DNA of 64,000 bases from positions 62,001 through 126,000 of the forward strand of contig CBFFRP010000281.1 of the NCBI GenBank assembly GCA_965644295.1, read 5' to 3'. The position numbers were made by a program, and so were the translations under genes. Source of the DNA: Paraphysomonas bandaiensis (lineage: Eukaryota > Protista > Chrysophyceae). Positions 1-64,000 of the stretch are shown here, one piece after another; positions within the stretch are counted from its first letter, which is position 1, and each line of letters begins with the position of its first letter. The notes below the pieces were generated by a model. It saw only the letters and a program-made list of their open reading frames with translations. It ran no database searches and had not been told where the DNA came from.

Positions 1-3000
1 ACTGCCCAGCAACGGCTAGGTCTGCCCAGGAGATCTTCTTGGAACAAAATATGGTGGAATTGGTAATTGGAAAGCTTAATGACAAGAGTTTACCGCTTGA
101 ACGCTATGTGTGTGAAATGGAAATTTTATTCGGTTTACTTAATCACAATGAAATCAGTGTCGGGGTTTTAGTAAACAGAGATGACTTGCTATCATTGTTG
201 ACTGATTTTGTTTCTGCTCACATCAGCGAAAGTTCTTTGGCGTTGTTGTCGATGATCATTGTGACTGAGTTGTGCTCCGATCGATCGCTATATACTAATA
301 TACGGCAATGTAAAGTTTTATTCAATTCTAGTGTACATGCCATCGCTGTCCATGAAGATAATCCTGCCATTGTGTACAATTGTTGTCAATGTATAGTCCA
401 CTTTCTTCGTTTATTTGTGGAGGAAGAATTGGATTTTGTAGACCGCAATTTAATTTCCACCTTAACAGACGCGATGCGTAGAAACATGGAAAATGAATCT
501 TTAGCTAACATTGCCTCAAATGCAATTACAATGTTAAGTCGAAGATTTAATGTTGAAGCAGCCAGAGAAGCTAACGACGTTAAGACGCAGTTCGAGCGTA
601 TAGCTGAAATGCTGTCAGAAGCTGCGAAATTTAAAGATTTTGCACTTATAGCCACCTCTTCGTCTGAAATAGTAGACTTATCATGTGGTGAAATTGACGA
701 AAACGTTTCATTGATTAGTAGCCGTATATATGAGCAGTTACACGAAGCGCTTGTTGTTTCTGTGGGTAACTCATTTGCCCAAATTGCGATTTTGAAGGCA
801 ATTGTGTATCTTTGTGGGCACAACGATCGGCCATTTCAGCATCGAAGTCATGTGGTTGGAAAATTTATAGCTATGCGAACTGACTTGGCAGTATTTCGTT
901 GTTTGAGTATGATGTATCACAACTGTAGAATTTCTGAATTCGCAACGCTGTTGCTGCATTTCTTTATATCGTATAGCAACTCTAGTGATGAGAGTTTGGA
1001 ACTACCTAGACTTCTTCAGCTCACATGTGAAGTCTTAAATCGCCACGACGACGATATGACAACATTACAGAACTCATGTTTGTTGATTACAACGATCTTA
1101 AATGCTTCCAATAATTCTGAATTATGTTCATCTGATCACCTTTGTGAACAACTTTGTGTCTCTTTGCTGACTGGTATGAACGATAGTACATCCGCGCTGC
1201 GTATTGTTTCGGCCCTTTCAAGTCTCATATATACTCAGAGTTACGATCATGCCACATACATGGTCAGACGGCAACATATTTTAAAGAATCTCTTGAGTAT
1301 TTTACGTGCACATATGGAGCATAATAGCACTGTAACTGCTGTGTGTACGCTGATTACTAATCTTTCTGTGTCAATTGGAAAGGATTTCAATGCAATTTTG
1401 TATGAATTAGGAGGACATCAGGTGCTGATCGAAGTATTGCGTCGTGACTCATGTACAAGTGAAACTACGATCTACAGTGTTTACGACACAATATACACTG
1501 TGTCACAACACATGTCGCCCTGCTCCAACCACTTTAATCATAATGGTATCTGGGAGCTCGTTATACGCGATGTGGAAAGATTTCAGTGGGAAGCTAATGT
1601 AATGAAAATTGTGTGTCTGTGTATTCCAGTTCTACTTATTGAAACGGATGATCTTGTGGGTATTAACTTTCAGATAATGTTGGAAATGTGTATCAAAATA
1701 CCTCGCGTTCACAGCAGAAAATGTGAGGTTATTCTTGCGGTAGTCATGGCAATTGAGTGTATACTTGGAACAGAATTTAGTTTTTCGATCTCTACATTGA
1801 GGAGTTTGCTAGACATGCTAGGTCCGTTGTTTGAACAGTACTTACATGAGCATGAGCTGGTCCAGCAGTTCTCACTTATATTGATTCGCATAACATCGCG
1901 AATTAATGAGTTTGAGCATATAGAAAATTTTATTGATTGCAGTTTATGCGGAACAATTGTTTCTGGGCTGTATACGTATTCACGGCATGAAACTATATTT
2001 TCTTTGTTTTGTTCTCTTCTGTCGAGTATGTTCTCGGATTCCATCGCCTACTCATCCAAATTATATGACTGCGGCATATGTGACACTCTTGATAGTATTC
2101 TCAGGGAGAATTTCAACGACTTAAATGTATTCCGACACACATGTGAGGTGATGTCTGCTGTGCCACCACATAGTAAATGTAGTCAGCGTCTCTCTTCTTT
2201 GGATATTTGTCGTAATGTTAGTTGTATGATCGTTCGTTTTAATGTTGATCCTGATATTGGGTTATTGTGGACCAAGGCAATCATTGTGTTGGCATCTGAA
2301 GAACGGTCATTTCCTTGTTTCAAAGAAACAGACCTAATCGAAAAGCTGTGGTGGTTACTTGAGAATTGTGATAGTAACGAATTAGTTGTGCAATCTGTTT
2401 TCCAAATTTTTTACTTACTTGGAGTACACGAAGACTTTTGTTCAGCACTTTGTTCAGAGAACGGTTGCGAAAAATTGATAGTTCATTTGGAAAAGTATAC
2501 TGGGAGTCCAGATGTTTTACTTTCTGTATTAAAGTCCCTTTGTGTGCTATCAGTTCATGGAGAGTATCGCATTCGCTTTCGAAGTAGACGTGTGGCTATA
2601 GTTGTATACAAGATAGTGACCACATTTGCCGCCGAAGATATTTTAAAGGAAGCATTCAAATTGATATCCATACTGTCTTCATGCAACGCAGATATGCAGA
2701 ATATTTTTTTTGAAATTGGCGTATTGGATGCTGTTTGTGATTATGTGAACCAGTCGTCTGAAATAAATCTAGTAGGTGCAGCACTTGGAGCAACAGCAAA
2801 GATGATTGAGCGCAATGAGATGCGTAAGTCATGGGTAGCTGAGAAGAATTTGTGCGACGAACTCACGAATTGGAGTACTCGGCTGTATAATTTGTCTCCG
2901 CAAACATTGCTAAACATTTTGACCGCGATAAAATGTTTTTCAGAAATGGAAAGTTATTATTTGAAATCATTTTCTACGGCTACGTTCGTAGAACTGTATA

Positions 3001-6000
3001 TAATATCTTTAAAAAGTTACGTGACATTGCTCGGAGCTTCAACTGAATATGATGATTTATATTGTACTTTGTTGACCGTATCCGTCATGACCTCAAGTTC
3101 GATTTATTGTACGGACTCTAAGTTACAAATTAAAGTTTGTGATCTCTTTCTGGAGAGTGTCCATATGAAGTCATCCGCCCGGATAACTGCTTTAGCGATT
3201 GAGTATATCAGTGCCATTGTGAAATCTGACAAACTATTAATCTCACGCTGTTATGATTCTGGCATACTGGATAGGTATGTTGAACTGTTAACTGTTTGTA
3301 CAGATGAAAGAACAACTTTCCCAGTTATTTGCCAAAGTATTGTGGTATTCTCAAATTCCAATAAGAATTTGCTCGCTGAATATGTTGATCAGAGACTTAT
3401 CGATTCTATTGTAAAGCGTATATTGGAATTTCGATCAGATGTGTTAATTGTTAGTGACGGATATGAAGCTCTAGTTTCCCTCATATCTCCCGAACTTATG
3501 AGCTCAGTTAACTTTGAATTGCTAGTTGTCTTGGTAACTGCAGTTGTCAATTCAGTTGATGAGGAATCCATTCTGAAGCGCTTATGTTCGACGGTTGCCA
3601 TTCTGGCGCATATGTCGCCATCACTAAGCAATTTACTGGGATCTGCGAGGGTGTGCGATGCTCTGATACACATATTATATATTCATTTCGGCAATCTCGA
3701 CATTTATTCCGCTGTCATTGTTGCTGTGGTAAATCTCACTGCTGAATCTGATACCAACTGTGCTGTGTTTGCTGCTGCTGGACTATGCTCGGGTTTATCG
3801 CAATGGTTTTCTTGTGAGCTATCACCCTCAAACGTTGTCAATACATGTTGTGCTATTGTTAATATTTGTGCGGATAATGGAGGTGCCATGTCAAATATGG
3901 CTCGTGAAGGGAAATGTGCATCACTTCTATCCTTATATGATAAAAATATTGGCCAGCGTGCGTGTGTTCTATCTATTTTACGAGTTGTTGAAATACTTGT
4001 TAGGGATAAGCTTTCCTTACAAGAGTCTGAACACAACAATTGTGTTAATTTGTTGCAGTTAACCGCTAAGCAATATGACGATGACCCTGAAGTATTCTCC
4101 TTAGCGATGGGATTGTTGTCTAGCTTTGATGCTTCAGTTCCGACAACTCAGAGCGAAGTTTTCCAATCTGCTTGCATCAAGGCGGTTGAATCGCTGAAAT
4201 TATATATTCACAATGCGGAAATGGTTTGTGAATTATGTTCTGGCATTATCTCATTGATGGCAAACTCTGATGTATCTGCGGATATATTAGGAGGATGTGG
4301 ACTCTGTGTTCTCTGCGACAACATTTTGAAGAATCATAGTCAAAATGCAAACGTAGTGTCAAGTGTTTGTATTGTCATTGGCTATCTTGCCTTAAATTCT
4401 GCTACATCTTTGAAAACTTTTGAGGCGACATCAGTTGCTCAACAGATCGTTGCATCGTACGATGTGTTCCTTGATGTCTTTGAAACTTGTTCAGCTTTGA
4501 CTTTTTCCATTCGAAATTTAGTGCGGTCCGATGTCATTATGGTGTCAATGATGGAGTATGGAGTGTGTGACTCATTGATGAAATCACTCGAGTTATACTC
4601 TAAACATAATGGTGACATTGTTGCAATGAATTGTTGGGCGTTGCGCAAGTTGACTTCACCCTCTTCAAACTACGATAATACTCATGCGCTTGATGTAGTT
4701 ATACAGCGTGGAGGTTTATTGTTGACTTGCGATATAATATCGCACAATTCGCACAATATACCCACATTTACTGCCGCAGTTGCACTCCTCGGAAGCATTA
4801 TTTCCAATGGAATAGGCATCGTAGAAGCAGAACAGCGTATTCGTGGCGCTTTAATGTCAGCATTGTCTAAGCATATTGAAAGTGAAAATCTATGTCGATA
4901 CGGTTTATGTTTATTAGTTGCTTTTGTAGAAAACATCACATGTTGCACGATATCAGCTGCGAATTCAGAGTCGTGTGATATTGTACTTGAATCTGTACAG
5001 GAACACATGACATGCTCCGCAATTGCTGATATGGGATGCGAATATATTTCACGTGTAGTGCTCATCGACACCGAACTGGTAGGCGTTCTGAATGACCGTC
5101 GGCGACTGGATGTAATTCTACAATGTTTGTTGCTGTATGGAAAAGAGCATATATCAATAGTTTTATCATGTGTGAAACTGGCCAAAGTATTAATCCAACA
5201 AAATCGAGTGAGTGTATTATACGACGTTATAAGTACAGAGTATTCTTGTCCAGGTGCACTGGAAAACTATTTTACCAGTTTCGAAATGGCTGAGTTGATT
5301 TTATCAACTTTTGCAATAGTCCTTCAGCGAAATTTTTTTTCTCAGCAGTGGAAATCATGCCCTGCTGTATGTGAAAGTGTTTTGAATTACTTTACAAATT
5401 TTGTGAATCGCTTCCCCATTGCCCTTTTGGGTTGCAGAATTATATATTTTCTTGCTACTGGATGCCGTGCCAACAAAGAATATTTGCTTTGTCATGGTGC
5501 ATTTGAAGTTATTAGCGCAACATTGGTGAAGTATTTCGATAGAAGTACAGTTATCAGTAATGCGGCTCTGTGCGCTCTGCAATGCCTACTTGCTGACACT
5601 GAGTTAGGTGTGTTCTCCTCCCCAACCGACATGTTATGTAAGATTCTTGTTGATATAATTAACTTGGATTGGAATACAACTACGATATATACAGAGTCCG
5701 CGCTGGATATTATATATGAGCTATGTAAAAATAACCGTTGTAGCTGTGCATTTCTACGGCATGACGTTTCTAGTACATTGATTCGAATCATTTCAACGGC
5801 AGAACATATTTCAACCCATTGCTTACGGCGTGTCCTTAGCATCCTACGAACAGATGATAATATTTTGAGAGGCACGATGCAAGTCACAGCCGTTCATACA
5901 TTTTTATCAGTTCTTGAATGTGAAAATGATGTTGCGGTATTGGAACAGACTTGTGGATTGTTGCTTGGAGTTTGGAGTACAATTGTTAGTGTCAATGACT

Positions 6001-9000
6001 ATCACAGTATATATAGTCATGTTGTCACCGTGCTTGCCAAGCTCAAACAGCAAGAGGGTATTGTAGAGGTGTGCTGTGAGCATGTCATCCGCGCCACAAA
6101 AGCATTAACATCACCGATTTCTTTGGAACATGTTAATATATCAGAGTTGTGCGTTGAATTGCTTGATATACATACTACGTCAATTGCGGGCATCAATGTG
6201 TTATCTACTGTTTCGGCGTTGTGCGATTTCGACGTAAACTATTCTGTGTTTCGAAGCTGTGGGCTGTTTACTCGAATTGCTTCGATGCTGTTGGAGAAAA
6301 CTTATTCTGAGGATTTCTGTGAAATTGCAATGAAATGCATTCTATGCCTTCAAAGACTTCCGAGTTCTCCCACGAAAACTTTAGCTGTGGACCCTTATGA
6401 AGAAAATCTTTTGATTCGTATCTCTAAACACGTTTTTCACGAAAATTATTCATCTGATGAAGCGATTCGATGCAGCTGTATTTTAATTGAATTCTTGCTG
6501 TCGGAAAGCTCAGAACACGAAAAAAAATTCAATGATGAAATTTTTTCTGATGATATTGTGAGAGTGGTTAGAACCAGATTGTTTTCTCTGAATGAAATAT
6601 CAATACGCACAGAGCTGTTATCTTGTCTTTCCGCACTTTGTTTTTTTCAAGAATGCGCGATTAAATTGGTAGTAGCGGGCTTGCTTGAGACTTCTCTTGA
6701 TTTCATGATACGACACATTGAAGTCGAGCACGTAGTGTTATTTTGTGGTTCCGTCATATGTATTTTTACTGGTGATGTCGTGGCGCATAGAGAAAGAATT
6801 CAAGACGCTCTTGGTAGCAGCGGATTGCATGTTGCGATGCTTAAGGGGTGTGACATACATCGTCAGAGTATTTCTTGCGTAAGCACTTTGCTATTGGCTA
6901 TATATAATATTTGTCGGAGTCATGCAGCGAATATATCTGCCCTCATTGATAATGGAGCTACTGCTATTTTCACTGATTTGTTGGAGAGGTACCACTCGGA
7001 AGATGCAAGTATTTCACGAATATTGTGTAAGATTTGTTATGAGATAGTTAAGGGAAATGAAACATATTGTGAAGCGTTCAATCGTTCTGATCTATGCAGC
7101 ATTGCAGTACGAAGTTTGGAATATTCAATGCGTACCCTTTTACTGCATGATGCTGAGGTTAAGCTGGACTTAATTTGCACTCTCATGGAAGTTGACCAAC
7201 AGTGTTTAGATTACTTCAGCAATTCGGCAAACTTTCTTGTTTTTTTGGAAAAAGCTGTGTTGGAGTATCACTCATCATACCGTGAATTTGAATTAAAAAC
7301 ACTTCAAGCTGTCGAATTTCTGTGCCGCGACTATAGTGGACAAGTTGTTCTGGAATTTCGTAAAGCCGCTGTATATAACAGATTGATGATGTTCCTGCAA
7401 CGATACTCTGGAGATTCTGAGTGTATTTATACCGGTGCTCGTGTTATGTATTGTATTTTAGCTTCAGAATGTGACAGCGAACGAACGAGGTTGGGGAGTA
7501 CCTGTGGACTTTGTGGTCAGCTTCTACAATTAATGATGCAACATTTATCTGATAAGAAATGTGTTCTAGAAGTAGCTACTGTACTTTCACTTTTATCTGC
7601 GACACTACCCAATGTGCTAATTTTACGTGACTTGGGTGTCTCGAAATCTGTGGCTACAGCTTTACAGCAATATCATCTTGATAATATGACAACCATGGTT
7701 TTGTGCAATTTTATTGTGTGTTTGACTGCGACATCGAATCTGAAGTTGGAATTAGAAAGTCATGGAGTGTTTCATACAATTTGTGATATTGCGATTTCAT
7801 TGGACTATGAAGACAGGAATTATACTTATGCTATTCTGAAATTGGTATGTTGCTTCATTGAGGGTAATCACCGCAATATTGTGATATTCTACCGACTGAT
7901 ACCACCGCCGCTGTTGTTCGAGTGCTTTCAGTACTATCTTCTGCAACAAGACTTGGAAATTACCCGGGAGTTATGCAAAATTCTTGCTGCCCCAGGGTTT
8001 AATGATCAAACTCTTCTGGAATCCAACAATTATATTTGCGATGACCGTCTCAGTGAATGCGCTGTAACTGCACTAAAGCTTTTTTTTTCTGATTTCGATA
8101 CCTTCTGTGCATTATGTACCATAATATCCTGTGCAGAAGGAATCGATGACACGCATTTGTGTCAATATTTTCAACTCGGCGCCCTTGTCCCTGTAATAAA
8201 AGGAATTGATGGACATATTTCAGTTATGAAATCAAAGTCATGTCTCCTTGCGGCTGGTTTATTGTGCCAGTATGAGTTTCGTACAGCTGAGACCTCGGGA
8301 TCATCACTAGGTGAGGTTGGGCTTAATAATTGCGAGGAAGTACATTCTTTTCTTTTGTTGCAATTACAATCCTCTGGGGATAGAAAAAGCGTTGCGATTT
8401 TAAGCTCTTTCCTTCTTACTTTGCGAGATTATTTTCCGACAGGGAGAGGTGATATTACAAGTAGCGTTATTGATGTGGCGGTGGAGTTATTGAATGGACA
8501 CCATCTTCATTATTCTGTCTACTCAAATCTTATCTATGTCGTAGACATTGAAATAAAAGAGAGCAGGATTGCTTACTCTGACAGTCTTCGCATATCATTA
8601 CTTCATTTGATAGCTCAGCCGTCGTTGAATATTTGCAGTAGTCGCTTTGTTAATTGTATGCTCAGGATACTTATGTTCTTAGCTGAGAATGATTGCATGA
8701 ACATGTGTAGTGCTGCTCTATGTGATGTCACTGTCCGAGTTCTTTGTGAGGCAATGAAATCTGTGCAACATGACACAGTGAAGCTAGTATGTGATTTGAT
8801 ATCAAAATTATGCAAGGGTTGTCCTGCCATTCGCGACTGTTTTGCTACAACTGATATTCACGAAGAAATTTGTAACACATTGAAACTCGAGTATGACAGT
8901 GAACTCGTTGGTGCGGCTGTAATTACCGCAGTATTTCAGTTGTGTGGAGGGGACTCAAGTTTTCATAATGACAACTGTAGATTACTCTTGCGATATGATA

Positions 9001-12000
9001 TTGACAAGTGTATTGCATCGCTGTTGGAGAGGAGCAACATCACAACTGAAATGATACTCACACTATTTTTATGTATGAAAAATTTGTCCGAGTTAAGAGA
9101 ATATTGTCAGAGATTTGGGGATGAAAGAACGATTAAATTATTTTTGCAGATATATAAGAATAATACCCATAGCAGTGAAACTTTAGCTTCTGTGGGATTG
9201 GCTATAATACGAAATTTGGTTGCTGTTGATGGGAACAGCGAACAGTTTTGTGATGCGTCTACTTTGGGCAAAATAATGTCAGTTCTGTCCGTGTATGGTG
9301 ACTGTAACTCAACTGTTGCAATGGATTGTGTAGTGTTATTAAATTCCCTTCTCTCGAATACCCCTCCGTGTGAGTTGGATAGCCTGAGAGTGGGTGATGC
9401 GTATCAAGACCTCGTAAATTCTTTACGTCGACACATACATTTAGAGAACAGCTCCACTGTTCTCTATATTTGTCATTCGATTGTGAAGTTGTCTAGTAAA
9501 TCTGATGATAGTAAATCTAGGCTTTGTAGTAGCGGGGCAGTAGTTTCATTGGAACAAGCATTGAGCACTTTTGATAACAACAGAGACGTCGTATTTTCCG
9601 TTCTCAGTGCGATGAGGTGTTTGTCTTTCGTACCCAGCTTTGCGACGTACATATCTAATACAAAATTTTGTGTGATTATCTCTCAGGTTTTGTCACAGTA
9701 TATCGATGACCTTGAAATTGTCGATCAACTTCTGGGTACTGTGTCAAATGCGTCCTCATTTGAAGAAGATTTTCGTATTATTCTTATTGAAAGCAAGTTT
9801 TGCTGTCTTGTCATGACCTACGCCGAGAGAAACTGCGATAGTCCAGCGATCAGTGTATCTATTTTGAAGATTCTTATATATTTTGTTGACCATGCAAACA
9901 CAGACCAGTTTCCAAGTCGTTCTGTGACAAATGTAATATTCAATGTTTTGTCGTCACACAAGTCGAATCCTACAGTATGTAAGTATGGAAGTATGGCTGC
10001 AAGATACTTTTCGGAGCTAATTCCCAATGCAGTTGATTTCATTGAATGTCAGTTACATACTGTGGTCGCAAATCTATTGAGTATTCATTTCGAAAGGGTG
10101 ATCATTATTGAGAATACATTGATTTGCCTAAAAAATTTGATTGACACCAGTAAAGATCAGACTTTAGTAATGAGTAATGACTTTTCTCTTGGTCACCTTT
10201 GTGAAATATGTTCTAAATTACTTAATACTTACTCCAGTGAAGTTTCTATCGTTGTCGGATCTTGTGATATTATTGTGTCGGCCCTGAAATCTCATGTCCG
10301 TGACCAAACTGCATTGAACTCGGAATGTGTTGCAGTTGCAAGTATTGAAGATAGCACTTTCGACATGGCTGCCACTTTCAATATGATTTTGACTGACATG
10401 TGCAACTTGTTAGATCACTTCTTTTCTGATTCATGTATAGCACTCAAAGTTATGAAAGCGATATTGTACATTGGTGTGAGTTATTCCAAGATATCATCTT
10501 CCAGCATTGAATGTGATATTTCCCGTGCTGTGTTGAAGACTTGTGCCAGTGACGGTGCATTCAACCTCAAAATAATTAGTCAAAGCAATGCAGCCTTGTT
10601 TTGTGAAGTTATTTCTATTCTCTGCACAAGGAACTCGGAATATCTTCTTACTGCAGCTAAAACAACAGAACTGCACGTAATAATTCTTGAAATCATAGTT
10701 TTGTATTGTCAAGCACGAAGCGTTTCCAGTTCTGCTTGTACTGCATTTTATCAATTTATATCTATTAATCCTGACGTTATATGCTTATGCGATGTGAAAT
10801 ACTTGCAATCAATTCAAAATATATTGCAACTGCATATGGGGTGTACTTCTGTCGTCGAAATGGGGAGTAATGTGGTTATGATGCTTGCAAGCCATGAACA
10901 CTTTGTTTTGCAGAGCAGAAGGTTAGTTGTGGTGAAAACACTACTCGAAGCAATTAAATGCCATATCAAAAGTCCAGAAAGTGTAGTTGCTTCAATATTT
11001 TCGGCATTGCTAAGTCTATCTGCCGACACAGAATGTTCTGTTGTAATGTGTACTCATGGTGTATGTGTGGTCGCATTTGATTGTATCACCAACAGAAAAA
11101 GCTGTGTTTCGTTGGTTACTGTTTGCACGGAGCTAATTATGAAGTTGGCATCTCGAGAGTGTACCAATAAATATGTACGGGAAAGCTTGAATTGTCATGC
11201 TCAATTAGTCCGCATACTTCATGTGTGTTATGAAGATGATAACATAGTACGTAATGTCTGTGTTGCGTTGGACCATATTATTAAAAGTGAGTCAGATAAT
11301 GCGAAAATTATTTCCACAAATATTGACGCTGCAATATCTAAGTGTCTTGACAGCCGATCTAAAGAAGTATGCCCATCGGATAATGCTGCCATTAAACCAG
11401 TCGTTAATTTGGTCATTGTCATATGTAAAAGCTGTCCACTTTTTTGCAGGAAATTGTCAGAATTAAATTTGTGTGAAGCCATGGTGAAAATGTTACACCT
11501 CTGTCGTCATGCAGAATTATCGGAGGCAATGCTATCTGCTATAAATGCTTTGGCTGTAACTTCTGAGAACAAAGCCAGATTTGGAACGTCACACTGCTGC
11601 AAAGTTGTGATAGAAAGTCTTGAGAGTTTCAATTATGAAGCATCTTTAGTTTGCATTGGCTGCAGTTGTATATCGAAGATTTGTTCAGATGACCCTGAAA
11701 TCAAGGTTTCATACGGAAATGCCGGGTGTTGTACAGTTGTAATAGGCCTACTCCGAGTGTACGTTAACAACCAATCTGTTGTAAGCTATGCTTGCGCAGC
11801 GCTGTGGAGTCTGATCAATAATTGTATCCCCAATGTTGTCATTGTGAGCGAGGTGGTCGGTGCGTGTGATGTGTTGGTAGATTTGTTAACAGTATTTTCT
11901 GACTCTGACCTTGTTTGTGGCTCGGTATGTGGAATATTAGCCCTCGTTTTAGAAAACAACAGCACTCATTTTTATTCGTTGAAACACCACAATTTGCTGG

Positions 12001-15000
12001 ATTTGTCGCTTTCTGTTCTCACTAAACATTTGAATAGTCGAGTTGCAGTTCTGTCGTCGACAAGTTTAGTTGCAGTTATGCTGACGTTACACGCTAAGGC
12101 AGATACCATTGGAGATGTGTTAGACGGAATCGACAGTATTTTCATTGCTCTTACTCAATGTTTACGGGATCGTATGGAAGATACTGTGCTTATGACAGAA
12201 GTGTGTGGTGCAATATCCTCATTAGCCATGGCTGTAACTTCGAAAGGTTGTGCCACACTCGAAAGTAGAGACACATGCTCGCTTTTGTCTGATGTTGCCG
12301 CGTTTGCCCTCTCCAGAAGGGTTAAGACTTTGGCTCAAGCATCATCACTGGCGATTACAAGCTTATGTCAAGGACGAAGGTCTATACAGCTGTATTTCAG
12401 TGAAACATCTATTTGCTCCACTGTTGTGGGATTTCTGAGAATGCTGGATAGAGATAATAGTGATGACAGTATCGATGTGGCAGTTTCCGCCTTAAATGCC
12501 GTAGCGCATCTTGCGCGGCACAGTAAGTCAAAGGATACCGAGAACCAACTTAATATTGAGAAGCTGATGACAGCAGGCGCCTGCGAAATATCTGTGAGCG
12601 TTTTGACGAAGCGAATTCAAAATCGCATTGTGGCTTTCTCCGCCAGTCGTGTAATTTTTTATTTAGCCGGTGGAGGAAATGATGCGTGTACTCATCGACT
12701 GAATCGAAGTGGTGCATGCGAAGCCATGGTTGAAGTTCATCGCCACTATCAGCGTGATTTACATGTATCCCAGTATTCATGTGGTGCAATAGCGAATTTG
12801 GCATTGCTAGAACACAACAATTCCTTACTTTTAGCGTCTGACGTCCCTGAATCGATCATCACAACTCTTTTGTCCTGTGGTACGGAAGACCCAGATGTTG
12901 CAGCCATGGCCTGTATTGCTATTAATAATTTGACTGGAAACAGAAGTCAGATTCGGACAAAAATGGGGAAGGCAGGGGCATGCACTGCAATCGTCAATGC
13001 ACTAAGTATGTTTAGAACCAATTGTGTGGTAGTAAGGGCAGCATCCGGTGCAATTGCAAATTTAGTTCTCGAAAATGATGTGAACGCTGATGCTCTTGTC
13101 AAAACAGATGCCATCGGTACTATAGTAGAGAGTGCGCTCGTTCATGTTGACGATATCGGCGTTAGTCATTCAGCTTTACTCTTTACGTTATCTATATGCG
13201 GTACTGTAGCTGGATCGGCATCCAGCTTTCTGGATTCGAGTATTTGTAACGTCTTATCCCAAATATTCTCGTTGCATAACGCAGACAGTGCCCTTATTCG
13301 ACTCTGTTGTATCACTATCAATGTTTTGTGCGAAGATGATAACAGGACTGCCGGTACAATGGCGAAATTGCTTATACCTGCAAAAATTACAACTGTTTTA
13401 TTTGATCATTTGGATGACGCTTCTGTCATGTTGGCTGGACTTAAATCAATACTTCTACTTGCACAAAATTATGACGATAACATACATGTTTTGATATCGA
13501 GTGGTGCTGGAAATTTAATAACTCAGACGCTTTCATTTGATCCGATCTCTGGTAAAATTGCTTATTTAGCATGTCGAGTACTTAATGTACTATCACGCGA
13601 CAACCCAGCCCAACTGTCTTTGGTCCACGCTGGTGTGTGCAGTAAACTGTGCAGTGTTCTGGAACTCTTTACCCCTGATGAAGATATTGTATTGCAAATT
13701 TGCTATTGTGTCCAGTCGTTGACCTCAAGTTGCGTCGAAAGTAGAGATGCCTTGTATGAATCCGGTCTGTGTCAGGGTATAACATCTGCATTGCAATTGC
13801 ATTCAGGTTCGAAAAAAACTGGCCGAGAAATATGTTGTGCGATGTGGGCTCTTATTGATGACAACATTCCCGCACTGAAAGATATCTCCCATGAAAAGAC
13901 GTGCGTATCACTGGTAACTTTTATGCAAAAATATATTGGAGACTTTGATTGTGTGAATATTGCATCGAAACTAATGAAAATGATTGCACGATCATCGATA
14001 TGTCGTTCCGTGTTTGGGAAGTGCGGGGGGTGTGATTGTGCTACTCTTGCTCTGGAGCAAAATTTTGACCAGCGCGAGGGCTGTCTTAATATCATTGGTG
14101 CACTTCATGCATTGTCAGTTGAAAATAAAAATAACTGTGAAATTCTTGGTATCAAAGGTGCATGTGAATTGGCCGCGAAAGTTCTTTCTTCGCATATTGA
14201 GTCCGCGCAGATAATAGCAGTGTGTTTGAAATTCGTTCGTTGTATTTCGGAATACCTGACTAACAAAATCCGTCTGGGGAAATGTGAAGTGCCAAAATTA
14301 ATTGTCACAGTGTTAAAACTATACACCGAGGATACAATGTTACTCAAACTAGGAAGCAGTATTGTTACATCGATGTGTGATAAACATGATTCCAACTCAT
14401 TGTTGTTTGCTGAAGCTGGAATATTTCCTGCTTTGCGGCCTATTATTGAATTACATACCTCTGATACAGCTTTAATGGTTGTCGTATTCGATGCAATATT
14501 TCACCTTTTATCTTCTGAGGCGCAGCCGGACACTGTAGACGGCTTTGTGACATGCGGATTAGTTGATTCCCTTGTTGATGCCATGCATATCCATTTGGGT
14601 AAATCAGCTGTTATATATAACATATGCAGAACTATCAAACTCCTTGCTATTCCACCGAACCACGTAGACCTTGTTAACACAGGAGTATGTGAGAACCTTG
14701 TTTTAACGTTGTCCTGCCACCTAAGTGACAAAAGTGTTAATACTATTATATGTGCTACAATAAGAGCAGTTGCCGATAGGTCTAGTAATAGATACGCTTT
14801 GGGTACGTATAACGTATGCAGTGCTCTTATTAAAGCTCTGCAGTTTGCTGTTGAGTTCGAAGATTGTAGGCTAATAGAGGAAGCGTTACATACTATATAC
14901 GCTGTAGTTAAGGATTGTTGTGCAAATCAAATTGCAGCCTCATCTGTATGTGATATGATCGCAGAGCTTGTTGGTGCCGGAAATGGAGAAGAAATAGACG

Positions 15001-15815
15001 AGCATGCTCTCTGGTGTATTGCTTACCTCTGTCAAGCGTCAGATGATATTAGTACGTCGAATGAATTAAACGCAACTAAATTCGGTGAAAATGGGTCAAT
15101 TCAGTCTATTGTTATAGCGGTGCAAGATAATTTTGAGAACAGTCGAGTTGTGATTGCCGGGTTCACAGCATTGAGGAATTTATGTTCAGTGAGTGTGAAT
15201 GTTGGCAGGATGACCTTTTTTGGATGTTGTGACCTTGTTTGTGCGACAATTCGAAGACATTTGCACAATATACCAGTTTGCCGAGTGGCATGTCAAGCCT
15301 TGACTATGTTTTGTTCCACCGACAATGTTAGGACGTTGCTCGCATGTGATGTAGTTAACTTGCTGACAGATATGCTAGTTCGTCACTCTTCCATTAAAGA
15401 AATTTTGACCCATACTTGCCACTGTATATCGAGAATAGTCTCTAATGATTTGTCTCATTCATCTAATTTTTCAATGGATATCTGTTCTATTGTTATTAGC
15501 AGCTTTCAACTTTTTGCAGATGACACTGATGTAGTGTTAAAAGCATGTGATGTCGTCTGTGCCCTTTCTGGCCATTCTCATGAGTACAAGGTGTGCTTTG
15601 GCTCGAGTGGTATGATTGAAGCACTTGTTCAAGTGACTGAGCAGCACCGCCGAAATGTTATTGTTATGGAAGCAATATCACGAGCACTGGCAACTCTATC
15701 TGACAGATGCATTGAAAATAATGAGCGAATAAAAGTGACTGGAGGGCAAGATTTGTTGTGGTCAACATCTCAAATCTCAAGGACCTGGGTATCGGCAACT
15801 GATCAACTGGAGTGA
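1..15815 (+). CDS. Giant armadillo/HEAT-like repeat protein (>5,258 aa), single uninterrupted ORF, probably 5'-truncated by the window
   Basis: The frame is open from position 3 (CPATARSAQEIFLEQN...) to TGA at 15813-15815. ARM-like helical units recur, clearest in the C-terminal third (e.g. GACEAMVEVHRHYQRDLHVSQYSCGAIANLA, GACTAIVNALSMFRTNCVVVRAASGAIANL). The protein is Cys/Leu/Val-rich. Confidence 0.85.
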   Translation, partial: CPATARSAQEIFLEQNMVELVIGKLNDKSLPLERYVCEMEILFGLLNHNEISVGVLVNRDDLLSLLTDFVSAHISESSLALLSMIIVTELCSDRSLYTNIRQCKVLFNSSVHAIAVHEDNPAIVYNCCQCIVHFLRLFVEEELDFVDRNLISTLTDAMRRNMENESLANIASNAITMLSRRFNVEAAREANDVKTQFERIAEMLSEAAKFKDFALIATSSSEIVDLSCGEIDENVSLISSRIYEQLHEALVVSVGNSFAQIAILKAIVYLCGHNDRPFQHRSHVVGKFIAMRTDLAVFRCLSMMYHNCRISEFATLLLHFFISYSNSSDESLELPRLLQLTCEVLNRHDDDMTTLQNSCLLITTILNASNNSELCSSDHLCEQLCVSLLTGMNDSTSALRIVSALSSLIYTQSYDHATYMVRRQHILKNLLSILRAHMEHNSTVTAVCTLITNLSVSIGKDFNAILYELGGHQVLIEVLRRDSCTSETTIYSVYDTIYTVSQHMSPCSNHFNHNGIWELVIRDVERFQWEANVMKIVCLCIPVLLIETDDLVGINFQIMLEMCIKIPRVHSRKCEVILAVVMAIECILGTEFSFSISTLRSLLDMLGPLFEQYLHEHELVQQFSLILIRITSRINEFEHIENFIDCSLCGTIVSGLYTYSRHETIFSLFCSLLSSMFSDSIAYSSKLYDCGICDTLDSILRENFNDLNVFRHTCEVMSAVPPHSKCSQRLSSLDICRNVSCMIVRFNVDPDIGLLWTKAIIVLASEERSFPCFKETDLIEKLWWLLENCDSNELVVQSVFQIFYLLGVHEDFCSALCSENGCEKLIVHLEKYTGSPDVLLSVLKSLCVLSVHGEYRIRFRSRRVAIVVYKIVTTFAAEDILKEAFKLISILSSCNADMQNIFFEIGVLDAVCDYVNQSSEINLVGAALGATAKMIERNEMRKSWVAEKNLCDELTNWSTRLYNLSPQTLLNILTAIKCFSEMESYYLKSFSTATFVELYIISLKSYVTLLGASTEYDDLYCTLLTVSVMTSSSIYCTDSKLQIKVCDLFLESVHMKSSARITALAIEYISAIVKSDKLLISRCYDSGILDRYVELLTVCTDERTTFPVICQSIVVFSNSNKNLLAEYVDQRLIDSIVKRILEFRSDVLIVSDGYEALVSLISPELMSSVNFELLVVLVTAVVNSVDEESILKRLCSTVAILAHMSPSLSNLLGSARVCDALIHILYIHFGNLDIYSAVIVAVVNLTAESDTNCAVFAAAGLCSGLSQWFSCELSPSNVVNTCCAIVNICADNGGAMSNMAREGKCASLLSLYDKNIGQRACVLSILRVVEILVRDKLSLQESEHNNCVNLLQLTAKQYDDDPEVFSLAMGLLSSFDASVPTTQSEVFQSACIKAVESLKLYIHNAEMVCELCSGIISLMANSDVSADILGGCGLCVLCDNILKNHSQNANVVSSVCIVIGYLALNSATSLKTFEATSVAQQIVASYDVFLDVFETCSALTFSIRNLVRSDVIMVSMMEYGVCDSLMKSLELYSKHNGDIVAMNCWALRKLTSPSSNYDNTHALDVVIQRGGLLLTCDIISHNSHNIPTFTAAVALLGSIISNGIGIVEAEQRIRGALMSALSKHIESENLCRYGLCLLVAFVENITCCTISAANSESCDIVLESVQEHMTCSAIADMGCEYISRVVLIDTELVGVLNDRRRLDVILQCLLLYGKEHISIVLSCVKLAKVLIQQNRVSVLYDVISTEYSCPGALENYFTSFEMAELILSTFAIVLQRNFFSQQWKSCPAVCESVLNYFTNFVNRFPIALLGCRIIYFLATGCRANKEYLLCHGAFEVISATLVKYFDRSTVISNAALCALQCLLADTELGVFSSPTDMLCKILVDIINLDWNTTTIYTESALDIIYELCKNNRCSCAFLRHDVSSTLIRIISTAEHISTHCLRRVLSILRTDDNILRGTMQVTAVHTFLSVLECENDVAVLEQTCGLLLGVWSTIVSVNDYHSIYSHVVTVLAKLKQQEGIVEVCCEHVIRATKALTSPISLEHVNISELCVELLDIHTTSIAGINVLSTVSALCDFDVNYSVFRSCGLFTRIASMLLEKTYSEDFCEIAMKCILCLQRLPSSPTKTLAVDPYEENLLIRISKHVFHENYSSDEAIRCSCILIEFLLSESSEHEKKFNDEIFSDDIVRVVRTRLFSLNEISIRTELLSCLSALCFFQECAIKLVVAGLLETSLDFMIRHIEVEHVVLFCGSVICIFTGDVVAHRERIQDALGSSGLHVAMLKGCDIHRQSISCVSTLLLAIYNICRSHAANISALIDNGATAIFTDLLERYHSEDASISRILCKICYEIVKGNETYCEAFNRSDLCSIAVRSLEYSMRTLLLHDAEVKLDLICTLMEVDQQCLDYFSNSANFLVFLEKAVLEYHSSYREFELKTLQAVEFLCRDYSGQVVLEFRKAAVYNRLMMFLQRYSGDSECIYTGARVMYCILASECDSERTRLGSTCGLCGQLLQLMMQHLSDKKCVLEVATVLSLLSATLPNVLILRDLGVSKSVATALQQYHLDNMTTMVLCNFIVCLTATSNLKLELESHGVFHTICDIAISLDYEDRNYTYAILKLVCCFIEGNHRNIVIFYRLIPPPLLFECFQYYLLQQDLEITRELCKILAAPGFNDQTLLESNNYICDDRLSECAVTALKLFFSDFDTFCALCTIISCAEGIDDTHLCQYFQLGALVPVIKGIDGHISVMKSKSCLLAAGLLCQYEFRTAETSGSSLGEVGLNNCEEVHSFLLLQLQSSGDRKSVAILSSFLLTLRDYFPTGRGDITSSVIDVAVELLNGHHLHYSVYSNLIYVVDIEIKESRIAYSDSLRISLLHLIAQPSLNICSSRFVNCMLRILMFLAENDCMNMCSAALCDVTVRVLCEAMKSVQHDTVKLVCDLISKLCKGCPAIRDCFATTDIHEEICNTLKLEYDSELVGAAVITAVFQLCGGDSSFHNDNCRLLLRYDIDKCIASLLERSNITTEMILTLFLCMKNLSELREYCQRFGDERTIKLFLQIYKNNTHSSETLASVGLAIIRNLVAVDGNSEQFCDASTLGKIMSVLSVYGDCNSTVAMDCVVLLNSLLSNTPPCELDSLRVGDAYQDLVNSLRRHIHLENSSTVLYICHSIVKLSSKSDDSKSRLCSSGAVVSLEQALSTFDNNRDVVFSVLSAMRCLSFVPSFATYISNTKFCVIISQVLSQYIDDLEIVDQLLGTVSNASSFEEDFRIILIESKFCCLVMTYAERNCDSPAISVSILKILIYFVDHANTDQFPSRSVTNVIFNVLSSHKSNPTVCKYGSMAARYFSELIPNAVDFIECQLHTVVANLLSIHFERVIIIENTLICLKNLIDTSKDQTLVMSNDFSLGHLCEICSKLLNTYSSEVSIVVGSCDIIVSALKSHVRDQTALNSECVAVASIEDSTFDMAATFNMILTDMCNLLDHFFSDSCIALKVMKAILYIGVSYSKISSSSIECDISRAVLKTCASDGAFNLKIISQSNAALFCEVISILCTRNSEYLLTAAKTTELHVIILEIIVLYCQARSVSSSACTAFYQFISINPDVICLCDVKYLQSIQNILQLHMGCTSVVEMGSNVVMMLASHEHFVLQSRRLVVVKTLLEAIKCHIKSPESVVASIFSALLSLSADTECSVVMCTHGVCVVAFDCITNRKSCVSLVTVCTELIMKLASRECTNKYVRESLNCHAQLVRILHVCYEDDNIVRNVCVALDHIIKSESDNAKIISTNIDAAISKCLDSRSKEVCPSDNAAIKPVVNLVIVICKSCPLFCRKLSELNLCEAMVKMLHLCRHAELSEAMLSAINALAVTSENKARFGTSHCCKVVIESLESFNYEASLVCIGCSCISKICSDDPEIKVSYGNAGCCTVVIGLLRVYVNNQSVVSYACAALWSLINNCIPNVVIVSEVVGACDVLVDLLTVFSDSDLVCGSVCGILALVLENNSTHFYSLKHHNLLDLSLSVLTKHLNSRVAVLSSTSLVAVMLTLHAKADTIGDVLDGIDSIFIALTQCLRDRMEDTVLMTEVCGAISSLAMAVTSKGCATLESRDTCSLLSDVAAFALSRRVKTLAQASSLAITSLCQGRRSIQLYFSETSICSTVVGFLRMLDRDNSDDSIDVAVSALNAVAHLARHSKSKDTENQLNIEKLMTAGACEISVSVLTKRIQNRIVAFSASRVIFYLAGGGNDACTHRLNRSGACEAMVEVHRHYQRDLHVSQYSCGAIANLALLEHNNSLLLASDVPESIITTLLSCGTEDPDVAAMACIAINNLTGNRSQIRTKMGKAGACTAIVNALSMFRTNCVVVRAASGAIANLVLENDVNADALVKTDAIGTIVESALVHVDDIGVSHSALLFTLSICGTVAGSASSFLDSSICNVLSQIFSLHNADSALIRLCCITINVLCEDDNRTAGTMAKLLIPAKITTVLFDHLDDASVMLAGLKSILLLAQNYDDNIHVLISSGAGNLITQTLSFDPISGKIAYLACRVLNVLSRDNPAQLSLVHAGVCSKLCSVLELFTPDEDIVLQICYCVQSLTSSCVESRDALYESGLCQGITSALQLHSGSKKTGREICCAMWALIDDNIPALKDISHEKTCVSLVTFMQKYIGDFDCVNIASKLMKMIARSSICRSVFGKCGGCDCATLALEQNFDQREGCLNIIGALHALSVENKNNCEILGIKGACELAAKVLSSHIESAQIIAVCLKFVRCISEYLTNKIRLGKCEVPKLIVTVLKLYTEDTMLLKLGSSIVTSMCDKHDSNSLLFAEAGIFPALRPIIELHTSDTALMVVVFDAIFHLLSSEAQPDTVDGFVTCGLVDSLVDAMHIHLGKSAVIYNICRTIKLLAIPPNHVDLVNTGVCENLVLTLSCHLSDKSVNTIICATIRAVADRSSNRYALGTYNVCSALIKALQFAVEFEDCRLIEEALHTIYAVVKDCCANQIAASSVCDMIAELVGAGNGEEIDEHALWCIAYLCQASDDISTSNELNATKFGENGSIQSIVIAVQDNFENSRVVIAGFTALRNLCSVSVNVGRMTFFGCCDLVCATIRRHLHNIPVCRVACQALTMFCSTDNVRTLLACDVVNLLTDMLVRHSSIKEILTHTCHCISRIVSNDLSHSSNFSMDICSIVISSFQLFADDTDVVLKACDVVCALSGHSHEYKVCFGSSGMIEALVQVTEQHRRNVIVMEAISRALATLSDRCIENNERIKVTGGQDLLWSTSQISRTWVSATDQLE

Positions 15816-16029
15816 TTGCTAAGAAGTGATGTAGAATGTCATATGGATATATAGTTGATTATAAGTAAATATCTTTAATTTTTGTGAATTATAAGTAGGT
15901 ATCGTACTCTTGTTGGAAGTATCATGACCACGAGGTACGTAGTGACTTGTAGTACAAGCCCATGCATTTTTTACGGCGACACATACATAGCGTATGTCAG
16001 AAAATTCATCGCAATACTGGTATTAAGGC

Positions 16030-16460
16030 AAAATAGGCGTGTAAGAGTCAGAACTAATTTAGCATTGTAATTTAACTAACTAGTGCTTAACTCTGATATT
16101 ATATTATTTAACTCTACGAAACAGCTTGTGCGTCGCCGCAAGCACCAAGGCGCAATAACTTTCGTTCTCTGTCCTTAAGGTGAACTAGCCCGGTTGATTG
16201 ACTTTAGCAGGCAGCCCACTACCCCGGATGTCCTTGAGGTGGGTTCTTTAATGGATGCCTGTTTATTCGTCAAGGTCCAGAGACGTCTACACAAGTGACA
16301 CTAATTAGTGTCTCTTGTACCACACAAGCACTCAGCTATGAGTGGGCAGAACGCTATCTGCAGATTATGCTTGTGGCTCATGTTAGCTTCCTGGAGAAAT
16401 CTCTCCAGTACTTCTCTCCAGAACACCACGAAAAGGTGCGAGTCCGACTGTTGAGGGTGG
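16030..16460 (-). mobile_element. 3' fragment of a putative non-LTR retroelement family (copy B)
   Basis: Contains the family core GCTTGTGCGTCGCCGCAAGCACCAAGG (~16124-16150) and AATAGGCGTGTAAGAGTCAGAAC, shared with copies at ~38906, ~52293 and ~55155. The right boundary is uncertain. Confidence 0.6.
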
Positions 16461-17010
16461 AGTTAGTTACATTCTCAAATAAGCATACACGAAATGACGA
16501 CGAAACTATTGTCAGGATTTAAGAGGGCAAGTTCTCAACAACACCAGAAGCTCGTTAACAACGCCTTACTTTTAGTAATCGACTGGTCAAAGTTCTTAAC
16601 GTGATTTCTACTTACCATCGACTTAGGGCTACTACCTGCTAAAAAACAATATCCGAAGGAAACTGTATGCAACTGTTAAAACAGCTCCATGTTATATACT
16701 CGTATATTTACTTGCAGAATCTACTAGTTATCACAAATAAAATGCAGAACACACACACAGAGGGGGGTCTTCTTCCCTTTACGGTGTTATGGTGACCGTA
16801 TATACTGGTAATATACACTGTCAATATACTCTTAGTTATATGAAATACAGACCGACATTACTTACACCGAATGAAATAACCAGTGCGACGGACGGACAGA
16901 CTGACGGACTTATGTATACACATACCGTGATTTACTTCTTGTTTTCGTGTTGATAACATGATATTACCGCGTAAAAAATATATACACTTATTATATATAT
17001 GCCTAAAACC

Positions 17011-17160
17011 GGTTGCACCATGGTGCTCGCAGCGATGCACAAGTAGTCCCGAGACGGTTGCCCGCCACTAGTAGTATATGCAAATCCAGTTATTAGTTAG
17101 TCTATACATATAAACTAGTTTCTTGTACACAACCGTTCTCATGTAATAATCAGACTTTCC
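17011..17160 (+). mobile_element. 150-bp retroposed copy (SINE-like or heavily 5'-truncated LINE) of the same family, with 15-bp TSD
   Basis: Flanked by TATATGCCTAAAACC at 16996-17010 and 17161-17175. Starts GGTTGCACCATGGTGCTCGCAGCGATGCACAAG, homologous to the family core, and ends TAATAATCAGACTTTCC like the 3' end of the 52293 copy. Confidence 0.75.
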
Positions 17161-17890
17161 TATATGCCTAAAACCCAAGCTCAAGTTAACAAAATGATTA
17201 ATAAAGCTCTGAAAACAACTGTGAACAAAGCTAAGCAAGACGTAACCAACCACGCAGATAACTAACGTAAGGAAGTGGCCAAGAATAAACAAAAATGCTG
17301 CATCAGTAAAGAAGAAGATCAGGAAGAAGATTTAACTTATTACTGACCTAAAAAACTTCTCATAAGAGAAGAAAACGTCACAACACAGCACACATGCTAC
17401 GGTTTAACTTTCTTTTTCTTGGCGTCCTGTACCATAGATAAAGGCATGAGGCGGCTGTCAAAACGTAACTTATGGCGCCCACCATTAGGCCCTTCAACAA
17501 TGGGATACCATTCATTCCCTACCTACAACAGAAAATTATTTTTATGAGCATGTATATGTGTAATGCATACATATATACTACCTGTGTTTCATAGCCGGTG
17601 CGTTCATACGCTAGTTTCATTACCATTGGACGTAATACCTGTTATACTAGAGATATCCGAGGCAGCGGAAGTGGTAGTCATATTGTCAGCTTCCATCCCC
17701 TCCAGTAAGCCATCTCCCTTTCCATGTTAGGGGCGGGCGTATCACCGTTAGGAAGGTTTTAACATTATTTTAGGAAGGTGGCCTTATGATATTGCATTCT
17801 GTTCAGCCTTGGCAGTATACGCTCGACCAACAAACGCAATTTCTTTATCTTGCTCTCTTCTTCCTCTGATTCCTCAATTTGTTCAGACTT

Positions 17891-18125
17891 CTTCTTAGGC
17901 AACGTCTTAACGCCCTTCTAAGCAGTTTTATATTAGGCATTATACGATATCTACAGCATGTATACTACCGTTACGACATAACGACTGAATAAGGTATTAT
18001 TAAGTGGTGGTAGTAGTACGCATGTATATACGTTACAGTACTCGACATGTCGCAACATGTATAGTACACATACTGTAGATATCGTATAATGGGTATTAAA
18101 AGGCGCTAAGACGTTGCTTCAGAAG
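17891..18125. repeat. Imperfect fold-back inverted repeat (MITE-like)
   Basis: 17938-17967 matches the reverse complement of 18062-18091 at 28/30. The outer arms 17891-17917 and 18099-18125 also pair. Confidence 0.75.
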
Positions 18126-19549
18126 ATGTCACGCAGTTCACTGGGTTCACTACGTGTATCTTAGTACCAATGTTCTCTATGTATATACGGTATCTACCTC
18201 TCTATATTTATCTTCGTATCTATGCATATACTACGTATATATACTTATACATCTATCTTCTATCTATGTATCTACTTTCTTATACTATACTCTTTACGGT
18301 TTGTATAGAGTCTTTTCAATTTTATACTTCGACTTTTTCAGTCTCACTTCGACTTCGTTTTAGCAGTGAGTTTGTAGGCGAGTGTGGATTCGATATTGCT
18401 GTCATATCCTGGATAAGGATTCGATTGTGTTGGAGATGTCCGAGAGAGTGTTCATTCTCTGTTGTACTTGGCAGTGTTTCACCCGCTGGTGGCACTGGAC
18501 AGCGTTGTGTGCCCGCTGGCCGATGCCTTTTGTGAACCTAATTGCTCTCCGCAATCTTCCTACCTAAGCAATCTCGAGTCGCGAGAGGATTATGGAAGTC
18601 TATTAGCTCGACAGAGCTCATGAAGCTCCTCAAGAGCTTCTGCACATGAGACGTGGCCACACCAACAAGCATAAATTGTATAAATTGATCGAGGCCTTCA
18701 ATCATAGACTTTTCACAGGTAGCAGTTTAACTCGTCGTCACCTCAGTAAACAGTGCCTCCAGAAAACAGAAGGAATACGCAAAACATGTGCTAAATCCAA
18801 GATTGCAAAGCTTCATTTCCTGGGAAGCCTGAAGACGAGCTTCTCCTTCCTCCAGACTACCTGTGCTGCTGTGGACACCACCTTGAAGGGCCCTAAAGAT
18901 CTGCTGCCTATACAGGAGACATACCGAAGACACAGACCGCAAGTTGTTTGTGATAGGACAACAAGTAGATTGGGCAAGAGCGTATAATTCACTTACACGC
19001 GCAACTCGTCGTATTCCCAAACTCGTTGTATAGTTTGCACTTGTTGGTGCATCCAATAGTAACTAAATGAGAGTCATATTTTACTTATAGTGTCGCACGT
19101 GTTGTTAGGTTGATTGCGAAAACACACAAGATTGTGCTTCTCATTATTCAGACGTTATATATATCAAGATTCTAGCATTAGCATTTTTTTCAGCATGCCT
19201 GTCCATCGACTTGATGTGTCCATTGTTTCCTGCTACACTGACATCAAGGGCGATGTGTTCATTTGACTCCAACACCTGATTTCAACCTTCCAACGGAACA
19301 CTGTTTCAAACTGCGCAAGTCTCTATACGGTCTAAAAGCTCACGCATATCCTCATTGACGACCATCAATAAGTCTATAAAGTCGTTGGGACTTAAGTTAT
19401 GTATGTCAGGGGTACTATCGGAATGGGGATTCGGTTCAATAGAAATAGCTTCGACATGCATATTCTTACTGATGCAGATTGGGCATAAGGAGACGTAGTA
19501 TCACGCTGTTCAACGACTGGATACATTGTTTTTTGCTGCGGGTGTTTAA

Positions 19550-19655
19550 CCATCACTGTTACAACACCACCATCATCATCATCACCATCACTGTTACAAC
19601 ACCACCATCATCACCATCACTGTTACAACACCACCATCATCATCACCACCACAAC
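19550..19655. repeat. Low-complexity CAT/CAC repeat with three CATCACTGTTACAACACCACCATCA units
   Basis: Directly visible tandem units. Confidence 0.8.
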
Positions 19656-19949
19656 TGGCATTATGGCACTGGCTTTTTATAACATAAACTATATAATAAA
19701 TTTTATTTTATAACTTTTTCTAATTTTCATAAAAGCCAAAAAGCCAGAAAGCCAAAATGCCAAAACTATATTTTTATTTTATTATAAGATAATTATTTAA
19801 TATTATATAAAGTAATTAATTTTTATTTAAAGTATAGTATTATTAATATTATTATATTTAAAGATAGAGTGAAAAGGAAAGAGTAATAAAACGAAGTTTT
19901 ATTACGATACGAGAGCCCTTCTGGCTCAGGAAGAATGCCTAAGCGGCTT

Positions 19950-22470
19950 AGAGCGACCCCTCGGCCCTCCGCCTCTTTGTGTGTAATACCTTAAGTCTAG
20001 CCTGCGACTTAGTATAATTCCCCAACATTGCATGCAATGGTTTCACAATCAGCACATATACGCGTACGCAATCTCTCACCAAATTTGCCACACCCATGAA
20101 CTCCTTCTGGGTACTAGGCCAAACTTCCGAAATATCACCAAACCCGCTGATAATTCCTAATCAGCTCCTCTTCCCAGCTAGCAAATATAATAAAACCATC
20201 GAGATATATCTCACAAATCTCACACACTAAACCCGCTAGCACTACACTTTGCATTTGCCGCTGGAAGTAGGACGGGGCACCTTTCAAACCCATGGGGAGC
20301 CGGAGCCACTCGTACACCCCGTTTTGAGTAATAAAGGCGACCCAATTACGGGACTCCTCGCCCACTGGCACCAATTCGATAAATCATATCTCTAATGTTC
20401 GGAATTGGCCAGATCTAACCTTGTTGAGATTCTTATAATCCAACACTAATCGCCACTTATTGTTTGGCTACGGAACTACAAAAGAATGACTATAATGAGT
20501 GGCCGAGCTAGGTTGGATCGCTCCCAACCGCTCTAACTTTTCCACTCCACGTTGGAGTTCGCGCTGACGACTCCTATCCAACCTCCTACGAGGCAATTTA
20601 TTGCCGACATCAGCCATGCCTCAGCTGGGTTCCGGACTTCTCTAACTAAAAGTTCTAACTTCGTGGGCTTTCCTTTTCGAATCCCTAATCGAAAGATATC
20701 CCTGTATCCCACAGGACCTCACGAATCTTTTCTTGTAGGTCCGGTGACCCATAAACCTTTTCTGGAATCGTAGGAGACTCACCCTCAGAGTCTAGATAAT
20801 CAGAGTCAATGGAGTCTAACTGATCGTTGCGAATTTCTTTCATATCCTCTCGGTCCCTTGTCGACCTATTTGAGAAATTTGAAAGATCTTCTCCCAGCGA
20901 AAGCAGCTGTTCCTCCGCTGGGTACGACCACTCTTCCCCTATATCACTGATTCCTACGTCCAGAGGGGTCAACTCCCTCGGACCTCAAGATTAATTATTA
21001 CGTAGTGGAAGACGAACGCTGGCTCGTTCCCCCCCACAAGGGTAAAACGCGTACACGCCAAGGCTCGGAGACACTGCTCCCCCGGACTGATCATTTCTCT
21101 CTCTCGCAAGAGGGAATGCATTGTCCCCCACTACGTTGGCTGCTCGCCTTGCGCTGACCGCGCTCATAAATCACTTATCAAAGCCGGTGACCATCTCTTG
21201 GGCCCCGGTTCTAAAGGACTCATCAGAGTCTCTAACTATCACAAGGAAAAGAGTATCATGCCGCTCCCTCGCAGCTTCCTCTAAGCCCCATGCACAACTA
21301 AACTTACTCCCTCCTTTCGGAAGCACTAATTTCTCAATCTGCATCAAGGGACAGAGTACCCTGCTGCTCCCTCGCAGCTTACTCAAAGTCCCATACACAA
21401 CAAAACACACTCCTTCCTTTCGGAAGCACTAATCAAAGATAGACACATCACAAGGGACAGAGTACCCTGCTGCTCTCTCGCAGCTTACTCAAAGTCCCAT
21501 ACACAACAAAACACACTCCTTCCTTTCGGAAGCACTAATCAAAGATAGACACATCACAAGGGACAGAGTACCCTGCTGCTCTCTCGCAGCTTACTCAAAG
21601 TCCCATACACAACAAAACACACTCCTTCCTTTCGGAAGCACTAATCAAAGATAGACACATCACAAGGGACAGAGTACCCTGCTGCTCCCTCGCAGCTTAC
21701 TCAAAGTCCCATACACAACTAACTTACTCCTTCCTTTCGGAAGCACTAATCAAAGATAGACACATCACAAGGGACAGAGTACCCTGCTGCTCTCTCGCAG
21801 CTTACTCAAAGTCCCATACACAACAAAACACACTCCTTCCTTTCGGAAGCACTAATCAAAGATAGACACATCACAAGGGACAGAGTACCCTGCTGCTCCC
21901 TCGCAGCTTACTCAAAGTCCCATACACAACAAAACACACTCCTTCCTTTCGGAAGCACTAATCAAAGATGGACACATCAGAGTCTCTATCTGCATCAAGG
22001 GACAGAGTACCCTGCTGCTCCTTCGCAACACCTCTAAGTCCACTTGAGCCTTCCTCTGAGTCCCCATGATCCTCTACATGGTCACTGCATCCCTCTGCAG
22101 TCCAATATCAGGGTTGGAGCTTACGAGGTCCCTAGAAAACCTCCTCCTTCCCTCAACAACCCGAGCTAGAGGTTATCGGCTCCCCTGGCCATCCCCCTTC
22201 TTGCTCTACACACTCCTTCCTTGCGGAAGCTGTAGTCCTTCTAGACAATCAGGAAAATATCGATATTGTGCCCGTACCACTGTCTACAAGTTCGTAGCTA
22301 ACAGCAAGAACAGAGCAGGACTAGAATATATGATTATTATGCAGATAAGAATCATGTATGAATAGTCTGGCATGAAACTACTGCCACTGGACTACCGTAT
22401 CCTGAAGGGAAACCCCATGTTTCCAGAAGGAGAGAAACTCCCAAGCCCTAAAACTAGGAGTTTCATGCCA
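19950..22470 (-). mobile_element. Degenerate Ty3/Gypsy LTR-retrotransposon pol remnant
   Basis: Minus-strand RT motifs: KWRLVLDYKNLNK, WPIPNI, AFITQNGVYEWLRLPMGLKGAPSYFQRQM, YLDG (mutated YLDD), followed by thumb-like PSTQKEFMGVAN...VKPLHAML. Stops, frameshifts and deletions are present. No LTR pair found; outer boundaries approximate. Confidence 0.85.
21265..22035. repeat. Tandem array of ~106-bp units (about 6.5-7 copies) inside the Gypsy remnant
   Basis: CAAGGGACAGAGTACCCTGCTGCT starts at 21345, 21451, 21557, 21663, 21768, 21874 and 21996. Confidence 0.95.
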
Positions 22471-22472
22471 CA

Positions 22473-22670
22473 GTATGTATGTATGTATGTATGTATGTAT
22501 GTATGTATGTATGTATGTATGTATGTATGTATGTATGTATGTATGTATGTATGTATGTATGTATGTATGTATGTATGTATGTATGTATGTATGTATGTAT
22601 GTATGTATGTATGTATGTATGTATGTATGCACACTTGGTGTGTGTATGTATGTATGTATGTATGTATGCA
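22473..22670. repeat. (GTAT)n tetranucleotide microsatellite
   Basis: About 39 uninterrupted units to ~22629, then a short second run. Confidence 0.98.
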
Positions 22671-22899
22671 CACTTGGTGTGTGTTATGTACGGCGATGTA
22701 TGTGTGTACTGTACGAAGGTGGGTAGGTACTGCTGTAGGTGGGGTTGTTTGTGATTCTTCATTGTACTCGTACAGTACACAACAGTCTTCGACTATAATC
22801 CACCAACGAAATAGTAAATTACGTATCTGATTGGTCCAATCGATATATGCATCGCTGCTCGTGTATGCATCTGTAAGACCAGCTAGAGCTAGTTGTACT

Positions 22900-23304
22900 C
22901 TACAAACTCAATCAGTTACAGTCTATTTATAACCCTTATAATCTCTCTATAGCAATGAGCACTCTCCACGTATATATGAGTGTTAATTACAAGCATATTT
23001 TCCAATATAATGATACATACACCAGCAGAGGACTACATTAGACTACACTAGATTAAACTCTGTCTCCAGTTGTGCCCCTGACATACTGATGGCTGATGGG
23101 GAAGGTGAGTCATTGATTTGTATGTAGCCAGTATTGGCTTGGCAGCATAAGGAGATACACTGGATACATGCAAGCTACTATCTAACGTCCTCCAGTATGT
23201 CAGGGGCACAATCGGAGATGGCGTATGTGCATGTATTTGCATATGCGGATGAAGCTAGAGACACGATATATCATCGATGAGGGCTGGTTACATTGAGTTT
23301 GTAG
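22900..23304. repeat. Aged fold-back inverted repeat
   Basis: 23063-23088 pairs with 23193-23218 (24/26). Inner TTGTATGTAGCCAGT pairs with ACTGGATACATGCAA. Outer CTACAAACTCAAT (22900-22912) pairs with ATTGAGTTTGTAG (23292-23304). Confidence 0.65.
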
Positions 23305-23824
23305 CGGGAGGACGCTTACTTGTCAATCGAGAGAGTTGTCGAGGTGATGAGCAGAAAATCTATGACAGTTATTAAGAGATCATAAATGAGTTGAGTATGG
23401 GAAGGCTTGCTGAAACATCGCGGTAAGTCTTGTTAGGTTTTTGGTGGTTTTATCCGTCAATTATGTCTCCTGATGTGAACATTCTATCTACAGCATTGAC
23501 TTGAGAGGGAGTGTTGGTTGTGTATCATATTTGTAAGGAATTGAAAGCTGTTTTTCTAAGGTACTTTTAATTTTTGTCGTTATTTGTATAATACAGTATA
23601 TGGAAGTAGTATTACATTAATTAATTAGATGGTATGGATTACTAAAACTTTATATATATAGATATGATAATAGATTTAGAGAATGACGATGAATGAGAGA
23701 TACGACACAATTTTATTAATAATTATTAAGTGTGATCACTGTTCAGTTGCTTACGTTAAATCATTCAATAAATACACTAAACTATGATATCAAACGAGAT
23801 ATTAGATATGCGATAAAATCAGGT

Positions 23825-24119
23825 GAATAATTCCAATACGGTTGAAAGATTTTTCAGTAGATCTAAGATTGTTATGACTTATGACTGATTTGCACAAGAG
23901 TATGACTCCTCGGTAGTTAGAGGTACTTATGTTTTTACACATGAATCGTCACCTCTGAAATGAAATTACAGTTGAGCAAGCTATGTTGCAGCTAACGTAT
24001 AGCTACTTGAGTATGTAGTTTAGTGTCAATATGTTGCAATTCGATTAATTGGGACAGCAAGTAGTAATTACAGTTGTAGTTGACTACAATCTGCGCTAAT
24101 TAATTGACAACTCAGCCTG
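23825..24119 (+). mobile_element. hAT transposase C-terminal (dimerisation domain) remnant with possible right end
   Basis: Translates with breaks to NSNTVERFFSRSKIVMT..LHKSMTPR*LEVLMFLHMNRHL, the hAT dimerisation consensus. Ends ...CAGCCTG. Confidence 0.7.
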
Positions 24120-24634
24120 AAGAGTAGGCCACATGAATAATCAGATGACAAGTTTTAGTCCAACGATACCTTATGGTAGCAATTATACAGCAGCAGTAGG
24201 TAGTAGGTAGTAGTTCGCACTTGAGTACAAAGGAGTCTATAGTATATTCTATACAATAATACAATATAAAATATGGTACACTCTATTGACTTCTATTACT
24301 GATTCTGTTGATGTTTGTTTCCCCTGAGTATTTCCCTGATTTCATTACAATCGCAACAATTTCAGTGAATACATCATTGTATTGTCTTTGTATTATGATG
24401 AGCGACTCGACAATACACAAATATCCTCAGACCGCTTTGTGTTGATCACAGAGCTGACCATTAGTCAACGCATATTCTTTACTTATGTAATCAGTAACCA
24501 CTGGTAGCCAGCATTCATTCAAGCGGTGTACGCTTTTTTCTGAGAGTTTCGTGGGATGACTAATTCCATATGTATTTCTTCTTGTTTTAGCAATTGCTAT
24601 ACTACAATCGTTGAGTATTTCTATCACGAATATA

Positions 24635-27600
24635 TTATTTACAATGATGCGGTACTGATAAAGGGTTTCCACTAAATTTAAAGAATTTCAGTTTCAGGGC
24701 TTGGTGTATCCTAGTCGGAAGCATGCGTAGTCTATTATTCGATACATCTAAAGCTTCCAGTCTTTCTAATTTTATAATGTCATTTCGAATCTCTTCAACA
24801 CTATTATCTTGCATGTACAGTTCTGTCAAGGACTTTAATCTCAGCACCGATTTCGGAAAATCTTTAAATCTGTTGTGTGATATATCTAGAATCTTCAAAT
24901 TCAGTAAACAGCTTATTCCTTTAGGTAGCAATGATAACTGGTTCCAAGATAGACTCAAACGCTTCAAATTCGTCAATAAAAGGATGTGCTTTGGAAACGT
25001 AACTAAATCATTGTGACTTAATGTGAGGGAGCTCAATGGAGTAAGCTGACAAATAGACAAAGCCACTGTGCCATTGAAACTATTTCCGAGTTCAGCAACA
25101 AGTGGGGCTGATTTTGAATTTCCAATGTCCACTGCTTCACACTTCGCAAAACAATTACATAGCTTTACGGCACACTCAGTGGCGATGGATGACAGTACAA
25201 GAGAGTCGCGGGCAAATGACTCACGTAAGTGCTTATATCGTTCAACAGACTCTCCAACAGAAGATATGTCTAAAGGGGCATACGAGGAATCCATGAGGGC
25301 ACAATTAAAACCAGCAGTCGGGTGTGAGCATTCAACCAATGCGCTATGAAGCTGATACAAGAAATCGAAATTTTCAGTGACAAAAATGTGTCTGGACAGC
25401 TTGTACAGAATGTCGGGTGTATATGTCAGTGATAACGAAGAGGCGGTAATAGACTCCATAAGTAAATCGGCTATAATATAACTAACCTTTTCATCGCTAG
25501 GGAACTGATCCGATATGTGCAACAGGGATGGCACCACGGCGTCACCTGAAAGCAGTAACTCAGCCATGCTATCTTTATTTAAAACGAACTCTCGGAATGT
25601 ATTGGCCAGAATACCATGCATTTGACAGCGACGTAAGACTAAACGTAGGAGAGAACTCTCAAACGAAAATAAATTCAATCCACCAATATGCTCGGACAGC
25701 AGATCTAAGGGGTCTGAATTCTTCTTTCCAATATGTGACACGCTTAGTGCATTGGTAAACACAGCGCGGGCGCTACTTGAGGAGTCATTTAATAGGCCTC
25801 CTATCATCAGTACACTGTACATGCTGTGCAGGCGAAGGACAAAGTCGCGAGGCAGGTCGCTATCCCCCACCAGCAGATGTTGAAATATTGATACCATGTG
25901 GCCTGTATCCGCACTGCTGGTGTATGCACCTGCTAAACTACTTACGTATAGCCACAGGGCGATAGCAACCTCATATACAAGGTTGCAGTCACTATCCTTT
26001 CTGCACTCTACTATGGAATTGCGGGCCATTGAGACAACGTCGGAAACATCGGCACAAACCTCAGCAAAATCATTTATAGTCAAACCAGAATAAAAAGTCA
26101 TCGGTGCTCCCAACACGACACTATAAAGTACCCTATCATTAGTCTCCGTATCACAGCGTCCAATATGAAATGCCAGTTTCGGATGCACTATCTTAGAGGC
26201 AAGCTGCATGTACTGCTCAAGCGCTATATTTCCAAGCAAAAGGCGGCCTCCAAGTTCCTGAAGTCGTACCTGAATATCAGATATCCATGTACGGTCGTCA
26301 TGTTGGATAGGAACAGAGGGAACAGAAAATGATGTTCGTTCGAAGAAACTATTGAGAGCTAGCAGATTGGCAGATATGGCAGCAGGCTTCACACAACACA
26401 TCCAAGTATACACGATAGAAGTATCTAAGAATCCACCGCTTTCTGCGAATAGTAATGTGCACCACCACACACACTGAGCAGACACATCAGATGCATGAGA
26501 AGTGCGATTTTCATCGAGTACAATAGTGAACCGGCCGCCACGGTGTGCTGCAGTAAAAAGTAAGGCTATGAGGTACAATACTTCATATCACCGAACTCTA
26601 CCTTCTAATGAAACTGCAATATCTACAGCTGTGACGTCACAGTGTGCACGTTTCAGAATATCCAAAACTCTAATCCCTAGCTGAGGTGCTTTCTCCATCA
26701 GGGAGCGGCAATTCATCACAGCTGTATTCCTAACAAGAAAAATAACGAATGACTCCACAGGACAACTTCAATAACGAACCCTCGTACCAATCAACTGTTG
26801 GTACAAATACGGCACTGTCATCATCACATGCACGGAGAATTCTATCTCCGATATATTCTCCGGTCAGCATCAGATACAAGAGTACGGCCCACAAAATGTT
26901 TGAGGTAAATGTCAGTGACATCCCTGAGCCCTCATCAGCAATAATCTTCATGATATCTCGACAACTAAAGCCCAGAACAGAAAAATCTGGCCAGTGTACT
27001 TCTAGAGATCCTTCAGCAGAATGCATACGTGTGAAGGGGGTACAAGAAGGGTGAAAAGGTAGAGAAGAATGTGGAATGTACAATAACTTTGCCAAAAACA
27101 CACACGCTAAGTCTCCTGAACAGGTAGCCCACATGCCCCTTGCCAATCCCAGGGCTGCAAATGTGAGGGTATAAACTCCTAGCCCATTTCCCAGCATATG
27201 TGACTGTGATGAAGAATCCTGCGCATCACTGCTAGTACTAAAATCGTTATTTGTGGAAATTCTCGATTCTCTTGTAAAGGGAGGTGTACTTGCCAGGACT
27301 CTTTCCACTGCAGCATGGATCGCCCAAGATCGCGGGAACCGCGACAATATTCGTAGTAGTGTCTCATGCGTAGGCTGCAATTCAGGCGATAGCAACTCAA
27401 TATGAAGGAGATAAACTATCCAGGCTCGCTCATCCATCCGGCAGGAGAGGTCATTATCAAGATTTGAACAGAGATTCGTTAATGCTGCATCCAACAAGCT
27501 TTCGGTCCCTTCTCTGCCTGCGGATATACTTCTCTGAAGACAGTCACGCACCCAAACAGCATTAAGACGCATCGGTGAAAAGCCATATATATACCAGAGT

Positions 27601-28670
27601 TTTGAGAATAACTTCCCAAGGGTTGAGATTTTCACTTGTTTCAACAGCTGCAATATAGTTTTCTACCCAGTAGCTCTCGTTTTCCCCCTACGGACACGTC
27701 GGTCACGTAGTGAATATAATTCGTAGCCTCAAAAGAAAACGTATGCTACGCACACAGAAAACTCATCTACACACCTGAGATGTAAGAGGAGACGAATACT
27801 GGAATCTTACGTCTCTTCGGCCCAAGTACTTTCTTACGATCCCGCCATCCGAATTACCCCTTCCCCCCTGCTCTCGCTCTTTGAGGTATTTCCGATACTC
27901 AACTTTCCTATACACCGTTCGTTTGGAAGACTGGGTTGCTTCAGAAATCGGAGGTAAGGGTGTACTAGTGTCGCCAAGATGTTGAAATCTACAGTTCTAA
28001 ATATTCAAGTGATAGTGAGACCGAGAAGCGATAGTGAATGCCCCACAGAGAAGGCAAAAAAAAGTACCTCGTCCGTGCACCTTCCACACAGTTCATAGGT
28101 ACATAACGGGAGCATAGGGTCTACACGCATAACACCACTACCATTAGTTTCCAAGATAGCTTCAGACTGGCTCCTTTCATTGCCGCCTTCACTGCTACTA
28201 AGGAACATTCCAGCATGTGAGAACAACGCCGACCCTTTTGCAGTACAGATCGCATTGTACATTGTCACATTCCACCATAGATTATCCAATACATCGCGTC
28301 TATTCGTATCCTGAGAAGATGTTTCTGAAGATCTCTCTAAAGATGACTCTGATTTAGTGTGTGTGTTATCTCCAGAGACTGTTATTAACTGACAGTAAAG
28401 AGATGAGAGTTTCCTTTTAGTTTGTGATTGTTGTGAAGATAACAATGAAACTCTTTTCTCTGCTTTATCAATCAAATCACGTGATTCTTTTACATTAATT
28501 TCAGTCTCTATAATACAATTAAATGGCTATATATGTTTATATATATGTATATACAGACCGCGTATGAGGGAGTCGATGGTACGTATACGACGAGCTAGTT
28601 CTAATGCTTTCCGTTCAGTAGATTGTAAATGTGATTCTGCAGATCGAAGAGCACTCTCTAATCCATTCAT
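24635..28670 (-). CDS. zf-C3H1 (ZFC3H1/Red1-like) zinc-finger protein with helical core and C-terminal leucine-rich repeats; multi-exon
   Basis: Splicing across an intron at ~27995-28067 gives DPMLPLCTYELCGRCTDE|NCRFQHL (C-x6-C-x4-C-x3-H). N-terminal coiled-coil. ORFs 26730-27653 and 24635-26578 are later exons, the last with LRRs (LTLSHNDL, LSLSWNQL, LDISHNRF, LYMQDNSV, LDVSNNRL, FKFSGNPL). Start and exon joins inferred. Confidence 0.7.
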
Positions 28671-29026
28671 ATCTGTACTATTCACTTATAGGACTATGTT
28701 ACTTCTCTATATCTCAACTATCTTAAGGTCACTACACGCTTACAGGCCTTGAATGAGAAGCAATAAATGTCCAATTTTGATATTAAAAAAACATACATAT
28801 TCAGTTTTTGAACCCATAAAAATGTAAAATCAGTAGTTTTCAACTAAAATATACAGTATATAGGACTGATAGTACATGGTATATACAGCAGAGTATCATT
28901 TGATGGTTACTGTATGTATGTATGTATGAGTGAGTGTGTGTACATGCAGCAGTGCAATGAACCGTCTCTCAGCTATTACTATAAACAACTGCATACAACT
29001 AATGTGGAAGAAGACAATTGCACCAT

Positions 29027-29803
29027 ATGCTAACATTATCATATAGATGCACACTATTTGCAGTGTTCTCTCTTACATGCACACATATATGTTATGCCAT
29101 ATCGACATGTTCCACACCTGTGCATATGAGCTCAGGACGCACTGAGTTCTTTCACTCTGAAACAATAGATCTTATTGACAGTGAAGCAAAGCATTTTTGC
29201 TTATTATATTCTATTTCGAATGAGGATTGCCAGCGTCTTATTGACTTCCATCGGTCGAAGTGCTTCCAGGATGCAAGTGATGGTGGTGAGGGAGGGTCCG
29301 ATGACAGTACAGAGGATGGAGACAATAGTGTAGAACCCTCAACAGTTTCTGATGTCGAGGGTGAGACTACGGGTATACCAGATGATGAGTCAGAAATGCG
29401 TGATACCAGGCCTTCATCTGTGGACTATTCTCAACGCCACGGTCCCGTGCTCTCTGTGACGAAGGAAACAATTACACAGAAGTTGCAAATGTTCGTGGGA
29501 GAAACACCTTCTCAAGCCGTCTCTCGCTTTTGTGGGATGTATCAGCTTGAGGAATCACAATGCACTGAAGTGCGAGAACATTTTTATGGGTTGTGTCGCC
29601 GTTCGAACATTGAACACGATGATATTAGCGAGTTCTTTCCACCTGATACAGAGGACAGTCAACGCTCGTTCGTTGATCAAACCGAGGCAGCTATAACTGA
29701 TTACTTTTCCTTTGTCAAACCGTTTGTTGAAGAGTACTGGAATTGGATTGCTCTTGCAATTGTTGTTTTTTACGTTGTTATGGATAATCAACATATTTTG
29801 TAG
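29027..29803 (+). CDS. Uncharacterised type-I membrane protein with two Cys-containing repeats
   Basis: Hydrophobic N-terminal signal, two FC-x9-C-x10-C units (KHFCLLYSISNEDCQRLIDFHRSKC; SRFCGMYQLEESQCTEVREHFYGLC), acidic linker and C-terminal TM helix (WNWIALAIVVFYVVM). Confidence 0.75.
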   Translation: MLTLSYRCTLFAVFSLTCTHICYAISTCSTPVHMSSGRTEFFHSETIDLIDSEAKHFCLLYSISNEDCQRLIDFHRSKCFQDASDGGEGGSDDSTEDGDNSVEPSTVSDVEGETTGIPDDESEMRDTRPSSVDYSQRHGPVLSVTKETITQKLQMFVGETPSQAVSRFCGMYQLEESQCTEVREHFYGLCRRSNIEHDDISEFFPPDTEDSQRSFVDQTEAAITDYFSFVKPFVEEYWNWIALAIVVFYVVMDNQHIL

Positions 29804-30352
29804 CTGTGTATTTGTGGAAAATTGATTGTGAATAAGTAGAAAGTTTTTGGGGTATTGTCTTGCACCCCTTTATTATCTTTGCACCACAATATGAAGATTT
29901 TATATATGAAATTTGATTTCAAGTAGAGAATGCTAATGAATGAAAACTGGTATTAGATTCATCGTTTCACGTACATCTCTAACGCGAACAAGATATCAAT
30001 CGACTGAATAATTATCAGATAATTACTGTACAATGCTCTATTCAACCGCTCCTTGCTATTGTACTATTAGCCTTTATTCCTCATGTGAGGTTTATTATAA
30101 CTATAACTAATAATTTTACCTTCTAACTAAAACGAAGTATATAGTTAATTGAACACTCCTAAGACTAGCGTTAAAACTTATATACAGTACTAAGTGCACT
30201 TTAGAGAGGCCGGGTAATGTACACCATTACATATGATAGACGAATGCTATTTACTATACGACATATAATAATACTAATAAGAATAAAAGAATTATTCAAT
30301 TATATCGAAAAATATTCTAGCATTTACAAGCAAAGCACTGATTAATAAAAGT

Positions 30353-32092
30353 CTACATGAACGACACATCAGGCTCACTACTTATATCTACACCATGAAC
30401 ATGCTTCACAATATACTGCTCGCTGTAAGCACTATGCTCCCCTCTCTGAAACAAAAATCGATTTATATAGTAGTACGTTATCAGCTCCATGCCTACCGTC
30501 ATTTTTACTCGGCGGAAGAAAAAATTTTTCCCAGGATTGGAAGCGTTGCACAGAATAACCCCAGGATAAGGATTTAGACCACCAACAGAAATAACGTTTT
30601 GAAGACTGATGTCGGTTATTGTGACTAGTGGATTAGTTGGGCACGTTTTATCCAAGGGATATTTCATCGAACACCCTGCACGCAGCCATGATTGAGGAAA
30701 TTAAAAACTAGAAACAGTTCAACCAGCGTAATATCCATTAGGCTCACTCATTTGTTGAGGACCAATCCATATTGGCCACCACATTGCATCATACATTTTT
30801 ATGTTTTCATAGGATATGTTCGCAACCATCCCTCGTCCTTCGTTACCTGGGTTGGATCTTCAGTAGCAACAGATATTACATATGTTTATTTTGTGATAAA
30901 CTCACTTTATGTGAATGCCTTTGAGTGGCCTGTGCATGGTGATGTTTCTGAAGACAACATCCCGAACGCAATGATTATATTTACTTGGAGGAACTAAGGT
31001 AAAATTAAAATACAAAACATTGTTTGCAAAAAATTTCATACCAGATCCGACTGTTAGCCCAACTCCGTATGTAACGGTCAGGTTTTCAACAAACCCACTC
31101 GCGCAAGTGCAATACAAAAAATTTCTGAGGAATATAAAAGTTATTTTACGTCACAGGCAATACCTATGCCGTACTCTTTACACGGCTTGAACGCTACCAC
31201 ATCGTCAAAATTAGTTATAAATCCGTTGTATATATGAACATTTGACGCTCTGGCATCAATTCCATCCGTGTTTAGAGGGAAAGTTGGTATTCCAGAACCC
31301 GTGAGGGTCCCACCTTGGTCATTGTCATATATATACTGAACAGCATAATAGCTAATGGATACCTGTCAGCTGCTTCATAATGTCATCTTGTTTTTGAATA
31401 TCAACGTGAATAACAAAATTTCGAACAACGATATTTCGACAATCTGTAAGTTAAGACAATTACAACGACAATATTGATGGCGAAGTAGACCCAATACCTT
31501 GGAAAAATAAATGAAACCTTGGACTGTTGACAAACGTAAGTCCATCAATAAGAATATTCTCGGAAGTGGTCCAATATATCATGGACCCCCTTGTATCTTT
31601 ATGATGACATGTAGGGAATGCACAACTTATGGCCCACCACCACCAGTTGTATCCCTAACAGAACACATATAATTTCCGTACATCACAACAACTTCAACTT
31701 GCAACCTGTCCATCAATTGTTCCGGATCCCTTGATAGTAATATTTGATGCATTTGTCATGTCAATTTGATTTAATGCATACCCATCATCATCAATTGGCC
31801 ATAAAGATATACTTGAGTGTGCAGTGAGTATTCCATCAATAACAAACGTGATATTATGGATATTAGTTTGTTTCAATGGACCAAAATAAAACTGCTTTGA
31901 AGGTACATATACAACACGATCAGTTGTATTTATAGAAGCTGCTTCAAATGCCATTTGTATTGCTAGTGTATTTGCAGTGGCTACTATAAAATCAGGTTCT
32001 TCTGATGTTGATATCGCTCCAAAGTATGTGATATCATATCGGGCATTAATTGTTAAGGTAATGACGAGTAAGATTGTTATTAGAAGAAACAT
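30353..32092 (-). CDS. Glycoside hydrolase family 28 (polygalacturonase-like), secreted, multi-exon
   Basis: Signal peptide; GSGTIDGQG, FPLNTDGID, NFDDVVAFKP, GVGLTVGS and IHIK motifs spread over short GT-AG exons. Confidence 0.88.
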
Positions 32093-32757
32093 GCTGGTGA
32101 TTGGGAGAGTTGTGTTTAATAGAGCACCTTACATATATATATATGCAGATATATGTATGTATGTCTATGTATGTATGTAGATGTATGTGTGTGTCTTGTT
32201 CGTAGGCCAATTCACATATCAATTCGATTACTATATTCTGACCTGATCAGACACTTCGGACTTCATGTACAGGTACAGAAGAGTGGTGGGTGTGAATGAT
32301 AGACTGTGTATGTGTATATGATCTTATGGGATCTGGTGTGTTAAGATGTCCACAATATATTCTATATGGGATACTTCTACGTACACGTACAGCAGCAGTG
32401 TACATCTGTACATAATACTTGTACATTGCTGTGTACATATGTATATGTATGAAGGATACTTGTATACTCTGTAGAATTGACACTGCTGAAGTACACAGGT
32501 ACATTGTACTTTTATGTCCAATCATATGGCTCACTAAACTGTAAAATACATATGATTGGTGGATACCCTTAGGCCACATGTACGATAGTATGGCATGCAG
32601 GCTCTATATACTAACTGTATGAGTCTGGCCTATCCACATGCATATTACTCTCCATAACCCTCTCCTCACACTACAACATCGTACACATCTATTCCAAACT
32701 GCTGCATGTTTACTTAATAAATCTTCTAACCCAACTATCAAAGTATCCAACTTCACT

Positions 32758-34332
32758 ATGACCACACCTCTTCATGCCTTTTACGCGATATTAGAGTTAG
32801 TATTTTTGTATAGTACAGCGAGAGGGTTCGGGTACATTCTATCACATGTTCCTAAGGCTATTATGGTGTGTTACAGAAAGATAAATAAGGATAATAGTTC
32901 AGATAGTGAAACAGTAACAGCTCCTCTATTACCTGATTTTTTAGGCATGCTCATTGCTGGAGTCTTTCTGGCAAATATTCCTGGCGACTTGTTGCGCCAT
33001 ATTCCCGATTTATGGTCAGCTTGTATTCGAAAAGCTGCACTTACTGTAATTCTTGCAAGAGCTGGACTTAATCTTGATGTAGAAGCTCTACGCAAAAGAG
33101 GTACAATAACTCTTCGTCTGGCAAGCATGCCGTGTCTTGCCGAGGCCACAATTGCTGCCTTCGTAACCCGCTTGTTTCGACCAGAAACTTCTTGGGGGTT
33201 CTGTTTTTGCTTGGGTTTTATTCTTGCTGCTGTTAGTCCTGCTGTTGTTGTTCCTTCTCTTCTCACTCTGCAAGATGCTGGGTATGGTGTTGACAAAGGA
33301 ATACCGACGTTGATTTTGGCGGCTGCATCTCTTGATGATGTACTTGCCATATGTGGTTTTGGCGTCGCCATTGACATTGCATTTGCGAAATTAGAAGGAG
33401 GTAGCCAAAGCAATGTGGTGTGGATAGCGATGAAAGCCCCCATATCTATTATTGGTGGCCTCGCAGTTGGATATATAACGGGCTATATGCAGTACTATGT
33501 GTGGCGAATAAACTGGTCGGTGGCAATACCTAGAATATGCACTGAAAACTCCTCTTCGCGCTTTAGCACTGAATCAAGGGCCGCTATGTTTTTAGTAATA
33601 TCGCTTGCAGTTGTGTTTGTTGCGTCAACATATGGATTTGATGCTGGAGGTTACCTTACAGTTATGGTATCTGGCTTCGTTGTGGCCACAGCTGCAAAAG
33701 GGGACGACGAGGGGAATGCAGCTTTGGCTAAAGGCGCAGCAGAAGTCAGCAATGGTTTTAAAATTCTATGGGGTTATATTATGCCGGCTCTGTTTATGTT
33801 AATTGGAGCCCAAGTTAATCTGTCCGACATCTCACAGGGAGATTTCAGTACCGCTGTATATGTCTTGTTAATTGCTGTAACTCTTCGTGTTGCTGTCACA
33901 CTTTTCGCTGTATCTCCAGGGTCCAAGCTATCCACTTTAGAATCTATCTTTATTGCAGTAGCATGGTTTCCCAAGGCAACTGTACAAGCTGCTTTAGGAT
34001 CCGCAGTTCTCGACCGTGCCTATAATCTAAATGTACAAGATGATGGTGACTCAGATGCTGAAAGTGATGCCAAGAATGCTGGTAGATTAATTTTAACAGC
34101 TGCTGTATTGGCTATTTTGGTCACAGCGCCGATAGGGTCAATTGGAATATTTGCATGTGGACCGCGGTGGTTACATCGAAGTGAAAATAATGCCCACAAT
34201 ATATATAAGGGCTCAACTAGAGTGGTTAGAGATGATTCCAATTCGCAACTGGATGTAGGCGAAGGTACTGATTTGGATGAGGAGTATGTCGCGCTTCAGA
34301 TAGAGAAACATGAGGAAAGAAATATTTTGTAA
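32758..34332 (+). CDS. Na+/H+ antiporter, SLC9B/NHA (CPA2) family
   Basis: Multiple TM helices with family motifs LGFILAAVSPAVVVP, GYGVDKGIPTLILAAASLDDV and WFPKATVQAALG. Likely start ATG at 32758; the ORF is open from 32638. Confidence 0.92.
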   Translation: MTTPLHAFYAILELVFLYSTARGFGYILSHVPKAIMVCYRKINKDNSSDSETVTAPLLPDFLGMLIAGVFLANIPGDLLRHIPDLWSACIRKAALTVILARAGLNLDVEALRKRGTITLRLASMPCLAEATIAAFVTRLFRPETSWGFCFCLGFILAAVSPAVVVPSLLTLQDAGYGVDKGIPTLILAAASLDDVLAICGFGVAIDIAFAKLEGGSQSNVVWIAMKAPISIIGGLAVGYITGYMQYYVWRINWSVAIPRICTENSSSRFSTESRAAMFLVISLAVVFVASTYGFDAGGYLTVMVSGFVVATAAKGDDEGNAALAKGAAEVSNGFKILWGYIMPALFMLIGAQVNLSDISQGDFSTAVYVLLIAVTLRVAVTLFAVSPGSKLSTLESIFIAVAWFPKATVQAALGSAVLDRAYNLNVQDDGDSDAESDAKNAGRLILTAAVLAILVTAPIGSIGIFACGPRWLHRSENNAHNIYKGSTRVVRDDSNSQLDVGEGTDLDEEYVALQIEKHEERNIL

Positions 34333-35335
34333 TATGTTTCTTTATTTCATGTATTCTTGGCTATGCTCAATAGATAATTTAGCAGATATGTTTGATGTGT
34401 GAGGCTTTGTATTAGTTAGTAATGTTGGTACGTATTCGTGTTATGTTTGAGCTCTTCACTACAATAAAAAACAATCTGTAAATATTAACAACAATATTTC
34501 CTGACTGTATAAAATGGCCACACTAGCATCGAGAATGGACAGTCTACAAACCTCCTAGCTGAAGTGTCGGCTCAATTCATATCGATATCTCTCTCCCACT
34601 TTCTCCCTCCCTTATTTTTGTAATGGTTCGATGTCTCACCTTATAATATATACCTCAATGCTATGATCCCATTATACAGTAAAGTTCTGTAATTTGCAGT
34701 ACATGTAAGTATGTAAGTAGTAAGTACAGTTTATAGTTTATGACTGATTACTTGGGTTCTAAGTTTTTACTAAAATATACTAGTTTTAATTTGAATCATG
34801 ACCGATAAAACTAATAGTGCAGCGTGCACCCTATCATAAATTGTAAATTGACCCTTGAAGCAAGTATGCTAAACTGTGAGTGTGAACATCACACTACAAA
34901 AATTGGAATAGTGATTGGCTTTTACAATATACCAAGTCTATATACTATATAAACCAAGGTCCTGAAACCTGAAACCTTCATAGCTTATCAAAAAATGAAA
35001 AAATAAAACGATTATACTTCAAGCTTCTCGTATAAGGTCATATTATTACAACGTGATACAAGAGTAACGAATAACAAGAATATGTAAATGCAGTACTTGT
35101 ACCCATGTCATTTCAAACAGCTCCTCATATTAACGAAGAGAACAACCATCTCGTTTCGCGTCTTCGCGATTGGTTTCGGATAATCACTTCTACCATCAAA
35201 CGTATTATCTCGAGACTAACTACAAATAAATGCGCATGTAATTTTCAAGAAGCTAATTTCTACAGGGCCACAATAAAGATTATACAACTGCGGCACAACT
35301 GTTAAAACTTTCTTCGCTGATATACAAGTCTCACT

Positions 35336-36644
35336 CTAATGAGTGGTAACAATATCGATGCACAGAGAAGATTCCTGTGTGGGAGCAGATGATGGAACAC
35401 CCGGAGTAAGCTTAATGTTACACTGCAATAATCGCTCGCTATCCGCAGACTCTCCCACTATAAGCACATGAACAGTTTCCTTGGTAGTATGCACTGTTTG
35501 TTCCGTTGTACATTGGTCTTCTTTGGTAATAAATATTGAGTTTGTGGTAGTGCGGTCATAGACAGAAAGAGTTGTTGAATCCACAAAACTATGCACTGAC
35601 CCCAGCATACCGAATACTCCAGGTGCGTAGTCGTATTCAAATACATAGTCCAATGCTATTGGATAACTCGTTACGTTGAAAAAAGTACGGGTCTCAAATG
35701 TCAATCCATCGTGACAAACAGCAAAGCTTTCTGTTGGGAACACAACATACGCCACGGTTTCTGGAGTAGTGATTTCAAAATATGATGCATCATGCGAATC
35801 ATGAGGAACAAGTACAAACCAAACACTACGAAGTTTCACCTGCAGTATTCTTAGGGATATATAAAATTAAAGAAAACATTTACCTGCCACGCTCGCACTG
35901 AGAGGAATAGGTCTCGTCCGTTGTCGACGGTATTTACACTGGTCTGTAGCTGTTGGATACACCCGGCCAATTCATGCACAGTGCAATAATCTTCTTCTGT
36001 GACACAACCAGTGGGATATGTCAGCTGAATGGCATTGCCGTTAGAGTTGGTAGCTATCGGCTCCGCTGAAGCCCGCGTAATTTCGCCAGAGCCAATAATA
36101 AAGTTCGTGTTGAAATTTTCATCCGTATGGTTCATAAGTAGATTATACGCACCCTCAGGTCCTAGCATCCACGCAACATCCAGGTATACTGGAGTAGGTG
36201 GGGTTGTCGGGACAAACCATTCCTTTGAGCAGTAGCTATCATTCGGAAATACAAGCTTGAATTCAAATGTAAAGGTACCATCCTCATTGTGAACAGGGCG
36301 ACCGTTCATTTTAGGAACAATTGGGGGGATAAACAACACCCCATGTTCATCAGGATACCTACAGTATAATTATTTGATAGACTTAAACATCAACACACGC
36401 ACCAATCAGCTTTGACAATTTCAGCAACATCTGGAATACTGATAAATGCCACAGCATTATCACTCTGAAGAACTGATTCAGTGGTAATAGATGTCCATTC
36501 AGATGTACTCAGTGCTTCAACTCTTCTAAATCCAACTTCCAGCCAGTTATAATCAATGTATTCCTTTCTAATGAGATCGAACGGAGCAGATACGACAAGA
36601 GTCGCCTGAATGAATAATAATAATACGCTTAGATGTAATATCAT
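35336..36644 (-). CDS. Secreted uncharacterised protein, three exons
   Basis: Signal peptide MILHLSVLLLFIQATLVVSA. ORFs 36390-36644, 35851-36339 and 35336-35839 are joined by short GT-AG introns. PSSAPT linker near the end; the 3' end is uncertain. Confidence 0.65.
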
Positions 36645-37246
36645 AGCGATAATTTATAGATATTAATATGGATATGACACTGCAGATGACTGTTAAATTA
36701 TCTCATGTGTATATATATATATGAGATGGGATGGTACTGCTGTGTACTGTACTGCGTGTACTGCTGCGTGTACTGGTTATGTGGAGTGTGAGGGATTTGG
36801 TAGCATCTTCCCATCACACATGTCGCCAGTGTATATACAGGGATACAGGAAGGGATGTGTGTATGAGATGAGGGGTAGAATACAGGCTTCGAACATCGTA
36901 TTTGAATACGTTATAGACCTTCACATTCGATCATACTGACGTCACTTATCTAGTTTGACTACCCGTGGAAATAATAAACGGTCCGTAGGGAGGTTATGAA
37001 ATGATACGTCCCGTAGAATGCGGAACTTTTCTTCTTGTGAACATCTCGGCGGAAATGCCAAAAATGCATAAAAAAATAAACGGCGCGGCAAAATATAAAG
37101 GCAAAAGCAAGAATGTTCAAGATATTTCTCTTTCTTTCTCATTATGAATATTTCACTATCTACTGGATACTTCATATGAAAATATCTTGCTATTTCATTG
37201 TTGCTACTTCCTTCAGATTTATCAAAATAAACTCAGGAATAACAAT

Positions 37247-37864
37247 ATGAAAGATAGATATGGTAATCGCTTATTTTATGCGATGTTAAGTAATTATGCA
37301 TATACCGGATCACGTTTTGACTTACCTGATGATATAACACATCTTGAGAGTCGTACGATAGATCATATTAAGTTCGATTATTATGTGGATACGGATAACT
37401 GTTATTATTTAACTATTCGCGGAACTGATAATCTTGAAAATGTATTGTTAGATTACATGTTAATAAACGATTCAACATCTTTTATATCATCATTAAGATT
37501 GAATTTCGTGGTATTAAAGGCATTAAATATATTCGAGTCTAAGTATGGTGTATGTTCGGCTGCGACAGGTCACTCTTTAGGCGGCCTGGCATTAGAATAC
37601 CTACCAGAGCGCATTAAATGTGTTGCATTTAATGCTTTTAGAAATGGAAATCGAAAGAATATTTCATCAGTTAGAATGTGTGGTGACGTGGCTGGTTTCC
37701 ATACAGATCACTGGGTTTATAATCCTACTGAATCGAATGACCCTGTTACAGCACATGGAATTAATAATATGGTCAGAGCCCTCAACCATCGTGAATTTTT
37801 CTCACCTCTTCAAGGCCCAGTTGAATCTATAAAGTCGAATATTTCATCATTATTTAAGTTTTGA
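37247..37864 (+). CDS. Compact class-3 lipase / alpha-beta hydrolase (~205 aa)
   Basis: IRGTD oxyanion motif, TGHSLGG nucleophile elbow, candidate Asp (GDV) and His (AHGI). Intronless and AT-rich. Confidence 0.85.
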   Translation: MKDRYGNRLFYAMLSNYAYTGSRFDLPDDITHLESRTIDHIKFDYYVDTDNCYYLTIRGTDNLENVLLDYMLINDSTSFISSLRLNFVVLKALNIFESKYGVCSAATGHSLGGLALEYLPERIKCVAFNAFRNGNRKNISSVRMCGDVAGFHTDHWVYNPTESNDPVTAHGINNMVRALNHREFFSPLQGPVESIKSNISSLFKF

Positions 37865-38905
37865 ATATAAAAACACACGTTGCTCAACAAATTTCATGTT
37901 CTATTTTACCCAGGGCTTTATCCTGCGACGTAGTATTTATTTATTGGTCTTTATTTGAATCATGCATATAACTTCAAATGCTTTCGTGTAGCTCGTCACT
38001 GCCTACTTAGTAAGCAAAACTTCGCTGTCACTACGAATAGCAAAGGTATCGCTAACTGCTGTTTGTATTGTATTGTCCAATGTACAGATGTGGCGATCTA
38101 TCAGGATATTGTGCTCATTCTCACTCTTATGATCACTTTGTTCAAGAATACGACACATCAACAGATCTCCAGATGCTTGCATTCATACTATGGACCCAAG
38201 GCACCAATCTTTTAAGGAATAGAACCATCTTGTGCCTATACTGCAACCATGTGACGTACTATATATAAGATACTGATATGTGACTAGGTTCCTTACCTAC
38301 CATATCCTCTCTGAATGCAAGGCAAGAATCTAGATGAGTACAGTAACACTGTCACTTTATTATTGAGATAGAGAGATATAGTGTTCTTTGATTAATGATT
38401 TTCCTCTTATTGATTAAGAAATCGTATATACATGTATACATATACATATCGAATCAAACTGTAGAGTATATTAATAGGAATAGACCTAGACAAAATAATG
38501 GTAGCAACTTAGAGGTGTCTTTATTGCTGACTTGAAGGTAAATGCATACAGTCCCTGTGCAACTGTGCAGTGTACAACCTCCATTGATAGTGTACATCTT
38601 CCTCTATAAATAGGTGCGCCATAACCTTAAAATTTTAGTAAATAAACGCTTGTTACCTACGAAGCGCTTGGGTGAAAAACATTCAGTAAATAGCAGTACA
38701 GCGAAGACTGAAAGGGGCTATGATTAGTAATACTTCCCAATATTTTGAAGGAATCAAACTAAGAGACCCTTGTTTTCTTGCATGCTCGGTATACGTAAAA
38801 TATTAAAAGGTGCTCAGAATTTGGTTTTTAACTACCAACATTTAGATCAGTGTAACACAGATTACATTGACTATTACTGTATAACGATTAAAAGTCAATA
38901 TCTAT

Positions 38906-39090
38906 GTAGTAAATGTCTGTTTATTTAGCAATGGGCGTTAAAGAGTCAGAACCAGATTAGTAGCTAGATGATCAAACTAGTCAAGCATCTACCATTTACT
39001 AACTAGAGTTCAATATCTGATTATCATACCATTTAACGCTACGAGAACTGCTTGTGCATCGCCGCAAGCACCAAGCTGCGACTATTCTCG
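38906..39090 (-). mobile_element. 3' fragment of the non-LTR family (copy C)
   Basis: GTAGTAAATGTCTGTTTATTTAGCAATGGGCGTT...GCTTGTGCATCGCCGCAAGCACCAAG is colinear with 52293-52470. Confidence 0.75.
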
Positions 39091-39146
39091 CTATATTCAT
39101 AATTGTGTATGTAGGGGCTAAAATAGTGTGTGTATCACTAATCTAG

Positions 39147-40972
39147 AAATGTCCGACAACATAACACCACAATCAATTTCAACTTTGTTTTACCCAACCC
39201 AATGACTTTGATGCAGAAATTGTCAAAAATCGTATCCGCGACAATGAAAAGCATGACGGTCCAACTTGGGTCAGCATGCAAAGCAGCATGAAGGCTGGGA
39301 TGCCAAGGTCATGGAAGCTTTACGTGGAGCTGGTCCCATGGATTCTTATGTTGAAAGAAAAGTTTCTTCTTCCTCTCTTATTAATGCGTTCAGATGATTG
39401 GAGCAGATAATTATGGACAAAAGAATTCCCTAGTACTAGCCACCGCCTTGGTGCGGATGCGTACATGATTATGAATCAGACCTTCAAAAATGCTGTTGTG
39501 AAAGTCCACAGTGGATTGGAGGACGGACACTCTCACTCAACTTGAGTGACACAGCTCAAATGTTTTCTGTGGATAAAACTGATGAAGACGAGGAAAAAGA
39601 AGATGATGGTGTCGACCTCACTGACGAGAAGACACCGCGCGCAATAAAGCGACTACACACTCTACCAACAAACAAACAAACCAAGTACCGCTGCTGGAAG
39701 CATATTTACTCCACTACTAATAGTGTAGAAAGGCTTTTCAGTAGAGCAAAAATCAAGAGAGAGCAGCGGTTGCTAGAGATTTCGAATGAATGCAGAAGAA
39801 GCTGATTCACTGGATAGTGCCGTCGAAGTGGCAAATGTAAGAAACGATGCTGCTGCTTTTGAAAGCCATAGAGCCAACAAGAATTTACGACGACAGCTCT
39901 TGACACCAAGTACCGATCGAAAAAGCACATATTCAGTACAACAAATGCTGTGGAGCGTTTGTTCAGCAAAGCCAAGGTTTTCATGACACACTTGCGACAA
40001 GGAATAGCCCCACGACACCTTGAACTGCTGCTGTTTCTTTGCTTCAACAAACACTTGTGGACCGCAAAGACTGCGAAGGTAATCGATCATGGACCGTCTG
40101 ATCAGGACGAGAATAAGGACGACGGTGACTAGTTGCTGCATTGTTATTGGGTATTCGTCATTATATATTGTAACCTGCCGATCAACCTCATTTCTTCTTC
40201 TTAGCGCCCAATATATTGCAATATATTTAATAATTATTATTGGTCTTTAAAATTTTATTATTTATTTTCGCTGGCAATATATTGCAAATGGCAAATCCAT
40301 GGCACCTCATCGATTGGAGAGCTTTATGTTCTTGGGTTTTAATAGACTTCTGTGGAATGCTAGTTCAGTGAAGATGCTATTTGTAATGAGTAGCTAATTT
40401 AATGTAATGGGTAGACAATAATAGGCAATTAAATTGCAATAAGTGCAATTATAATCAGAGATAGGGAAAAATATATTGCAATACTATTGTTAGATAGCGT
40501 TCCATTAATAGTATTGATGGAATTTTTAAACCGGTCCTACAATACTATTGCAATATATAGCCATATATTAGTATGACTAATCAGCAGGTAAACACCTCCG
40601 TAGTTTTTAGCACTTGTCATTATAAGGTCTAAGGTCACTTGATAATCAGACCTACTACTGTTAAGTATTAAATGATTAAATGTTTCCTCATACTCATCCT
40701 CTGAGCCATCATCGGTGACATCATCATCACCATATTCATCCAATATTAATTGAAATATGCTTGCATCTGGTCACAACTGTCGGTTAGCTTTCAGAAACAA
40801 CAGCATACTAAGTGTAGTAGGATGCATATTGCAACATATTGTACAATGTATTGCAATACAACATATTGTTCCCTATCCCTGATTATAATTGCGCGAGCTA
40901 TTACTAATAATTGCAATTTAATTGGTCAAAAAGATTAGCAATTTAATAGCAAGTAATTGTTACACAGCCCTG
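39147..40972 (+). mobile_element. Degenerate hAT transposon (transposase pseudogene plus right TIR) containing nested hAT pieces
   Basis: Fragments CRNCQK (BED-like), FKNAVVKVHSGLE and KYRCWKHIYSTTNSVERLFSRAKI. A second hAT C-terminus (ERLFSKAKVFMTHLRQGIAPRHLELLLFLCFNKHLW) is inserted at ~39755-40289. The right TIR TAATTGTTACACAGCCCTG ends at 40972 and matches the 53820 end. Confidence 0.85.
40456..40881. mobile_element. Non-autonomous hAT MITE (CAGGGATAGG family) with 8-bp TSD
   Basis: TIRs CAGAGATAGGGAAAAATAT and ATATTGTTCCCTATCCCTG; TSD ATTATAAT at 40448-40455 and 40882-40889. Removing the element restores the sequence seen at ~53750-53795. Confidence 0.9.
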
Positions 40973-41223
40973 ATATCAGATCAGTGATTTCTACATCATA
41001 TTCATATAAAACCATGCAAATTATTTGAAATACACAAAGCTTTAAGCCGCGGTAGTCCATATTTATTTTACACGGGCAGGGCTACCAACATTACACATTA
41101 ACAACTATCCATACACGATATGTAATATCTCTATTCGTTGAACTAACTACGCATAATTGTTGTAGCTCTAAACTACCTTGAACTATGACAAACACTTTGC
41201 AGCAATTACACAGTTGAAACTAC

Positions 41224-42212
41224 CTATTGATTCGACTCACGGCTTTTACGCATTGCGGCTATGCGAATTTCGTGTTCCTGATTGTAAACACAAACGGCGA
41301 GTATAAGACTGAAACACAGAATCTACATTCAACTATATGCAACACATACCTTCCTGTCTTCCGGGCTCATAGGCTGTACCTCTGAGTATGCATTAGCACC
41401 ATAATAGTCGTGCTTTAAAATAAAACTAGGACCAAAATTAACTCTGACCTCGGCCTACGTAATTTAATGAATTAAAGCGACTCTAAACTAGAAGCTGTGA
41501 TGCAGTGAAGCACCCTATTACCTTGTTATAAAGTGATACCGCAGGAAAATAAACCCCACTAGGTAAATCTACCTTGCCACTATATGCATCTCCTTGATCG
41601 ACTCCATTCAGGAAAAAACGCATCTGATTGTACTCTGGGTGGGAATCATCTAGACTTAAGTAGCACCCAATAATGTCCCCTGGACCAAATGCAGTGGAGT
41701 AGCTATCATCACGAAGGCGGTTGTGTACCTTGGACCCTTCGAGATATATTAGCTGAGTTATTTAACAGAAGAATAGATATATTTACCTTTAGCACTGCAA
41801 AATCCGTAACTGTGGCCGTCATAACCCAAAGGTGCCTGAAGTTCTCCAAATCGAGTCGACCAACCAACTCGAACGAATGCATTCTCTCCTATAGGTGGCA
41901 TAATAACACACTCCCAGTAGTAGGGTCCGTTGTGTACGCCATGTGTTGCACGTGCCATTCTATACCCACCCTACAGATACAGGTTACAACAGATGATATG
42001 TTGATTAGATCATACACTACCGGGACACCACGAACTGATAATTGATCATAGGAAAGTAATAACTCAGACGCTCTATCTAGTCGAGACATAGCCACACTAG
42101 GGGGGATAAAGGACGACAGGTCCTTGGCTGAGAACTGGTCTAGACCATCCGTGTCGGAGGATGTAGATGCATCATGATTCATATCTTCTTCGTGCTTCGC
42201 TGATCTTTTCAT
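41224..42212 (-). CDS. ASH2L: ASH2L/Bre2/TRAUCO-like SPRY-domain protein (COMPASS subunit), multi-exon
   Basis: RATHGVHNGPYYWE, RVGWS..GELQAPLGYD, FGPGDIIGCYL, FFLNGVDQGDAY, YFPAVSLY and VRVNFGP motifs across GT-AG exons. Confidence 0.8.
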
Positions 42213-42808
42213 GGTTGTATGGATGTTAATAGTACTGTATGAGTTACTCAGTGACCTAACAACCCACGAAATGTACTGTACTTGTGTATCTCTGTACCTT
42301 TATACCACTGTACCTAACTACGGGGTATCGTAGTACGATTGTAGTGTATGTAGTGTGTATACAGCTGGACAGCAGCAGGGGCATATGGACCTGTACGCAG
42401 ACATCCTCCCACAGGAGTATGCCAAGCACTATGATCAACTACCTGCAGCAGCCCATGCCCACCGTGACACGGAGACAGCCAAAGGAGGTGGGTGGCCGTT
42501 GCCACGAAGAAGGGATACTGGAAGTAAGCTGACTGACTGACTGACCAGTCTGTTTGATCGACCGTGCGGTGTGTTGGATGCTTCTCTGCGGGCTGGTGCT
42601 GCACTTTTCAATATCTTCAAAGAAGTCCGGAGATGAAGGAGAATTTGGTGTAGGCTTTGGACAAATCCCACTGATGATATTTCTGATACACTTGTGATAT
42701 AATTCTTCCTTGCCTGGCTTGGGCAGCAGTAAGTCACGATATATGCCATTAAGAATCACGACTACAAATAAAACTACATTAATATAGTTAAATTCTATTA
42801 TCCATTTG

Positions 42809-42903
42809 AGGTGGTATACCCTAAAGGGTATATTTGTTTTTACAAGCTCCCACAATGATTGTATAAGTAAGCCGGTATACCCTTTTTTAGGGGTATACCA
42901 CCA
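42809..42903. repeat. Short inverted repeat / mini-MITE
   Basis: GGTGGTATACCCTAAAGGGTATA pairs with TATACCCTTTTTTAGGGGTATACCACC. Confidence 0.65.
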
Positions 42904-43240
42904 CACGTGGTCTTATTACTCTTCAACTACTAGTACGTAGGTAATAAAAGTAATATTATATTAACTGGATCTCAGCTTATTATCTCTTGACAACTCTGTT
43001 ACTATTGAAATATAGAAATATAGTAGTAGTTACTTGCTCTAGTACTACTATACTACTACATACTATACCATTATATACTAGAATATATTAGTATTTAGTA
43101 TACACTAGTGTACAATGAGATACTATATATTAGTTAGCTACTATATTGATTAGCTATCTAGTAGTCAAGCTAGCTATGAAATGAAACGGAACTGGATTCT
43201 AATTCAGTGTGCTAGTTTGTCTACAGAATGGCAAAAGCAG

Positions 43241-43430
43241 CAGGGATAGGAACAAACAATACATTATTCATTATTGCAATAATATATTGTGGGCAATAAT
43301 GTGTTATATCAATAATATTGCAATGCTTTTATTAAATGTCAGTCAACAATACCATTGCAAGTGCTTTGCGTAGTAGCCATTGGTATTATTTTAAAGTGTT
43401 CTTGGTAGAAATTGTAATTAGTAATACTTA
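43241..43430 (+). mobile_element. Left end of a CAGGGATAGG-family hAT element, truncated by the next element
   Basis: CAGGGATAGGAACAA terminus and ATTGCAAT subterminal motifs as in 40456-40881. Confidence 0.6.
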
Positions 43431-45159
43431 AGGGATGTATTTTTCGGCCTAGTCAATTTGGAGGAATTTCCTAGTCACACCAAAATTGGTGTAATAACCT
43501 AGTCAAAAGGTTGAAAAACCTAGTCATTAAATAACTAGATTTTTAATTTTGTCCTGCCTACTGCCTACTGATTTAAGTATTGGGATATATTATTCAACCT
43601 AGTCAATTTGGTGGACTTTCCTAGTCACTCCAAAATTGGTGTAATAACCTAGTCAAAGCAATAAATGACTCAACCTAGCCAATTATAGTATTAAACCTAG
43701 TCATGAATTGTACTCGCATATAGCTACGAATTACAGAAGCATGAGGTCATAGAAGGTGAATTAAAATCAATACAACATAGATCAGGCGAACACAAAGCTA
43801 AAGAGCAGTAATATAGTAAGATATAACAGCATGAGCAGGACTCCATCGCTCTCTCCAATGCTCAAGTAGGATTTTGTACACCATTCTTTCTCAACACAAT
43901 CTCCATAGATGTCCTTCAGTCGCCTTCAGAAACATTGATGAAACCTTGTACTCTGGGGGGGTCTATCAGCATCACTTAATTTAATAATATAACTATGAAT
44001 TATCATGCACAAGTGTGACAACAACACGCTACAACCTCTCACACACCAAACTACATACTGAAAACGACTGGTTTGGAAACCAAATCGCATCTTGAAAAGA
44101 TTTGCAGTTTGCTGGATGCTTCACAGCTGAAACATTCTGACTGTACAAGATACTTGCTCCATACCATACGAAGTATTAGTGGTTTAGAGGAGAGCATATA
44201 AACAACCATTCTAAGATTAAGTAATCTGATGTATTATAATAGCAATAATATACATATATCTATACATATATCCTTACCTATGGATTCTATGAGTCAGTGC
44301 TCAGAGGACGAAGTGTTGGTTAACGAGGTTGTGGACAGAACTCCGGATACATCTTCGGATCTTCCAAGTTCTTTGGAAAAGCGGCCGTATTTATTATCTT
44401 CAGACGAAGATACTGGGGATAAAATGATGACGACAGTGATTTCGATGAGATGTCAAATATCCCGTTTTTTACGCCGCCAAAGAAAAAAAGGGGTTTTGAG
44501 TGGAGAAAAATACAACAATCTCAGAAAAACACCCTCGAGCAAATTGTGAAGGGTCATTCCTGGTGCAGTCCTCTGAGGAATGGGGTGGTGAAGAAGTGTA
44601 TTATGCACCAAGACTGTGAGCACTTTCGGTACTCCGAGTGGCTTTTGTAAAAGTTGGAAATGTATGTCGGCATGAAACCTTCGCGGATTTTCTCATCGAC
44701 CTCGTCAATGATTTGAGGAGATATTCCCCTCGACTTGGGGACGTTTACATTGACGAGTGTACTATGTACACCTCGCTCGTACACTTCTCCTGTCTTGAGC
44801 ACTTTCACAAAGTGCTCACAGTCTTGGTGCATAACACACTTCTTCACCACCCCATTCCTCAGAGGACTGCACCAGGAATGACCCTTCACAATTTGCTCGA
44901 GGGTGTTTTTCTGAGATTGTTGTATTTTTCTCCACTCAAAACCCCTTTTTTTCTTTGGCGGCGTAAAAAACGGGATATTTGACATCTCATCGAAATCACT
45001 GTCGTCATCATTTTATCCCCAGTATCTTCGTCTGAAGATAATAAATACGGCCGCTTTTCCAAAGCAAGAACTTGGAAGATCCGAAGATGTATCCGGAGTT
45101 CTGTCCACAACCTCGTTAACCAACACTTCGTCCTCTGAGCACTGACTCATAGAATCCAT
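43431..45159 (-). mobile_element. Rearranged DNA transposon, probably Mutator-like (MULE)
   Basis: Terminus AGGGATGTATTTTTCGG followed by ~8 CCTAGTCA subterminal repeats (43448-43703). Decayed coding at 43800-44200. Minus-strand 5' coding from ATG 45159 includes KCVMHQDCEHFVKV...ERGVH...RGISPQIIDEVDEKIREGFMP, resembling the N-terminal zinc-binding region of MULE transposases. Superfamily assignment is inference. Confidence 0.6.
44280..45159. repeat. Long near-perfect inverted duplication (arms ~347/351 bp, spacer ~182 bp)
   Basis: 44280-44626 is the reverse complement of 44809-45159 apart from one 4-bp indel and one substitution that I could see. Mirror-image ORFs on both strands confirm it. 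Confidence 0.97.
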
Positions 45160-45717
45160 GTACTATCATGCACAACGGAATAGTTAGAAGTGTAACTGAT
45201 AATGACGACGTTATGATGACGATCACGTATCTTCGACAGATACTCTCTCTAATTCAGTTCATGGTATATTTCATTGAACATTATAACTCACAGATACAAT
45301 CATGTATTAAGCTGAATCCTAATACATATGCCCGAGGACATTATGTCAAATTCTTATTCTTCTTTACAATATGTTCCGTCATTTATACTATGCTACTATA
45401 GATTAGGTGATATTCATCACCCCACATGACTTGTGGATCTAACATTTGAGTTGGGTATTTAACAGTTTATTTCTTAGAACACTAGACGTATGTTAATGAA
45501 TAATTACAATAATTTTTAGATGCAATAAACCACTTTGCCTGTCATTTACTATCAGAGTCAAGTCACAAGTGTGAAGTGTAGCATCCAACAGATGTTGCCA
45601 CGTACTTGTTTATACTTTCGCATAACTTCAATTCTTTATCACAGATCACAACGCATAGTACAATATGAATTACAACAATGGAAACGTATATTACAACAAT
45701 GGAAACCACCGCTAACA

Positions 45718-46785
45718 TCAACATGCATTACATGTCTTCTGATAATATACTGTCATATCTTCTCCAGGAATCTCTTTGTTTTCAAGATCCCACGCCATTG
45801 GAAATCTCACTCGTACTGACTGATCGAACCGCGCAGAAAATACCTCCGTCCCATTCGCGAAGTTAGAAGGGTTGCAAAACCACTTGTCACAAGGGTTAGA
45901 TAGAGTTTCGCCTGGAGAAGCTGGAGATGCTTCAATAAAACGCCATCCGTGTTGTGCGTCCCAAACCTCAACCCAGTTATGATTGCCATTCTCTACCAAT
46001 CTATTCCATGCAGGGGTACCAGACAACCTAGCCGGAATTCCTACACTTCGTAGTGCATCGATATAGAATATACTCACACCAGTGCAACTGGCATATCCAT
46101 AAGCAAGTATCGACATGGGGTCATAGATAAGAGGTGTCTGGTTACTCATGAATGTAATATTCTTCTCAAATACACCCGACCAGAGCGCAGAGTTTATCAA
46201 CAGCGCAACATCGGATGCTGAATATTCTTCAATATCACCACCAGCAGTGGCAAGGATTGACTGTACTGCTTCAAGCATTAAAGGACGCCAGTTCGACCGT
46301 CCCTCATTGACATTGGCATACGGTATTACATATTCGAGAAACATATCCTTAGGTACCTCTGCTGCCCAGCGATACATCGATCGAACAGAAAGTGAGACAT
46401 TAACACCAACATTCGCTACTCCTTCATTTGGTTGTTGGCCTTGAACTTTAAATCCAAGACTTCCCTTATTAGTGGCATCGAATGAGGGTAGATTGATATC
46501 TGTGATCAGTATGAGTGAGTAATGATATATAACATCAATACATATACACATATATACACATGTATATAACATTTATACATATATAACATCAATACATATG
46601 TATATATTCATTTAATTACCTAAATAATTCATTGATTCAATAAATGCAACTGACATAGCAATACATTCATAGTTATTAGTGTGTGTGGGATAAGGGATAT
46701 ACCCCTCTATACATGGGCTAGTAAACCCCTCAATAGACTGTAACCCTATTAATATATAGCAACATAGTATTATAACAGGGAGCAT
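45718..46785 (-). CDS. Secreted transglutaminase-like superfamily protein, two exons
   Basis: Signal peptide in exon 1 (46785-46620). Exon 2 has FLEYVIPYANVNEGRSNWR, ASCTGVSIFYIDALRSVGIPAR and NHNWVEVW. Confidence 0.85.
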
Positions 46786-47131
46786 GTTAGATAAGAGAGT
46801 AGAGTGTTAGAAGAAGAGTTAGGTGTTGATTATATGTGGGAAGGCGTTAAGACGGTGATTATAGAGCCTTTATATCTATATATATGTACACATATCTCCA
46901 TCTAGAGAATCCCACTGCCGCCGCTGTACATGTACACGCAGTATACCTATATCTACAGTATATATATATACGGCATTTTTAGCCATTTTATGTTCAGTAT
47001 TCTCTTCCTACAATCATAAAAAACAGGCATTTTCAGCAGAGAAGGGTTTTGTTGTCAAAGAGCAGATTTCAGAAAAAATATTTTGGGAATATTAAATACT
47101 ATATATATGGATTGGAGACACCTTCTCAATC

Positions 47132-47302
47132 ATACTTACCTGTTCGCGGTTTGGGGCCGATCAAGCAAAGCCCTGGCCCCCCTTTGAGCAGGCCATTGCA
47201 CTGGCGCAAGCCTGAGGTGCTGTAATTTGGGGTGAACATCCTTCGGGGTGTCTCAGCGGAATAATTTTTGACAGCTGGAGACTGCGCTTGTCGCGTCTCC
47301 TT
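47132..47302 (+). ncRNA. U1: U1 spliceosomal snRNA
   Basis: 5' ATACTTACCTG, loop I GATCAAG, loop II CATTGCAC, Sm site ATAATTTTTG and terminal stem GGAGACTGCG...CGCGTCTCC; ~170 nt. Confidence 0.93.
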
Positions 47303-48100
47303 CACACATACATACTATATTCAAACATCTAACAGTTACTTACATTCGTCCAACAGTACACAAGCCAATAATGAACACTATTTCAATTCACATCATAAGA
47401 ATTTTATGTTAAACATAAATATGAAAACTTATATTCACCGTTACGTAGAGTACTGCAGTCCTTGTATATCAATGTGATATAACCACATGCGAGCACCGTA
47501 ACATAAGACTCCTCGACATTGGCACGCCCTACTTACTGTCCCATCTGACCACTAGATGCGTTATATATGATGAAAGGGTGCTGGGGATGGATTCTATTCT
47601 GTATCTCTTGTAGAGATTTGTGTGTAAATAACTTCGTACAATTCTCGAGAGCACGTAGCTAAGTACCAGCGAAACAATACATTCTGGTAATGTACAGAAT
47701 GCAAGCTATCAGACGTAATTTGTGCAGATCCTCTCGGTGAGCATCACAGATTACACAGCGAACGATGCTATTGTTTATAGGGCTGCATTTGTTAAGAGTG
47801 TTTTGTGTGTATAACACATGTTAACAAGAATAGTACATGATAATAATCGAACTAAAACATTGATTGCTATTTAAGTTGCAACAAAATCGCGTTATTTTCA
47901 CTAAATTTCACTCACTCAATAAAACTGAAATATCGTCGACTCAGCTATCGTATTAGTGATAGGTCCCATCGGCTCCCTCAGAGTGCATTAAACTGATATC
48001 AGCTACAACATATAGGCATGAGCATATTACTTTCAGCAGGAAGGGAAAGATATGTCAAATATACGTAGATTTTGAAAGTTGTGCACCATTAAGTATAGCA

Positions 48101-48990
48101 CTAACCGTTGCCTGAGTGAATGCTCTCTGCCCCGTCTGGATCTTCGGAATAGTACTCATGATCTCTCATCAGCTGCGCCTCAACATGATGTGGTATCCTA
48201 TACACGATGAATCCTCTTCGTAAATATTCCACATACTGTGCTGAGTGCTTGAAATCATCGTCCAAGGGAGTGTATCCATCCACAAGTCTCAACCATCGCA
48301 TGAAGGGAATGATTGTGCTCTCGAAGGGTGCATGATCAGGAAAAACAACTAAAGACTGTATGCAAGTTGCGGAGATGCGTCTCACCCATCCTCCGAAACC
48401 ATATTCCATCGCCTTGTGCTTCAGAACAGACCTCATGCCACGCTGACATACCTAAACATCTATATTAACTTCTAGGACGTACATATACAATACACATGCA
48501 GCCACCTGAAATCGAAATGAGTAGGTCTTGAGTTCTGTAGATTTGATCAGGCGCTTGAGATGGGAGGAATGCATATTATGGTGATGTAGTGGAGATTGAG
48601 GATTAGCAAGGGGCCTATCAGGTGCAGTGCTCGGTCGTGATGGTTGCTCTTAGTACTAATTACACAAGTATTGTTTATTAATGAATATTGGCATACCATA
48701 AGGATGAATTATGACCCCAGCTAGCACAGACGCATTGATCTCATCCAGTTCCAATACCCGTTGCAGGAAAGATGTCATCTCCGAGTTTGTTTTCCCTCGA
48801 CAGACAGCATATAGATCAGCTTCGTCATATATAGGTGATTCTTTTAATTTCGTAAGTATATGTTTACGTCGATGAGGTGGTACAGCAGTAATAATATTAT
48901 GAAAACTATATACATTATAATGTCAGATATAGTCATATAAAACACTTATTTGTACCTATCTTCTGATTCGTTTGATATATTCACAGACAT
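48101..48990 (-). CDS. Hypothetical protein with possible acylphosphatase-like C-terminal domain, four exons
   Basis: Exons join through GT-AG introns. YSFRFQ|VCQRGMRSVLKHKAMEYGFGGWVRR resembles acylphosphatase VQGVGFR...A...GL.GWV.N. Confidence 0.55.
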
Positions 48991-49652
48991 TCTTATTGTT
49001 TATTATTATTCGATTCGTTTGCTATGTATCTATATCTATATAATGATTATATATACCAATACACATGATGTTAATATATATATATATAATGTATATGTAT
49101 ATGTATGTATGTATGTTGACTTGCTTGGTGGGTTGAACTCAAGCACTTCTACTTGAAGTATATCATCTACGAGAGTGCTCTGTACATATATACAGTACAG
49201 TATCATGTAATCATATGTATAGACTAGGAAGCATGTATTCTCGAATCTCTTTATCTGAAATCTAGAAATATGGCTATAAGGTTTAAGCAATTTTTTAGTA
49301 TATAAAATGGGATAAAGATTTCATGGCCTAGATATCCGGATATTGGATATATATATGTGTTTTTATCGACATATCATGTGAATTTTATGGTACTGCTATA
49401 ATATCATGTTTTTTTATATATGAAAACAGCTGTAGGTATGGCTCTCTCTATATAACATATGTACATATACAGCAGTATACAGCAGCCCATACTGCACATG
49501 TGTATGTGTATAAGTGTGTATGTATTTGTATAGGATTGATAACAAACTGAACCTCTCACCATACATACATGTATATACACACCATTTACCTAACAATCTC
49601 TATATATAATCATATATAAACTAATCTCATTCATCTCATTCACTCTATCACA

Positions 49653-51484
49653 ATGCCAGTAGATAAGTATCCTATCCCTGATAGTGTAGCATTATTCTTT
49701 GCATCTACTATCACATCCTTATATATGATATATCGTGCCAAAGTTAATACAATGAAAGAAGATATACGTTTACATATTCAATATAAAAAACAACCATATA
49801 TAGTACCCCCTCAAGATATAAGAAGAACATCTGCTGCACCTAGTATAAAAGTTGTATCAGGTGCTGGTAATGAAGATCTGAAAGGAAAATCTATACAAGG
49901 GTATGTATATATATATACATATACATCTTAATTGATTATTATTCTTATTTATTATTAGTTTTGCAATTGATGATGTACGGATACATCATGTGGATTCACT
50001 ACGTGATATATTTCCATCACGAAATGTTTGTAATGTTGTTCGTCAAAAGGTTGGGGCTGATACAGGAGCTCCAACACACTATAGTTCTATTATGAGTGAC
50101 GATGACTTCGTTCTTGCAAGCATTGTTAGGAAGGGTACAGGTGAAAGGTCTTGTGATGCACATGTCCGAGCTGGTCCGCGAGCTGTGACACATTTCGACC
50201 CGAGGACTGTCAGGGCGGGTATTGTCACGTGTGGTGGATTGTGTCCCGGCCTCAACAACGTCATACGCGAAATTGTGCATGCATTATACAGTCTGTATGA
50301 TGTTGAGAAGGTTATCGGTATCCGGGGTGGATTCAACGGTATGACTAACCCCGAGTTTGAGACAATAGAGCTTACAGAGGATGTGGTGGCGGACTGTCAC
50401 CACCAAGGCGGTAGTATTCTCGGCTCATCTAGAGGTGGTTTCCATCTCGAAAAAATGATAGCATTTTTGCAAAAACATCGTCTTAATCAGCTCTACGTAA
50501 TTGGTGGAGATGGGACACACAGGGGTGCGATGGCACTTGCCCAGGAGTGCATGGATAGGAAGCTCAACATTTCCATTGCCGGCATCCCCAAGACCATAGA
50601 TAACGATGTGGATCTCATAGACCGTTCATTTGGATTCCAGACTGCTGTGGAAGCAGCACAAGCTGCAATTCGATCAGCCAAAACTGAGGCTCGTTGCAAT
50701 ATCCCCAACGGAGTCGGAGTTGTCAAGCTCATGGGTCGCTCGGCAGGATTTATAGCAGTGCATGCGTGCTTAGGCAGTGGAGACATAGATTTATGCCTCG
50801 TACCCGAAATCCCAATCGTACTAGAAGGAGAAGGCGGATACCTTCCTTTTCTACTGCGTCGAGTACGCGAAAAGGGACATGCGGTAGTAGTTGTAGCTGA
50901 GGGAGCTGGCGAAGAGCTGCTTGGTGAAAGCGCCGAGAAGGACGCAGGTGGGAATAAGAAGCTGCCTCCGATAGGGGTAAGTGCACTACTGACAAGGTTG
51001 CTAACTATGTTGTGGACGTGATTACGATTATATCTCTCGACGTGTACTAATGTAGTTGCGTTGTAGGAGTTCATGAAGGATAAAATTGCGCAATATTTTG
51101 AGGATAATGGTGAAGCCTCCAATGTGCGGTATATCAACCCATCATATATGATTAGGTGAGGAACTTGTACGCTGAAATAAATGTAGATGTGATGGATATA
51201 TATCATTGCGTTTCAGATCTGTCCCAGCCAACTCAAGCGATGCTTTGTACTGCATGCTTCTAGCACAGAATGCTGTTCATGGGGCAATGGCTGGGTTCAC
51301 AGCCTTTACCACCGGAATGATTAATAACAGACTGGTTTATATCCCCATAAAAAGGATTGTTGCCACCTCGCCGAGAGTAATGGATGCAAGGGGAAGGATG
51401 TGGGAGCGGGTACTCGCCGAAACAATGCAACCGCAACACAAACAGGCTGTCACACGTGACGAAGTCTCAATGTCAGACACGTAG
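49653..51484 (+). CDS. PFK: 6-phosphofructokinase, ATP-dependent group-X (plant/protist type), four exons
   Basis: GIVTCGGLCPGLN, IGGDGT, IPKTIDND, KLMGRSAGFIA, VVAEGAG and YINPSYMIRS motifs. Exons 49653-49900, 49959-50976, 51067-51155 and 51217-51484. Confidence 0.95.
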
Positions 51485-51667
51485 GTTCACTACAGTTGCT
51501 TATCCATGTAGATGATATATGACTGCTTTAGGTTTGCAATGTAAGAGTGGATCTAGGTATGCCATTTTACTTTAGAATCTAATTGTTCTTTACCCAAGTA
51601 GTTGTGATTTTGAAATTTTCAATTTTGAGAAATTGTGAGATTTCAATGTACGAAGTATACATATTGT

Positions 51668-51892
51668 TAGTAATTATTCGCGAAATGTATTCGCTATTCG
51701 AATATCACTGTTGTAAGTGGTATATTTTACTCTATACAATATTCACTACTCACTGACTGGGAATGCAGTGTGAATTAGGTAGTAATTATTCGCGAAATGT
51801 ATTCGCTATTCGAATATCACTGTTGTAAGTGGTATATTTTACTCTATACAATGTTCACTACTTACTGACTGGGAATGCAGTGTGAATTAGGT
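51668..51892. repeat. Direct tandem duplication, 2 x 112 bp
   Basis: TAGTAATTATTCGCGAAATG... starts at 51668 and 51780, with about two substitutions. Confidence 0.92.
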
Positions 51893-52059
51893 ATGTTATT
51901 AACTATTTTTGAGTGACAGCATTAGTGGACGGTGAACGTCATTGCGGGTGATATAATACTACGTGTGCAGTTTACGCAGGACTAGAAAGCAAATACTACT
52001 CCATCAATATAAGTACTGTCAATATATCGTAGTAATTGCTGGTCTCGAGCGAGGTTATA

Positions 52060-52146
52060 ATGGGATACTATCATAATATGATATTCCCATGATATTATCA
52101 AACAATTGTATTGCAATATTTTTGTTATTTTTGTTCCTTATCCCTG
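52060..52146. mobile_element. Orphan right end of a CAGGGATAGG-family hAT element
   Basis: TATTGCAATATT...TTGTTCCTTATCCCTG matches the 40881 terminus. Confidence 0.55.
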
Positions 52147-52205
52147 ATTTGCATGTTGGGATAGGTATGTGTCTCTAATATAGAACAGTAGTATATAGTA
52201 TACGG

Positions 52206-53820
52206 CAGGGCTGCGTAACAATTAATTAAATTTCAATTAATTGTAATTGCAATTAATAGGCAATTATTTACTATATGTATTAGGTATTAGGAGTAGTGAA
52301 TGTCTGATTATTTAGCAATAGGCGTTGAGACCTTGCATCAATTAGTGGCTAGAAGAATGCTAGTCATACTAGTTAGACCACTACCCGTAACTAATCAATA
52401 CAAACTCTTTTATCCTACTATTTAACGCTACGAAAGCTGCTTGTGCGTCGCCGCAAGCACCAAGGTGCAACCACTTCCGTTCTTTTTGTGTGATATGAAA
52501 TTCGCCTTTATCGTGTGTCCGTGGACTCACCGGCGCTTTTGATCTGGGGGTCTCCCTTTGGGATGGGTCTCCAGTGGTTTTGGAGGGGGCTCAGCATTCT
52601 GAATTAGGGTCCTGAGTGCACCTAGTTCCAGATGTGTGGGTTGAGAGTGGTGGGGATTGTTGGGAGGAGGAGTTGGGTTTGTAGTCTGTGTTACTGTGCT
52701 CCTGTGGGGCCGCGGGTGTAGATAGAGTTGTCGAAGCCGTCGGCGTTGTGGAGGTCTGGGCAGTCCAGTGCTCTGTCGGGTAGGACCTGTGAGGTGTGCA
52801 CGTGTGTCTGGAGTCGGATACGCTGTGGGGGGTCTTCGTTGGACCCCTAGTAGTCGAAGGACTCTCGGACGTTGTCTTGACTGACTGCGTTTCGGACGGG
52901 GTCTCGGGAGTAGCCTCGGCGGCCTTTTGGACATGGTGATATAGCGACAACCGCGATCCTGTAACATAAGCTTCGCTGCAGTGTAAAGCGGTTGCAGGAG
53001 ATTAATAACCACTGTTTCTAGGTTCCGTAGACTGTGAGCCGTCAGGTGGTTGTGTATGTCATCTCCGAAGACCGTTTCCAGTTGGGTAGGTATTAGGACA
53101 TAATATTAGAATTAGAACTTGTGGAAAACATTAAGGTCAATAGCCATTTATTGTCCTTGTAATGGCCATCACCCTTAATGGTTATTATAACGGCTATTCA
53201 AATGGTGGGAAGAAGTTGTCCTCTCATTATAAATATCTTTACATTAAGAGATTAAGAGAAGTACTGTGTTCTTTGTACGGTAAATTATGTGTCTTTACTC
53301 TTGACCTTTAGCAAGAAGACGAAGTTCAGCTCGATCCATAGCGTATTACCCTTCTAGTTTGAAGATATATATCTATAAGTAGTGTGGCAATCATCTTCTT
53401 ACCAATCCTGGACTGTCATACTAGACACTGCAGGATTCAAGTGCACTGCTAACTGATGTGCAGCGGTATGGACTTACTGGCGAGAATACATCAAGCGCAC
53501 CAAGAACAAAAGCGACTACGCACTACCAAACCAACTAAGTACCGCTGCTTGAAGCATATTTGAAAGCATGTATAGAAAGGCTTTTCAGTAGAGCAAAAAT
53601 TAACATGAGTGATATGCGCAAATCTATGGCACCTCATCGATTAGAGGCCCTTATGTTCTTGCGCTTTCTGTGGAATGCTATACGTGCTTGTTATGAGTAA
53701 CTAAGTTAATTAGACAATAATTGGCACAATTGAATTGCAATTAAAATAATCGCAATTATAATTGCGCAAGCTATAGCTAATAATTGCAATTTAATTACAG
53801 TTAATTGTTACGCAGCCCTG
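52206..53820 (+). mobile_element. Complete non-autonomous hAT element with TIRs and 8-bp TSD
   Basis: TIRs CAGGGCTGCGTAACAATTAA and TTAATTGTTACGCAGCCCTG; TSD GTATACGG at 52198-52205 and 53821-53828. Transposase C-terminal remnant ERLFSRAKINMSDMRKSMAPHRLEALMFL at ~53570-53665. Confidence 0.95.
52293..53086 (-). mobile_element. 5'-truncated non-LTR retrotransposon (copy A) nested in the hAT element
   Basis: 12-bp TSD TAGGTATTAGGA at 52281-52292 and 53087-53098. An open frame runs from the truncation point (QLETVFGDD...LLQPLYTAAKLMLQDR) to 52527, followed by the family stem-loop and 3' tail. Confidence 0.8.
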
Positions 53821-53849
53821 GTATACGGTGGATATAATGACGAAAACGA

Positions 53850-54830
53850 TAATACGTAGTCAAATTATGACTCTTCCTCTTCCAAGCTCAATGTCTCTAT
53901 GGAGACCGTGGTTGTGTCACATCAGCGGGTCCGGGCTCAGATTGTCCCCCTCTCTCCAAGCATGGATGAATTAGTACACACCACACTGCCGACAAATATC
54001 TTGTCCTACCATGTTGTACATGTTTCCATTTCAATAACTTGGCTTTACAACTTCCCTCTTACCTAACGCCTTCAGTTAAACCACGTGCCAGCACCAATGC
54101 AGCGCTGACTGCTCCTATCGGACATCTCCCTATCTGTCTCACACACCGTTCTCTATGGTTACAACCACTCCTCGCATGGATCGTGCGGGTAGGCACTCGA
54201 AAAAGGTGCACTTGTTCATTCCCTAACACCTTTATTCTCCATCGACCCCGCTACTCCGTATCGGCAGGCAGCATCATATTTTTCGGAAATAAATTGAGGC
54301 AAATATCTTCTATATTATTGATATACAACTACGGCTGGAATACAGAGAATTGTTGTCTCAATAATAGAGGGAATCTTTGAACAAAAATATACTATGGTGC
54401 ACTCACCCAATCCCCCACTTCTTCCGGCTTACCTATCATTCCTACAGTCTACACATCTCATTGGATGACTACTGTATTTTATAAGTGGTATACGACTCTA
54501 CACAATATACAGCGTATCACACTGTACTCCGTATTGGCATCCGTATATTTTTGTTCAAAAATGCCTCTAATATTGAGACAACAATTATCTGTATTCCAGC
54601 TGTAGTTGTATATCAGTTTTATAGACAATATTTGCTTCAATTTGTTTCCGTCTTCCAGTCAATCTCGTCGACTCCACACAACACCATCACCACCGCCTTT
54701 CCTACTTGACTTATATGTGCACCTCCTATATAACCACCCTTTGGAAGCATACTTACTCAATCACCCTCCGTACAACAATCACCTGATACAATGCAACGTG
54801 GAGATTCTTCCTCTAACAGACGAACCTACA
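53850..54830 (+). pseudogene. Decayed coding-like sequence, possibly a non-LTR retroelement ORF2 remnant
   Basis: C-rich broken ORFs with no intron structure, running into the left arm of the hairpin. No diagnostic motif recognised. Confidence 0.3.
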
Positions 54831-54831
54831 C

Positions 54832-55038
54832 CTCCTACGGCGAGCAGAGTAATACGAGCGTTCGACCTTGGCAACCTGGGTACGAAGTCAGGCAGGGTAT
54901 GGGTAAGAATGTCGCCGCTGATTCGAGGCGCTGAGAGCGTACATGAATCAGCGGCGACATTCTTACCCATACCCTGCCTGACTTCGTACCCAGGTCTGCC
55001 AAGGTCGAACGCTCGGATTACTCTGCTCGCCGTAGGAG
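54832..55038. repeat. Near-perfect hairpin, arms 93/94 nt, loop 20 nt
   Basis: 54832-54924 pairs with 54945-55038, with one mismatch and one 1-nt bulge. Confidence 0.97.
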
Positions 55039-55154
55039 CAAGTAAACCTGGAAAACGATAATACGTACTGTGTAGCTATGATGAAATTATGTTGGTGAGG
55101 ATGAGTTTTATGCGAACTGTCACAATAGTGTATGCAATAATAATAATCTATTAA

Positions 55155-55292
55155 TATTGAAAGTCTTATTATTAGCAATAGGCGTTAAGAATCAGCACCT
55201 GCTTACTGCTTAGTAGCTAGATAAAACTAGTCGAGCTAGATACACATCTACCTGTAACTAACTAGTACAAACTATATTATCCTACTATTTAT
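55155..55292 (-). mobile_element. Extreme 3' fragment of the non-LTR family (copy E)
   Basis: TTAGCAATAGGCGTTAAGA...TAGTAGCTAGA...GTAACTAA...TATCCTACTATTTA is colinear with 52312-52424. Confidence 0.7.
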
Positions 55293-55411
55293 CAAAGATT
55301 TTCTCATTGCTATAACATTTATTACGTCGATTTCAATACACAACATAGTATACTAGATTGCACTCTTACCTATACACCACACATAATGTCAACAACAGAA
55401 TACAGGTTTCA

Positions 55412-57122
55412 CTACAAGAACAAGTCGCCACTATGGGTAAAATAATTGCGAAGCTTTGGAATTGAACTCTTTGTAGATAGCCTTTACCGCATCACTACTA
55501 CCGGATGGGCAAAGCTGTCCTTGGCAATTATATATTCTGAGACACAAAAATATGCGTTTAAGTACATATAACACAACATGCAACCACGAAGGTAGACAAA
55601 CACGTACCGGTTAGTAAGAATGACCGTCCAAAGTGACCGCTTCGGGTTAGGGTCAACACAGCAACACGTTCCCGTATAACCGGTATGCATGAAAGTCTCT
55701 TCACTCATAAGGCCACAACTGTTGTCATACCCATAGTCTGGGGACTGTGGTGTATTAGTGCTCCATCCGAGAGCACGGGAGCTGTGTGTGGCGTTCTGAA
55801 CAGTGGTAAAAAGCTTCACGGTGGTGGCGTTAAGGAATCCTTGCTCGCCGTCTTTATCGATACCTCCAGAGACAGAGACGGCAAGCAAATATCTCAAAAG
55901 ACGTCCAATATCCGGACCAGACGAAAACACACCTGCATGACCAGCTATGCCACCCATTGCATAACAGTCCCCATCTGCCACTTGACCCTGCAGTCTCCTA
56001 TGTGTGTAAGATCCCTCACCGGTGTCATTGAGAGTTGGCAAGCAATCCTTCCACAGAGTGCGCGGAGGCAGGTATGTGGTGCGCGGCATCCAATTACTGC
56101 AAATATATCAGGACATTGCTATTCTCTCCATTGGCATAAGTTATTTCATATATAGGAGAACGATCAAAACATTGATCATATATATACTAATGCACATAAA
56201 ACCAAAAAACATCTGCTCGTACCTGAAACGGTGAAAGACCTCCCGAGCGACATAGCCCTCGAATGCACACACTGTTAGCACTGGATTATTTTCAAGTTGT
56301 GCTGCAGCACCAAGCCAGTTTACACACTCCTGTCGAAGGTCGTTCTCCGTAACTAATCCATGCTTCCAAACGATATTTCCCACTACCATTTGTAAGGTAA
56401 TAAATGACAAGTCACTGTATGTATAGACCTCTCCTGGAGTATTCTGCAAGGACTCATTGTATAGAGACATCGCAATGCGTGGAGTCATGCATGAGAAGTT
56501 CTCTGCCGGAAGTGTATCATCCGTATTTGGGCAGCCGAACTCCTCGTCCCAGTACCAGGGTACTGGATCTGGAGCAAAGCCTGCGGTATGCAGCAGGCAG
56601 TGCTTTATAGTGATGTCACCTTTGCCGTGGGAAGAAAACTCGTCTCCAAGTATCGCTGATACATGAGTATCAAGGTCAATATATCCCTCTTGGTAAAGCA
56701 AAGCAACAGCGGATGTTGTGGCAACAACCTAAACAGTAATCGTAAGAAATTATATATATGAATTTCAATTAATTTTTACCTTTGATAGAGATGCAATATC
56801 AAACATAGAGTCAACCTGATAGTAATACAATACAATACTATTATATACAGTAATCTATAGTTAGAATATATAGATAACTTACAGTTACTTTTGTATCAGT
56901 TTGATTATATGAATAATGTCCAATTGGCATTTGATATAATATATCTTTATCATTTCCAACTAATGCAATGGCTCCTGGATATACTCCTTCATCTATTCCC
57001 GTTTGTAAGATATCAGTCAATACATCACATCCTCTAGATGATAAACATGTATAATATGTTGATGTAATTAATGTAAATGATAATAAAATATATAATAAAA
57101 TATATTGTAATGAAATAATCAT
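55412..57122 (-). CDS. Secreted beta-lactamase-family (class C-like) serine hydrolase, multi-exon
   Basis: Signal peptide; YPGA, FDIASLSK (SxxK), LLHTAGF, YTYSDLSF, GHAGVFS, FMHTGYTG and ILTNR motifs. Confidence 0.9.
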
Positions 57123-57866
57123 ATTGTTATATAATTTGAATGATTATAATGTGGTTAATCTTACTAGTTGCTTTAAAGTATGTATAGCATGGTTAGCTAC
57201 GTGAAGATGTTCATATAGAGTCAGCTCTGGATTGTATTCATAGGGTTACTATTTCTCATAACGAGAAATCGGGGATTTTAGCTTAAAACCCTCGCACCAT
57301 ACCCACTGTATTTCATTTTCCAACGCGATATATAGTAGTTTTTTATCAGAAAATTCGCAATATTTATATTAAAACACTGTTTTTCTGTATGGAGAATGTG
57401 GTTTGTGAAAGAAAAGTAATATGTGGATTGTGTGATTGGGATATATTGATTTGTGTCATCAAAAAGCAGAAAATACTATAAATATCCTATTTTTCAGATT
57501 TTTACATAATATTTTCCATGTATTATAGATGACCCTTATTAGAAAATCCAGTAGAATATACAGTCTCAATGCTGATGAGCGGTTTCAATATGATTGGCGA
57601 GTACATAAATCAACGATCTCTTCATAGTATATATATGCCTATAGAAACATTCACAAACACAAAGTTAAACGAAGTGAAAGTTAAACGAAGTTAAACGAAG
57701 TGAAAGTTTAATGAAAATAATGCATAAGTGAATTATAGGAAGTGATATCATACTTATAATACGTGTATATATCTATCTATCTATTAAACCAGGCATATAT
57801 ATACCTTAATACACTCATATATTCATTAACTATCATCACTATATAATTTTATATTCTATTAAAAGA

Positions 57867-60800
57867 ATGTTTTCACCAATTGGTAAAAAGAAATTATTAG
57901 TTGATTTAAAACGTGTACCAGTAGAAAAAAGAGATGAATATTTACGTCAAGTAAGAAGTGCACGTGGAAGAAGTACAAGTCCATATGATCCTCATACATC
58001 TCGTTCATCTATACAACGTGGACATAGTAATGTATCACGTAGTTTATCAAGATCAAGATCACGTACAAGATCACCATTAATACAATCAATTGGTGCAGGA
58101 ATGTCTTCTACAAGAAATCTTGAATATATTGTACAAGAGGATTCAATTACTGGAGAAGTTGCAAGACGTATTACTGAAGTTGCTGTACGATTTAGACGTG
58201 AAAGAGATGCTGTTGCATTACAAGTATTTAATACCAATTCACTTACTTATGAAGAATTTAGAGATCATCTTCAACGTTCATTTAGACTACGTTTTACAGA
58301 TGAGGAATTTGTTGCGGTTTGTAAGCTATTTGATAACGATGGCGATCAGAATATTGATGGTTCCGAGTTCCTTGTGTGTTTCACGAAACTTGGTATGTGT
58401 TTATGTACTGTGTATGCACTGAAAGTAATTATTTCATTGTAGCAAGCATTCGTAAGGCTAAATTAGCTGCTGATGTGCGTGAAAAACAACGCATGTTCGA
58501 AGAGCGTCAGAAAGAAGAGGAAGAGAGAAAGCGACACGAGTTAGAGAAGAAAATGGAACTAGCGGTAGATTATGACTACTCGGAGGAGACGAAAGAGCGA
58601 GCACTTGCTAAAATGACTCAAGCAGCCAAGAACTACGACAAAAATCACCCTGCAGCAGTTAGCTTGGAGGGTTTCGATGGAGCTTTTCTTAAGCCTGCAG
58701 AATTTAAGGAGATGTTAAAGCGTACTTTTAACCTCAAAGTGACCCCATCTGAGCTCGGAGCTATAATACATGAATTCGATAAGAATGGAGATGGATCGAT
58801 TGAATGTTCTGAATTCCTAATAACATTTTTTAAATTGGGTTTCGCAGCACGCGAAAAAGACATAGCGGAGCAGCGTGAAAAGCAGAGACAACTCAATATA
58901 GAGGCTGAAGAGGAAAGGGTGCGGAAACTTCGAGCTCAAGAGGAAAAGTTAGAATTAAAGGTGGATTATGACTTCAGCGAAGCTGACGAAGCAAGAATGC
59001 ATGCAAAACTTAGAGAGGCTGCCAAGAAGTACGACAAAAATCACCCTGCATCTGTTAGCCTGGAAGGATTCGATGTACAGTTTCTGACTCCTGGAGTTTT
59101 TCGCGAAATGCTCAGGAGAACATTTGGTCTTCATCTTACTGGAAAGGAGCTAGGAGCAGCTGTCAAAACTTTTGACAAAACTGGGGATAGCACAATTCCA
59201 TGTCGAGATTTTCTGGTGCACTTCTTCCAAGTAGGATACGCGGAGCGGAATAAGGACCGCCAGTTGCAGCTGAAGAAACAGCGCGAACTGAATCGTATCG
59301 CTGAAGAGGAACGGGCCAAGAAGCTGAAGGCTGCAGACGAAAAGACTCATGTTGAGGTTGCAGACGACTTTTCCGACAGCGATAGAAAAAATGCGTATGA
59401 CAAATTACGCGTGGCAGCGAGTAAGTACGACAAGAACCATCCCTCCTCCATGGGGTTAGATGGGTTCGATGGAAAATTCTTGACTGCTGGGGTTTTTAGA
59501 GAGATGGTTAAACGAACTTTTAACGTACAATTGAACCCTAAGGAGCTTGCAGCCCTGGTGGATGACTTCGACACTGATCGGAACGAGAAAGTTAACTGTA
59601 CCGAGTTTTTGAAATGCTTCTTCAAAATGGGATTTGAGGAGAAGTTCAAGTTCAACTCGGAGCGGATTGCTAAGCAGAGGGAGGCTGAGCGGTTGGCAGC
59701 TGAAGAGGAGCGTCGTAAGCAGAAGGAAAAGGAAGACAAACATAACTTGCAAGTTGATTATGACTTTTCTGAAGATGATAGGCGAAGTGCTTTGGAGAAA
59801 ATGACTGATTCTGCGGTGAAGTATGACAAGAATCACGCCTCTTCTGTCAGTCTTGTTGGTTTTGAGGGTGCATTTATGACCCCTTATGTATTCAAGGATA
59901 TGATATTCCGAACATTTGGAATTAAACTCACACCAAAGGAGCTAGGGGCTCTCATGAAGCATTTTGACAAGGATGGTGATGGTACAGTGGACTGTTCAGA
60001 GTTTCTGAATTCTTTTTTCCGTCTCGGGTTTGAGAAGCGATCTCAATGGCACCAGGAGCAATTGGAGAAGCAACGAAAGGAGAATAGGGAGCGTGAAAGA
60101 GAGGCTGCAATTAAGCTACAGGAACAGGAGGAAAAAATGAACTTAAAACTCGATTGGGATTTTACAGACCAGGATCTTGAGAATGTGAAGAAGCGGATGA
60201 CAGAAGCTGCCACCAAGTATGATAAGAACCACCCAGCATCAGTTGGATTAGATGGGTTCGACTGTGCAGTCCTCCCACCAGGTGTTTTTCGAGAAATGGT
60301 TAAAAGAACCTTCAATATTGCTCTTTCGCCTCGTGAGCTTGCTGCGATGTTGACAATGTTTGACGCTGACAAAGAAGGAAACATCAAAACTTCCACTTTT
60401 CTTACTAAGTTCATGCGCATTGGTCTAGATCAGCGGTACAAGTTTAAGCGGGAAAGTATCGAAAGGCAGCGAAAGGCACATAAGGCTGCCAAAAAGGAAC
60501 GGGAAGCAAAAATTGCAGCCCAGTGGAAGCGTGTTGAGGAAATGGTTGATGTTGACTATGGGTTTACAAATGAAGATGAAGATGCGGCAATGACCATGTT
60601 AGTTGAAGCTGCAACGAAGTATGACAAGACGGCTGTCTCCTCTCCGAGTTTAGATGGTTTTAGCTGTGTGTATCTCGGTGCGGGCGCGTTTAAAGAGATG
60701 CTCAAGAGAACATTCAATATGAATGTGAGTGGGAAACAGTTAGGAGCATTGGTGAAGAAGTTCGAACATCCTGAAAAAGAGAACCATATAGACTGCCAAA

Positions 60801-63800
60801 TGTTTGTGATCAACTTCCTTCAAATTGGATTTGCAGAGCGACGCAAGCTTAAGGTAGAGCAGGCCAATATTCAGCGAAGGCATGAGCAAGAGGCCGCAGA
60901 AGAGGCTGCGAGGAAGCTCAAAGAGGCAGAAGAGCGTATGGAAATTAAGGTGGATACGAATTTCGGTGAAGTAGAGCGACGGAAAGCTATGGAAAAGTTA
61001 ACCGCGGCAGCCTTCAAGTACGATAGAACCATGCCCGGCGCAGTTAGCCTTGAAGCATTTGATGCTGCCTATCTTACCCCGGGCGTGTTTAAGGAGACAC
61101 TGAAGCGCACATTCAATCTGCGACTTGAGCCTGGGGAGTTTGGTGCTATTATGAAAATGTTTGACAAGAATGGGTCGAACAAAGTTAATACAAAAGAATT
61201 TTTGAACGAATTTTTTAGGATTGGATTCCAAGAGAGAGAAAAGATGAAGTTAATTAATCTTGAGAAAAACCGGATGGGTATCAAGCTTCAAAAGCAAGAG
61301 CACTTACGTAAATTAGCAGAGGCTACAAAGAAGATGGACAAGGCTGTCAAGCCCGAATTCACAACAGAGGAACAGAGATCAGCATTCGAGAAAATAACAG
61401 CGGCCGCGACGAAATATGACAAAAATCATCCATCCGCGGTTGGTCTTGATGGCTTTGACGCATTGACGTTAAAGTATGGCGTGTTCAGAGAGCTGTTGAA
61501 AAGGACTTTTGGTGTGATGCTTTCCGATGGTGAGTTGGCAGCTCTGGTAGCTTTTTTTGACAAGAAAAACGAGGGATATATCCGATCCAAGGATTTCTTG
61601 GTGTATTTTTTTAAGTTGGGCTTTTCAGAGCGGAATAAGTTTCACTCGGAGCAGCTGCGCAAAGACAGACAGCTCGCGGCGCAGAGAGAGAGAGAAGAGC
61701 AGGAAAAACTGAAAGCGCAGTGGGCAAAAATGGAACTTGACGTGGACTGGAACTTCACGGAGAAGGATAAAGAACAAGCGTTAAAGATGGTCACCAAGGC
61801 GGCCGCGGAGTATGATGCTAACCACCCTGCTGCAATGAGTCTATCCGCCTTTGATGGTGCTTCCATGACTCCTGCAGTCTTCAGAGAAATGTTACGGAGA
61901 ACAATGAACATTAACTTGACAAACAAAGAGTTGGGTGCTCTTATCACAGTGTTTGACAAAGATGGGGACAAAACTGTGGACTGTGCGGAGTTTATGGTGA
62001 AGTTTACTACTCTTGGATTCAATGAAAGAGATAGAGTTCGACAGGAAAACCGCAGGAAAAAGGCTGAGCATGAGAAACGCATCGCAGAAGAGCAGGCTGC
62101 AAAAGAAAAAGCGAAGGAAGATAAACGAGAGGCATATGTGAACTATGACTTCACACATGATGAATTCAGCTCTGCAATGGAAAAGCTAAAATACGCAGCC
62201 AGTACTTATGATAGAAATCACCCCTCTGCTGTCAGTCTAGACGGGTTTCAGGGTGCTAGCTTAAGTCCCGGTATATTTCGCGAAATGTTGAAACGAACTT
62301 TTAACATCAAGTTGACTCCCGGAGAATTGGGGGCAGCAGTGAAGTTTTTTGACAGCGATGGCGATGGCACTATTGACACTGCAGAGTTCCTTAAGCACTT
62401 TTTTAAATTGCAGCGAGTGGAGCGGTCCAATGTGAGACGAAGAAGAATTCAGGCTGAAAGGGAAGTTCAAAAAAAGTTGGAAGATGAAGTTGCAGAGAGG
62501 TATTGTTATTTTTATTATAATATGGTATTTTAGTAATATGCTTTTGCAGAGTACGAGCTAAAGCTATTGAGGATGAGCATAAAATGAGTTTCGGACCAGA
62601 AGATGAGAAATCACTAATGAAGAAGCTTTCTGCTTTATCGGAAAACTTTGCGGTGGATAGCTCGTCTTTTGTGGGGCCAATGCAGGTTGAAGTAGTTGAT
62701 ATATTTGTGTTCTTCATGTGTAATTGTGGTATGTGATTTTGTAGTCTCTGAAGGGTCCTGCTCTTCCACCTATAGCATTCAAAGAGGTTTTCTACAGGAT
62801 TTTTCTAGTGCGGTTGACATTCCCTGAGATAGGCGCCTTGATGAGTGTTCTGGATGAAGCTGGAACAGGATCTATTGACGGTACGAAATTTATGAACGCC
62901 TTCTTTAGACTAGGTAAGTCAAGATGAAGAATGTATATCTATTTTGTTAGGTTTCATGTCGATAGGTCGACTACAAGAAAAGGCACTCTTTGGTGAGATA
63001 AAGGTCGATATGAGTACGCTAGACTGTCTACGCCCTCAGGCATCATCACCTGGTAGCTTGTTCGAATCCATGGGATCAACATCGAAGTCTCGTGGTTCCA
63101 CTCGTGGCACCACAAGGAGCGGCCGCAGTGACGAGTTTCCAAAATCCAGGTCTGTGGAAGACTTACGGAATACTGGTATACAGGCCTCAGAAGAGGACAT
63201 TGAATCCTTTACCAAGGTCACAGTGGGCCAAAGTTGGGTACTGCCTAATGTGGTGACGAAGAAAAGGCCGACATCTGGCGAATGCAGTGAAGAGGATTCA
63301 AGAGTGAGTAGTGCAAAGAAACCTGTTAAGGTTAATGGAATTGTAGAAGAATCATTCGACGATTTTGAGCCTTTCATTGTTGTACCCCGATCACCGGACT
63401 CTCCATCGAAATTCAGGCCCAATTTGAAGGAGTTCCCAATGCCGGAAACTGGCCCTCCAACAGGAAACAATAAAAAGGCAGCAACATACAAACAAGCTAA
63501 GAAAATGTCAGCCACAGTTCCGCCTCCTAAAAAGTCACGCTCTGTGGATGGATCTGAGGGAAAGAATGTCCAGTTTCAAGGTATCACTCTTAAGAAGACT
63601 ACCTTAAGTAAGAAAGAGGCCAGTCGACTGCACTTAAATAAAGGCGATCGCTCGTTTTCTGATGCCTCAGGATTAAGATCTCCGGGTGACCCTGCTTCTC
63701 CTTACTCTTCCAAGCCGCCCAGTAGACAGCAGAGACAGAGAACAAAAAAACCGAAGCAAGAGGAACCAGAGCGCAACAGTGGAACATTTTACTTCCCTGC

Positions 63801-63900
63801 ATTATTATCTAGTGCACCAAGCATAAACCTTGCTCCAGTTGGACAAAGCATAATTGAGGAAGAGAATATGTTACTTTACGAGAGCACGGATTTCTTTTGA
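57867..63900 (+). CDS. Large EF-hand/charged-helix tandem-repeat protein (~1,940 aa), five exons
   Basis: Exons 57867-58392, 58443-62499, 62550-62685, 62745-62913 and 62966-63900. Ten full ~132-aa repeats plus two degenerate terminal ones, with EF loops such as DKDGDGTVDCSE and DSDGDGTIDTAE. Low-complexity Ser/Lys/Pro-rich tail. Confidence 0.92.
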
Positions 63901-64000
63901 TTCTGTCTATAGCAAGACAGTATAGTGTAGTTCAGTTTTGTGTTGAATATGTCAATTTTACATATTTATGTTGAAAAGTTAGTGTTGTTGTAATAAATGT

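Follow-up and report, generated by a model that had tools for sequence, protein, structure and literature searches.

A rearranged Mutator-like transposon copy of Mu killer-type structure, with a putative silencing role, in Paraphysomonas bandaiensis

To our knowledge, all killer-type loci are inverted duplications that arose through a transposon's own accidents. In maize, Mu and Ac/Ds elements also give rise to internal-deletion derivatives that contain filler DNA, usually tens of bases long, left by interrupted or abortive gap repair. In diatoms, RNAi genes are present, and we know of almost no endogenous triggers. Inverted duplications of transposable elements silence both Mu and Ac in maize (PMC3440606; bioRxiv 10.1101/2020.01.07.897926). 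Mu killer (Muk; Slotkin et al., 2003, 2005) carries TIRA in both arms and gives a hairpin of ~4 kb (PMC3440606), while the "Ac killer" loci p1-ww-id1 and p1-ww-id4 contain hAT sequence in arms of 2-4 kb, together with flanking inverted duplications of 0.3-3.2 Mb, and owe their origin to sister-chromatid transposition with re-replication (Wang et al., bioRxiv 10.1101/2020.01.07.897926). Diatom small RNAs map to methylated transposable elements (PMC4247016). In the diatom Phaeodactylum tricornutum, inverted-repeat constructs silence genes (PMC2724275), and an active Mutator-like element (MULE) with a recognizable MULE domain, a SWIM-type zinc finger and a UBR-type E3 ligase gene has been described (bioRxiv 10.1101/2023.01.02.522487).

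Here, a 64,000-nucleotide stretch of Paraphysomonas bandaiensis DNA from contig C281 (hereafter, the window) was considered. As judged from sequence, the locus described below resembles Mu killer in structure, in a lineage new for such loci, and has a putative role in silencing. It is probably best explained as an internally rearranged MULE copy, an accidental by-product of transposon repair that took on a Mu killer-type form, rather than as a demonstrated silencer.

An inverted repeat between a transposon end and a host gene

Repeat comparison of the window revealed an inverted repeat in two blocks (44280-44373 with 45066-45159, and 44371-44626 with 44809-45064). The arms delimited in the initial annotation were recovered as near-identical sequences, with one mismatch and one 4-bp indel separating left from right over their aligned part (Table 1). 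Both begin at ATGGATTC, the transposase ATG (MDSMSQCSEDE) from which they had been said to start, and the spacer, as annotated, continues the reading frame of the right arm, being the native continuation of its coding sequence. The junction between spacer and left arm shows a 3-bp microhomology (TTT) and falls within the loop of a 9-bp palindrome native to the element. Four substitutions and a 2-bp (AA) insertion are common to both arms and absent from three other aligned full-length copies of the family; given these shared changes and the little divergence between the arms, the two are each other's closest relatives. A transcript crossing the locus would, according to folding predictions, form a 347-bp double-stranded RNA, with predicted energies across the locus of -729 kcal/mol (+ strand) and -740 kcal/mol (- strand) and z-scores relative to shuffled sequences of -74 and -54, respectively.

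Table 1. Features of the window locus, its reconstructed target site and related head-to-head loci of the same family
Feature	Position	Strand	Remarks
TSD beside 3' terminus	43423-43431	+	AATACTTAA; same 9-mer reverse-complemented at 43573-43581
MULE 3'-type terminus	43432-43550	+	119 bp; 76-bp TIR and subterminal CCTAGTCA repeats
Original right-hand host flank	43550-43572	-	23 bp; inverted, between the two termini
Second TSD copy, reverse-complemented	43573-43581	-	TTAAGTATT on + strand; directly beside 5' TIR
5' TIR (43582-43657), subterminal repeats, 5' leader/presumed promoter region	43582-44279	+	Contiguous with left arm
Left arm	44280-44626	+	Transposase CDS 1-345, sense on +; 2-bp frameshift common to right arm
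Spacer/loop	44627-44808	-	Transposase CDS 346-530, sense on -; 182 bp
Right arm	44809-45159	-	Transposase CDS 1-345 plus 4-bp insertion, sense on -; ends at ATG
Copia-type LTR fragment	45160-45325	-	First 166 of 212 bp; sense on -, points into hairpin
Unique 3' flank of host gene	45326-45717	-	Genome match to itself only
Transglutaminase-like host gene, last coding part	45718-46572	-	Pfam Transglut_core, E 2.1e-12
Pre-insertion site (reconstructed)			...GTAATTAGT-AATACTTAA-ATCAGTAGGCAGGACAAGAGCC...
C234 head-to-head locus	C234:280182-281550		347-bp arms, 98.6% identity
C44 head-to-head locus	C44:46038-47994		Arms about 570 bp, 92.9% identity
C358 head-to-head locus	C358:29771-30826		47-bp arms

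The transglutaminase-like gene reported to stop upstream of the repeat on the same strand does so, its minus-strand exon ending 558 bp from the right arm. The sequence directly beside that arm is not host DNA but a 166-bp fragment of a young copia LTR, which matches over 40 further LTR copies at 100% identity. A reference copia element (L030) has ORFs for gag, integrase and RT on its own minus strand, and since the fragment has its sense on the minus strand, its U3 side lies upstream of the right arm. At 45159/45160, the arm, cut at its ATG, is fused to the LTR fragment with no repeat shared at the junction. A clean transposable element insertion splitting the right arm was ruled out, as the site shows a loss of 10 bases and not a duplication, and the LTR is joined at a point within its length.

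Termini, target duplication and a mirror-image fragment

On the other side of the repeat, the left arm runs on the plus strand directly from a TIR and leader that the right arm lacks. The 5' end of the element, held at first to be not visible, is thus present, with the TIR and its TSD at 43573-43657 contiguous with the left arm. This region is colinear with the C198 copy (L019 3147-3844) at 98% identity. What had been read as a minus-strand GT-AG intron is the antisense of the native 5' leader of the element, found in every copy, and the "decayed coding sequence" placed beyond the hairpin is the antisense of the leader and subterminal region, which again matches other copies colinearly at 98% identity. 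The repeat-rich transposon terminus noted there does contain CCTAGTCA repeats; these, however, belong to the 5' end of the element itself, while the sequence at 43432-43550 is a 3' terminus. The latter matches the 3' ends of the C202, C363 and C217 copies at 92-96% identity, also forms the ends of a MITE family of ~385 bp, and gave 408 candidates in a first-look scan.

Between the two termini lies a 23-bp stretch of host flank, the sole other exact genomic copy of which (C339:7969-7991) also stands beside a 5' TIR and the same TSD. The recurrence of the 9-bp TSD and the 23-bp flank, inverted, beside the 5' TIR points to a single insertion that was rearranged internally. Two independent copies inserted head-to-head, in a nested or adjacent insertion of the "double Ds" type, could account for two TIR-like termini lying 150 bp apart in a family that was formerly abundant. 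Yet the changes common to the arms and missing from the aligned full-length copies, the same TSD at both termini in mutually inverted form along with the flank, the want of a second pair of termini or a second TSD, and a center junction that falls within the CDS and not at a TIR all speak against two insertion events, which makes this the least credible of the explanations considered.

Contig C339 carries a mirror-image continuation of the locus that starts 10 nt from the end of the right arm. The junction of flank and 3' tail is identical in the two contigs, the sequences differing at 3 of 688 sites (three private substitutions), and C339 carries an extra TIR-TSD-flank unit. Of the two host flanks, the right one occurs only on C339 and the left one only on C281. 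This continuation implies that the arms probably once measured about 1.1 kb, and the fragment suggests that the right arm formerly had a leader and TIR of its own. A simple inversion of the element body was ruled out, since the locus contains CDS 1-345 in two copies and C339 preserves the native flank junction. No large flanking inverted duplication emerged when C339:1-20000 was compared with the window by BLAST, and neither an allelic empty site nor an alternative haplotig was found, the flanks being single-copy in the genome.

The possibility of an assembly artefact, arising from a chimeric fold-back read or from misassembly at a repeat, was also considered. Palindromes are a known artefact of long reads, the two sides of the original insertion site lie on different contigs, such that the assembly is at least fragmented there, and searches for independent sequence across the junctions gave no match: the center junction had no match in a scan of metagenome contigs and the junction-spanning ORFs had no exact match in a collection of 15 billion proteins. 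The locus, however, is located well within a contig exceeding 400 kb, and a substitution and a 4-bp indel distinguish its arms, which flank an asymmetric, native 182-bp spacer, unlike a perfect fold-back with no spacer. Moreover, the junctions show microhomology and take in the TSD and flank in a biologically coherent manner, the same junction recurs on C339 with private substitutions, similar structures with different breakpoints exist at three other loci, and 45159/45160 offers no shared repeat able to mislead an assembler. An artefact is, as such, highly improbable.

The element family and its other hairpin loci

Family members carry 76-bp TIRs, the 5' one being ~91% identical to the 3' one, along with subterminal CCTAGTCA repeats, and TSDs of 9 or 10 bp in three complete derivatives, with that of the window copy, AATACTTAA, measuring 9 bp. 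As the Mutator superfamily is characterized by long terminal inverted repeats and TSDs of about 9 bp (range 8-11), TIRs and TSDs of these lengths fit Mutator. The window locus is taken to be a rearranged, non-autonomous copy of a Mutator-like transposon. Exon-sized ORFs of the best copies, which are decayed and the exons of which were searched separately, gave no Pfam match above threshold, to the MULE core or otherwise; motifs visible by eye in these exons are VDSTYK and MDHC...CNIH, the latter with CxxH following the second D. The proposed MULE and SWIM HMM searches returned no PF10551 match and, for SWIM (PF04434) with CSCPRFWDNGRYCSH in exon-sized ORFs, 18.0 bits (E 0.002), below the cut-off of 19.6. 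A C-terminal SWIM zinc finger is common in MULEs, if not universal. Across the whole genome, PF10551 matches were confined to other MULE families, and tblastn with those proteins detected no similarity to this family.

The protein encoded by the arms had no Pfam match. In its N-terminal region, a candidate zinc-finger DNA-binding domain of the WRKY-GCM1 type, C/H columns are conserved across 16 relatives, and an AF2 model of this region (pLDDT 77) had as its best structural matches, over residues 73-136 and with low Z, WRKY18 (Z 5.2), AFT2 (4.9) and WRKY1 (4.8), while the atlas clusters obtained were FAR1, FLYWCH and DBD_Tnp_Mut (scores 0.84-0.89). An exhaustive phmmer search with exon 1 yielded 22 relatives, all of 48-284 aa and none a full-length transposase, arguing that exon 1 encodes a lineage-restricted N-terminal domain.

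The family, once abundant, includes the C198, C157, C213, C363, C202 and C668 copies. BLAST of the genome with the arm, aimed at intact homologues, did recover family copies, all of the close ones examined being deleted or interrupted, with no intact autonomous copy among them. Most other copies are simple internal-deletion derivatives in which a 5' end is joined to a 3' end, and inverted filler of some sort is found in about one in ten of the copies that bear a 5' end.

Independent head-to-head duplications of the 5' region were identified at three other family loci (C234, C44 and C358; Table 1). The breakpoints in the window and at C358 both lie in the GTG loop of GAGCACTTT-GTG-AAAGTGCTC, the native 9-bp palindrome. 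It is conceivable, if doubtful, that this palindrome in the 5' coding region renders the family prone to fold-back duplication and so to self-made RNAi triggers, at least four loci being known, that shut the family down. If true, self-made hairpins would offer a built-in route from transposition to silencing, the first outside plants.

Proposed origin and comparison with known systems

In the explanation favored here, that of a by-product of transposon repair, a single insertion flanked by the target duplication AATACTTAA would have lost ~3 kb of its interior, while its 5' end was copied in inverted orientation, with the copy comprising the TIR, leader, CDS 1-345, TSD and 23 bp of host flank. 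The turn-around falls in the loop of the short native palindrome and makes use of the 3-bp microhomology. A breakpoint at this position, with microhomology, suggests that the template was switched, or that breakage took place where hairpins readily form, in the course of replication, gap repair or aberrant transposition. The palindrome, at first probably of about 1.1 kb per arm, would later have been broken beside the ATG, with the window side becoming fused to the copia LTR fragment and the other side now being found on C339. The order of these steps is a reconstruction.

Three possible drivers face the repeat, namely, the 5' region of the element (+), the LTR fragment (-) and read-through from the host gene (-). 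Since the left arm retains its TIR and leader, the element's own plus-strand promoter is at least as likely a source of transcripts as is host read-through. Any RNA running through the repeat, from whichever driver, is predicted to form long double-stranded RNA, and dicing of this RNA would yield siRNAs that correspond to the 5' end of the family transposase mRNA. The genome contains Piwi and RdRP genes, each at two loci, as well as tandem RNase III domains (Dicer-like) in a 1695-aa frame. Other copies of the family are potential targets; with all of the close copies examined already deleted or interrupted, however, a silencing role may have no live target.

Whether the locus is instead a functional, possibly selected killer locus, transcribed and diced into siRNAs that silenced the MULE family in trans, in the manner of Mu killer and MuDR, was also considered. 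This view departs from the favored explanation solely in claiming actual, consequential silencing. It draws on the Muk-like layout, the Piwi, RdRP and Dicer-like genes, candidate promoters facing the repeat from both sides, the three further hairpin loci that target the same 5' region, and the lack of an intact autonomous close relative, as expected for a silenced, decaying family. Dead families are, however, the rule with or without a killer locus, the frequency of inverted filler fits a mechanical by-product, and the arms of the older C44 hairpin have decayed to 93% identity and so show no sign of maintenance. Consequential silencing is therefore a possible but rather unlikely reading of the evidence at hand.

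The window locus and its three sister hairpins indicate that a killer-like structure can arise naturally and repeatedly outside maize, and provide four precisely mapped loci for comparison with small-RNA, RNA-seq and methylation data. If these loci yield siRNAs, the "killer locus" idea would be extended beyond plants; if they do not, the window locus would still offer a finely resolved case of rearrangement by template switching at a palindrome.

Of the Mu killer-like reading offered at the outset, the inverted duplication of the transposase 5' region, the Mutator-like nature of the element and the position downstream of a same-strand host gene were borne out. Indeed, Muk and the window locus are both natural inverted duplications of a partly deleted Mutator-superfamily element that include the 5' part of the transposase gene, and each has a flanking gene upstream of it on the strand that would lead into the repeat, with a long hairpin RNA predicted. 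Unlike those of Muk, the window arms span 347 bp and contain CDS only, one retaining its TIR and the other being cut at the ATG by the copia LTR fragment; the window family, moreover, already looks dead. With the Ac killer, the window locus shares inverted repeats of fractured sequence from the transposon 5' terminus, which arose through aberrant behavior of the transposon itself, co-duplicated flanking DNA and a retained, presumed promoter of its own, such that either this promoter or the flanking gene could drive double-stranded RNA. The co-duplicated flank, however, amounts to just 32 bp (TSD plus 23 bp) in the window, where the breakpoint lies at an internal palindrome with microhomology and template switching fits at least as well. 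The TSD and 23-bp flank duplicated with the 5' end, in both orientations, are a feature of composite insertions that arise by alternative transposition with re-replication. As in the maize gap-repair derivatives, deletion copies in this family join a 5' end to a 3' end, and the inverted pieces behave as templated filler at the deletion junction, whereas here the filler measures 0.35-1.1 kb and includes a terminus and flanking DNA. Finally, the P. tricornutum MULE and the window family, compared by description, are both Mutator-like, with the window family differing in a core that had no Pfam match and in that no active copy was seen.

Structure of the inverted repeat

A repeat search of the window returned the inverted repeat at the position described in the initial annotation, resolved into two segment pairs (see the table). 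In alignment, the arms are distinguished by a single substitution and by four bases (CTTG) inserted in the right arm. Both arms indeed open at the transposase ATG with ATGGATTC, and the right arm continues natively, as had been proposed, into the 182-bp spacer. The inverted-repeat structure is real. The folding energy of RNA corresponding to positions 44250-45190 is -729 kcal/mol for the + strand and -740 kcal/mol for the - strand, as compared to approximately -247 for shuffled controls (z = -74 and -54, respectively).

The centre junction presents a 3-bp microhomology and sits in a native palindrome, GAGCACTTT-GTG-AAAGTGCTC, within the GTG loop. An exact look-up of junction-spanning ORFs in a 15-billion-protein collection and a metagenome-contig scan for the hairpin junction yielded no matches. 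A 2-bp insertion and four substitutions are common to both arms and absent from the remaining three full-length copies in the alignment; the arms are therefore sister copies of each other rather than two independent insertions.

Features of the inverted-repeat locus and of related head-to-head loci
Feature	Position	Strand	Details
Left arm	44280-44626	+	
Spacer	44627-44808	-	
Right arm	44809-45159	-	
Inverted-repeat segment pair 1	44280-44373/45066-45159		repeat search of window
Inverted-repeat segment pair 2	44371-44626/44809-45064		repeat search of window
Second terminus, 3'-type end of family	43432-43550		left of 5' TIR, same orientation as it
23 bp of right-hand flank	43550-43572		between reverse-complemented TSD copy and 3' terminus
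copia LTR fragment	45160-45325	-	166 bp of 212-bp LTR, oriented towards hairpin
Head-to-head locus L023	C234:280182-281550		347-bp arms, 98.6% identical, 218-bp loop
Head-to-head locus L025	C44:46038-47994		~570-bp arms, 92.9%; subfamily 76-79% identical to window's
Head-to-head locus L024	C358:29771-30826		47-bp arms

The right arm ends at the ATG because it is there fused to position 166 of a copia LTR. The retained stretch recurs with 100% identity at more than 40 other genomic places, often paired about 5.5 kb apart, such that the copia family looks very young and is probably still active. The reference element, L030 (C339:39598-45274), is a copia-type LTR retrotransposon roughly 5.7 kb long whose LTRs measure 212 bp. 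Its gag, integrase and RT ORFs lie on its minus strand; the retained piece is therefore the 5' (U3-side) portion. Farther out, the host exon containing a Transglut_core domain ends at 45718 on the minus strand, where it had been placed initially.

A single rearranged insertion

Elsewhere in the genome, the arm and spacer sequence is found uninverted, as one stretch of some 530 bp (92-98% identity), on contigs C198, C157, C363 and C213, with more distant copies existing as well. In the uninverted copies, some 700 bp precede the ATG, starting with a 76-bp terminal inverted repeat (TIR) bearing three CCTAGTCA motifs. Window positions 43582-44626 are colinear with, and 98% identical to, the 5' region and CDS start of these copies. 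As such, the transposon terminus reported in the initial annotation represents the 5' end of the element itself, on the + strand and joined to the left arm. The supposed minus-strand GT-AG intron and decayed coding sequence described beyond the hairpin are both antisense to the native 5' leader.

The sequence of the second, 3'-type terminus is also found at the end of an abundant, roughly 385-bp MITE. This MITE family, built from termini of the Mutator-like element (MULE) and represented also by L032 and L033 on contigs C133 and C126, gave 408 candidates in a first-look scan, with scored copies being mostly 87-96% identical. Immediately left of the 3'-type terminus is the 9-mer AATACTTAA, the reverse complement of which lies directly left of the 5' TIR. 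Since the chance of meeting a given 9-mer at a given place is about one in 10^5, the two copies are the target-site duplications (TSDs) of one insertion. The locus thus reads as one rearranged insertion, in which the 5' end has been flipped, together with its TSD and 23 bp of the right-hand flank, and now adjoins the final 119 bp of the 3' end.

Only one other exact match to the 23-bp flank exists in the genome, at C339:7969-7991. The surrounding fragment (locus L042, C339:7272-8160) mirrors window positions 43520-44269, including the leader, 5' TIR, TSD, 23-mer and identical 3'-tail junction, beyond which come an extra 5'-type TIR, a TSD and the unbroken native right flank. It carries the private substitutions of the window copy, differs at 3 of 688 sites, and starts 10 nt from where the right arm ends. 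With the right flank found on C339 alone and the left on C281, the window's contig, alone, the original insertion site is divided between two contigs. The simplest reading would be that the palindrome arms formerly spanned about 1.1 kb, TIR, TSD and flank included, and were later broken beside the ATG. The origin of the locus is largely resolved. An assembly artefact is highly improbable, given that the arms have diverged from each other, the junctions are coherent, the same junction occurs on C339 with private substitutions, and the locus lies far inside a large contig.

On C339 the broken MULE leader adjoins the terminus of another dispersed repeat (L042 6300-7271). Copies of this repeat are found on at least six contigs, and all of them terminate at one common base. 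The 538-aa ORF inside this repeat gave no Pfam match.

The transposon family and recurrence of head-to-head duplications

Complete derivatives on C217, C363 and C461 present TSDs of 9-10 bp. A SWIM-like CxCx(n)CxH motif in the 3' part of the element scored 18.0 bits, slightly below the Pfam cut-off, and no MULE Pfam domain was detected when exons were searched one by one; VDSTYK and MDHC...CNIH were seen by eye in the middle exons. For exon 1, a search of 1.84 billion representatives detected only 22 relatives; all are short, and they share conserved Cys/His columns. The AF2 model of exon 1 (pLDDT 77) best matches WRKY and AFT2 zinc-finger domains, at low Z (4.8-5.2). The family is filed as putatively Mutator-like by TSD length and TIRs, not by catalytic domain. 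No demonstrably intact autonomous copy was found among those examined.

One MULE copy (L028 4485-4970, C202) contains about 485 bp of inserted G+C-rich sequence that the C198 copy lacks. At C363:676761-677747, at least seven copies of a 75-bp MULE 3'-region piece, spaced about 152 bp, make up a small transposon-derived satellite next to another copy of the MULE 3' end. Silicon-transporter genes occur at about seven loci in the genome, a feature taken to identify it as that of a diatom.

At three further loci (see the table), parts of the same MULE 5' region are duplicated head to head; breakpoints differ from locus to locus, and each locus has a TIR at one side only. The C358 breakpoint falls in the same palindrome loop as that of the window. 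Considered together with the approximately 40 scored 5'-bearing copies, the majority of which are plain internal-deletion derivatives, the hairpins seem to arise recurrently as a by-product of the process generating such derivatives.

Possible silencing action and known systems

Three candidate drivers point into the repeat, namely, the element's own 5' region (+ strand), the copia LTR fragment (- strand) and the host gene (- strand). Piwi domains and RdRP genes are each encoded at two loci in the genome, which also contains a 1695-aa frame carrying tandem RNase III domains. In P. tricornutum, genes have been silenced by inverted-repeat constructs (PMC2724275) and methylated TEs are covered by 25-30-nt small RNAs (PMC4247016). 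Given these genes and precedents, a transcript spanning both arms should be diced, presumably into siRNAs targeting the initial 345 nt of the transposase mRNA. That the hairpin acts as a silencing trigger is plausible, if on balance doubtful.

In Mu killer, TIRA and the 5' part of mudrA are present as an inverted duplication that is transcribed from a flanking gene (PMC3440606). In "Ac killers", composite insertions that arise via alternative transposition, the 5' Ac ends are inverted and either the Ac promoter or a host promoter drives transcription (bioRxiv 10.1101/2020.01.07.897926). The window locus, known from its sequence, shares their form, yet differs from Mu killer and Ac killers in its lineage (here considered a diatom), in its present arm length of 347 bp and in having a TIR on one arm only.
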